NCBI GenBank assembly: GCA_011109175.1
Contig: RDEW01000043.1
Location: 248,001-312,000, forward strand
Length of the DNA stretch: 64,000 bases
Direction of reading: 5' to 3'
Source: Dicyema japonicum
Lineage: Eukaryota > Animalia > Dicyemida
Positions within the stretch are counted from its first letter, which is position 1. The number at the start of each line of letters is the position of its first letter. Shown here in pieces: positions 1 through 64,000 of this stretch. The translations under genes and the position numbers were made by a program. The notes beneath the pieces are model-generated. The model did no database searches. It saw nothing but the letters and a program-made list of their open reading frames with translations, and was not told the DNA's origin.

Positions 1-1559
1 AATAATCAGTTAATTTATCCCAGTTATCCTTTTACTTCTTACATTTTTCATAAAATTAAGTCGAAAATCGTAAAATTCTTTGAGCATTTCAGGAGATATG
101 TAAAAAATTTTCTTCTCTAGCTGATCAAGAGAATCTTGCGTTTCTCTTTAGAATTGTTTCCATGTTATTGTTTTCTAAACCTTCGTTGTAAATATTATCA
201 ACGAATTCGTCACTTTCCCCATTCAATGTTTCGTTTACGGCATTGTTGATCATTTCTTCTGTAATGGTATCTTCAATTTTTACGGAATCACGAATCTTTT
301 CAATTTGATTCCAACAATTAAATATTAAACTTGGATCAAGTTTTTCCCAGCTTTTAGAAATTAGCAGAATTACATGACGAAGGTTTATTTTGTTTATCAA
401 CCGTTTGAATTCATCATCATCCTCCTCAAAACACAAATACTGAATCAGATAATTTGAGTAATAATCTTTAAAGGTCTTGATAATTCCCATATCCAATGGT
501 TGCAAATACGGTGTTGTATTTTTTGGCAAAAATAAAAACTCAATATTTGAGCATTCAATAGTTTTATGACATCCCGCATTATCAAGCAATATTAATACTT
601 TTCTGTTGATTGTATAAAATCTTTCATTTATCCGAGTCAACCAGCTCATAAAAATATTTCCAGTCATCCATGCATTTTTAGAGGATGAATATGAAATTCC
701 AAAATCTTTCACATTGAAATTTTTGAGACATCGAGGGTTTTTAAATTTTCCAACAATCAATGGCTCAAGTTTTTCCCCCATGGAATTGCAACAAAGAAGT
801 ACAGTGACTCTTTCTTTTCCCTGTTTAAAGCCAAAAGTATCGTCATTTATTCCGACAAACGACTTTCGTGGAGTCCTTTTTATATAAAGAGCAGTTTCAT
901 CACAATTAAAAACATTTTGTCTTCCATATTGAATAATTTTCTCATCAAGAATTTTAAAAAACTCATTGATGTAAGTCAAGTCACATGAATTTTTTTCTCC
1001 ACAAATTGATTTAAATTTCAGTTCATGTCGCTTTTTAAATCTGTCAAGCCAGCCGTTTGAAGCTTTGAAAGTATCAAATCCAATTTTTGAAGCCGTATAT
1101 AAGGCAATTTTCTTTATGAAAGGACCTGATATTGGAACCTTATCTTCGCGTAGTTTCTGAAATATTTCAAAAACTTGATCATCGAATTTAGATTTCTCAC
1201 AATAAGGCATAGGATCCTCATCCGTGTTTACAGTTCCTTGTTCAAGAAAAGGTACAATTGTTTTTTTTATTCGCGAAATCATGCCTTTACTAGTTTTGTA
1301 TTTTTTAATTATCTGTCTTTCAGATAATTTGTTCTTCAATATCAATTTAATATATAATTAATTTTTTTATTAATAAAATATAATTTATTTTATTATAATT
1401 ATTCCCACAATTTTATAGTGCCCCAAAATTTCCATATTTTTTATCGATTTTCCATTTTACTCTGCCAAAATGTTGGCCAAAAAAATGCCCAAAATGCGGG
1501 GGTGCCCCAAAATCCGAGGGTGCCCCCCTTGGGGTCTGCCTCAATTCGGGGTCGGACTG
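1..1559 (-). mobile_element. pogo/Tigger (IS630-Tc1-mariner) DNA transposon; 3' end runs off the window
   Basis: The minus-strand end reads TA|CAGTCCGACCCCGAATTGAGG (1559 downward), a CAG-starting TIR next to TA at 1560-1561. Subterminal TGCCC(C)AAAAT repeats lie at about 1419, 1487 and 1503. It contains the transposase ORF 125-1345. Confidence 0.85.
125..1345 (-). CDS. Tigger/pogo-family transposase (partial HTH_psq, CENP-B HTH, DDE_1)
   Basis: Uninterrupted 406-aa ORF with motifs FKASNGWLDRFKKRH, FNCDETAL, LLDNAGCH and LQPLDMGII; 29 residues separate the second and third Asp. The ORF starts at TTG, so the true start is uncertain. Confidence 0.9.
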   Translation of the reverse strand: MILKNKLSERQIIKKYKTSKGMISRIKKTIVPFLEQGTVNTDEDPMPYCEKSKFDDQVFEIFQKLREDKVPISGPFIKKIALYTASKIGFDTFKASNGWLDRFKKRHELKFKSICGEKNSCDLTYINEFFKILDEKIIQYGRQNVFNCDETALYIKRTPRKSFVGINDDTFGFKQGKERVTVLLCCNSMGEKLEPLIVGKFKNPRCLKNFNVKDFGISYSSSKNAWMTGNIFMSWLTRINERFYTINRKVLILLDNAGCHKTIECSNIEFLFLPKNTTPYLQPLDMGIIKTFKDYYSNYLIQYLCFEEDDDEFKRLINKINLRHVILLISKSWEKLDPSLIFNCWNQIEKIRDSVKIEDTITEEMINNAVNETLNGESDEFVDNIYNEGLENNNMETILKRNARFS

Positions 1560-1569
1560 TATCGTCGCT

Positions 1570-2500
1570 GTAATAATCCCGGAGATCTAGTAGATAAGAT
1601 TCAAGGTACACAGCGAACAATAGCGGAGAGAGGGACTCTCCTTGAGGTGTGTCTACAGTTATCTCAATTTCTTTCTAAATACATTTTTAATACGCATTCG
1701 AACACTTTGTTTGACAGGAGTATCCGTATTGGAGTGACCTAGTCCAGGAAACTTTTCAGCACTTAAATGAGTTTTCTTACACGAACAGTTCGAAAGCACT
1801 GGTGAGATCATTTAAAGGAATAGTCCTTGAACCTTGGAATCTTTGCTGAATAGCAAAATGTCACCTATGGCAACATACTACATCAGCTGTTGATCTCCCA
1901 GTCCTGAACTGACTATGGCTTTGAGCTAAGTACCCACCACTAGCCCGTGGCCGATTAAGTACGGTCAGGACAAAGAACTTCCTCAGGGTATTTAGAAGGA
2001 TGAATGGACGCAATTTTACAACAGGCCAAGCGGGTTTGCTTTTGGACTGACATTAATACTCCTTTTCCAAGCTCTTAAAAGTCCTTGTTAGCTATCATAT
2101 AATTCAACGATCTTGAGAGTTTTTCTTCAAGTTTTGCTGGGCCAAATTTTAACAATTCTGAAGAAATGTTATCTGGTCACAGACGGCGACCAAATTTGAG
2201 CTTCCTTATCGAGACATCCACTGGTAAATTTGGTATCTTCAGGCGTAAAGTCCAATTTCCCTCCTTTCACAGAGAACAGTTGTTCAAAGTGTTATATCTG
2301 TTCGGCAGCATTTCCTATTATTTTCCATTTCTGTCATGAAAAAGAGGGTTCTTTTTCCGCAATAGTCGTATAACCAGAAATGTTGCACCGTTGTTTTTCG
2401 ACCTCTTAAATCTTGTTTTCCGACTGGTTAGTAGATGTTGCTTTTTTAAGAGTTTAATTTTCTGCTCATTTTTTAACAGAGGAAAGTAAAAAGTATTAAT
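1570..2500 (-). mobile_element. Degenerate RTE-like non-LTR retrotransposon fragment
   Basis: Broken minus-strand frames resemble the RT pre-domain (e.g. ITSELLKFG-like); many stops. Confidence 0.35.
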
Positions 2501-2779
2501 TGCCATCTCACCAAGAGTCCTGCAATAGATTGGACTCTCCTCTGTGCTCTCAGACTCTTTTTATCGTTTATTCTATGCTGCAACATAAGAGTCAATGATG
2601 GCATCTCTTTTTAGGACAGCGCTTCTCGATTCGTGTTGAGTTTTCACCCAAAAATATTAAAACCAACCTCGCACCCCCAAGTTTTAAATCTAAGAGAATT
2701 CGAATTTTATTCAAAAAAATAGTCAGGTTCCTTGAGACTTTTCCTGTCTTTTAGTTTTAATTAATTTTTCGAAGCGTGG

Positions 2780-5370
2780 TTTTTTGTTTGCTAACGCAAT
2801 TCTGAGATCGTTTTCAGGGATTAAAGCGTTTCGGTACTTATTTTATATATATAGTAGAGATGAAAATTCAGATTCACATAGCCAAGTTGTTGCAAATAGA
2901 GCCAGAACTTCCAGTGATTTCTTTGCAAGAATCGGAAAACCAAATTGCAAAACCTCCAAAGAATTTGAGTCGCACAACATTTTCAATGATGTAGATGATT
3001 GCATTTCAATCAATATTTCCGATTGAGAAATACCAATCAATGAAAGTTTTAAACATTCAAGATGATTGCTGATTTCTTTTTAAATATTTTTATCTAAAAA
3101 TCTAGCTGAATTCAATAGCAATTTCATCCTGCGTTGAAAAAATTCAAAAATTATTGTCTTGAATACGTCGAGTCCACAATAACAGTTTATTCCTGAAGGC
3201 ACGTAAATTATCAGAAGCATTTATAATGCTCATCCTTTTCCCTTGAATTGATAGATTCAACTGGTTAAGATGATTTAATATGTCAGCCATATATGCCACA
3301 CAAGACTCACAAAATTTGGAGATTTGAAACAATCAAATAGTTCAGAGTTTTTTCAATAAAAATTGTTCGATTTCACGTCTGAGAATAAAAAACTTGTTAA
3401 ACACGGCCTCTTGACATCCACCTAACATCAGTATGATACAAGAGAACAGTGGCGTCATAATGCTTTGAACAATCAATGATTCAAAGCCTTCTCTCGAATA
3501 AAATTTACGATTTTGACACACGAATTCAAGACATCTTTTAACTTCATAGGCAGAGACTTAGATACGAGTGCATGTCGATAAAGGAATACAGTGAGTGACT
3601 GTTACATCTGGAACATGTTTTCTTAAAAGGGCTGCAAACTCCGACCTGTTCCCCAGCATAATTGGAATCCGTGCAAATTGACTCGATAATTTCCAATGAA
3701 CTATCGTGTTCGTAAAAGAAAGTCTCGATTATTTGAAAAACATTTTTTGCAGAGGCTTTTGTTTCGAGAGGTTTACAAAAAAGAAACTCTTCGGCAATTA
3801 AATTTTTTTGTACATAACGCTGATACAATTAATTCGATCCCGGATACAACTATTAGATAGAGGTGCAGTTTTCGAGAATCGTTTAGACCAGGGTTCTCAG
3901 CCTTTTTTTACTCGTCGACTCTTGACTTTTTTTCGACCACCCTAATATTTAATCGACCCCTTAAAACTTTTTTTTATTTAGAACAGACAATTCTAAGTAA
4001 AATTAGTTAATTATCTAAAATGAATTCATTGTTAATAATCAAAATAAAACAAAAAAAAGTATATACTCGATGTTAAGTTGGTTAATAATCAAATAAACTA
4101 TAATAAAAAAAAGAATTAAATACCAATGGGATCCCTGTGACTGAAGTTTTTTGACCAAAGATTCGATATCTGGCTCTCTTTGTGTTATTTTTAAACGAAT
4201 ATCACCTCTACTGGAACACTTCAATCTGTTTTCGTTCTTTATTTACAATTCGATGTAGAATGGTAAATCCGCATTCAACACAGTATTATGTCGAAAATAG
4301 AGTAGCAATTGTGCTATTTCTGTCCACAATTTTGGATAACTCTTTTTCACTTTCATATTTTGCCAAAAATAACAGGTGATTGTGAATCATTATAATATAG
4401 ATTTAATTCTGGATTGAATTTTAACATAATTAATTTTTCCTGAATAATTTCTTTTTTTGAAATTTCGTCGGGATTTAACTCATCAGATCTGATAGAATCA
4501 CTGATATAGATGGTTTGATGAGATTTTCACCATAAACATGAAGAACTCTTAATTTTTGGAAATAATCATTGCAATTTTATAGGATGCAATTAGTCCTTTT
4601 AAATATAATTTAAAATAACAACAATTATTGTTTCTTTTATTACTATTTGTAAAAACAGTGTCAATCGTTTTTTGTTTACGAAAAGAATCCTTTAATTCTT
4701 CAAAATACTCTAATGGTTTATCTTTTTTATCCGATTGTTTTCTCCTAAGATGATCCAAATTTGGACGGTTTCATTGCATCATTTGATAATGACTTTATTA
4801 CGCAGTAAGCAATATGGTCTATTATCAAAAGAATTTTTTATAAATTTAAATATTTAATTTTATATTGACGAATTTTTATTGTAGAAGACAACTCATACAC
4901 GAAACAAAAACAATCATGGAAATTTTAAAAATTTTAAAGAACAAAGGTTTACCACTTTAAAAATAACTAACTTAATTTAAAATAAAAAATTAAATATGTT
5001 AAATTTATTTTTCGATTCCTAAGTATTTCATTTTTGACCCCTTACGATCTGGATTAATTTTAGACCCCTGGGGTCGAATCGACCCCAGGTTGAGAACCGC
5101 TGGTTTTAGACCCAGAACTGTTTTCACAATTTCCAATGCACACGGCTTAATAAGAGTCTCCGAATAGTATGTGTCTTCTTTGATTTCGCAACTTCATATG
5201 CAATTTTGAATGACGCCAAAAGTAAGGGTTTGTCAATGGGGGTAAACCCAAGCTTCGGAAGAGTTCCTTGGATGTCGTATCGTGCCCTTTTAGCCTTCAA
5301 ACATTCAAAATCATTTCCTGAACGTTTTGCACCTCCGTGGAATGATTTAAAATGATTGACCCTTTGCACC
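2780..5370 (-). mobile_element. Degenerate hAT (Buster/Charlie/ZBED8-like) transposase remnant, interrupted by a second hAT
   Basis: Fragments LLASFKIAYEVAKSKKTHTI (5124-5369), EEFLFCKPL...SICTD (3544-3828), LNLSIQG (3144-3332) and FATTWLCESEFSSL (2843-3040) occur in the expected order. Confidence 0.8.
3889..5102 (-). mobile_element. Internally deleted hAT (Buster-type) element with TIRs and approximately 8-bp TSD
   Basis: Left TIR CAGGGTTCTCAGCCT at 3889; right TIR reverse-complements to CAGCGGTTCTCAACCT, ending at 5102. Flanks are GTTTAGAC (3881-3888) and GTTTTAGAC (5103-5111). Internal remnants: HLRRKQSDKKDKPLEYF and EPDIESLVKKLQSQGSH. Confidence 0.85.
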
Positions 5371-5389
5371 GAACAAGAATTATTTTTTC

Positions 5390-5900
5390 AAGTGGTGCAA
5401 TATTTTCTTCAATAGATCTTGCGCGTCTCTCATAACTAAGCGGTAATTTAGATTTTAAATCAAGTCCACATGCCAATTTAATAGCATATCTCCTCAATCT
5501 ATCGAGAAGCTCTACTAGGATACTTCTCTAATTATTTTCAAACCATTCTTCGAAGCCATAAATCAAAAATGGTTCTATACAAGCTGTGTAAACATAGAGA
5601 AAAGTTTCCGGAAATGAAATCGTAGAAGCGATTTGTTTCCATCGACGTTTGACGGAGCTGCTCACGAAACTTATAAAAGCCCATGTTTTTGCTGGGATTT
5701 CTTGCATTCCTGTCATGGATTTTCTCAATTCGTGAAAAGTCGGTTTCTTTCAATGGTAGAACGGAAGATAAAAACTTTGTCTGATTACTAAGAGAAATCT
5801 TTCTGATGCTCAATTCTGTGTGCTGGGTGACCTGGTATTTCACGCTTTTCGTGGAACTGACGGCCGAACATGAACAAGTAGCCACTAATTGGAAGAATCT
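5390..5900 (-). mobile_element. LINE RT C-terminal/3' fragment (same family as 51950-52250)
   Basis: ETFLYVYTACIEPFLIYGFEEWF and RRYAIKLACGLDLKSKLP closely match the copy at 51964-52230. Confidence 0.7.
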
Positions 5901-6619
5901 TCGATTTTCAGTTAGAGTGAATTTTAGGCATTTTTTATTACTTTAAGGACAACTCTCTAAGCTTTCTAGATTTTTTCAAGATTAGTTGAAGAGATACAGC
6001 TTCTCTAAATATGAACAGCATAGTTACTTGTTGAGCTAATGCCTCTGAAGTGAATCATTTCTAAGAGTTTTCCAGAGACCGAAGTATTGATTGAAGGTGG
6101 TAATATAGTCGTCCCATTCTTAAGTCTTGTGTTTGTGGACGAGATCGTTGATTTACTTTTTTATCACAGACAGAGATTTGATTCTTAAAATGCGAACATT
6201 GACCTGATTTTTTCAGCGTTTTTTGAACAGATCAGTGATCTAATAAATGAAATGAAGACCACAATTTACAACGAATCCGCTAGGAATATACTTAATGTCA
6301 TCTGTGATGAGAAAATGGGTAAAGATTATACAGTGACGTCGAGAGTGTGGAAGAGACCATAAGAAAAGTTTATAAAAATCCACTGTAATTGCTCTGTGGA
6401 GAGTCTGAAAAGTGGGTTTTGCAAACTGAATTACACAACAGCCTTATTTTTGGTTCTGTGCTGACCGTCTCAGGAATACTCGGTTCTCCTATGCAACCAG
6501 GTCGTTAAGAAGATCTTGACATGATTCCTTACATCGCCGTTAATTTCGTGCACGTTGAATGGTCATTTTTCAACCCCAAAAAGGGAACAGCAAGAAAGGA
6601 GTTAGGCTAACTAATTAAG

Positions 6620-6815
6620 AGATCCCTTTCCATTGAAGTACCTCAAGGTTCTTCCCTTTCACTGCATTATTCTACTTATGTATTCATGCTGCAACCTACA
6701 AATGAAAATTGCATTATACTTTCCTGTGCGGATGATATTATCATCACTGGTCTGACACCGGGATCACTTAATTTAGACGATAACTTTTTCTTCTTCCTGT
6801 GTTCCCGGTTATAAT
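6620..6815 (+). mobile_element. LINE remnant (RT core piece plus 3' hairpin)
   Basis: VPQGSSLS-like and ADDIII-like codons, followed by the CCGGGATCAC...GTGTTCCCGG stem and a TTATAATAA tail. Confidence 0.55.
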
Positions 6816-7099
6816 AATACCACGCAAAACATCATGGGAGTCATGTTTGACCAGGGACCGGTTGCTAACAAGAAAGTCAGATCCAAGAGCAGCGCTCCCA
6901 GAGATCTGTCAGGCTGCGCAGACCTCGGAGGCGGACCCGGACAAGAGGTGGCCGTATTCTGGCCATCAAGAAGGCATGTTGGGCAAAGTAGAAAGGACGA
7001 TTGTCAGATTTTTAGAAACCAAATCGTGGATCGTTTTCAGACGTGACTGAGAGGAGTCAGTCTCTGGGATGGTATGATGAATGCGAACTTTTTTTACTG

Positions 7100-7480
7100 A
7101 GGGTCTCCTTTTAGTTAGTTAAGTAACCCCAGCCTCACTAACTTGTAGGAGACTAGCCACTATTATGTAGGACGCAACAGATGTTTGTCGCTCTCATTGA
7201 TCGGTCAGTCCCGGTATTGTAGAGGAACATTGTGCCAATTCATGACATTCAAATAGGTGATTTGTTGTCAACACGTGGAGGTTGCAAAAGGGACAGAATC
7301 ATCGTATGTTGGTAGGTGTGGATGGTGGCCACATCGTAGACGAGCCAGGTTCACTCGTACGTCCCTCGGAAAATAGGATTCTTATTGGTCTATTAAAGGA
7401 AGGGGTCGCTGTATTATTTTACTGTCTTCGAGTCTTCGGATGCTTCTCGTAGAAACAAAATCGTGTATCTGTTTCTCCTT
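7100..7480 (-). mobile_element. 5'-truncated LINE 3' end; paralogue of the element at 10680-15450
   Basis: Visibly near-identical to 10680-10985 joined to 12503-12555. Confidence 0.8.
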
Positions 7481-7620
7481 TTGTTTGTGGAAACCCGAAG
7501 GCAGTGAGTGGATGACTTGGCGAAGAAATCCAATTTATTGTAATACTCTGAAATGCAATTAAATTAATTTAATTTTAATAATTTATTTCGTTATAAAAAT
7601 ATAAATATGAAGTCGAGACG

Positions 7621-8199
7621 ATGTTAAGGTTTAAATTATTAGTTTTAGAGCAGTTTTCTTCCTCAAGGAGGAACTTAATTAATGTGCTATTCGGATTTTG
7701 TATTTTTGAAAGACTCTGGAATTACGTGGGGAGTTTAAAATTGGTATAATTGAGTTCATATTTTAGCTTACCGGTGGTGCAATGATGCCAACATTTTACG
7801 GAGGAGATATTTTGGTTGTGAGATCAATATCTACTTATTTTTCATACCCCAATCCGTAAACTTATGTGACTAAAAGATTTAGTGGGGACATTGTGATCTT
7901 GAGATCTCCGGTGGACACCGAATCAACCCTGTGCAGACGAATTATTGCTTCAGAAGGAGAAATATTATGCAAAAATGGTATCACATTGGTGGTTGGTGGA
8001 TTATTTATTTTGGGTTCCACGTGGTCACATATGGGTCGAAAGTGATAACAATGACCAAACCCATGATTATAATGAACTTGGAGCTGTTCCAGTCGCTTTA
8101 ATACTCGGAAAAGTGGTTTATTGGTTTGACTTTGGCATTCATCGTAGTCTGAGAACTCACTCTGTGATTACTTCTCTAAAGTGGGCTCAAGAAGATTAA
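7621..8199 (+). CDS. IMMP1L: Mitochondrial inner membrane peptidase subunit 1-like (S26 family), catalytic residues substituted
   Basis: Spliced protein: ...NLINVLFGFCIFERLWNYVGSLKL|LTGGAMMPTFYGGDILVV...NP|GDIVILRSPVDTESTLCRRIIASEG...|VPRGHIWVESDNNDQTHDYNELGAVPVALILGKVVYWF...*. Introns at 7744-7766 (23 nt), 7856-7882 (27 nt) and 7989/7992-8013 (ends GG). The 5' end is uncertain: ATG 7621 needs a 20-22 nt intron plus a 1-nt indel. Confidence 0.85.
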
Positions 8200-8329
8200 T
8201 TTGGAGAAGTCATCATGTTTAATTGAGGCTATTTAACAGATTTTATTAAAATACTGTTTAATTTTGTTCTCAATAAATTTTTATTGATTTTTCACATTCA
8301 GGATGTTATGAATTTCCAATATTTTTAGG

Positions 8330-9300
8330 TGTATTCTACACTACTACAAGAAAAGCACTCCACAGATGTTCTCTTCAAATATGGGCTTGGAAGAGTGGAA
8401 TGATGTCATGATAGGAGATTCACATCACTTGCTCATTATGGAGGGTTGAGAAAATAACTACATGTGTCGTTAATTTCCTTAACAAGAGAGGTCCGCTTTA
8501 TACAGAAACAATGTGATCGTTTATTCGACGAACTGCCAGGAAGAAAATGGAGGATGAAAGCTAAAAACGATAAAAATCAATCTTTCTGGAAGTTATACAA
8601 AAACCTTATACTTTAAAAAATCCTGATTGAGGACAGACCATGCGACAAAAAGTTCTGACCATTTTCCGATACTTTCTTGTCGACTATCTGGAATTATATT
8701 TCTATGGTTTGAGCACGGACCTAGTTGCTGATGAAGAGAGGAGGTCAAATTCTTACTATTTACCTTATGAAGTGAGATACACCCTGCTGTGAAAAAATGA
8801 AAAAATAAGGCTATTGGACTTGATCATTTGAGAATGAAATTGTCTAAAGATACTATAATCTTTTTTGAGGCTCTCCGGAGACTCTTCGACGCCAGTCTAA
8901 GACTCGGATATATCGCACAGGACTAAAAACTATCAATGGTTCCTATCAAAAACCTAAGGACCCTTCTAGTTCACTTGAAAAATTCTAATATGTTCACTTG
9001 CAAAGATTATGGAAAGAATAAGTCACTTTTGAGACTGAATCAGTTTGACTTTCGGTCTTAATGGTACTGCGGTCGCTGCCTATTCTATCTCAATTCTGAA
9101 ATAGCTTTTAAATGTCACTTCAATGTCATTTTCCTGGATATCTTCAAGACTTTTGACAATTTATGAAATGATACCCCCATTGAACAACCTCAACGAGCCA
9201 GTAAACTGAATTATTTGTATGATCCTATCAAAGTTTCCCTATGTGGAATAAATTCGTTTTTGAGCCATGGACTATATATCTTTGGATCTACGATTATTTA
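8330..9300 (+). mobile_element. Highly degenerate LINE (APE-linker-RT) fragments
   Basis: Broken frames resemble GxDxI...WKxA.V.P..KP and QFDFR...T RT motifs. Confidence 0.35.
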
Positions 9301-9492
9301 CAATTAACTGTTTTTTACTTAAATAAAGTGTGTGTCCTGCCTATGCGGAGCTAATTCCACGGCTCCGTGAAAAAGGCTGTTATTATTATTAAAAAGAAAG
9401 CCATCCAGGCAATGCTATGCTTCCAGAACTCCAAATTCATGGAAAAACTGTCTTCTTAATATTTCGGGGGATCATTCTACCCTCACTTGTAT

Positions 9493-9534
9493 ATAAATAG
9501 GGAGGATATTTTGATAAATAGGGAGGATATTTTG
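9493..9534. repeat. Perfect 21-bp tandem duplication ATAAATAGGGAGGATATTTTG x2
   Basis: Read directly; lies at the 5' junction of a truncated CRE-like fragment. Confidence 0.9.
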
Positions 9535-9790
9535 CTACGCGACCGATTCGCATTTTATCCGATTGTGGTCATGACAACTGGAGGAATAAGTGGAAAATCG
9601 CTTCGTTTCCTAAAGAAACTTGGACGCTTAGCTACACTAAAAAGCCACGACGCACGTAAGACCCTGTGGCTTCTCTAGTTGATCTCTGTTGCAATCGTGA
9701 GAGGCAACGCAACGTCGATAATGTCGAAGGGTCCACTTTGGATGGATGGCCATGTTAATTAATTATCTTAATTATTTCCATTAATAAAAT
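9535..9790 (+). mobile_element. CRE-like (restriction-like endonuclease) retroelement 3' end
   Basis: FYPIVVMTTGGISGKSLRFLKKLG...WLL*LISVAIVRGNATSI, then an AT-rich tail. Confidence 0.75.
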
Positions 9791-10200
9791 ATTTAAATCT
9801 CTTCTATCAAGAACCTGACCACGTGGTCCCTTAATTTACCAGCGATGAATTTACCTAGAATCAATTTATTGTGTTAATAAACATTGATTTAATCATTGAG
9901 ACGTTTTCACAACTGCAAGGGCTGGTGCTTTCATCTACGCTTGTTTTTGATGGACTTTTGTGATATTGAATGGTCTCTGCTTCTAGAACCGTGGAAATTT
10001 TTGTTATATTTAATTAGTTGTTGGCTATTAACTTTTCTTGATGTATCCAGAGTTAATAAATTATTATTATCCCTGAAAAAAACCAGAAAGAAGGAGAATT
10101 GAATCGAGGGATTAGGGTCAAAATGGCGAGCGAGATTCGCTCAAATAGCTACCAGCGCTCACGGAGATCTCTAGTTTGTATGGAAATCCGATTCTCTAGA

Positions 10201-10600
10201 CAAGGGGGTCGGCAACCTTTTATGCAAAAAAGCCAATTTTTTTATTTTTTGGCAATTAAAAAAATGAAGAGCAACTTTTTTAACTTAAGACAAGATTCTA
10301 AATTTGAATCAGTAATTTGACTCCTTAATTTTGATTTGATCAAATTCATAAGGTGTATTTTTAATTTGGATAAAAATCACTGTTATATTAGAAAAATATT
10401 GGAATAGTTGTGACAATTTTAGAAAACATGATTTGATGTATTCACCATATGTGAATGGTTTCCCTATTTTTGCAATCTCATGACTGACGATGAAGCTTTC
10501 AATATTAGTAGTCCTGGCAGACTGCTTACAATTATATTGAACTTTCAATTTTAATATTTTTTGGAGTTCTTCCACAGCTAGTTTTGTGCATCGCCAATTG
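10201..10600 (-). mobile_element. hAT (SPIN/GTF2IRD2-like) remnant with one TIR
   Basis: TIR-like CAAGGGGGTCGGCAACC at 10201; fragment ESFIVSHEIAKIGKPFTYGEYIKSCF. Confidence 0.7.
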
Positions 10601-10679
10601 GATATTTTTTTTAAAAATCACCATGAATTAAATTGTCTCCAAGAATTGACTTTTTGTTCTGGTTGAATGTTTCGTGGTT

Positions 10680-13600
10680 AGTTAGTTTATTAACCCCAGC
10701 CTCACTAACTTGTAGGAGGCCAGCAGCTATTAAGTAGGACGCAGCAGATTTTGGTCGCTCCCATAGATCAGTCAGTTCCGGCATTGTGGAGAAACGTTGT
10801 GCCAATTCATGACATTAAATAGGTGATTTGTTGTCAACACGTGTAGGTTGCAAAAGGGACAGAATCATCGTATGTTGGTAGATGTGGATGGTGCCCACAT
10901 CGTATACGAGCCAGGTTCACTCGTACGTCCCTCGGAAGAGAGGATTCTTATTGGTCTATTAAAGGAAGGGGTCGCTGTAATATTTGGTACTAAGACATTT
11001 GGCCGACAGACGTTTAGCCGACAATTCAATCAACCATAAATGATCAATAAATACACTATGTATTTTAATAACGGTAAAAAATTGAATTTTCACAAACCAC
11101 TCGTGGAAAGAGAAAACTTCTGCATGATGGCTATGCGTACATTATGGATAGACAGAGAGACAATGTCATATATTGGAGATGTGAGCTGAAAGGAAAATGC
11201 AAAGGCAGAGTAAGAACTGTTAACGAAGAACTTAATGGAACTATGACACCACACGAACATCCACCAAATGCAGGACGTTTACATGCGCTGAAAACCGTCA
11301 ATACGATAAAGAAGAGAGCGAGAGATTCTGAAGAAACTACATCCACAGTTATCCAAAATTGTTTAAACACATACCCTATTGATGCTCCAAAAAGAAACCC
11401 TTCCACGTACTGTTCGACGACAGCGTACAGATCAAATACAAGACGGTAATGTTCTAACTGATGAACTTAAAAGTACTCTCAGAGGAGATGATTTTTTGCT
11501 ACACGATAGTTATGGATTGCTTATATTAACAACAGCAAGAAACCTTGATCTTATGTCTATGAAAGAACATTGGTTATGTGATGGTACTTTTGATTCAGCT
11601 CCATTAGGTTTTCAGTTATATACATGTTGCATTATGTGAAACATGTACGGTTCCATTAGTGTACGCTATTGCTCGAGAAAATCTCAACAAATGTATGAAC
11701 AAATATTTTCAACACTGAAAGAGAAAAGGCCACAATTGAATCCACTATCATTTACCATAGATTATGAGCGAGCAGCGATCAATGCTATCAACAGAATTTT
11801 TCCAAATGCAAATGTGTATGGCTGCTACTTTCACTTTGGGCAGTGTTTATGGCGAAAAATACAAAATCTAGGACTGCAGGCATGGTATAATGACCCAGCA
11901 AATGCAAACTTAATTAAAAGTATTCAAGCACTGGCATTTGTTCCTGTACCTCAAGTCATTAAGAGTTTCTGAGCGCTCCTTCAAACTATAGATGACGAGA
12001 CTGATGACGTGTTGGGAGATTTTCTGACCTATTTTGAACAACATGGATCGGAGCTTTGCAACGTGGAAAGGGAAGAGGACCATCGTTTAGTTTGGAAATA
12101 TGGAATGTATACGACAGACAGGCAGAAGGCCTTTCAAGAACTACGAATTCACTTGAAGGATGGCACAGATCTTTTTCACAAAGAGTGTCTATAAAACATC
12201 CGACCGTTTGTCGGCTTGTTACAAAAATACGAAAAAAACAGTCGGAGTGGGAGCTCACAGTAGTACAAATGATGGTCGGAATAACAATAAGACAAGTAAA
12301 GAAGAAGTACCAGGATTTGAACAAAAGGATAAACAGCATTATTGAAAAATATGATGAATACACTCCAGTAGAATTTTTGACTGCGTTTTCTCATAACCTT
12401 TAAGTAAATGTTTTTATCTTAAATTTTATCTCTGAATTTTAAAACTAGAATTTCCTGTCGGCCTAATATCTGTCGGCCAAATGTCTGGACACTGTAATAT
12501 TTTATCGTCTCCGAGTCTTCGGATGCTTTTCTTAGAAACAAAATAGTGTATCTGTTTCAGACGACTCCTGTCATTGGGGATGGAAGGAATGGATGATGAC
12601 ATTCGAGACAAATCACTGGTTGTCATAATAATTTTCCTTATGTTTTGCGGTTTGCATAGAGAGTGGCAGGGATGTTCTAGGCTGTAGGCTTGGGAGAGAA
12701 ACTGGAGGACTCTCATTTCCAGACTGGAAAAATCTTTGACTCCCAATGTAGATGATCAACAGGAGTTGATCTGAGCATCCAGTAATTATCCTGAGCGCGA
12801 TGTTTTGTACTTTTTGTAGTTTGTCAATAAAGTAAGAGAGGCAGAGTTGACCAGCAACTTGCATATTAATAGTTGTTCGAATGAATTGTTTATGATGGTT
12901 AGGGCTTCTTTGCTTTGGCCAAAGGAATCTCCTGACACAGCTTTAAGTATGTTGATCTTGCGGGAGGCCTTTGTACATTGTTCCTCCACATGTTTAGATA
13001 AAGTTAGTATTTGGTCATAAATAACTACAATTTTTTGGGACGTTTCGTAACGGCGAGTGTATGTGCATGAATTGTTAAAATGGTTGAAAATTTAGTTGGT
13101 GGCGGTTGGACGTGAATACTGTGACCGTGGATTTCGATGGAGAGGGGGATAGGTGGTTTGCTCCAAGCAACTCTTCAAGAGTGTTCAAGTGGATCTGAAC
13201 ATCCTCTTTTGCTTCGTTGACGTCTATGTTTTCAGAGTCAATAATCAAGTAATCCGCATACAATAGGAGTAGAGTCTTGGAATTGGTTGAATGTCACTTA
13301 TGTTCAAGTTGAATAAGGTAGGTGACAAATTGGAGCCTTGAGAAATTCTATTTGGAAGGAGCATGTATTGAGATAGACATGACATAAATTTAACTCGACT
13401 AATTCTTATAAAGAGGAAATTTGTTAGCTAATTCTGAGGACGTAAAAAAATTCGAGATAAGAATTTTGTCACATAGCACTTGTCTTTATGTTCGATCAAA
13501 CGTTTTGGTTAAATCAATTGATGCAATGATACTCCGTTTGGAAGGATTATAATTGTTGAAAACAGTATCGATATATTGAGTTAGGTTAAGAGATGTGTTT

Positions 13601-15450
13601 ATGATGAGTATTTTGGACGAAAGCCATGTTGAAAATCAGCGAAGGAAGATACTTCGAAATTAATTTCAAAACAACACGTTCAACAATATTCGATACTACA
13701 GATGGTAGTGAAATTGGTCTAAAAGATCCGGGATCCGAAGGATCATTCTTGGGCTTCAGGATTGGGATTATTTGGATTTTTTCCATAGTGCAGGAATTCT
13801 GAAAGTGTTTATGAAAACAGAACTATGTCTGTTATTGCTTTAAGTCCTTGCATACTCCGGTGATTTAAAAATGCAGATTCCATCAAGCCTATTGGTATGA
13901 GTGCTTTTTGCGTTTTTGATGAGTTTTTTGACATCAGACGTACTTATATAACCGGGTTTCCTTGAGAAGTTTGAACGTTTTTCATTTTGCATGGACGAGA
14001 GCATTTTTTCATATCCATGTGACTCACTTCTGCGTAGTGGTCCATTATGACATTTGCCTGATGAGTGAAATCACGTGGTGTTTGATTCTTGTCAATACTG
14101 GTGGCGTGGATTGTCTCCATTCTATTTTGTTTCGACTGAATTCTACGTAAAGTACCCCAAAAATCCTTTAGTTTTGTTCGGTGGTTAATTTTTGTGACGA
14201 AATTGTTCCATCGGCCCAATTTCCTCTTGTTGATTGATCGTAATTTCCTATTAAGTTGGATAGTTGGCCGTAGAAATTCTTGATTTTTTAAGTCGCCCTC
14301 TTGTATGAATATTTTCGATAATTTCCTTAGAAATTGGGATTATAGTCTGCAATGAGCTCTTGGAATGTTTCTTATCGGCACTGAGGATGATTTCATTGCG
14401 GCGTCAAGCGATTTGAAATTCTCAACGAAAAAGTCGGATAAAAATTTTTCTGTTTCTTCTCTGAATGAATCCCATTTTGCACGTTTGTAATTTTTTATAG
14501 TTTTCCGGTGCCTAACAATAAGCGAGAGTAGTTCGATTGACAGTAGAATTGGATTATGGTCCGAGTGTAGGTCATATACAATTTTCCAAAATATCGCCGA
14601 AGATAGTGATGAAGAACATAATGTGTGGTCAGGAGATGTATTGGAGTGTCCAGGTCTGGAAGCTGCTCGAGTGTGTGATTTTCTGTCATTGAGGATTACT
14701 AATTGTTCTAATTGAGAGATGACCTGAAACCCCCTTTCATTACTCTTTAGGTCGATTAGCCAGAGAGGATCTTTTGCATTTAGGTCGCCGCAGATTATCA
14801 CATTTTCAATCTTTTGCAATTCAGTTAGATTTGGGGAGTAATGTTTTATACTGGGACTTGGTGGCGGGATGTAAATATTTACAAATGTATACCTTTATTT
14901 TCACCAAGACGGAAGTAAGTTTGATGTGATCGTCATCTTCAAACAGAGCTTGTGTCTGAGCGGAAGTATCGGAGAATGGAATAGATTTGTGTATGTATGA
15001 GAACACCGCTCCTCTGTTTGAATTCGGTCGATCACGGCGGACAATTGAGTAGTCCTTGTAGTGTGAAGCACTGACTTTCTTGATAGCTTCGTTTTCCTGT
15101 AGCATGGCAATATCAATTTTGTGGGAAGTTAGAAATGCAAAAAGTTCATTTGATTTGTGTGTGAGGCCGTTTATGTTGAATTGCATGATATTGAGGAATT
15201 TCCCGTTCTTATGGAGCCTGGGGTTCTGTTCGATGTCCCCAGCAAGGATTAGAAGTAGCCAATCCGATCTTTGAGAGTGAAAGCTGCGCGCCCGCTCAAT
15301 ACCGCCATCATCCAGTCCGACTTCCCAGAGGTCGAAGAGGTTGACAGGGGAATAGTTGTGGTTCTTTTAGTTGCCAGATTGATACTGGTATCCAATTTCT
15401 CCATGTGATGGTGAACCACGTTGAAAATTTCGTGGTTATAGGAGACATTT
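10680..15450 (-). mobile_element. Jockey/I-like LINE (APE endonuclease + RT), frameshifted, interrupted by a MULE
   Basis: APE motifs QFNINGL...IAMLQE (14821-15186) and IICGDLNA...SDHNPI (14340-14819). RT motifs IIPILKPKNDPSDPGSFRPISL (13586-13786) and YAD (13075-13263). The 3' end with GGGGTTAATAAA is at about 10690. Confidence 0.9.
10986..12492 (+). mobile_element. Mutator-like element (MULE) with FLYWCH and DDE transposase, TIRs and 9-10 bp TSD
   Basis: TIR AGACATTTGGCCGACAGA at 10993 with its inverse ending at 12486. TSD TGTAATATTT at 10976-10985 and 12493-12502. Motifs YWRCELKGKCKG...HEHPP, WLCDGTF, IDYE...GCYFHFGQC and TTNSLEGWH. Several frameshifts. Confidence 0.92.
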
Positions 15451-15499
15451 TGGAAATGGATCTAATATGATGGAAATGGATCTGATATGACAAAAGTCT

Positions 15500-15930
15500 C
15501 AGTCCATTGAGGTTAAAAAAACGTTTTTTATCCCTATTTTTAATTTTTTTCTTATTTTTGCGCAAAATTGAAGAGCCACAAACAGAATTTATGAACTCAA
15601 AGAGCAAACAGAATTTAGAACTCAGAGCCACGGTTGCCGTCGCAAGGGAACCAGAAGTTTCGACCACGAGTGGAACAAACAAGGATCCTGTACTTTGCTC
15701 GTTTTGTCCTCTCGGTCTTTTCATCTGCAGAGCAGGCTCCAGAGGGACTCTGATGTAGGTTGCAAGGGGCGAATGTGTCGGTACATGTGACTCCCAGACA
15801 AAAAGATTCCCGACTTCAAAATGGAAGATGGTATTCTCGTCGGGTCGTTTTCCGTCAGTCTGTAAAGGCCGACTAGTTAGAGCATAGAAAGGGTGTCCGG
15901 CAGCGTCTAAAAGTCGTCTAACGACTTCGT
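15500..15930 (-). mobile_element. CRE-like retroelement 3' fragment (REL domain)
   Basis: Minus-strand NEVVRRLLDAAGHPSML..., GKRPD, (W)-VTCTDTFAP and FVPLVVETSG. Confidence 0.8.
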
Positions 15931-15939
15931 TCAGTAAAT

Positions 15940-16300
15940 CGAATTAGCTACTCACGTGATCTCAACATGCTCCAAAGTGACCTCATTGGTACGATATTCC
16001 TTCCTTGAGTTCTCACAAGCATGTATAGGGCTAGAACAGAATTCTCATAGTTTCACAATCACGCTTTATAATTCTTGTTGATTAGTTATTCCAGAGGCAC
16101 TGAAAAAGAGTTCTTTCGGGAAGTCCATTGTTCACATACTTCGAATGATTTTTTGGTTAACTTCATGGCATTTGTCTAGGAAACAAATGTTCTCCACAAG
16201 GCGAATGCATATGAAATGCATTCCTCAATACAAGGCTAGACAGTTTCTAGGAGAGGATGACTTCCGATCTTTCATAAGTGGAAATCTTTGCCAGTGTATT
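15940..16300 (-). mobile_element. LINE RT C-terminal/3' fragment
   Basis: CIEECISYAFALW-like codons and a GATCACGTGA 3' signature at about 15955. Confidence 0.5.
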
Positions 16301-16628
16301 TGGTCAGGAGAAGGCCCTTCAACAACTATGTCGTGCCAGAAGGATTCGTTGCTTCACGGATGGGATACCTTTGGCGAAAATTGACTTTGCTGAAAAGCCC
16401 ATCTTTCGGATTCGAACTCACGAAGGTCAGATCCGATGTAATCAGATACTGCGTTCAGCCAAGAAGACTATCCATAATAAAAAATCCCATAAATGTCAAA
16501 TATGACAGAAAATCAATTTTAAATTTAAAATTAGTTTTTTTTTTTTAATAAAAAATGAATTAAATAAAAAGTCATTTTTTCACAAAACTATTAAAATTCA
16601 AATTTAATAAAATACTAGGTCAGGTAGA

Positions 16629-17692
16629 ATGGTTGGAACTGTGAGTGTTTAACTAAATTTAAGTCATATACGGTCGCAGTTCTTGGAGCTTGTGGAGGGA
16701 TTGGCCAGCCTTTGTGCTTGCTTTTAAAGTCATATGGGAATCTTATTGGACAACTCAACCTTTACGATGTAGTAGATCCTGCTGGTGTGCAGAGGACTTG
16801 TCTCACATTAATACAAATAGCTTGATAAGAAGCTTCACGGCTAACCAACTCAATGAAGCCCTAACAGGGGCAGACGTGGTTGTAATACCTGCTGGAGTTC
16901 CAAGAAAACCAGGTCTGGCTTGTCTTCATTTTAAGACATGTTGAGAAACGATTTGTTCAAGATCAATGCAAAAATAGTCAATAGCCTTATTGAAAGAGTG
17001 GCTCAGTACTGTCCTCAGGCCATGGTAGCCATCATAACCAATCCAGTAACCACGTGTTAATAATTTAGGTCAACTCAATGGTTCCTTTGGCAGCTGCTTC
17101 GTTATCAAATAAGGGAATAGATTCATCCAATCGACTTCTTGGAGTCACGACTCTCGATATCATTAGAACCTCGACTTTTCTGGCTAGAAAATTTGTATTC
17201 ATTAAACGGAGATCTCTAGGGACGTGATCCTAATGACATAAATGGGGTATGTATTGGTGGACATTCGGGGGCCACCATTGTGCCTCTGATAAGTGACCAA
17301 TCTCTGAATATCAGTGAAATCAATGAACTATCCCATAAAATCCGTGATGCTGGCACAGCCGTTGTAAATGCCAAGAATGGAAGCGTTGATACTAGTTTGT
17401 CTATTTTTAGGGATCCGCGACCCTTTCTATGGCTTTGGCAGGGTTTAGAACTGTCAATGCGATTCTTCGTGGACTTTCTGGAGAGAAAGGGGTCAAAGAA
17501 TGCGCATTTGTTAAATCTGAGCTTACTTCGGCCTCATATTTTGCCTCCCTTGTTGAATTTGGACTTGATGGAATCAACGTGCTTCCTCTCCCAGAGTTGA
17601 CTGAACATCAGCAAAAAATGCTTGACGAAGCTTTGCCAATTCTCGAAACTGACATTCAAAAGGGTCTTGATTTTTTCAATCAAACAAGCTGA
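16629..17692 (+). CDS. MDH2: NAD-dependent malate dehydrogenase, mitochondrial-type (MDH2) sequence
   Basis: MVGT|[22 protein letters not shown]...PAGVPRKP|DMLRNDLF...ITNP|VNS...GVTTLDIIR...|...[12 protein letters not shown]...|GSATLSMA...DFFNQTS*. GT-AG introns at 16641-16663, 16913-16935, 17046-17068, 17195-17219 and 17385-17410 (23, 23, 23, 25, 26 nt). One G is missing near 16789. Confidence 0.95.
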
Positions 17693-18599
17693 CTTTACTA
17701 ATTATTTTTTTACTTTTCTGGTTAACTAACACATTTTGGTTTTAAAAATAATTAATTTTTGAAGTTGGTCGATTATGGTACAGCTGTGGCATTACCCTCT
17801 ATGTGATTGTATATGACTTATTATGGACACAACCTCTTCCTTTTTGATTTGTCTAACCCGAATTTGTTAGGCGAGGAACCAAAATAGTGTCAAATTCGGG
17901 TCATTCATCTTCTCATTAAAAATGATATTTTTTGTTTGTAATAAATTTTTTTTTCGGGTTATATATAATTTGATTCCATTATACACACCTTTGGTTGCGG
18001 TTTATTTGTCATCATTGCTACTAATTAGAGCCGTCAAACCTCATCCAATAATTCACTAGAGCCTTACTAACAAACAGGAGGCTACCGCCCTTTAAGGATC
18101 CAGTTTCAACTATCAGGTTTGTCCCCGGGGTTAAGACAATGATCAATTTGATTCATGAATTTGTTCGTATCTTGATATATTTGGGGCAAATATAAAAATG
18201 ATAAATAGCAGTTCACCTCATGTGGCGGCTTTGGACCAGTTGATTGACATAGGAAGGAATTCAAATATCGCATTGTGATCTAGCGAATGAATCGCAAAAG
18301 CGGCGATGTGCGAACACAACAGTAACCACTACTTTGCAAACTATTTGATAATTGTTCTGTTGGTGATAGAGTAAACTTGAAACACTTACTAATGAAATTA
18401 TAAAAAAATTATGCCAGTGTGGAATTATTACAGATTGCTGGAAATGTGCGATTATTATTAAAGCTTCTGTAAGATATTCAGCAAATGTCTTAGCATCTGA
18501 TAATTTTCGACATTAAACGTTTTGGTTTGACAGTTGTTTTGTTGTGAGAAAAGCACCTAAAAAGAACGTCCCCATTTCGAGGAAAATGTACTGACCAAG

Positions 18600-20870
18600 T
18601 CATCTGAGATATGTTCATCCTGTCAAGCGTGAGATCTCCTGCTCTGCTTGTGGAGATTTCTTCCACCTCTAGTGTATCAAGCTATCCCAAGCCGCAGCAA
18701 GCGTGCTTGGAGTATGGCACTGCCAGTCATGCATCGGCCTATGTACCCCGTGCCCACGCCACTATTAACTCTCCCGTTAATTACCATCAACCACGGACCC
18801 AGAAATTTCTTACGCCTCATCTCTGAGTTACGTTCTTCACGGACTATCCCTGTGAAGATCCCCAAGGCCGTACGACCTGTGGTTGCGAAGGCCCTTTCCA
18901 AAACGATCGAAGATGCTCTCCGGCTTAACGAAGTACAGGATTGGGAGAGCTTATTCAGTTTTGCGCCTTTCACACTGGGGCTTGATCGAGATGGTCACGG
19001 AAAGGAGTCTCTCGCTACCACCATGAGACCAACATTCGTTCTTTTATGGGAGGAACCCACATCCCCAGTTGTTCCACAGCTTTTAACCTACGCCAGAGAC
19101 ACGTGGTGCGAACGAGGAAGTCGAAGGGTTCCGTCTCAAGAGAACTGTTCGGTCAAAGGTGGTACTTGCGCTGCCATCAGAGCGCTCTCCTCAAGTGGAC
19201 TTAGAAAACCGACTCCCGACGCCTACAATATTTTACTGAACAAACATCCCCTGTCACCTCATAACTTACGTCCAGTCGCTCCTCCATTTGGAGAGAGTCC
19301 CCTGACTGCATCAAACGATAAAGTTCACCTCCCAATACGGAATTTTTCCCCTAGTAGCAGTGGCGGGATCGACAGAATGAGACCTGGCTATCTGAAAGAT
19401 CTAACCTCTTTATCAGTAGAGACCAGGGACTTTGTCTTATGAATTCAATTACTTCACTTATGAACCGCATCCTGTCTGGATTACTTCCCGAAGTTATCCG
19501 CCATGTTCTGTTCTCCGCCAATTCGATAAGAAGTGGGCTGAGTACGACTGGTTGCGGTTGGGTTTGTCTTCAGAAGACTGGCTGCTAAGATTGCCTCCAG
19601 ACATTCTATTCCACTCTTCACACCATTCTTGAACCCATTTCAAATAAGCGTTGGTGTTCGCCTGGGATGCGAGCCTGCTGTTCATTCAGTGAAGACATTC
19701 CTAAACCGCAGTATGGAAGATTCACAGGAACCATGTCCTGGTCAAACTGGACATCAAGAACGACTTCAATAGTTTAAGGAGGGACAATATCTTGGAGGCG
19801 TGTATTGAGAGATGCCATAATATTTTCAATTTTGTAAATCAGTCATACAGCCTACATTTATCCTTACTTTTCGGGGACTACCAAATTCCTTCGTATTCCA
19901 AGAGTGCAACAGGGAGATCCTCTTGGACCCCTATTATTTTGCCTTGCATTTGCGAAAATCACCAAACTTCCGTGCTCGCCCTTCAAACTATGGTATCTGG
20001 ATGATGTCGTTCTCGGAGGACCCCCATATACTGTTTTCCGGGATTTGGAGGTGATAATTCCAGCACTTTTGGAAGCTGGACTGGAATTAAATTAAACTAA
20101 ATGAGAAATATACAATTGTGGACTTTCATAAGATAAGTATTTAAAAGCTGTGTCATCTTTCGCGAATTTACTACCTGGAATTATGAAGCTTGGAATTTGC
20201 AACCTTGTAGACGTTTTTCTCCTTGAATATCTCTCTTAGTTAATGGCCTGTAACACCCTTGTCAAGAGGATTCTACACTCCCTCTCTGAATTCTCTATTG
20301 ACCAGGACGCCGGTCATGCTCGTGAGGCCTGGAGCCGTACTTATCGCTTTCTGCTTTTGCGTTCTCTCAGCGGGGCCTGGATGATACTGTATGCCGGAAT
20401 TCTTTCGAAGATTTGTTAGTGTCATCAAGCCAACATCGCCGTGCCTGTTTGTTGTCGTGTCTTCCAAGAGCGGGGCCTGGTTCAACGGCGTTCCCAATGA
20501 AATTTTGGGTACTTTTCTGGATGATGAATGCGCCCGTATTGGGATCTCATTACGACTGGGATTAAAAGTCTGTATTTCGCATCCGTGCCGATGCGGATAA
20601 CAGATCAACTGTTGGCCCTACACCTTCTCTCCTGCAGGAAAAGTGCACAGATTTCCCAGACACATGGCCTTGAACGAACTCGTTAGGCGAGCTTTGGACG
20701 CTGCCGGACCCCCTATATGCTCGAACTAGTCGGTCTTTGCAGGCGTGACGGAAAACAACCAGATGGGATGGCAATCTTCCCTTTTGAAGTTTGTAAACCT
20801 CATGTATGGGACGTCATCTGCATTGACACACTTGCCCCTTGTAACCTTAATAAATTATTATTAACCCAAG
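18600..20870 (+). mobile_element. CRE-like non-LTR retrotransposon (PHD - RT - zinc knuckle/REL), degenerate and partly deleted
   Basis: PHD-like CSSC..CSAC....H..C..WHCQSC; RT motifs SSGGIDRMRP, QQGDPLGPLLF and WYLDD; C-terminal RLGLKVCISHPCRCG, DGKQPDG and WDVIC. Confidence 0.88.
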
Positions 20871-20899
20871 AACACCAATATTTAATTTAATTACTAAAG

Positions 20900-21100
20900 A
20901 TCACAGAACCGGACCTACGCCTCTGGAGGCCCTTATGAGACTAGACTCCAGATCACGGGAAGAAGGCCCTGAAAATTCAAGCAGCCGTCCTGTACGTTCA
21001 TTCGCGGGCACGAAGGAAGAACACCAGGCAAAGATGAGGTCTTTGTTAGAATGCATCGGTATCACGTGATAATAGTTTGGTTTAACGTGGTCTTGGGAAA
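20900..21100 (+). mobile_element. Short LINE 3' end with hairpin
   Basis: Homologous to 28090-28290 and 34250-34400; ends ATCACGTGATAATAGTTTGGTTTAACGTGGTC. Confidence 0.7.
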
Positions 21101-21109
21101 TATAAAAAA

Positions 21110-22210
21110 ATTAATTAAGTGATCTTGCATAAGACACGTCGTGGCTGTGTATTGTTGAGAGTTGCACTCCCTGCAACAGGGAAGCAAATCCCTCTCCAGG
21201 GTCTTCAAGTGATGAGGGTATTAGTTTTTTTAGTTCTCGAGATTACTAATAGTAGTGGCTGTCGAGACCTGAATGTCGCGGATTCTTTGTTTGTTCGTCC
21301 AGGACAGATTGATTCTCCATGACGCACAGGCATAGCTGACAGATGGCTCAATGAATTGTTTGTACAACAATTTCAAAGCCGGGAAAGGGGTTTTAATGCC
21401 ACCGAAAATAGTTTTGATTATCCCTAGCATTCTTGAGCAGCAACCAGAGATGCCGTCACGTGAGATGAAAAGGACATGTGTATGTCGAAGGTGATCCCCA
21501 AGATTTTCAGTCTCTTCGTAAAAGGTATTTTTGACTGGTTGATAAATATATCCACTGTCGTTTGTCAAGTCGTTTGTCTGAGGTAAATAAGGACGAAGAA
21601 GATTTTTCTGTAGATTTATCAAGCCGGTTATAAATTAGCCAAATTTGAATTTTGTGAAGGTATTCTTGTAGTCTTTCTGATGCCTTTAGGTCATTATTAT
21701 CGGGTTGTGGTAAATCGGACATGTATAAGTTAAATAAGTCGGGAGATAAAGGGGAACCTTGTGGGACACCATTGAGTAGTAATCTTGAAACTGATTTTGT
21801 CCCATCCATGTATACCCGGGCCCTTCTTCCATTGATGAAGTTAGCAAGCCAAAGTTTATATTGAGGTTGACGGGGAGGGAAAACAATTTCCGGGTTAGGG
21901 TTTCCTTGAGACAGAATCGAAGGTTTTTTGTAAATAGATCGAGCAAACTTTTTAAAGTTGCGAAGATTTATGTTAAAGTTTTCAAAGATAAATTGGTTGA
22001 AAGAAGTGAGGTGTGTAGAGGTTGAATAACCCCATCTGAATCTATGTTGTGAGGACGAAAAAAGAAGGGACGGGGTTATAAGATTATGTATCAGTTTTTC
22101 TAATAATTTTGATAAGGTTATTTGTAAAGAGATTGGTCGAAATGATGTAGGATTGTCCTTAAGCATCTCAGGCTTAAGGATTGGGCGTATATATATGATA
22201 GTTTCCAAAT
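21110..22210 (-). mobile_element. Internally deleted LINE RT
   Basis: PILKPEMLKDNPTSFRPISL, QHRFRWGYST, NGVPQGSPLSPDLFNLY and LYKQFIEPSVSYACASW. Confidence 0.85.
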
Positions 22211-22850
22211 ATTTGGAGTGGTATTGAATAGTTGAAAATCACTGTGATTGTATCAATCGCAATGGGTCCAAGGTGTTTTAGCAAAATACCAGATATAATC
22301 AGGCCCACATGAGAGGAAGAATTCATCCTCTTCAAACCTCACTGACATCTGAATGTGAGATAAAGTTGTTTCTGTAGAAGTGGAAACTAAACACACTTAA
22401 TTAGTTGTTTACTTTAACTTCTTTTTCGGTATATCCGGGGTTAATAAATAAATAAATTGTAGACGAAAAGTGCTCTAATTCAGGGCATTCAAAAAGGTGA
22501 TTTTCTATTAACTTGGAGAGGTTTCAAAAGGAACAGAGGTCAACAGTTACCTCATTTAGTTTACGTACGTAATTTGGTAGAAAGGGGTGTTGCCTACATC
22601 GTAGACATGCCAGGTTTACCTGGATGTCCCTCGGAAGAGAGGATTCTGATTGGAGAGGAAACCGGCGTAGTATTCGAGTCTTCGGATGGTTTTCGTAGAA
22701 AAAATTCGCGCATCTGTTTCAAACGACCTCTGTCACTGGGGTTCTCCTTGGAAAATTACTTTCATTTTTAAATTATCAAATTCGAAAATAGTGATTAAAT
22801 TAAAAACAGCCTATAAATATAAAATTAAATATCAATTTTATGTAGAATTT

Positions 22851-24324
22851 TTAATCAGAATCTTCTGCACTTTGGATTTGATTTTCATCTGAAGATTTGA
22901 TTTTACATCTTTTTCTAGCACTCTCATTGGGTAGGTTTTCCTCTTCATCTGAAAATTCTTTTTGCAGTTCCTCAAGCCTTTCAGCTTCCTGGATTTCGTT
23001 GTTGCTCGTTATTAAGTTTTGAAATATCATCCCAAAACTATCTGCTTCCTGGATTTTTACATCATTTGTAGTTTTGTTGTGCAGTCTTTTTCCTAGACAT
23101 TTCGCTTTCTGGACTTTGTCGTCATTTGTAACTTCGCTTTTCTGAGGTTCTTCGTCATTGTTTGGAAGATCTGAAATCATTGGGGAACAATTTTGAAGTT
23201 GATCACAGCTATATTGTGAGTTTAAATCAGTTATTGATTTTCCAAGATTATGAATAAGTACAGTTTGCCGAAATAATTCTTGGAACCTTTGTTCATTGTT
23301 TATTAAAAATTCATAATATTTTAAAAAGTCGAATACTGAAAAGAATTCCTTGGAAGCTTGACCTTCCTTGAAAAAATTGTAAAGATCTAAATTTTACAAA
23401 ATTGAAGTCAAACACATCAAAGTCATCATGAGGGATAGTTCGATACAATCCGGACTCAATTTTTTATAATCACTGGCCACTTGAATATTTCATGGATAAT
23501 TTTTTGATTTCCCTTCTCTCTCATACAATGTCTAGAAACTCCAAGACCATGTGGAAATAGGATTATCTCCGTTTCTTGGTTGTAATCTTGAAGAGAACAT
23601 AAAATGTAATTTTCTATTACTGAATTTCTCAGTAAATTTATTTTGCCAGAAAAAATAGGCTAAATATTATTTAAACTTCAAACTAGTAGAGCGTCCCTAA
23701 GGTTTGCCGCAAATTCTACAAAATGAGGCATTGCAGATTTTATATTTTCGAATATTTCACTCCATTTCACATCATCATCGTTCTCAGAGATAATAATCCT
23801 GCAGTTCTTGTTTACATTTTTTGGTATTTTATCACAAATTAACAATCTGAATGCATTTTTGTGAATCAAAGGATAAATCAATCGATCATAAAGAACGATC
23901 GCAGTATTAAGTATACGAAAGTCCATTCTTAAAAATATTAGTAATTTGGCTTGAGACGGTTCTCTTAAGTCTTCGACAGATCTCTGATCCTGAGATTTTC
24001 GAGTTTCGGTTGAAACACCTAGCATTATCTATAAAAGTCACGATTCGATTCCATCCCCATATCTAAACATTTTTTCAGCCGACAGCCAGTACATCGGGTT
24101 CTTCTTTCTTTGTCGATAACGCAGCCATCATTGTAGCAACAACCAATATTAGCTTTTTTCTTAACTGAACGCCGGAAAAATCCCTAAAGTTTCAGATCAA
24201 TATTTTACCTTGCACCCTTCACAGCTTAGTACTCCATAATGATACCCAGAAGCATTATCTCCACAAACTCTACAGAACTTTGAATTTTCCAAGTCCGGAT
24301 TTTTCGTCCAAACTAATTTTCATA
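22851..24324 (-). CDS. Nuclear hormone receptor, NR1-like (C4 zinc-finger DBD + divergent LBD + acidic C-terminal tail)
   Basis: [22 protein letters not shown]|[44 protein letters not shown], then LBD-like FVEFAANL...[14 protein letters not shown]...IELSLMM...QRFQELF...PMISDL. Introns at 24184-24208, 24019-24041, 23660-23683 and 23387-23413 (25, 23, 24, 27 nt). One homopolymer frameshift near 23460. The start is uncertain. The ORF track misses the DBD. Confidence 0.92.
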
Positions 24325-24439
24325 AAAATCAATTGAAAAAAAATTATAGACTATAGATTACGTAAATTATTGATTATCAATTCCAAACATATCGAATTAT
24401 ATTACAATTCTGCATACAGCTCGGAGATATTTACCATCA

Positions 24440-24745
24440 GCACAAAGCCTTAAAGTCGAAAATATTCAAATATAACTCAGCTCATAATATTATTCTCCTA
24501 AGCAAAGCTATATTACATGATTAAGCCTACTGTGCCCCATATGATGTAATATTAGAATGGCTACATTGCATAATTTGCTCCAAGTGTGCACAAATTTATG
24601 ACCAATAAGGCATTAAACTCAAAAATATTCCAATATACCTCAGCTCATAATATTATTCTGCCTAAGCACAGCTATATTACATGATTAAGCCTACTATGGT
24701 CCATCTGATGCAACAGCAGTAAGGTTACCTCGCATAATTTGGTTT
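24440..24745. repeat. Imperfect tandem duplication of about 160 bp
   Basis: CTCAGCTCATAATATTATTCT(G)CCTAAGCA(A/C)AGCTATATTACATGATTAAGCCTACT occurs at about 24476 and about 24638. Confidence 0.85.
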
Positions 24746-25033
24746 AATTTACACTTAATCTAACACCATCACAAGTATATTGAAATGAACTATGTTAAGT
24801 GACCCCCTTATAAGGAAAAAATTGAAAATTGAAAAGTTACCTTCTTTATTTTTGCTCCTATGTTTGTTCTTTTCTTCTTTTTCTTCTTCCATTTCGGGAG
24901 GGGGAATTTGGCAGATTGAAGAATCCGAGTAAACCTGGCTATCATCCGACATTATCACGTTTTAGCGTACTTCGCTATATATGGCTTTCGACAATACAGA
25001 TTAGCGAATATTTTAATTATTACTATAAACGCT

Positions 25034-25095
25034 GTCTACCCCCAAAACTAATTAGAAGGATGCGGTCTACCCCCAAAATTTATTCTAAGGATGCG
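25034..25095. repeat. 31-bp tandem repeat x2
   Basis: GTCTACCCCCAAAACTAATTAGAAGGATGCG / GTCTACCCCCAAAATTTATTCTAAGGATGCG. Confidence 0.85.
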
Positions 25096-27399
25096 GAAGT
25101 GTGCATTCTGTTTAGCAGGGTCAGTGACCTGCTTCCTATGATTCCTGACGTTTCCACGGGAATGGTTAAAAAATGAACTATCCACCGAGACATTCGTATT
25201 TCTTCATCTTGACGTTATTTCAAATTAAGTGACATCAAAAAAGTGACAAAATTTTAATTGCAAGAAAATCTATTGACTCAGACATCCTCAATAAATCCAA
25301 AATCAATTATTTCATTTACAATAATTGCTATTTTGCCATGCTGATAATTAAAATATCTAAATTTATCACTACAGTCCTCTATTTCCTTAGATTGGAAGTT
25401 TTTTGACATCTTAAAGGTTCTGGATTCCTAAATGAGTTAGTGAGCACAAAAATAGGGAGATATAAATTTTGTTAAAAAGAGGATTTTTGAGGTTAATCTA
25501 TAGGTTTTTAAAACTGCTTGAGACATTTATTTTTTATTAGCAATAATCATTGAATAATGCATCTTCGGTTGAATCTTTGCCAAGTTCTTTCAATTTAGAC
25601 TGAAAAAGATTCAATTTGAAGCCTTTGTGTATCCACATTTCTTTTAGTTCTAAACTTCAGTGTTTTGATGCCAACTGAATACGTCCTTTTTGCCACTCAA
25701 ATGAGAAAAAGACAATAACTTTACGTCATCAAACGACGGGGCATTTAGTCAGTTATAATCAAAAACAAATTGATCACTCTCGATAGATCACTTGTTGATC
25801 AAGTGCAAGAACTTTATTAGCAAACAGGACAAATAATAATCAACTTTATTAAAATATTCAAGTTCTAACTAAGAGTTTCAATATTTTCTCATTTTGGCTC
25901 ACTTCATTCACATGCAACATCAAGAGGCCCTCATCTTCCTTCACTCAGAATTTACTAACCTCAGTTTCGAGTGCCTTTAGGAACTCGTGTTTATAGTCAA
26001 AGGTCATGCTTTCCAACGTCTTCTTGAAGGCAGACTGGTATTATAAATTTATATAACCTCATCTATTTGCTGTGACAATAAAAATTAAAAAATATTAACA
26101 CAACCGAATTTAGTAAAATCAATTATATCATTCCTCACCACAATCATTCAAACTTGCCTGAAAAGTCGATATTTATACTATTCATACGAATAGTTATTGG
26201 TTTTTTAAACCGGCACTAGAGTATGCTTGTGCCTCACGGGCTCATGGAGTTTCAATATCCAATTCCCTAACAGCCAAACTGGTACGTCTAACAAATCTAT
26301 TTTTCGATCTTTCCCCCCAATGCTTGACCACGCCTCAATAGAAAACGGTTTCATCGGTCTGTGTGGTCATGAGACAAGTCGTTTCTTCCATTCAAGATAG
26401 AAGCCTCAAATACACGTAAATTGGGGAAAAACCCACCCCTCTTCAAATCTTAATGGAAGGTGATCGTCGTCGATACAGGAAAGCCTTGGTTCTCTGGAGG
26501 AACACAAGAAAAACCTCTCAATCCTTTTGAGGTGTACCGGGGTCACTTAGTTGATTTACTCCTTCTTTCTTGGTGTTCCCTTCTCGGGATTATTAAATAA
26601 TAATTGGGTTTCTAGCCATATAACATATTTAACCGTTTCATCCAATTACTTATAATTTATCTACCCCCAGACCATTTGAGTGAAAGATACCAGTGGCTAA
26701 CAGAATATTAACATTAAAAAATGAATGGTGCAAGAGATCAGTCAGATGTATCTGACGTAGCAGGTTCAATCTTGTCAAGTGAAATATTTGAATTAAACCA
26801 GTTCCGACGATTTAAATTAATTTGAAAGCATAAAATTTTATGAAATGTTTATATGCCGTTTCTTACTTAATAACTGTTGGCTTCCTAAAGAGGCCCTGTC
26901 CGAGTCCACCTACTAGTTCTCTACAGAACCGAATATACCTGACTGATCCCTGAGAGCTTCCGCTCTTGGCTGTTACGTTTTTGTTAACCACCGGTTCTTT
27001 CACATGAAGGGATCGGGGGTAAATAAATAAATACAAGACGCCTGGGTAACTTGAATAGCTAACACTCTTGACAACGCGGTATCAGCTTTTAACCAAACGA
27101 TCCACTTAGTCATGGAAATTTTAATCAGAAAAAACACCCTAACCTTCCATAAAATTAATTGGCCACAAGAGATTAAAGGCAATGTTAAAAAAACAAGAAC
27201 GTGACTAGTAAAAACTCACATCATCCCTAAGAAACCAAAACACCTTCTTAAAAATGTGTAATACGCTCCAAAAAGTCACGTGTAACATCAGCAATGAACT
27301 TGAAAATAGCTGTTAACTAAAAAATCATGAATAAGTCAAAAATCATGAATAAGTCTCTTCACAAAAATCAAGACATTCATCTATTAATATGAGTTTGAG

Positions 27400-28290
27400 A
27401 ATATTATCAAAAGCCAAAAGCGACCTTACTCTTGGGGGACGGACTGAATACCTACAATGATTCTTAAAAATTGTTCACTTTGCTCTCACACAAAAATTTT
27501 AACCACCCATCGAAACTTTATCCAGTACATCTGGAAGTTATCGGATATACGAGTGATCCTGAAGCCTCAGGTTCCGCAGGACTCTCCCTCTGCGAAAATC
27601 ATAGAGAAATTAATTCTTGATACATCTCCCCATGGGGGTTTTCAATATAAATTTGAGAAGATTCTCTCAACGACAAACAACCTCTTAATCCTAACAAGAT
27701 TCATTTAGGGTTGGGGGTACAATGCAAATCTGGGAATCAAAAGACCTCAGTATGCTCCATTAAAATATAAGATTCTAGTTTGCTACACTGACTTTTGACT
27801 CAATTCCAAGAAAAAAATTTATTAGGTCTTTGACTCAGACATTTCAAGCAAATTTAAAAAATGGATTGGGAACTCCCTCAACTAACACGGAGGTCAATGT
27901 ATTGAAATGTTTATCTAGAATATGGAAAACCGGTACCACCTGGTCTTGATGAATATCTACAAACAATGCATTGAACGATGCTTCTCGTACGCGTGTGCTT
28001 TGTGGGGACCTTCATTATCATGAACGAATACTGAGAAAATCGAGGACGTACAAAAGAAGGCTTTCAGAGTCACGGAGCGGTGGACTTGTGGGAGACACAG
28101 AACCAGACCGACTACTCTGGAGGCCCTCATAAAACTAAACTCCGGCATGCGGGAAGGTGGCCCTGCAAATAGTCAGCCGCCCAGTACGAGCTTGTGTGGG
28201 CACGAGGAAGGAGCACCGGGAAAGAATGAGGATTTTGGTGGAACATCGGGATCACGTGATAGTTAGTTTGGTTTTACCGTGGTCTTGGGT
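27400..28290 (+). mobile_element. Deleted LINE RT with 3' hairpin
   Basis: IYKQCIERCFSYACALWGP, then CGGGATCACG...CGTGGTCTTG and an A-rich tail. Confidence 0.75.
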
Positions 28291-28599
28291 GTTAAATATA
28301 TAAATAAAGAACTTCCAATTTCGTATCAAAATTCATACCAAGGATTCATTTATCATAAGTACTTTATAATTTGTTTTTACAGAACCAACCGACCAACTCC
28401 GGCGACAACTCACAAACACTAATTTGCATCAGAGACAAGTCAGTCCAATAAATCACAGAGATCGCCCCAATCGCCTAAATAAATAGTTGGACACGTATTA
28501 CAGAAAAATCATCCACAGTACTCTTTACCTCTAATAGAAGATTGACTAACTCCACCCAAGACTGGTTCTGAAAACTGCAAAAACGCAGTAAAAATAGTG

Positions 28600-29900
28600 C
28601 CATGTTTGACTTTTTCGTGGCCTTTAGTGAGTAACATCTTGTCCGTTTCCCAAAGAAAATATAACTTTATAAAGGAACTTTTCAACGCTTACGAACGCAT
28701 AACGAACTTTATTACCAAAATGAATTTAAAAAAAGGTATTTTTTAAGGCTTCTTGTAACACAAGTCCTGCTACAACTTGGACCTTATCCCTCATATTTCA
28801 TGTCGTGCTGCAATGTAACAGTCAAGGATCGAATCTCTTCCCAAAGGTTTGTCATCTTTTTCTCTACTACTTATCCTATCGACATTACTAGCCGATCTTC
28901 TTCCTCTTCTAGAGTCTCGTCGAGCCGCTAGCTCAGGGTAATCTTGATCTCTGTTCTCCTTGACTTTTTCAGAAGCGAGATAACATCCCAATTTGTCTTG
29001 TAAAGTACCATTTCTTAATTCCATAGAGGAGCGATGAAATGAACATCTCTTCTTCAGTATAGTAGAAGCTATTTAGTCTTTTGAGCATAATCTTGTTTTC
29101 GGTTGACTCTGAACTCCTCACTCTCTGACAAATCTTCCAGAACGAATGATTGCGCTTATTTGCCATTCGTAGTTGAGAGTTCCACTTGCTTTTATTCCAG
29201 TCTTTACTGTGTTCCAGGAATTGCTTTTTTTAGGTCGAGATTTTGTAAAAACAGGGCAAAGCGATCCTGTGGATCTATGCATCTTCTTAGTATAGTCTTT
29301 AGATTTCTTTTCATAAAAATCTTCTTGATGTTCCAATAAATCAAGGTAACATCATCATTTCTGAGTATATTTTTCTGGCGATGTTTTCCGGGTAATTTTT
29401 GATCAGATCTGTTATTTGTTTACTTGCTTGGTCGATTTCCAGTGGAGTTTATTGTAGCACTGATTCTTGCCAATGAACACTCGATAATAGGCCTAAGTTA
29501 GGTTCCTTGTGTCGTAGCCAACAAAGACTCCAGGCTCATTATCCGTCTTCGGATTTATCAGCGGAATGTGGTCGTTGCCAATATCCAGCAATCGATATGT
29601 CTGTACAACATGTTTCCTCCGAAGGGAGAAAAGTGATTGTTCTCTTCAGACGTAAGGACTCTCACATCAAAGGCCTCCAGATAATTCATTCAAACCACCA
29701 AAAGTAACAGAAGTTGAACGACTTTTTGTTCAAGTTTGATATCTTTGAATTATTTTAGTGAAAAGAATACCAAAATGCCGTCAAAAGTCAGTGAATTCAA
29801 TTCACAAATAATTAAGAAAACCGTTCAGCATAGTTGAGTTTATAACAAAATTGTTCCGACTCGTAACATGTCTGCTAGTATTGAACCATAAAGTTTATTA
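28600..29900 (-). mobile_element. Possible highly decayed Ty1/copia integrase-RT relic
   Basis: Minus-strand PGVFVGYD...AYY (integrase SH3-like), LNYAER and ELRNGT...KVKENRD...LAAR resemble copia motifs; very degenerate. Confidence 0.3.
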
Positions 29901-31785
29901 TTCGTTAAACGAGTCGTAGATATCATCAATTATGATAACTGTGTCGAATAGCACGTGGTTTTATGAAGAGGCTAGAAATATCTGCAATCTGATCCTTCTA
30001 AGAAAATAAAAATAAGGTCAAATTGGTGCAAAAGAGCTAAGGGACCGACTAAAAGTGGAATCTCTTAGTCAAGACGCAAAATTATAAAACAGATTTAGGA
30101 AAAAAAACTGCAAGCTTTCCAAATTCATCAATTGAAGGCAATTATGAGGTTCTTGGAGTTAAACCTGCTCAATGGGGAATCCCAATCGATGCCTCTTGGA
30201 AATCAACCACATCAAGAGTTCGTGGTCTTTCGTCAGCTTGACGACAATGTCGAATAAAAATTTATTGAATAATAAAAAAATATCTCAACTTTCAAAAAAC
30301 CAGACTTAATATCTTTACTGAAATAATGGATCGGAAATTCATAGAGTTTGAAATATCTTAGGGTTTTTTATTGTGGCATTTTACACTGGCGGGGTCTGAC
30401 AGCTATTCTTCTGAAATACAACCACCATATGACAACAAAAATTAACCAGAAAGTCAAACTTTTTAAAAAATCTTTATATTGAGACTCAAAGTAATAATTC
30501 TACCCTAAAACTGAGACCAAAATTAGATTAAAGGAAATATTAAATACTTGCTCTCGCTCCTCCCTAGGATATTATGGCTGTGTAAACAAGAGTGATAATA
30601 AAAAGACCGAGTCTCCTAGAAATTTTATTCTTTCACAAACAACGCTAAGTTTCTACCAAAATTCTCAAAATATTGGGCATAAGACTAAATATTACAACTC
30701 TCCGTTGAAGAATTAAAATGAAGGGTAATCTGCTTACAAATGGTATTTTTTGAATGCAATAAAGTCTTGAAATTATCTTTCAATTATTAGTTGGCAACTA
30801 TCTCTCCATCATTGATAAATTAGTTTGATTATGAATTAGCGTATTGCCACGTGGTCCAACTTGAAGAATTCTTTTTCTTCCTTCTAATGTCATCATCGGA
30901 TCCACCTTATTCTGGCGACGCCTAATGCCTGACCGGCTTTAAAAAAGGTGCAACTCTTTTTTCCACCAGGAGACTATTTCGCCCTGACGATGAGTTTTCG
31001 CGTCGACCTCAGATTCCCGGAAAATGTCCTCTGGATCACTGTGCTTGGATGAGGGCTCTATTGGGACATGTCAGAATCACGGGATTAGTTAGGTCTCATA
31101 ACTTAGATGTTTTCTATCGACAATACATTGAACTTACAATTAGTTATGCTTGTGTTGCTTGAGAAACAAATCTCGCTGCTATAAACCTAAAATATATTAT
31201 GTTAAAGCAAAATAAGCAAAAATGTTTATTTTTATCAAGGAACGTTGAAGCTTTGAAGAAATTGTCAAGGCGCCTGAAACAGATTTTGTGAACAAAACCT
31301 GTCAAACAGGACTGTCTGAACACCGGAAAAGTGTGAAAGTTAATGAGGGACCCAACCTTGTTTTTTTTGGTAAAGGACGGGTAATGTTGTCAAATTAACT
31401 AAATTATTCCAAAGACCAAAGTTAGAATCAAACTAACTAATTCCTTGATCCTGACGCTTCTAGCAGAAATCTTACCCAATCACAGTGATCCAGAAAGCGT
31501 TGTCCGGAAAGTTGAGGTCGATTCAGGGTCAGTGACGTATCTAACTACCGTCGAGCTCTTTATCAGAAAAACGGACTCAGGGTTATCTCACACAAGCATC
31601 TGCCTGTAGCACTAGAATATACGTAGATTTACAAAGGTTTTAACCCCTTTCCTTACTCCTGATGAACTGGGATCAAATTCTCTGCCCTGAGAGTAAGGTC
31701 CCTAATCGTCTTTTTACTAATAATCAGCCTGGAAGTTGCCGAACAGAGTGTAACAATAATATCCACCAATATATAAAATACAAAA

Positions 31786-32209
31786 TTATGATAAAGGTAA
31801 AATTTTGTTAGCATTTTGCCAAAAATGGATAACTTCCAATTGCCAACAAGCCTCAACCAAAGGAGAGGACACCACACTCAGTTTTATTGGTTTTATAATA
31901 ACTTTCCCATCCATTTCAACCACGTGTCCCACCAATGAACAGTAGAAACCGGGTTTTAGGTCGAATATGTTATTTGATGCTGAATTAGTTTTAAATTCAA
32001 GAATCCCTGTCCCGTCGTCCAAAATACCCCAAATTCCGTTAACTGCATTATACTTAAAATTTGACTACCTCTGTGAGGACTCCTTGAAGCCATACAAGTG
32101 AGAAATGATAATTATTTGAATTGAAGTTAAATTTCCATTTTGATTTGCTGCTTTTCGAAATTTTAGATATTTGACAACAAAAAAATTTATAAGACGGTTG
32201 AGAACTCAT
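31786..32209 (-). CDS. RMI2: RecQ-mediated genome instability protein 2 (OB fold)
   Basis: MSSQPSYKFFCCQISK...WKF...VWLQG(VLTE)|...ILDDGTG...LKPGFYCSLVGHV...IKPIKLSVVSSPLVEACWQLEV*. One intron with ambiguous boundaries within 32043-32080. Confidence 0.8.
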
Positions 32210-32359
32210 ATTTAAATTTTCTACTATTTAAATTCAAAAATATTCAAAAACTTTTTAATAAAATTTAATTAAACATTAAATTCGACTGTGTATTTTTTGG
32301 TTAACGATTAGGTCTATGTCTTTATCGTACTCTCAGTTTGTCTATTCTATTCCATTTAC

Positions 32360-32720
32360 AGTTGCAATTTTCAACGTCAGAGGACTCGCTTGAACACTAA
32401 ATAGGAGACCTTATTCATGGAATTGGAACGATACAAAGTTAGTGTGGCCTGTTACAAAGGTGAAAATAAAAGTGGATAGAGATGTATGCTATGGAATTAC
32501 CAGCTAGTACTACTACCGTCCTGCTGCCGTTACTATGGAATGGGCTTCACAGTCATTCATGAATCGCCTACTCAAGGTATGGAGAGTTACTAATAGAATC
32601 GCTATCTTTCAATTAGGTATTGGATCACGTAAAAATAAATCGATTATGTCTGTTATTAATGCCGAGACGTGTGAGGAGGAAAGTTACATGAGAAAACAGG
32701 CAAAACGTATAGTCAAGACC
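32360..32720 (+). mobile_element. RTE-like APE endonuclease fragment
   Basis: IFNVRGL...ELERYKVSVAC, and INAET...ESY resembling IxYAP. Confidence 0.55.
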
Positions 32721-32789
32721 ACAGCACAACCGGAACCCTAAGTATTTATATTCTTATGAGCAACGCGCAACTGCATTTAACTAACTACC

Positions 32790-34065
32790 TAGGGCAACCG
32801 AAAAACATAAGCCTTGGAATTCTTCAATAAAAAAACGCAGTATGTGGATCAAGTTCAAGAAGATTAACGGTAGCTCCACTAATCTCCGAAAGTTTTTTCA
32901 AGAAAACGAGGAATAATCTGTTTGGAAATGGGGGAGCCCAATATAATTAGGTGTACCACGTCGGTAATAAAAGCATAGGGGAGAAAAGACATGATCTTGC
33001 ATCGTGATTTGAAGAATTCATCTTGCGAGAGTCCCAGATTACAAATTTCAGATTTACTCGCATTAATATCGAGTCCATAACTGCTAAGAATGGGAAGAAG
33101 TATTTCAAGACTTTTCAAAACCGTCACGGAAGATCCACTGATCGTAGCATCGTCCAAATACCAACAATTGAAAGCCGTCACACACGAACGGGCAGTCTCA
33201 TCCACTGTTAAGCAAAAAAGAAGCAGACCAAGAGGATTATCTTGTTGGATCCCATTCGATGATTTAACGGGATAATCACCAATAACGAGATCGACTGGGG
33301 TACCTTATGCGAGGTTCGTAATGTGGATAATTCTTGGGGCTCTTCTCAAAACGGTTTCCAGAATATGGTCCCTCCTCGCCGAATTGAAGGCGTTGGAAAC
33401 GTCGTTTTACAATAATCCCAGGGTTTTCCTCTTTACAAAAGTTCACAAATGAACGAGCGCCATGAATGGCCGATTCGCACGGGCTGTGGACGCCTACTCA
33501 GTTCGAAAGACAGATCATCGATGACACGCCAGCATGAAAGTTTTAAAGCAAGTCTTCGGAATAGACCCCAACAGCAATAGACCTGACTCCACCACCAGGT
33601 TTTGAGAATGGGAACAATAAGGCAGAAAAAAAGTTCATGAGCGATGTGAGGGATTTTCCCGAATACAAACAGATTTACAAGTTTTGTTAACGATGATACA
33701 AGGTGAGCTTCCATCTCAAAAGTTAAGAATGACGAAAGGTCTCTGATATGCCATCCTCAAATGACTGAATAGATTTCCTAAGGCTTGCAGCGGTGGAAAC
33801 TCCTCGACGATTACAGTGCAATCCAATTGTAATTAGGGGAAAGAGAAATAAGAAAATCCAATCCATGGTCTCCAAAGTCGAGGTAGCCCTGTCAATACCG
33901 CGAGCAAGAACCTCGGTCGCCACCACCCTCACAGACCTTGGGATCCTCAAAGGAATACGTATCTGTACTCGTAACCTCGACACAAGAAGTAGAATTTCTT
34001 TAGACGTAACGTGATCGATGGACGATCCAGAGCAGGGTCAGACATATTGAGGGATTTAGTAATAC
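32790..34065 (-). mobile_element. CRE-like retroelement fragment (N-terminal part + RT)
   Basis: IRIPLRIPRSVRVVATEVLARGI, QGDPLGPLLF-like codons near 33240 and CWYLDDATI; near-identical inverted twin at about 50240-50800. Confidence 0.85.
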
Positions 34066-34099
34066 AGAATCTGTATTTGTGAATTTTTAGTTAGTTAAA

Positions 34100-34420
34100 G
34101 GTAATTATTAGGAATCAGAATATGACATGCTCTTGGACGAATATTTTGAAGATCAAAGCTAGCCGGAAAAAGAGCCTCCAAAATCACGGAACGCTGGATT
34201 TCTGGAGAGTTCTAGCCACCATTGCCACTTAAAGCTTTGATACGAATGAACCATGGAACGCGCCGTCATGACTGCATAGGTCCACTCACTCGACCGATAC
34301 GTGCTTGTGTGGGTCGAGGGTGGAGCATCGGGCCAAGATGAGGTCCCTGCTAGAGCGTGCTGCGATCACTTGATTAGTTAGTTTGTGTAACCGTGGTCTC
34401 TGGTGTTATTATTATTATTA
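34100..34420 (+). mobile_element. Short LINE 3' end with hairpin and (TTA)n tail
   Basis: GATCACTTGATTAGTTAGTTTGTGTAACCGTGGTC then TTATTATTATTATTA. Confidence 0.65.
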
Positions 34421-34999
34421 TGCTTAAAAATTAACACCCTTATTTTATTCTCCCAGGATCATTTGGCTAAAATAGAAAAATGTCTAATCTAACTGAGTAT
34501 AACCAAAGAAGGAGGCCGATACTGAGAGAATGAATATCATGCACTGCTACTCTTATTGGGAATGTAGTCAGGTCATATTTGAGGAGTTTTCAAGGTATCT
34601 GATAAAATTTTTTAAGAAGGCGTTGTATCGAAGGTTTGCAACCTTTAGGAATTTTCGTTTTGTTGGAAAGCTGTTTTGAAGGATGGAAACCTTTAGGAAC
34701 TTTGGTTGTTATTGGAGACCTTAAAGAATAATAACTTTGAAATTAGGATAATGATTTATTTGGTTATTGACAACTTAAACATGAAAGAACGGAAAATGAT
34801 AATTGACCACGATTTACTTGTTAGGAAAGTATTGTCTTGATAAACTGGTGGTTGATGGCGGAGAGGCACACAGTGTTGCTTCTAAGAATTTTTAAGATAA
34901 TTTTTAAAACTGTCATCAGCCTTGCCGTCATCTAATTTTTTCACGTGTCTCGCGAAAGAAAGTCTTTAATTAAAATAACTCTCAGAATGTTTGATCTAA

Positions 35000-35350
35000 A
35001 TTGATTGTAGCCAAACCCATCCTACACATTAAGTCTCGAGATCATAAGCTCTCGTTGGAGACTTTTTGGACACGTCCTGAGGTTGGACCCAATATCGTTA
35101 TGGAAGATTACTACTCCTCCAATGTAAAACGCTTTTGTGGAAGACCAAGAACAACCCTCCCTATCGTTTTACAAAACGATCTGAAAGCCGTGAAGAAAAC
35201 ATTGGCATCTGGTGACGATCTGGACATACTGAGGAACCTGGCTAAGAACAGAAAAGCTTGGAGCAAGCTAACTCATTCTCTAATATTTTTTGCTGCAGAT
35301 GCGGGGCTATAAATATTATGGGTCTCGTGAAAGTGCTAATAATAATAATA
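35000..35350 (+). mobile_element. RTE 3' fragment
   Basis: GRPRTTLPIVLQNDLK...LRNLAKNRKAW and a (TAA)n tail. Confidence 0.75.
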
Positions 35351-35379
35351 CAGAGTCAAGATGTCTAGTACATTATTAT

Positions 35380-36110
35380 TATTATATTATTAGTACGCGA
35401 TGCCAAGATCATGACAAAGCATATGCAACACGTAAAGGTAACAATCTAATTAACATTGCCCATCTTTTTCGATCAGTTGCCGTGTTCCGTAGCATATCTA
35501 GATCATCTTCATCTTTAAACCACTTTCCAATCCTCCTGAGATCTTCATCTAGGATTACCGGCAGTGTTGTCCTCGGCAGGTCGCGGAAACGCGAAGCCTC
35601 TAAGATAAAATACTCATCCATTGCTATGTTGCAGGGGTCCCCATATCGTAGCGGAGTATGTGTCCAAACAGCCTCCATCTTGAATCAGTAATATCACATG
35701 ATATTGGCTCAGTTCCTGTCCTCTTGTATAAAATTTCGGACGACATTTTGAAAAAGCTTCGGGAAGAAAGGAGTGCTCGGAGATGATTTCTATGAAAAGA
35801 ATTCAACTTTTCGAGTTCCTGCCCTGTACATGCCCATGTACCGGCATTATATAATAGGATTGGCTTCACTAGGGCATTGTATAGTCTCATTCGAGCTTTA
35901 TGGTCAAGCCCTTTCTGCAGAAGCCAGATATTTTTTATTTTGTTGAAAGCGACATTAGTTAGTGTCTTCCTTCGTGTTATATCTTCGGTGTCACCGAGAA
36001 GAGATCCTAGTTTTTTTGATCTACGCCAGTGTTCCTCGATCCTTTCCTCACTTTTTTTAGCTCCGTGATTTCGGTTTCATTTGTGTTTACTTTTAATGAC
36101 AATTCAGCCA
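35380..36110 (-). mobile_element. RTE 3' fragment, tail-to-tail with the previous copy
   Basis: RLYNALVKPILLYNAGTW, SRWRLFGHILR and LPRTTLPVILDEDL; (TAA)n tail at about 35371-35390. Confidence 0.85.
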
Positions 36111-36275
36111 TTTTATAAGGCATCTAGTACATTTCTGGTATGAAAAATTTTTAATTAAGAAAATGATTTTATTCAACTTGGATATATTTTAATCAAAATA
36201 TTAATTTTTATATATTTATTTTTTTACAAATTTATGTTAATTTAAATTTTTGTTCTGACGTAGTGTTGTGCGAAA

Positions 36276-37090
36276 ATGGGAAAGGGTTATCATAATTACA
36301 TGTGTAAGAAGTTTTTTCACCCCCAAAATCCAGAAAACATAGAAAAAGTTTATAATAAATTTTAATTACCTAAATTAGATCTGGATTGCTCAACAGAAGG
36401 ATGAATATGAGAAAAAGAGGCAGTACGACCTAAACGAGCAGTACAAACGAGAGCAGGACATGCTTGAAAATAAAGCCCTGCTAGGAGACAAGAAAGCAAT
36501 TTACGGGATCAGTTTTCTATACGACCCACCTCCTGGTTTACTCGATAAACAGGACAAGAGCGAAGTGGAGGTAAAGTTCGAGTGGCAGCGGAAATATAAC
36601 GCCCCACGTGAAATGTAATAATTCTTATAACTTCCAGATTCGCGAAAAACAACACAGAATTGCTTGATAGGCCTTTCGGGATTGAAGTGAGGAACGTCCG
36701 CTGTATAAAATGCCACAAATGGGGTCACATTTGCACAGACTCTGTCTGTGAGTTCTACAGATTGGATCTTACCATGGAGCCATCAATTCGTAATGATTTT
36801 GTTGATTGTAGCCAACCCCATGACGAATTTGAAGGATGCTATGAAGAACCACATCACAAAGTCATCAATAAAGGCTTCCCAGTCGAAGACATCTGTTCTG
36901 GAGAAGATAAAAGGAAAATATGTATTTTGAGTATATAATGGCAGAGGAAACTCCTCACGATGGACAAGAATGATAAGGAGGTTAAGTTCTTGTTGTCTCT
37001 CAACAAAAAACAAGTCAAACAGCTTTACAAGTTGCTTTAATTCTAATTGTTAGGCAATTGCAGAAAGTGAAGGACGAACAAACTACTTAA
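36276..37090 (+). CDS. CIR1: Corepressor interacting with RBPJ 1 (CIR1), C-terminally shortened
   Basis: [24 protein letters not shown]|IWIAQQK...FLYDPPPG...[13 protein letters not shown]|...[19 protein letters not shown]...[19 protein letters not shown]|[12 protein letters not shown]. Five GT-AG introns of 31, 23, 22, 23 and 23 nt. Confidence 0.92.
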
Positions 37091-37479
37091 TTTGTTTATT
37101 TTTTGATTAAATTAATTTTTATGTCTTTTTTGTTATTTGATTTTTAGTGGAACGTCTCTAAGCGTAAATAGTTTGTAAGTACAAATGGTGACCTGCGCCT
37201 TCCTTAAACTATATAGGCGACATTGGAAGCGCCTATCTCAGGAGACCCTTAATGTCTGGCCGACATTTAAAAATGATATCTCTCTTCCCTTGTCTCCCAT
37301 TTGGTGGATAACTTGAAGAAGCGTGATGATTAAAAAGAATACGGTCCACATCGACGGATGAACTGGATAAACCTATTTCGGGTATAACCTGGGTTATAAA
37401 AAAATGCCCGCGCTTTTTAAATCTTTTTAAAAAGTTAGTTTAAATACATGGCAAGTCAAGGACATGATTGCTATTAAAA

Positions 37480-37964
37480 GAAGGATTTAAATAACAGCAA
37501 CTGTTGTTTAAGGATTGAAGAGAAGTTGGTAGAATGGCTGGAGATAGTAGAATCTAGAAGTAATTGATTGAAAATCTAAATTTTAGATGGTTTTCCTACT
37601 GAAGCCTTGATATCTACCAAGGCCGCCTCGATCAATCTTCTTCCCAAAACTTTTTTCATGACTTTAGTCACTCAGGATTGATACTAATAATCTCAATTGG
37701 AATCATTACAGGATTTTCACGACGGATAAACTTTGTTCTTTATTGACGTCTATGTTGTCGCCCAGTGATGTGGACTATGTTAGCGCAAACATTGTGGGTG
37801 ATATGGAGGAGTATATATATTGTTTTGCTACACCTGTTTTCTATGAAGCCACTGTCCCTATCATCAAGCTGGAAATTTCAGAACGAAATCGCCCAGTCCA
37901 CATTCGCATGAGTCTCCAATTCCATTCTGAAGATAAGTTAAAAGATTCTCAATTAATCCCTTGA
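37480..37964 (+). CDS. Candidate unidentified spliced gene
   Basis: Open stretches IEEKLVEWLEIVESR|NGFPTEALIS... are joined by a typical 27-nt GT-AG intron at about 37560-37586, followed by the ORF ...TSMLSPSDVDYV...SQLIP*. The frame is not continuous and the start was not found. Confidence 0.3.
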
Positions 37965-38066
37965 ACTTACATGATCGATGCACCTATTCAGGAGATGAAG
38001 CACTTAAAAAACTCTTAAAAAGAAATTTATTGAAAAACTATCATAATCAACATAAGTCAGTTTTGA

Positions 38067-38676
38067 CTAGTCAATAAATAAATTAGTGGTCTCCACGAAT
38101 TCCCCATCCAACGGGACGTACTCACCGATGGGTTTAGTAGTTGATGGTCCATTAACGGAAAATGGGGTTAAATTATCATCAATCTTAATAGCCTCCCCAT
38201 ATAGAAAGGGGGAAACACTCTTCAGCTCCGCCAGTGCAATTTTCTGGCATTCCATGGCATCATTGTATGCTTTACGGTGTTTTTTGACCTCCAAGGATTT
38301 CACATTTGAATTTTTTGCGAGAGCTCTTCGTAATTCAATTTTACGGCTGATTTTTGAATCAGAAGAGTTTGTTTCCCCTTCTGATACTTCGGAGGTTCTC
38401 TGACGAGTAGAAATCTCTGATAACAACCTGAGGTTTGGCTGTTCTTCAACAATCGGTTTGAGCTGGTTAGTGAATTTTGACAGTTTTCGAATCTCCTTTT
38501 CCAGCTTCTTTTTCGTCCTCTGGTCCCTTAATTTTTGGAGCTCCGGATCGACTCTTTTTTTCTTTTTTACGATTTCAGAACTGGAAGTAACATAATATTC
38601 GAATAAACCATAATATTTGTGTACTAGAAATTTTATTTAGGCTCATTTTGTAAAAATTTTTGGTCAAATTGCTCAT
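38067..38676 (-). CDS. MRPL40: Mitochondrial ribosomal protein L40
   Basis: MSNLTKNFYKMSLNKISSTQILC|SEIVKKKKRVDPELQKLRDQRTKKKLEKEIRKL...QKIALAELKSVSPFLYGEAIKIDDNLTPFSVNGPSTTKPIGEYVPLDG*. One 28-nt intron at 38581-38608; AATAAA about 40 nt downstream. Confidence 0.9.
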
Positions 38677-38859
38677 CACAAAACTACCAGTCAAGCCAAT
38701 CATTTTATTTAAATAAAAAACTAAAATATGTAATTATTTATATCAAATAATAAATAAATAAACTAGCACAATATTGTAGCAAAACTAAAATTTTTTTGTT
38801 GAGGTGATGTCGTCCCTATAATATGGCACACAAAAAAATCTCTGCTACTATACGACAGT

Positions 38860-40560
38860 AAGCCATTTTTGACTCAAGGCAACCTAAAACCACGTTCCCT
38901 GAACGATGAGCAAAAGAGGCCTTAAAGTTGATGCTTCCAAGAAACCAAGATAAAGGAGCAACGTATGATGAATAATAATGCCTACACGTTTATGCTCCTC
39001 CCTTCTGAATCTTACATATCAATTATAAAAATTTATGCCCCCAAAGGGAGAGAGAGCTGCAAGAAACATAGAAAAGCTAGAAGAGTTCTATGATGCCCTC
39101 AAGTTTTTATGCAGAACTGTCTTCGTCCCTCTTCTTATTTATTGCTGGAGACTGGAATGCTAGAGCTGGCAGAGCACATGATGGAGACCTATGTATTGGA
39201 TCACATAGGAGAAACAGAAGGAATCTTCCGGGAGAATATATGGTTGAATTTAGTAACATGAGCCAATTGTATATGTGCAATATACATTCAAACACTCAGC
39301 AAGGCACATTACCACACGTACTGTGGAAAGAAGAAACCAACATCACACATTAATCAAGATATATAATCAAATCGACTATGTGGTATGCAGACAAGGTCGA
39401 AAGAGATTACTAGTTTACTCGAGATTCTACAACCGTCTCCTGACGTCTACTGAAGAAACGTGCTTTTGGAATCTTCGGTAAAAGGAAGACCATGTGATAG
39501 ATTTGCAGTAGAGAGGCCGGTACATGATGAAATAACCCAACAAAGATATAAGATCACTCTGGGGAAGGAAACAGTCACCGTAATCGCAATGCAATGTATA
39601 AATACAATAGCGGTAAATCCCCGGGACCTGACGGAATACTAACAGAACTTTTAATTTACGGGCCTATTAAAGTGGCGACAGCTATAATAAAATGTTTAAT
39701 GGAATGGCAACGAATGCATTACAATTCAGGCATTCTTTGTAAAGGATTACTACTCCTAACAGATTAACCAGGGTAACCAAAAGGCCATCTAAACGGCCTA
39801 AGTCCAATAATCCCACTCACGACCCTTCGTGAAATATTAGCAAATATTATCCACAATGGGATAAAAAACCAGGTGGACAAATATCTTTCTCCCAGCCAAA
39901 GTGGATTTCGTGCTGAACGGTCAACTGCAGACGCTGTTTGGGCATACAATGGTATGTGTCACTGTGCCAAAAATACAAAACGCAAATAAATATTCTTTCG
40001 AGGACATTTGACTAAGTAAAGAGAAACAAGCCGATGAAGGTTCTTCAAAAGATATAAAACCGAGATGAAATTCATTTAATAAGCATCCATTTCGCAGTCA
40101 AACTGGGAAATTCAGACCTAAAATAATTTGCCGTGTCCTACAGGGAGATTCACGCTCTCCAATCCTGTTCATAATATATCTGGAGGCTCCCTTAAAATCT
40201 TTCAGGAAGAAACTCCAATACAACAGATATTATCTATGCAAACGATATAAACTATATTTTAAAGACATCTAAATCAATAGAATACTAGAAGTACTACCAA
40301 ATGGTTATTAACAAGAATATCGAAAAACCCGAAAACATATTTAGACTAGGAAAATATGCCCCAAAAGACAAGAACTGACGGAAACTAAGAAAACTGGTTT
40401 CGTTGTTTTGGTACATGACGGCCTGAAAACAGAAAAAGGTTATCTATAATCGCCCTGAACAAACTGGACTATATCTGGTTTGACAACAAACTTATCGGAG
40501 CCGAGTATCTGAGAATCTGCAGTACATTCGTAGTTCCAATTCTAACATATAATGAGGATT
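38860..40560 (+). mobile_element. Degenerate RTE element (APE + RT)
   Basis: IKIYAP, IAGDWNARAG, NQIDYVVCR, LRPIIPL...QSGFRAERST and QGDSRSPILFIIYLEA. Confidence 0.8.
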
Positions 40561-40954
40561 ATCAAATGATGAGTTTGGTAGGCTTGAAGTGTTCCACAGA
40601 AGGCAAATAAATGTGGTCATGAATACCCCTTCCGGTTGCTATTAAAGTCACACCAAACTGCAATAATGGAATCCACAGACTGAGACCCAAGAAATGCTTC
40701 TTAAGTGCCCTTTGAGTGATGAGGACCCCCTCCTGATTCGTTATCCTTTCTATCCTCAACCTAAGATCTCAATACGCACTACTAATATACACAAAATAAG
40801 ACTATCTACGTGTTGCTATAGTAACAAAAATTATTAAATTTCCGCCTCGTTGTGTTGCTATAACAACAGAAATTATTAAACCGATTCTATAGAAAAGTAT
40901 ACAAAATCTAATAACAAAACCAAAAAAAGCATAAAAATAATCTTTATTATAAAT

Positions 40955-41427
40955 TTAATAATAATCATAATAATATGGATCATAGTAGAAGGGGGCATAC
41001 CAGACATTATTAGCCCAATAATCAAAGTCAGATATTTTGTCATAAATTACGTTGGTGTTGTACATTGGGGGATACATTTGCTCCACTGTTCCAAACATTG
41101 CATAAAAATTATCATTTACTCTTTCAAAATAAGGATTTAAGTGAACCATTTCTTTCATCCCCTCATTTTGTAAATTAACAGAGTCAACAATAAATTGATA
41201 TGTGTTTTTTCTGACTCTCTTCAGAATTGCGGGGCATTGTAATATGTTCTAAGGGACCTGCTTAGTTTGTCCACATTCATTGTTGGGTTTGACTTTTCTA
41301 TTCCCCATAATCTGGATAATTCATTAATGTTTGCTATTTCAAATGTATTAAATGCTACCCATTCCACACAGGGATTGTTTTCTGATAATAATCTGTGAAT
41401 AAATTTGTGAAGTAGAGACTTAACCAT
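40955..41427 (-). CDS. Intronless minimal ETS-domain transcription factor
   Basis: LHKFIHRLLSE..CVEWV..FEI..ELSRLWGIEKSNPTMNVDKLSRSLRTYY. Restoring one C in the GCCCC run near 41232 gives ...AILKRVRKNTYQF and joins ORF 40955-41158, which has a Tyr-rich tail; about 157 aa in total. Confidence 0.85.
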
Positions 41428-41539
41428 AACCGCAAAATCAATAAATCGATAATCTAAACATTTATTTAATTATTAATAAATAATAATTAAATAATTAAAT
41501 ATAATTATATTAATTTAACATAGTTTTTATTAATTAAAA

Positions 41540-42140
41540 TATCCTAGTAAGAATATCCTGGGAGTGACATACGACAGGCTGCTTAATTTTACCTACCATA
41601 CCAAACAAGTCTTTACCAAAGGACTACAGAAATTGAATGTCACACGGGCCTTCATCCAGAAGACCTCAGTGAATATGAATAAAGCAATCGGAACCATACA
41701 CCGCCAGACAATCGCTGTGGAATATGCCTCTGGTGCGTGGAGATTCGGGTTATCAGAGGCCACTATCCAAAAACTAAACTTACTGCAAAAGAGAACGATA
41801 CGTATGCTGGGACCACAATGTGGAACAGAAATAGCTCCCCTGCTGACGGAATCTACAACTCTTAGATGTGGTTCCGGATTTCTCCGCATTTGCGAGGAAG
41901 ATGGACACCCACTAAGCTTCTCATCGTTCCACGCAAAAGAAAATCGGTTGGCTACGAAATTTCCTTCCCCAATCGGCTTCTTCTGCAAGGATCAAAGAAG
42001 GCATTTCCCTTCGACAGTGGGAACAATGGAGACGCACAGGCTTAGGATGGCACGTTTGGTTTCAGGAACTGGGATCACCTAACTAGTTGACTTTACTTTT
42101 GTCTTTCTTTCTCGGTGATCCCGGGTTAATAAATAAGTAA
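41540..42140 (+). mobile_element. LINE 3' fragment with an 11-bp terminal hairpin
   Basis: LGVTYDRLLNFTYH; stem CTGGGATCACC (42069) / GGTGATCCCGG (42114), followed by GTTAATAAATAAG. Confidence 0.85.
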
Positions 42141-42149
42141 GAATAATTA

Positions 42150-44200
42150 GATTAGCGTGGCGTCACGACAGCTTTCAACAACGATTAATTGGTCCGTCAT
42201 TTACGACAACCGAGGCGATCATAACCCTATTCTGCTAAAAATCGAAAGCGAAATTACCAGTGGAAAGAAGAAATCTGCATATATATACAACCTTGCAATT
42301 TGGCAATTATTCCTATCAGTTAAGGACCAACATTTGGCTAATATACAGCTGGAAAACTACCTCCCTTGATATAGTGGTTCCTACGTCAACAAAGTCATCC
42401 TGGAAGCAAGAACAATGGCTGTCCCTAAAAGATATGTCGTTTACACGAGAGAGTACGGAAGGAAGGCTCTGGTCAAGGAACAAAACCGTCTCAAAAAAGC
42501 AGGGATCCGTTCGTCCGAAACAAGGATCCGTCTAATAGTGCTGAACGAGGAAATAAAAGCCAATGAATTCAAAATACAAGAGCTAAATGGAAGATAGTCC
42601 TTACGTCATTAAATCGTAACCGGTCAACATCCGAAGTCTGGAAGACTATTAGAAATATCTCGAAGGTGGATGAGAGGACACCCGGAAATGACGAATTCAG
42701 CCAAAAGGAGCTAAACGCCCTATAAAATACTACGCGAAAATCTCTCACAAAAACCAATGAGGACTGACCCACCCAAACCGCCGCTAAGAAAACCGAAAAG
42801 GGATCAATTAACTTATTTCACGGTAGAAGGAGGTAATGGCATCCCTAAACCAAACAAAAGTAACACATTCTCATGGTCCAGACGGAATTCCCATAATCCT
42901 CCTGAAAAACCTAGGCAATGAAGGAATCGGTGCCCTGACCAAAATTACAACTAGTTGATTATTATAACTCAATCCCAACACTATGGAAACTTTCAAACAT
43001 TCGCCCAGTATTGAAGACAGGAAAACCGAAAGAAGACCCAGCTTCTTCAGGCCTATTTCTCTCATGCTTGATGTCAAAAATTCTGGAAAAGCTCATCCCC
43101 GCAAAAATCACTGAAAGGACTCCGATAAACCGTTCCAGCATGGTTTCAAAAAGGATCGGTCCACAACAAGTTTCCTCATATCCTGAGTAACTTTATTCGC
43201 TCTGGATTTCTATGCAAACCAAGACACCAAGAAAATTGTGTTATGCTCACTAGACATCCACAAAGCTTTTGACTCTGTGCCGAGGAAGAACCTAATATGG
43301 AAAATTTACCAATCAGATATCCCCGAAAAGCTCAAACGCTGGCTGATAACTTCCTTAGCGGACAGAGAGGTAAGTGTGCATTGGAAACATTTATTCTGTC
43401 ACCCGTTTATTCCCAAATAGAGTACCCCAGGGTTCGCCGCTATCACCATTCCTATTCAATCTATTTACGGATGACACTCCGACACCGAATGGAGAAGACG
43501 ACCTCCTTCTGACTTATGCAGACGACATCGTCTTAGCCTCACGGGATCAGAACACCCAAACAGCGACGGAAAAAATACAACACCACATGGATCGACTACT
43601 CGAGTGGTTTATGAAAATCGGATGTCAATCAATACCGAAAATCTGTTACGACTCTATTCCTCGGATAAAAGATTGTCGAACAGGACAATAGAAGATACTG
43701 CAAAGGGAAGAGCATTGCCGTTTATCAAATGGCAAAAAATATTGGTCTGACTTTCGATAAGCACATGAACTTTACGAGACACGTCACTAACGTGCTGAAC
43801 AAATGTGAGAAGTAAATCAACCTTTGAAATGCCTAACAGGTCTATGGAAATTTGACAATACTTACAAAGCTCTACTCACAATACATCTAACCATGCATTT
43901 CATATGCGTGTACTTCATGGGGACCACTGTCCTCTTATGCGAACATCCAGAAAATCTCCGCAGCCCAGAAAAAAGCCTTCAAACTAACTGAGAGATGGTA
44001 TATAGGGAAAAACATCAAATCACCGACGCCCATGGAGACACTATCGAAAAAAACAAAAATAGACACCGATGCCAAAAAGGAAGTGCTCGCCCGCAACGAA
44101 CTTGTGTAGGTTCAAGGGATCAACACCGAGCAAATATAGAGCCTTGATCCAATTCGTTGGGATCACTTAGTCTTTTTCGGTTTAACAGTGATCTTTGGAA
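42150..44200 (+). mobile_element. Frameshifted Jockey/I-like LINE (APE end, RT, 3' end)
   Basis: RGDHNPILL, LDIHKAFDSV, RVPQGSPLSPFLFNLF and LTYADDIV; the 3' 400 bp is nearly identical to 63460-63885. Confidence 0.88.
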
Positions 44201-44610
44201 TTAATTTTTAATTTAAGTTATCAAGTTGTTCTTTGAACGTTCAATGTCAGAGGACTCTAGTGCTTGGAAAAGAAAAGAACTTTGTGAAGACCTTTCAAAA
44301 TATAAGATATCAATCGGATGTCTCCAAAAGACAAAAATATCAAAGGAGTTTGAGGAAAACACGGAAAGTTTAAGTTAATCATTCTCTCTGGGGATTAAAA
44401 CATTAAGGCCTAAGATTCGCTGTAAGAAAGGACCTAGACAGGGCATGTAGCGTTACTGGACTATCAATGAAAGGATTGGGATTTTACAAATAACACTAGA
44501 AGATCATAACTCTCCGAAGAGTTATCTTACTATTATTAACACATATGCTCCACATAGTGGGTGGATCAACAAGAAACCCGAGAAGATTGACGAATTTTAT
44601 GCTAATCTTT

Positions 44611-47135
44611 TTTTAATTATTTTTATTTATTTAAATTATAAATAATTAGGACGACAGAATGGCGAAGGCGTTACCTCTGATAATCGCCATTTCGAGCCTC
44701 TGCCTCAACCAGAGTCCCTTTCGTGGCTCATATCTTATTGAGGCAAGTTTGCTTCCAATGCTGGAGAGAAAGGCGTCCGTCTTCGCTCCCACTGTTCCAG
44801 TTGTCTCCACAGAAATGGGGGTGAAATGGTATTGGTCTCCGAGGGATTCGTATTTACGGATCTTCTTGGCCTCCGCCTGATTGGCTGCGTCTTCAGGAGA
44901 GTGCGTCGCCGTCAGCGATCTGGCCCCTGAGAAAATGTCCACAAACGTTGCGTCCCAGACGAGTGATTTTCCGTGGGAGTGTGCAATAACGTCATTTCAT
45001 TGAGAGCTGCGTGACGCGGGGCTCGACCAGCGCTTCGTCGGCAAGAGAGTGGATGTAAGCCTTTCGTATCAACGTCCTCGCCGCAACGGTATTTGTGTCT
45101 CTGGCATATGTCCAGTCCTAGGAGCAGTGCCACTCCGATCCTCAGGGTGTTTTCGTCAAGACTCTTCTGGCAAGCAAAGTTCGACGGGAATTCTAAGCTC
45201 AACTCCCCACAACTAACAAACCCATCAAGCTCCGAGTCCAAGGTATGTCCGGTTGCGTTACGTAAGACTGCGACTGCAGATCGCAAGGGATGAAAAGTAG
45301 GCAGGCAGGGCGGCCTCAAGGGAGGGAGATCTTAACCCAATGCCCCCATTTCTCGCAGGTAGTTTGCACATTGTCTAGCCAAGATCATCGAATTTGACAT
45401 TCAGTATTGACTCCGCCGATCGTCTCAGAATCCCATCAGCCAACAATAGTGCTTTCCGGTGTTCAAAACATGGTGAACATTTCAAAATGTAGATCATCTT
45501 CGACATGGAAATATATTTCTTGAGCAAGAAGAAAGACACATGTGGACCCAAAGATGATACTCTCTTTGTAAAGCTTCGACTTCATTATCCTTACTGGTAA
45601 GGCAGTTTTCCAGCTCGTCGTTTCCGAGAGGGCAGCCAAGGAAGTGTGCCTTGACCAAGGAGGATATGCTGAAACCTGGAAGTAAGGGTCTAAATTCTTG
45701 GCAGGCAGTAGAAAAGCTTGGAGATTAGCAGGAAATATTGATCAGTTGCGACGTTGACACTTAAACCCAATTCGTTTAGAGCTGGAATGGTTGAAGAAAT
45801 ATCCTGATATACATTCTCACATGGCCCAGCTATTGTGGCGTCGTCCTAGAATCACAGGTTGAGTTCGCTGTTTATGTTTCTTGCCACTGTGTCAATTGTC
45901 ATTGCAAAAAGCAAAGTTCCTAGAGGGTCTCCCTTTGAACGCCTGTGCGCGAATGAACGATATCGCTTCCTTAAACTAAGGCTGACCGATCGCAATTGGG
46001 CGGACACCTCCATCTCCTTTTCGGAATGCCAATAAATGTCCACAAAAAAGAAGATCTCTAGAAAATTTTGGAATATCACCATTAACTATTCGAGTGAGCA
46101 GCAAGGTGATAGACGTTAACAAGGCACGGTCGGCTTCAGCAGTAGCTTCGGAGGTTAATTCCTTTACATGGCTTAAGTGCAGTCCGACTAGTCCTCCGCA
46201 GCTACTGGGAGCAAAAGACTTTATTCCTCGCACTACTTCAAATACCGTGGGAGTAAATGCCGGGAGGTCTTCTGGCATTTTCAAGTTCCGCTAGTTCGAT
46301 AATTCTCAATAACTCCAAGACTTCTCGTCACGGCTTCAACAGCGATTCGTCACAAGACACTACTCTTACAGCTGCGCGAACGTCCCCTTCCATCTTGAAA
46401 TGTTTTAGAATTTTCCTGTTTACACCCAGCTTCTGTAGACAGCTGTTTACGCCGAAGTACTTGCTCAGGCTCGATTCCTGAGTCTTGTTGCGTTGAAGTG
46501 GCCAAAAAGGCAGAACTTCTTAATTTTTGAGGCCAGTGATCCGTTGCGAGCCTGCTCTGAGGCAGAAATTCATAGGGTCATAGGTGCAAAGCTCAGTTGA
46601 CGTATCCAAGAGGCCTGGTCGCTGGTGCTGATGGCTTTATAAATTAATGACGTGAAGCAATTCTGCAGCGGGAATTCGAGCGGCCTTTGGTATTGTTAGT
46701 GGAATCCGTCTGCCTTTCCGACTCTCCGATAGGCGTAACAAAAAGTTCGATCTGTCCAAAATAAGAGGGATGACTGAATTTCAGCCGGATGACGACACCG
46801 AGCGGGTCGGCATCCATCTAGTATGCGCAGTCTCATTTGTAAAGAGATCTCGCAGCCAATTTCGACATTCGGACAAACCCGAGGGGAAAAATCTCCCACA
46901 AGATGTGCAATTAAACCCGTATTTCTTCGCGTTGCAATATCCACAAGACACGCACTGCTTTTTCGATCTCGCATGTAAAAGTAGTATTTCTTCGAATGTA
47001 ACGTGATCCACAGATGGACATTGAACAGAGTCAGAATTGGCCTGATTAGTTTTCTGCATGTTCATTCTGATTTTCCTTTCTTTTTCTCTTCTTTTTTCAT
47101 AGCACCACACCGACCACAACGAGTAGTCTTTTTTT
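44611..47135 (-). mobile_element. Near-full-length, internally deleted CRE-like retroelement
   Basis: PHD-like N-terminus at about 46830-46960; GGVRPIA and GDPLGTLLF; [28 protein letters not shown]; FTPISVETTG and RQRLEMAIIRGNA. A 15-bp TSD ATTTTATGCTAATCT lies at 44594-44608 and 47136-47150. Confidence 0.9.
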
Positions 47136-47150
47136 ATTTTATGCTAATCT

Positions 47151-47303
47151 CCAGCATTGGAAGCAAACTCGCCTCAAAAAAGGTGTGAGCCACAGGAGGG
47201 ACTCTGGTTGAGGAAGAGGCTCGAAATGACGATTATCAGAGGTAACGCCTTCGTCATTCTGTCGTCCTAATTATTTATAATTTTTAAAAATTAATTCTCT
47301 TCC
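47151..47303 (+). mobile_element. Severely 5'-truncated CRE-like 3' end, inverted relative to the adjacent long copy
   Basis: Roughly 90% identical by eye to the reverse complement of 44635-44768; TSD TATGCTAATCT at 47140-47150 and 47304-47314. Confidence 0.9.
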
Positions 47304-50069
47304 TATGCTAATCTTTCTGATGTTTATTCCAATTATGCAAATTCCACATTAATATCAATTGCTGGTCATCTTAATGAAGAGCTTAGAAATCGAATCACTC
47401 GAAAAATCATTCATTGAAAGACATGGAAGGGAAAAAGGAACATTGCAGGAACCTTGCAAGCTAGCTTTTGTCAAACAATTAACCTATTCCTATGTATCAC
47501 GCCCTCTATGCACTCGGCAAGACAGGACAACTTGGTCAGGCAATAGTCTGACGGAAACATTGAGGAAATCTACAATCAAATAGACTACATTATTTGCAGA
47601 CAAAAAGACCGCAGTATTGTCACTGATACCCGTGCTTATGGAGGGTCTATAATTGACAGCGATCACAAGATGGTTATGCCAAAATGTCCTTAAAGAGACT
47701 TATGGGTTTGCAAGGGATGAAAAGAAAGTGCAATGGACACACGGAACTGCGGGGGAAGGGATACGTTATAGACCATTTAAAGAACAATACTATCCAGGGA
47801 GAGGAATTCAGAAAATACCTGATGAGGGATTGGAAGAAATTCAGTAGATTTGGCATCGAAATTGCGTGGACCTTGGTCAAACAGAAGATCATGATTGCTG
47901 CGGATATATATCTACAAGAGGACTACGTAACTAATACACCCACTGAAAAAATAACCGATTTGATCTCCTTGCTAATCAACAAAAAGCGATATGGATACAA
48001 TGTCTAAATACAGATGACAAAAATACGAAACATCGGCTACAAGAGAAAAGAACAGTCATCAAAAAGAAACTAAGAAAAGCTGCACGTCGGATATTAAAGA
48101 ACGAAACAAGAACAAAAATGATAGAAAATCGAAGGCCTTAAAGACAATGCGAAGTTTTATGAAGCTGTCGGCCAAATCAGAAAACTACCAATGAAAACGC
48201 TGACTTTACGAGATGAAGAAGGAAACACATTTGCTAACCAACAAGAAGTTGCAGAACTAATAGCGGACTATTTTGAAGCACAATTCGTATCAAAAAATAG
48301 CAAAAAACTTACAATTAACACGGATCAGAGAAAATTAGACGAAGAAATAACTTTGGAAGAAGTGATGACAGCAAGATTCAAACTGAAAGACAATAAGATT
48401 CCCGGCTCAGATGGCTTAAATAGTGAATTTTTCAAAAATGGAACGCAAATACTATACAAGATAATTGCCTGGATTCTATTCGAAACGTACAGTAAAGGAG
48501 GCACTTTGCCACTTGGAGAAGGACTATTGATACTAGTACAGAAGCCAAACAAAAAAGCGGGGAAAGTTGAGAACCTAAGACCAGTGGTTTTAACCAACAC
48601 ATTGCGGAAGATACTAGCCAATATTACGCTTCAAAGAATGGAGGGACACCTGGACTCGTACTGTCGACTTATCAAAAGTGGATTTTGCAAAAGGGAAATC
48701 AACGTCAGATGTTATACTTCTCCACAAATGGAGAAGTGCGACTGTTCAAAAATTTAAAATAACGACAACCATTCTGGAGATTCATATGTCAAAGGCCTTG
48801 ATTCCGTCAAAAGGAACAAGCTGCTGCAAATACTAGAGCACTTCTTGAAGGGCTCAACGATTGGAATGGTCAGGACTGGGAAAGCTTTATCGAGGACATT
48901 TGAAACGACAATTGGTACCTTTCAAAGAGATCCATTATCCCCGATTTTGTTTATTATTTATCTGGAGGCAGCTCTACGAGACTTGAAGCCTCATATCGGA
49001 GAAGGATTCCCACCAGAACGAGACAGGCTTTTTTAAGTAAATCATTCAAAAATGTTAATGTTGTTATTAAAACATTCGAGAATTAATGAATAATAAATCC
49101 CTTGTTCCTTCTCAAAACAGACATATTCAAGGTCCTCCAATTTGAATCAGATAGAAATCGAACCGAGGCATACGCACATCTAATGCTTCCTTGTCTCTGA
49201 AAGTTCACATCTTCCGATATCTCCAAAGTCCGCCTCGACTATGGTCGCATAAAAGACTAGGGTTTTCATCAATAAAGTTAAGTAGATATTTTGAGCAATA
49301 GAAGTGCATCATAATTCTACGATCAATTAACCACTTGACTAACAAAACGAAATTCTATAATCATTTAAAATTGAAGGACCATTTGATTGTGAACAAAAAA
49401 GTCTTGGTTGGTCAAAAGCCGATCGATTCTAATTTGTAATAAAATCTGGGACCCTCAACTGATTGTAAATTTAATTTCGTACGCTCGGTGGGCCAGACGT
49501 TTACGAAGACTCTCAGTAACTTTTTATGGGTATCTTAAACTCTTTATAATTATGTTCGACAAAAATTCGGCAAACTACTCACTGATAGCTAGGGTAGAGA
49601 CAAGTAAGCTCTAAAGCCGAGTATGCCCTGATTTATTGAGAGTATTTATAAGATAATAGACATTTTATATCGACAGATGGAAGACAGCAAAACACCAAAA
49701 AAGGAAAATCGTAAAAATTATTGTTTTATTGTAAAGTTAGCTTACTAATATTCTTGTTACTATAAATTTATTATTAAAAAAAACAAGAAAAGTTTTATAG
49801 CTAAGAGGCCAGGATTACGAAGCCGTTTCCTCTGATCACTGCCTTGTTATTTGTTTTAAAATAATTCAGCCTTTCCATGAGTTGATCTGCGGGGGTTAAG
49901 GTAGATCTAAGGCATTAGGAACCTCCTGAGTAAGGTGGATCAAATGACGCCACCAAAGGGAAGGAAGAGAAATCCTTAATCAAGTAGCCACTTGACACCA
50001 CGTGGCTACTAATTCATAAGTCATAATTTTTTTCAAAATAGTTTATGATTGCTGAATTTATTATGACTA

Positions 50070-50800
50070 TCATTATGGAAGGTATTCCTGCAACGTTTGT
50101 TCCCGTGGTAACAAGCGAAAAGTAAAAATCCATTGTTCCTTTTTCTTCCACCTAGGATTTGTCGAGAAAGTCTTTGAAACCTTTGTCTTCTTGGATTTGC
50201 CCCGACTGCCTAAGACCCAAAAAATTTAATTTGTTCATCGGATTTACTAAATCCCTCAATATATCTGACCCTGCTCTGGATCGTCCATCGATCAAGATAC
50301 GTCTAAAGAAATTCTACTTCTTGTGTCAAGATTACGAGTACAGATGCGTATTCCTTTGAGGATCCCAAGGTCCGTGAGGGTGGTGGCGACCGAGGTTTTT
50401 GCTCGCGGTATTGACAGGGCTACCTCGACTTTGGAGACCATGAATTAGATTTTCTTATTTCTCTTTCCCCTAATTGCAATTGGATTGCACTGTAATCATC
50501 GAGGAGTTTCCACCGCTGCAAGCCTTAGGAAATCTATTCAGTCATTTGAGGATGGCATATCAGAGACCTTTCGTCATTCTTAACTTTTGAGATGGAAGCT
50601 CACCTTGTATCATCGTTAACAAAACTTGTATTCGGGAAAATCCCTCACATCGCTCATGAACTTTTTTTTCTGCCTTATTGTTCCCCTTCTCGAAGCCTGG
50701 TGGCGGAGTCAGGTCTATTGCTGTTGGGAGTCTATTTCGAAGACTTGCTTCAAAACTTTCGTGCTGGCGTGTCATCGATGATCTGTCTTTCAAACTGAGT
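50070..50800 (+). mobile_element. CRE-like 5' fragment with PHD-like finger
   Basis: CNVCSRG...HC...FHL...SSWICPDC; inverted twin of 33500-34065. Confidence 0.8.
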
Positions 50801-51949
50801 GTATATGGGTTATGAAGACTACTTAATAAGACATCTGTCAAGTTAACTAAGATTTCCAATGACATTACTTTTTAAAACCCAATTTATTCTGGTGGCGCAA
50901 TGTAACGAGCGCCAGGCCTTATGGTTCCTAGTTCCAATCTCGTTGCTTTACATTTCGACTAAAGGTTCCACGCATCTACGATGCTTTGGCTGGCGAGTGA
51001 CGCCGTCATCAGTGAACATTTCACTTGGAACTGGATCGTCGTAAAGGACTCAAATTCAACAAAAATGAAGTGAAGACCATTCATTGGTTCTCCCTCTGAG
51101 ATTAGTTATAACCGTTCTTTACTTAAAATAAAGGTCGTGTCCTGCTTAGGTGGAGCTATGAATAATATGGCCCTGCGTAAAGTGCAGTATTATTATTTAT
51201 TCTAATTCGAATATACACGGTAAAGGGTAAAATAACAACTAAATTCCCAATAAGTCAGTTAATTTGTTAGAATTACTATTATTAGTCAGTTATTTAACGC
51301 GAATGACCGGATTGGGGTCCCAGTGATCATCAAACTTCGACACCTTCCTATATTCTCTGTCTTCCTTCTCAAACTTGAATTTACCACCCTCCACTAAAAA
51401 TAAAGCGACAAATCCATACTTATATTATGAATGGGGTTAGAGACATAGTAATACGTCAGTAGAAGCTGATAAGAAGCACTTTAAAGTATAGAGACTGATT
51501 CCACACGTGTTTAAAGGGGAATTGTCGAATAGCTCCAAAATGAGTGAGGATATAAGAAACTTCTCTCATTGACCTTATCAGTTGGACGGTATATAGATCT
51601 TCTGACTGGAGGGAGATTAGATGAAGATAATCGGCGCAGTCCGGTTAGTTTAAATACATTCCTCAAGGTCATTAATCGAGACTCCATTAAAACACCCACT
51701 AGAAAATATTTAATGTTGAGTTGTTAAATTATATTTAATATCATGATTTATTTAAATTTATTATTTAAAATGATTTTCATGATGAGTTCATAAGTCAAAA
51801 AGTAAATAAATAGATACTTTATTAACGTAACAAACTCGTTATTAATTAAAAGCTAATTAAAAAGGGAGAAACCAACGAGTTTGTCCTTGGTTGATGGGGT
51901 CTGGTTTAACGAGACACCATATGTCTCCTCTTCGAATTATTGACCCCTT

Positions 51950-54700
51950 GCATCCAACAAGAATTACTTTTTCAAGTGGTGCAATATTTCCTCTATAGAT
52001 CCTGCACGTTTCTCATCACTTGGCGGTAATTTAGACTTTAAATCAAGTCCATATGCCAGTTTAATTAAATATCTCCTTGATTTATAGAGAAGCTCTACAA
52101 GAGTACTTCTCTCATCACTTTCAAACCATCTTTGGAAGCCATAAATCAAGAATGGTTCTATATAAGCTGTATACACATAAAGAAAAGTTTCCGGACTCAA
52201 TTGAGGACGTAGAAGCGATTTCAACATCACCGTAGCTTTTTTCTTTTTTTCTTGATATGACTAATGAAGGAACCCTTCGAGTTGACACAAACACCGAGAT
52301 ATTGTAGCTGTTCCATGCATTTGATCAGTCCAGTATTAATACAAATTTTTGAATTATTCTTGTATTTCACAATTTATGAAGCATTACACTTTTCAAGAGA
52401 TAAGGATTATTAATACTAAGATCGAGCAAACGAATATCATTGGCATATATTAGCATTTTCAAATTTAGGTGTTCAAACTTCGGGATGTCACACTTAGCGC
52501 AATTGAATAAAAGGGGACTTAAGACAGACCCTTGTGGAACCCCTCTTTTTAACAAAAAATATGACTCCAACACGTATAAAAGATTCTTTTCCAGAAATAA
52601 AATCCTTCATCCACACTAGAGATTTGCTCCCAACATTAAAATTTGACAATGTTTTCAACAACCCAGCATGCCAAACGCTATCAATAGCCTTTGATATGTC
52701 TAAACATCGGCCGTAAGACATTCTCTATTCTTCTTAGCAACACATATAAAATTTGATAATATTGAGAAACAATCTCCAGTACCTCTAGTGGGGCGAAAAC
52801 CCCACTGATCATCGAGAAGAAAATTGTTGTCTTCAACGTATTTTGATAATCTGTTGAAAATGATTTTTTCCATAATTTTTGATATACTGCATATTAGGCT
52901 TATTGGCCTATAGTTCTCTGGATTTGAACTAGCTTTTCCCTTCTTCGGGATCATCCGTACAAAAGACTTCTTCCAAGTAGAAGGAACATATCCAGAACAC
53001 CACGAAGAATTAAATAAAGCCCATAACGTTTTCAATAATGGTATTCCAGCATTTTTGAAGACAGTCATGGGGATAAAATCTCAACCCGGAGCTTTATTTT
53101 TGCATCCATAAATAGCAAGAATTATCTTCCAAAGTAATCGTTCCACACAAAGGCCCCTCCACAAGCGGGGATGGCTCCTCTTCAAGAAAACTACTTTGTT
53201 TGCCTCGGGGAATAATTAACAGAGGATCCAATTCTTGTACCTCTGCGAGCTGTTGTCTTAAGACATCTGGAACTTTTTCTTTCGGGATCCAAGAGACTTG
53301 AGATTTATTTCATCTTCTTTCCTATTTAAAGAATTCATTTTCGAAAAAAGTTTCCAGAATTTAGGATTATTACGATTGAGTTTAGAGCATGTCCAGTTCG
53401 CAACTTCAAAATTTGAAGTAAGTGATCACTTCCTATATCATTTTCGACAAAGGGAAGACCGCTCAATAAAGCGAGGCTTTCTTGCATAACGAAAACACCC
53501 AATCTATCAGCACTCCGTTGTTGGAAATGATTAAGTTCTTTAGACGTAAAAACCTCTAAATTTTCTGATTCCATTATTTCCAATAAACATTTGCCGCCAG
53601 AATTAGTTTTCACACAACCATATGCAATATTTTTTGCATTACATTTTCCCACAAGGATTGAGTTTTCATTATTAGCGAAAAAATCTTTTATAATCCTTGA
53701 ATAATTCCTTTATCTTTTGGAGTAAATTACACCAATTTTTATCCAACCACTAAAAGTGTACAAATCAATGCATAAAAATTCGCGGACATTCTCTTCTAAA
53801 TTTCTAGGCAATCGCGTTTTAATATTTTTTTTGTAGAAAATAGTGGTTCCTGTACCAGCTATGCCACAGGGACGCCATGAAATATTAACCGAATTATTAC
53901 TCGGGATATTAATAATTCCATGTTTTTTCATCTTCGTTTCATTAATAATAAATACATCCATCTCAACATCGCTGGGAAAGGCTACCAGCTCCGCAGCCCG
54001 CTTCCTAAGAGAGCGGGCATTAACCAGAGTAATTCTGGTTATTTCTGATTTATTTGGTTGCTGTCCTCTCTTCTTAGAAGCGCCACCAGGCCAAGTAAAA
54101 ACTTGGCATCCTTCTTCGTTCTTGTCATGTTTTTAATATTTTTAGATAATTATTCAACAATTATTATGAAAACGTTCCTCTTTTTTGAACATTTCTGTCT
54201 ACCGTGGGCTCTTCCTGTCCATTCGGATCTTTTGGATTCGCTGATTGACTGTGTTTGGGATACACTGTCAACGGAGGACACTTGTGGTATATCCGTCTGC
54301 ATTCCAATATCCGAGGTCGTATTCTTAGGAGTGATCGGAATCCATTCTGTTCGAGTTGGCTTGGCCAAATCTTTATTGTCTCCAATCTTCCTGGCAACAT
54401 TACTTCCTTTAGCAACACTTTCATTGCGAGGTTTACTTTGAGGTAAGAATTTATCCATCTTGAGTTTATTGGCTGCTTTTAGACAAGAACAACCTCCGTA
54501 GTTAGCCATGTGGTTAGTTGATCCACAATTTATAGCAATTTTTACCGTTCTTTAAGTCAAGTTGACAGTCCGACCTTCTGTGGTTTCCTGAACAAATCAA
54601 ACATCTTTCAACGTTTTTGCAGAAACGCGCAATATGACCGAATAACTGACAGCGAAAGCAAACAGTAAATCATTATCGAAAGGAGCAGTGGTTATTGTTG
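51950..54700 (-). mobile_element. Near-complete Jockey/I-like LINE with gag-like ORF1 knuckles, APE and RT
   Basis: CFRCQLFGHIARFC, CLICSGNHRRSDC and CINCGSTNH knuckles at 54480-54660; DVFIINETK, IGSDHL, NYRPISL, QWGFRPTRGT, DISKAIDSVWH and GVPQGSVLSPLLFN. Confidence 0.9.
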
Positions 54701-56399
54701 GGTCAGGTGGTTCACCTAATGTGGTGGCTCTCAGTGTTGAAAGACACCGAAAGAATCAAAGATTCTGGAGCTACGCAAGATCGATATTGGCTTCATCCTG
54801 GAGTCGAAACTTTTTACAAAGAGTGTAACCCTATTTTTTCCTGGACACGCCGTCTTCAGAAAAGACCTAAAAAAGAGGTTGACTTTCGCTGCTTTGAACA
54901 CATGAGTGGATAATCAATTTTACAAGATATTTCATAATACGTGGAGATCTCAACAAGAAATACCCCCAATGGATGACTACTCAATTGGCCGACAAGAGAG
55001 GTAATCTAATTGTTGACTTCTTCGAGAAAAAATGATTTTAAATCACCATAAAGTCAGCACAAGGACACCAATCCAAAGAAATGATAACTCAACTTAACCT
55101 GACCTGTCCATTTTTTTCTCAAAGATTTTCCCGCTAATTTCATGGAATGTCTCCTACGAATTCGATAGTGATCATAAGTTGAACCGATTCAAGAAGAGCT
55201 ATTTATCCCCAAGCATTGTAAAAATGCCATAAACTACACTCGACTTTGAAGCTTACTCCATTATAAAGAAGAGGAACGTTCCCATGATGAATCAACCTCT
55301 TTTCTGTCCTGATGAATATAAAATGTTTAAATCAAAGAATCACAACCCTCAACAAAAACAGAAAGAGAAGTCTTTAACCAACTCTTATCATATATTGGAA
55401 AAATGAAATCCACAAGAATTTTTGAAATACTATCCGTCCAATGAATAGAATCTCTCCTTACTCCGAATATTAAGGAAACTAATAACCTGATGAAGTATTA
55501 TGTCACATGGACTTTTCAGAGACTCATTGTGTCGCCTACATAATTTGGTACTAAAAACCACCACAACGCTTTTCAATTTATTCTTAAACGCCTCTTCAAG
55601 GATCGAACCGGTGGAGTGAGAAGTAAAAATTTTTTTTTGCTCTCATCCTATCAATGGCTCCACCAATAAAAATAAATTGTATGACGATACACTAATCAAC
55701 TTGGAAATATTTATCGAAAGGTAAAGTTAAAATCTAACACATGGTATTTTAACCACTAAGCTACACTGTTCTTTTATTATCATTTTAACCCCGAAAAATG
55801 GAACGTGTTACCAAAGCTGGGGGGTAATAAATATAACTAAAAATGTATTATATATGTCAAAACACCAAGTTAGAGGGTTCAAAAGAAGATGAGCATCCCC
55901 CAGTATATTCCGTCCTTCATTGGGTGTGATGCAGAACCGATGACTGAAATGGACACCCAATTCGCTGTTGCAAAAAACGTTAAACGTTATTCCTTCACTG
56001 AAACATTAATGACATGGAATTTCCGTAAAATTGTCAAGTCTCCAGAACATCTTCCTTGGGCCTGAAGTTAGATTATATCTGGAATCTTCTCCAAAATGTG
56101 GGGGGAAACTTCCTCTATGGAAATCATCTTAAAGGATCCGTACATGGATCATCATCTTAAAGGATAGAGTGACTCAAAAAATAAGTGGTTGTCTTAGTTA
56201 ATCTCACTAAACCTAATCAACTTAAAACTATTAATAAACTACGGAAAAATTAGTTATTCTCTGCTAACATCAATGTTAATGAAAAATAAGAAAACGTCTC
56301 AGAAAACTGAACTTACACTTCAGCGGGAGTCGCCTTTGTTAAGATTTTCTTGTATTAATTGAGTAGCTTTAGAGTGAGGGTCGGTAATTTTTTCAAGGT

Positions 56400-56720
56400 G
56401 TGTTCTTGTTTAAGCTTGTTCCTAAAGCGAGGCAACCATAGTTCTACTAAATCGACGTTAATTTGGAAATTATTGTTTTTTATCACAACGTGAGAAGTTA
56501 ATGAATATTTGACAAAAAATATTTTATATTTTGAACAAAGCTCTTAATTATCGTAGAAAGCGAAAAAGAAACCAAGAAATGTTCTTTAAAATTGAACATT
56601 GTTGGTGATAGTGAGGATCCTTGGGCACCCCAATTGAGAGAAAGCGTATCCTTCACATTTTTCAGATTACCTGCCAACTCAGGATTGATATTTATTTGTA
56701 TGAAAATTCCTCTGCGTGTT
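56400..56720 (-). mobile_element. LINE RT fragment
   Basis: Minus-strand GGTGCCCAAGGATCCTCACTATCACCAACAATGTTCAAT encodes GAQGSSLSPTMFN, a PQGS-like motif. Confidence 0.45.
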
Positions 56721-56959
56721 CCAACTAAATCAGAAAACCATGTAATAAATTAATTTTAGTTAATAGATTATGGTGTTGAGACGTAAGGAATCCTTGGCCC
56801 ACGTAAGGAATCCGTCCGTCGGATTGGCTCAATGATCCAAAAGGTCACCAAGAGTCATAGATTAATCTCCACAAAGGAAACAGCATGGTCATTGAAGCTC
56901 CCTAAGTTAAGTCCTCTTTTAACATTTTTTAATAACAATAGATACAATTAATTTTAAAT

Positions 56960-57210
56960 TAAATTTATTGAACCAGAAAAACACCGTAATAGCCAGAATG
57001 AAAAAATTCAAGTGATCCCGGCCTCCCTTAGCAGTCTTCACATGCTCGGACTTGAAGGAAGTGCCAGGGGGAACTTTTCTGGATAATTGTTGACTAGTGG
57101 TACTTTTTGGATATAATTTAGGATTATAGGGCGCCACCAGAGATTGTGAACCACACGCCGGACGTTGACAATTCAAGCTTCCTGGAGCCAAAAGGGAAAA
57201 GGAGGAACAG
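56960..57210 (-). mobile_element. 5'-truncated LINE 3' end
   Basis: Minus-strand CCGGGATCACTT signature at about 57010-57020, followed by GGTTCAATAAA. Confidence 0.55.
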
Positions 57211-57385
57211 AAAAAACATATTCAAAATCTTCTCATAATCTCAGTGTCTAAAAGGATGGCTTCGGACAGAAACAAAAAAAGTTAATAGATTATTGAAATT
57301 TTATTTAATTTAAAAATATTTTTATAAATTGTAGACGATAAAATTATATAAACCTTAAGTCTAAAATAATTAATCGCCGAATATC

Positions 57386-59255
57386 ATGTGTGGAATTTGG
57401 GCATTATTTGGATACAACCTTGAACATTCGCAGTTCATAGACACAGCCATGGAAGTGTCCCACAGAGGACCCGATTGCATGAGGTTTGAGACAATCAGTC
57501 AACAAAAAAATGCCTGCCTTTGTTTCCACCGATTAGCAGTGGTAGACAAAGTGTTCGGAATGCAACCAATGCGACTTTATGAGTATCCTCATTACTATTT
57601 GTTGTACAATGGAGAAGACTATAACTTCAGACAGGTTTATAAAAATCAATATTTCTAAGTTGGGTGACAAATATAATTTCAAATTTACCACAAACTGCGA
57701 TACCGAGTTTTACTTCATCTGTACGCATTTGGAGGAATCAAACTGATGACTGAAAGCCTCGATGGAGTTTTTTCCTTCTGCATATATGACGCTTTGGAGA
57801 AAAAGGTTTTCATTGGACGAGATACCTTCGGAGTTAGGCCGAGTTTTTATTTATACGATGGGAAGATGCTTGGAGTATGCTCGGAATTGAAAGGTACTCG
57901 TAAACTCACTCAGGCCTTTATCCATTGAAAAAATTCTGTAGTGAAGATTGTATTCTTGAACCGATAAAACCAGGATTTTATCATGAATTTGGTATTGATA
58001 ATGATGGAGTAACCACATTATTATCTACTACCAAATTTCACAAAATCGGGGATTTTCCACTCTACACGACTGTTGACTGCATTTTAGAAAATTTGAGTTT
58101 TTTTCATTTTTTAATTTTCTGAAAAATCCGATGTTTTATCGAACATTCGAAATCTTCTCACAGCCTCAGTGTCTAAAAGGATGGCTTCGGACAGAGAAAT
58201 AGGCTGTCTCCTCTCAGGTGATTCATTTGAGTTCTCAATTTTAGGGGGTCTAGATTCAAGCTTGATTGCTGCCTTGGTAAATGATGAATTAAAGAAATCA
58301 GATGCGAGGTATGAATTGCATACCTATACCATTGGATTGCCGAATAGTCCAGACGTCGAGGCCTCCAGATTGGTAGTGGATAACATTTCGCATTGTAGGT
58401 CGCCAAGCATATTAAAAGTCACCACCATGAAATTTTATTTACTGAACAAGAAGGCTTGGATGCCATTGAAGAGGTCATTCAATGTATTGAGAGCTACGAT
58501 GTGACAACAGTTAGGGCATCTACTGGTTAAGTGTTTGTTTTAGTGCCTTTTAGGAATGTACTTGATTAGCAAATGGATTTCGAAGTATGGAAAATCGATC
58601 GTCATTATGTCTGGAGAAGGAGCAGATGAACTGTGTCAAGGATATATTTATTTCAAAAACGCTCCAAATTGTAACGAGGCTCACAATGAGTCTCTTAGAC
58701 TATTAAACGACATTTATTTGTATGACGGACTCAGAGCCGACAGAACAACTTCAAAGGCTGGGTTTGGAAGACTATTTTAATTACAGACTTGAGCTTCGAG
58801 TTCCATTCTTAGATCATCGTTTTTCTGCTTATTACTTGTCTTTACCTGCTTCTTTGCGCTGGTCTGGTCCTAATGATATCGAAAAGAAGTTATTGAGAGA
58901 AGCCTTTGATGGTACGGGAATTTTGCCCGACGAGATTTTGTGGAGAAAAAAAGAAGCATTTAGCGACGGAGTGTCCCCACAAAAAAGATCATGGTTCAGT
59001 GTAATACAGGAATACATCGAAGATAGGGTTTCTTTTATCTATTCAAGTATATTCTAGGTAAACGATGAGGAACTAGCTATGGCTAATGATAAATACCCTT
59101 TTAATACACCGAAAACCAAAGAGGCCTTGTTTTATAGGAATATATTTGAAAAATACTATTCTGGTTGTTCTAGTGTGATTCCTTACATGTGGATGCCCAA
59201 ATGGTGCAATGCAAATGATCCTTCAGCTAGAATTTTAGAAAATTATGAGGCTTAA
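57386..59255 (+). CDS. ASNS: Glutamine-dependent asparagine synthetase
   Basis: [67 protein letters not shown] and MWMPKW. Eight introns of 25, 20, 25 (GT-TG), 27, 26, 28, 25 and 30 nt. One T is missing near 57708. Confidence 0.97.
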
Positions 59256-59759
59256 CTAATATTAACAATCTCTATTTATCGGTTAATAAAAATTTGGTTT
59301 TATTTAAATTAAATGAGAAATATTTATATTTTGAATATTTGATAATTTATCTATTCCCTTTTTCTTTTTAAAACTTTTCTGCCTACGAATGAAGTGATTT
59401 CCGCACCGGTAGGACGTGTGATGAAAATGGAAGAGGAAGGAACTACTTCTCCATATCTCTTCTGAATCTGAAGCCTTTAATGTTCTATTGGCGGATAGAT
59501 CGGAACAAAGAGGCGTTCTTCCTTGGATTTTTTCCATGGATTAATTAGTTGTGATTGTTTGTGCTGGGCTACAAAAGACTGTAAGCCTGAGGTTAATAAA
59601 TAAATTACACGGAAAGTCAACTTTGTCTGAGATGGATGAAAGCTCATATTTTTTAAGAGCATAGACGAGGTGATTGACTCAGGGGAGACATTGGAAATCC
59701 GACAGAGACAAAGAACATTCGACAATTGATAATTTTACATTGACTCCACAAGGCAGATT

Positions 59760-62120
59760 TGTTAATTTTTTTCAAATTCTAGAGCAGGCATGATGCAGCC
59801 CATACATAGACGCATCAGATGCTTTTTCATTTCCAAAATGTCGTGTATCCGATATCTGAGTCCATTAAGCAGGGAGATGAGAAGTTATATCCACCTTGAG
59901 AAGATGGAAGCACGTTGCTAGTAGAATGTTGGACTTTTTATGCTTAAAACTGTGCTTTCAACTTCAAAAGTTCCCCTTTGATGTGATGAGGAAGATCTTC
60001 TATCTCTCCTTGATAATGAAATTTTCGAAGGGATTTTAAACATACATTTTGATTACTATGAATGGCTTCAGGCAACTTTCTGTATGTTTTGGAGGATTGG
60101 GACCGTACCTTCGGATGCCGCATTAACGTGTTTTTGAAAAAAAGGGAACATCTTGAGATCACTGGGGATTCGAGAAGACTTGCGTGTCTCAAAATGGCTA
60201 GTTTTCATCCAGCAGGTTCCTGGCTGAACGCCTATCCTTGTACCGAGATTGGCAACATGCTGGACGATGAGGCAGTGAGAATAGTCACCTCGCTATCCAC
60301 TGTCGTTTGGGTGAAATAATCACCATCATACTCAATAAAGCATTTGAAGACAAAAACGATCTTGGAATTGGGAGAAAATGGCTAATTCCAATACCAAAAC
60401 CTGGGAAACCTAGAGGTCCCGCAAACAGTCTAAGACCAATAATTCTATTATCGGTCTTACGGAAAACCCTCTCTATCATTGTATTAAATCGAATCAAAGG
60501 GAAAATCGACAAATTCTTATCGCCTGGACAAAGCGGTTTCAGGGAAAAAAGATCAACCGCCGACATAGTATGGACGCACAGATGTCTGGCGCTATATGTC
60601 AGAAATACAAAAAATGCATAGAAGTTCTGGGGATCGACATGAGTCGTGCATTCGACTCTGTACACAGGGGACTACTTATTAACATTCTGAATACATTTCT
60701 AGACACGGATGATGTTAGAATTATTTCCTTGCTCCTAGAAGATCTCACCTGGCTGTCAAAATCGGAAATACCGCTTCCAATTTTTTAAAACCACTCGGGG
60801 AGTTCCACAAGGGGATTCGTTGTCTCCTATTCTATTTATTATTTATCTTGAGGCTGCACTGAGGGATTTCAGATTATCCATTAAAGGAAATATTATGAGT
60901 TGATTTACGCAGACGATCTGGACTTTGTATCGGATGATTCTGAATTTCTCAAGTACATAAACGAACATCTTCCTAACATTTTCCAAAAATGGTTCTTGAA
61001 GATAAACACTGACAAAACGGAGTTTACATCATTCAGCCATGCAAAGAGGATATCCGACGAGACGTGGAGAAGACATAAGAAGGTCGGATCGCTCTTGGGG
61101 GACGAGGAAGATGTAGCTCGACGGAAAATCCTTGCATCTGGTGCTTTCAGAAGCCTATCTAAAATATGGAGTTCGGGAAAAAGACTTTGTGGAAAAATAA
61201 AGCTTATGATATACAAATACTTTGTTGTGCCCATCCTAATATATAACTGTGGGACATGGGGTTTGTCTAAACGGGCAATGGAGTCTATTGACAGTTTCGA
61301 CCGCAGTATGCTTCGGAAGGCACTTAATATTCACTACAAAATGAAGATCAAAAACGAACAATTATATAAGTTGAGCAAAACAGAACCATTATCCATGGAA
61401 ATCAGAAGATCGAGATGGAGACTGTTCGGTCACATTCTGAGGATGGACCTGGATGTCCCGGCAAATGGAAGGCCTAGAACAACCTTACCTATCACGCTAA
61501 ATGAGGACCTAAAAGCCATATGCAGAGAGTTGAAAACAATGGATGACCTCGATGAACTAAGAGATCTTGCGAAACGGAGAGGCCTTTGGATGCGAGTGGT
61601 GCAAAGGGTGGCCGGCGCGGCACAAGGGAACCTTAATTGACTTTTGTTTTTTTTATGTGTTCTCGCAGTGCTGATAATAATATCCACTGTCCTGCAGGTT
61701 GAGCACAGGCAGTTTTCTAAGGCACGCCGTCTCATCGTGACGTTTAAAAACGCACTTTCCTCTGCTGGCCACCACTGCATTTTGGTCTCACCCAATACGA
61801 TGGCAAACGCTCCGACGGGATGACAACATTCCCTTTGCTAATGGTCGGAACCTGGCTTGGGACGATACAGGTTTCGGACCCAGGTGATGTTTCTAAACAA
61901 GCCGAACATCAAAAGGGAAGGAAGTATCGAAGTATCTCGGATGATCACTTGTTGTCCTATTTGCTGTTTGAGACGTCAGGAATCCTAGACTTACATGCGG
62001 ACGATCTAATCTGCGAAATCGACTCAATGATCCAAATGACGACCAAGGATTCACGTGAGACTAGATGGCTTCGAGAGAGTTTCTCAGAGGAAACAGCATG
62101 ACCATTCAAGCTCCATAAAT
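59760..62120 (+). mobile_element. CRE-like element (59760-60304 plus 61681-62120) interrupted by an RTE
   Basis: AGSWLNAYPC...LDDEAVRI resumes after the insert as YPLSCRLSTGSFLRH, DGKRSDG and LLFETSG...RWLRE. Confidence 0.85.
60305..61680 (+). mobile_element. 5'-truncated RTE insertion with 11-bp TSD and (TAA)n tail
   Basis: TSD TATCCACTGTC at 60294-60304 and 61681-61691. Motifs LRPIILL, QSGFR, DMSRAFDSV, GVPQGDSLSP and YADD; open 246-aa C-terminal ORF 60900-61640 with GRPRTTLP. Confidence 0.92.
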
Positions 62121-62716
62121 TAAGTTCTCTTTTAACTGTTTAGTTTAAAAAATTAGTTAATTCAATGACATCGAATTTTGAGAACAAAAAACCATTAATT
62201 TGAATACCTTCTTAAAAGCAGATCTGTAATGTTCATCGCAAAGCAAAACTGAATTTGCTCAGCCCATTAGATATTTGGTCAAGAATTTCTTTCAACTGAT
62301 CATTCTCTCTCCTTTTCTATCAGTGGGCTCATGTAATTCGCTTTTCTCAGGTGGCGCAGTGTCAAAATGAAAAAATCATTTTTCTTCTTCCCGCTCAACT
62401 GGAAGGGTTCTCACAACTGTAAGGACTGGGCGTCTTCTTCCCTTTCCTTTAGTTCTGACTGGACTTGTGTGATATTGGAAAGTTTCTGTTTTTGCGACCG
62501 TGGGAACTGGATACATCTAATTAATTTTTAAGGGCCACCCCCTCCATGTAAACATAATGACCATTTCACATTCTTCGAAGAATAAATTGACCGAAATCCA
62601 GTAAGTCGCCAATAGAATCATTGTCTCTAATTCCGAGTCTGACTCTTGAACAGCTTTAACTTGAATGACACCGAAAATTCGTGAGGGCGGACAACTTACT
62701 AAACATCCCTCTACGA

Positions 62717-63370
62717 CAGGGGTGTTCAAACATGCGGCCGCGAGCCTCGATGGCGCAAAGTAATGTTTAGTGGAGTTCGTTAAATGCAACAGTACCGTGC
62801 AGCCCGATTTGATGCCTATAAAACAAAATATTTTAATTATTTTTTAATAGTATTTGTAAATCTTGTTTGTCAATGCCACGTGTTTTTCTGGAACTAAAAA
62901 AACGGTGTTTGAAAAATGAAAAGAGAGTGTTTCAAAAAATGGGAATTTCTCTATTTTTTCAACGATTGATGGAAAAATACATCATCACCAGTTTATCGCT
63001 ATACCGAAAGAATACAACTTAAAAAAGCATTACCATTCCAATCATAGATCATACGATTATTTCGAAGGTACTAAGTTGTTTATTAACCAATAAGGTCCAA
63101 TGCGTGTTTCAAAGCTAAATGAATTACGAAATAATATGACTTCGTCACAGGGTCATTTCACAAAAAATTCACAATCGAAGTACTGCATCAGTTACTGCAA
63201 GCTATGAAATCAGGAGAATGCTTGCAATAAATGGGAAATCACATTGTGATTTCATCAAGCAATGTTCGTAGAGTCTACGATTTTTATCAAATATCTCAAA
63301 AATCACCAGAGATACGAAAATATTCCTAACCTGTTCTGGAGAGAGGTTCAAAATGTTCGACCTCGGCTTT
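62717..63370 (+). mobile_element. hAT (SPIN-like) 5' end with TIR and transposase remnants
   Basis: TIR CAGGGGTGTTCAAAC at 62717; WEFLYFF, KEYNLKKHY and ASYEI..LA..GK-like fragments. Confidence 0.75.
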
Positions 63371-63459
63371 GTCATTGGGATCACTTAGTTTCTCTTTTAA
63401 CTCAGTGATCCTGGGGAAATAATATTAATATAAGCCCAAAATATTGTATCTAACTTATC

Positions 63460-63885
63460 CTTCAGTGCTGAACGTGCTGAACAAATGTGAGAAGAAATCA
63501 ACCTCCTGAAATGCCTAACAGGTCTATGGAAAATCACCTATACTTAAAACGCTCTACTCACAGTACATCGAACCATGCATTTCACATGCGTGTACTTCAT
63601 GGAGACCACTGGCCTCTTATACGAACATCCAGAAAATCTCTCCGCAATCCAGAAAAGGGCCTTTAAACTAACTGAAAGATGGTATACAGGGGAAAATATC
63701 ATATCACCGACGCCCATAAGATACTAATCGAAAAAAACAAAAATGGACACTAATGCCAAAAAGGAAGTGCTCACCCGCAACGAACTTGTGTAGGCTCAAG
63801 GGATCAACACCGAGCAAAGATGAGAGCCTGATCCAATTCGTCGGGATCACTTAGTTGTTTTCGGTTTAACAGTGGTCTTTGAAAT
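63460..63885 (+). mobile_element. LINE 3' fragment, twin of about 43790-44200
   Basis: Long near-identical runs, ending with the GGGATCACT...AGTGGTC hairpin. Confidence 0.85.
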
Positions 63886-64000
63886 TAACTTTAATTTAAT
63901 AGTGACTTGTTTATAGTTTGTTGTATTGTTAATGCTGTCCTTTAACGATCCACGACAGGGTTTCTACTAATGCCATCTAACACGTGTAATTGGATCTACT

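Follow-up and report, generated by a model that had tools for sequence, protein, structure and literature searches.

The mitochondrial inner membrane peptidase (IMP) has two subunits, both of which are, to our knowledge, catalytic in every organism studied. A locus of the dicyemid Dicyema japonicum raises the question of whether one of them can outlive its own catalysis. The locus lies at 7621-8199 on the + strand of a stretch of 64,000 nucleotides of contig RDEW01000043.1, the whole of which is referred to below as the window. In an initial annotation, it was read as an IMP homologue in which Ala and Arg replace the catalytic Ser and Lys, and its product was interpreted as a non-catalytic subunit of the complex. 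The question has two parts, namely whether the product can still be an enzyme and whether the gene is still alive.

Gene structure and family membership

The window sequence holds four coding blocks on the + strand between 7621 and 8199, which are split by segments of 23, 27 and 25 nt. Exon 1 (7621-7743) encodes the predicted N-terminal hydrophobic anchor region and has an uncertain start; in the assembly, its reading frame is open from ATG 7621. Intron 1 (7744-7766, 23 nt, GT..AG, phase 0) lies four residues ahead of the nucleophile position, which is located in exon 2 (7767-7855) within box B, G-G-A-M-M-P-T. Intron 2 (7856-7882, 27 nt, GT..AG, phase 2) falls within the codon preceding G-D-I-V, and exon 3 (7883-7988) carries box C, G-D-I-V-I-L-R-S-P, together with box D, C-R-R-I-I, where the general-base position is found. 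Intron 3 (7989-8013, 25 nt, phase 0) sits directly ahead of V-P-R-G-H, starting with GTG and ending with GG. Exon 4 (8014-8199) encodes box E and the C-terminus. Its translation begins V-P-R-G-H-I-W-V-E-S-D-N-N-D-Q-T-H-D-Y-N and continues with G-A-V-P-V-A-L-I-L-G-K-V, and the frame closes at the stop codon TAA 8197-8199. As read from the sequence, a candidate polyadenylation signal, AATAAA (8273-8278, + strand), follows 74 nt 3' of the stop. The coding blocks of exons 2-4 contain no stop codon; for exon 1, an open frame from ATG 7621 depends on the CC version of the assembly, to which we return below.

Searched exon by exon against Pfam, the coding blocks gave sub-threshold matches to S26 with E-values of 0.06 and, for exon 4, 0.009 (13.7 and 16.4 bits, against a gathering score of 22.9 bits). 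A family HMM was built from 60 IMP-type proteins, taken from the HMMER search and one of the profile searches described below, and the exons were scored on it one by one. Exon 2 aligned to HMM positions 36-58 (8.3 bits), exon 3 to positions 66-95 (26.1 bits) and exon 4 to positions 106-142 (48.5 bits), and the three are thus colinear on the IMP family. Exon 4, run as the query of an exhaustive HMMER search, retrieved IMP1/IMP2-like (S26) proteins with 41-61% identity across roughly 35-50 residues, plus one spurious match; the latter, a 1724-aa repeat protein, was the top-ranking one and was discarded. The closest relative of exon 4 is a canonical IMP2-like gene of a GC-rich eukaryote, with Ser and Lys intact, and was likewise set aside. 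In a feature-based Atlas search, PF10502 clusters were indicated for exon 4. A word-indexed protein search with exon 4, placed within a 98-residue stop-free reference, gave no candidate, a PDB sequence search with the same exon gave no relevant match, and two profile searches, with the exon rows aligned to IMP proteins, returned neither a dicyemid or flatworm orthologue nor a protein of the locus itself. Within the 64-kb window, there is no second S26 copy. Taken by descent, the predicted product is a member of S26 (PF10502), as its similarity over boxes B-E is both significant and colinear.

Loop length and intron positions allow a finer assignment. The spacing between the nucleophile and box C is 26 residues here, against 26-27 in named IMP1 proteins and 31-37 in IMP2-type or longer-loop members. 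For the intron comparison, one IMP1-like protein of the annelid Paralvinella and one of the starfish Acanthaster were threaded on their own genes. Each of these genes has four introns. The first (phase 0) precedes the nucleophile by four residues, the second (phase 2) splits the codon ahead of G-D-[IV]-V, the third (phase 0) directly precedes V-P-[RK]-G-H and the fourth (phase 0) follows box E. Introns 1-3 of the Dicyema locus match the first three exactly in position and phase. The last of the ancestral IMP1 introns, which in the annelid and the starfish lies in phase 0 behind a V-F-Y-K-type position, is missing at 8110-8125, where the sequence reads through as V-V-Y-W-F-D-F-G. The gene model is validated by this agreement in position and phase, and descent from IMP1 is supported both by the agreement and by the 26-residue spacing. 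By gene structure, as compared with these two animal IMP1-like genes, and by loop length, the predicted gene belongs to the IMP1 (IMMP1L) orthologue group.

The putative N-terminal anchor segment L-I-N-V-L-F-G-F-C-I-F, from about 7675, has a hydropathy of 1.14-1.51, within the range of 1.03-1.64 seen in six true IMP proteins.

Loss of the active site

The fate of the active site was followed in an alignment of 139 IMP-type proteins of 140-240 residues, in which 17 columns are at least 90% conserved and aligned to residues of the window. Twelve of these near-invariant columns are retained: four in box B (G, M, P, T), two in box C (G, D), the R that follows the Lys, the P of V-P, two in GDN (D, N), the D of D-S and the G that comes next. 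The remaining five are altered. Ala (GCA 7779-7781) occupies the column of the nucleophile Ser, where it occurs in 0 of 122 relatives, and Arg (AGA 7935-7937) that of the general-base Lys, where it occurs in 0 of 139. The other three lie in box E, which reads S-D-N-N-D-Q-T-H-D-Y-N: the Gly of GDN has become Ser (8041-8043), the box E Ser has become Thr (8059-8061) and the Ser of D-S has become Tyr (8068-8070). Across 137 relatives, conservation at each of these three positions is 99-100%; the box has kept its two Asp and its Asn in the Dicyema sequence. At none of the five columns is the residue of the window seen in any of the 122-139 relatives.

Eight of the 17 columns can be counted as active-site columns on the basis of what is generally known about S26 enzymes; all five changes are found among these eight, and the other nine columns are unaltered. 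The chance that all five changes fall in 8 of 17 columns is C(8,5)/C(17,5) = 0.009, a figure that is indicative only, as the column classes were chosen after the data had been seen.

The substitutions at the dyad described in the initial annotation are accordingly borne out by the alignment to IMP-type S26 columns, and so is the erosion of box E, with its Gly and two Ser replaced. The human IMMP1L motifs that had been quoted for comparison match those of mammalian and fish IMP1 orthologues. The statement that yeast and human subunits are normally catalytic is also in line with the literature: all four carry the Ser-Lys dyad, according to a review in which the conserved C-terminal glycine of IMP is also described as vital for activity (PMC8835746). 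With five active-site residues replaced, and in view of what that review reports on the dyad and on the glycine, the predicted product is not a peptidase and would be unable to cleave peptides. It belongs to S26 by descent; as an S26 enzyme it does not qualify, the Ser, the Lys and an intact box E each being absent. In literature searches, no precedent was found for a natural IMP pseudo-peptidase.

The distribution of the changes also carries information about the history of the gene. Had the gene decayed purely neutrally since its inactivation, changes would be distributed over the conserved columns as a whole, and a divergence large enough to hit five of them should also have produced stop codons. 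Here, the only near-invariant columns to have changed are active-site ones, exons 2-4 are free of stops and V-P-R-G-H-I-W-V-E stands at the family consensus, which suggests that the fold was selected while the active site was released. From this one sequence, set against a family profile, we infer that the fold probably remained under long selection after catalysis had been given up, i.e., that the gene went through a period as a pseudo-enzyme.

Comparison with known systems helps to place the predicted protein. With IMMP1L and yeast Imp1 (MEROPS S26), it shares the order of boxes B-E, a putative N-terminal hydrophobic anchor, the spacing of 26 and, as judged from annelid and starfish IMP1, three intron positions and phases; it differs from them in the five replaced residues, the absent fourth intron and the GG end of intron 3. 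IMMP2L and yeast Imp2 were compared as well. The Ala after K-R-x-I and the Asn after D-S/Y are shared with some members of this kind (PMC8835746 and the family columns), but the stretch from the nucleophile to box C is five or more residues longer there.

A functional analogy is provided by the iRhoms, inactive rhomboids whose expression and function are proven. As in their case, a protease fold would have been selected after the loss of catalysis, presumably for a role in binding or scaffolding. The two differ in that fold and membrane topology are unrelated, and in that the dicyemid gene is known from DNA alone. A review of rhomboid pseudoproteases is cited in PMC13092810.

The sequencing reads, the start and intron 3

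Whether the gene can still be expressed depends on details at its start and at intron 3, which were compared with sequencing reads. Three read sets, all from a single DNA sample, gave contigs that extend over 7533-8429, with k-mer depths of 32, 351 and 22. The sample may be the one from which the assembly was made, and agreement between the two therefore rules out assembly error rather than representing a second, independent individual. Over 7533-8429, the read contigs and the window differ at three places only: C>T at 8344, an extra T behind 7567 and an extra C behind 7660. The assembly is a merge of Illumina and PacBio assemblies and shows homopolymer deletions relative to the reads. The extra T and the extra C amount to about two indel differences per kb, a density that fits an under-polished long-read part of the merged assembly. 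Two further observations concern the reads around the locus. Just 3' of the gene, 8450-8462 is a small hot spot of indels and substitutions, at which runs from the same sample carry two versions and contigs end on both sides. For a small read run from 2017, the index gives 38% of the words sampled from the stretch, but the only place that its contigs match is the upstream repeat, at 7300-7475.

The extra C behind 7660, which turns CC into CCC, affects the start of the gene. It puts ATG 7621 out of frame and brings TAG 7646-7648 into frame; the first 13 residues of exon 1 as read from the assembly thus probably rest on a homopolymer error. The hydrophobic N-terminal segment sits downstream of this site. 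A candidate mini-intron of 22 nt with GT-AG ends (7629-7650, + strand), required only with the CCC version of the reads, may repair the start. It would join 7621-7628 to 7651 onward and give M-L-S-S-F-L-P-S-R-R-N-L..., with 34 residues ahead of intron 1, compared with 35 in Paralvinella IMP1. Other in-frame solutions exist, and chance rescues are easy with introns so short. A flatworm-type spliced-leader AUG was also considered as the start and rejected, as no evidence was found for trans-splicing in dicyemids.

At intron 3 (7989-8013), the reads show no difference from the assembly and confirm its GG end. Between 7989 and 8040, there is no AG. The next one, at 8041-8042, leads straight into TGA 8043-8045, which is also where the frame stops if intron 3 is retained. 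When all GT/GC-AG pairs were enumerated, no pair was found that would splice box D onto V-P-R-G-H. Among the short ones, only introns at 8021-8042 and 8024-8042 are in frame; these delete the conserved V-P-R-G-H-I-W-V-E-S block and were rejected as the ancestral structure. In D. japonicum introns, GTa and AG are reported to be the only signals still conserved (PMC13644364), and intron 3 has neither.

The initial annotation had described the frame, the transmembrane segment and the intron structure as retained. This holds for the predicted anchor, whose hydropathy lies within the range of true IMP proteins, and for the intron positions and phases, which are ancestral. It does not hold for the end of intron 3, nor for the start, which is shifted by the extra C.

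A second gene in the same window bears directly on the missing AG. The asparagine synthetase (ASNS) gene at 57386-59255, on the + strand, is otherwise well conserved and has eight introns of 25-51 nt, seven of which are GT-AG. The third starts at 58097, with the only GT in the scanned interval 58075-58109, and no AG occurs at 58097-58129. The piece from 58130 on aligns to residues 229-258 of human ASNS (E 0.004), and a 25-nt GT..TG intron fits the frame. This intron and intron 3 of the IMP1-type gene, both known only as genomic sequence, are alike in their length of about 25 nt, their T-rich 3' end, the final G that is kept, their place at a conserved intron position and the otherwise open gene around them; they differ in that one ends with TG and the other with GG. 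Since ASNS also needs an AG-less intron of about 25 nt, the GG end of intron 3 is not proof of gene death. Across the D. japonicum genome, the share of micro-introns that lack AG may be roughly one in ten. Either the spliceosome tolerates a missing AG or many genes are freshly broken, and the ASNS case would make tolerance at least as likely. As a separate observation, the ASNS reading frame is displaced by one nucleotide in a run of A at 57740-57742 and meets a stop at 57744-57746, which probably reflects an assembly homopolymer deletion like those at 7567 and 7660.

Living non-enzyme or young pseudogene

Taken together, the locus is best explained as a living pseudo-peptidase, an IMP1-type gene that may have been kept as a non-enzyme and would still be expressed; we put the probability of this reading at roughly 0.45. 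Its selection history, the undamaged coding blocks, the AATAAA past the stop and the precedent of ASNS count for it. Counting against it are the lack of GTa and AG in intron 3, the absence of a canonical rescue of the frame, the loss of ATG 7621 in the reads and a high-copy repeat upstream. The repeat, recognized from its other copies in the window and from read depth, extends over 7111-7475 (no strand assigned), and its 3' edge lies 146 nt upstream of ATG 7621. Further copies of the family are found at 10678-10985, 12492-12558 and 22456-22720, and its read depth is 10-1000x that of the gene body.

The same features are open to a second reading, which has a substantial chance of being correct and stands nearly even with a living pseudo-peptidase: the gene may have died recently. 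Catalysis would have been lost first, perhaps with a period as a non-enzyme, and the acceptor of intron 3 would then have changed from AG to GG, possibly together with a frameshift at the start. What is left would be a young pseudogene that makes no useful protein, and the genome would be in the course of losing mitochondrial processing functions. A GT..GG intron at an ancient intron position, for which no canonical splice offers a rescue, is what such a history would leave behind. The TGA met both on retention of intron 3 and from the AG at 8041-8042, the displaced ATG 7621 and the repeat directly upstream point the same way. However, apart from the start of exon 1 in the version of the reads, the coding blocks show neither stops nor other damage. 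V-P-R-G-H-I-W-V-E, right beside the odd intron, is still at the family consensus, and any death must therefore be very recent. Moreover, the intact-looking ASNS gene carries the same kind of AG-less intron, and removal of a canonical intron of 22 nt can restore the start. On either reading, living or recently dead, the predicted product is not a peptidase.

The interpretation as a non-catalytic subunit given in the initial annotation can thus be followed part of the way. Catalysis is lost, through five residues rather than two, and the pattern of substitutions favors a selected non-enzyme; the integrity of the gene, given an intron 3 without AG and the state of the exon 1 start, is not established.

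Two further readings fare much worse. The enzyme could still work by means of other residues, or Ala and Arg could be errors or rare alleles in a population that carries Ser and Lys. Arg is indeed chemically near Lys, and Thr is a conservative replacement for one Ser of box E. Nevertheless, GCA and AGA are found unchanged in the contigs of all three read sets, at k-mer depths of 32, 351 and 22, and the two codons are therefore not assembly errors. Ala cannot serve as a nucleophile, and a total of five active-site changes, to residues unseen among the relatives, would have to be accommodated; this reading is very improbable and largely refuted. Least probable of all, to the point of being negligible, is that the S26-like blocks are a chance resemblance or a mis-modelled gene and do not form one gene, a reading favored by the scores of single exons below the Pfam gathering score and refuted by three colinear HMM blocks, whose separators of 23-27 nt match two distant animal IMP1 genes exactly in intron position and phase.

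If the gene lives as a pseudo-peptidase, a mechanism can be outlined. The product would keep the residues that determine the S26 fold and the N-terminal membrane anchor, by which it would be held in the inner membrane, its S26 domain lying in the intermembrane space. There, it could pair with a still catalytic IMP2-type subunit, either stabilizing it or holding and presenting substrates. The 25-nt intron 3 would be removed despite its GG end, and the gene would probably still be expressed. A remodelled IMP complex of this kind, in which a permanently non-catalytic, membrane-anchored IMP1 partners a catalytic IMP2, and in which the mRNA depends on a genome-wide relaxed, length-guided choice of 3' splice sites in micro-introns that allows for the GG-ending intron, is a tentative proposal that we consider somewhat less probable than not. 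The yeast IMP subunits stabilize each other, and the remodelled complex of dicyemids would be a natural counterpart. Cytochrome c1 is the classic IMP2 substrate. Dicyemid mitochondria retain cob and cox1-3 (PMC6543705), and cytochrome c1 should therefore still be needed.

A naturally dead yet conserved IMP1, if true, would separate what the subunit does structurally from what it does catalytically and would show which IMP substrates a highly reduced parasite must still process. The locus is also a clean test of AG-less micro-intron splicing, as it combines an ancient intron position, conserved flanking codons and a read-confirmed sequence. If intron 3 is not removed, the locus is an ordinary young pseudogene and one more sign of shrinking mitochondrial protein processing in the lineage.

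The surroundings of the gene are those of a repeat-rich genome with very short introns. The window has about 37% GC, many remnants of LINEs and DDE transposases and introns of 23-30 nt; the published D. japonicum genome has 36.7% GC, 49% repeats and tiny introns (PMC6736024). At 125-1345 on the - strand, the window also contains an uninterrupted ORF of 406 aa for a pogo/Tc5-like DDE transposase (DDE_1, E = 4e-41; HTH_Tnp_Tc5, E = 1.5e-13), and this transposon may be active or recently active.
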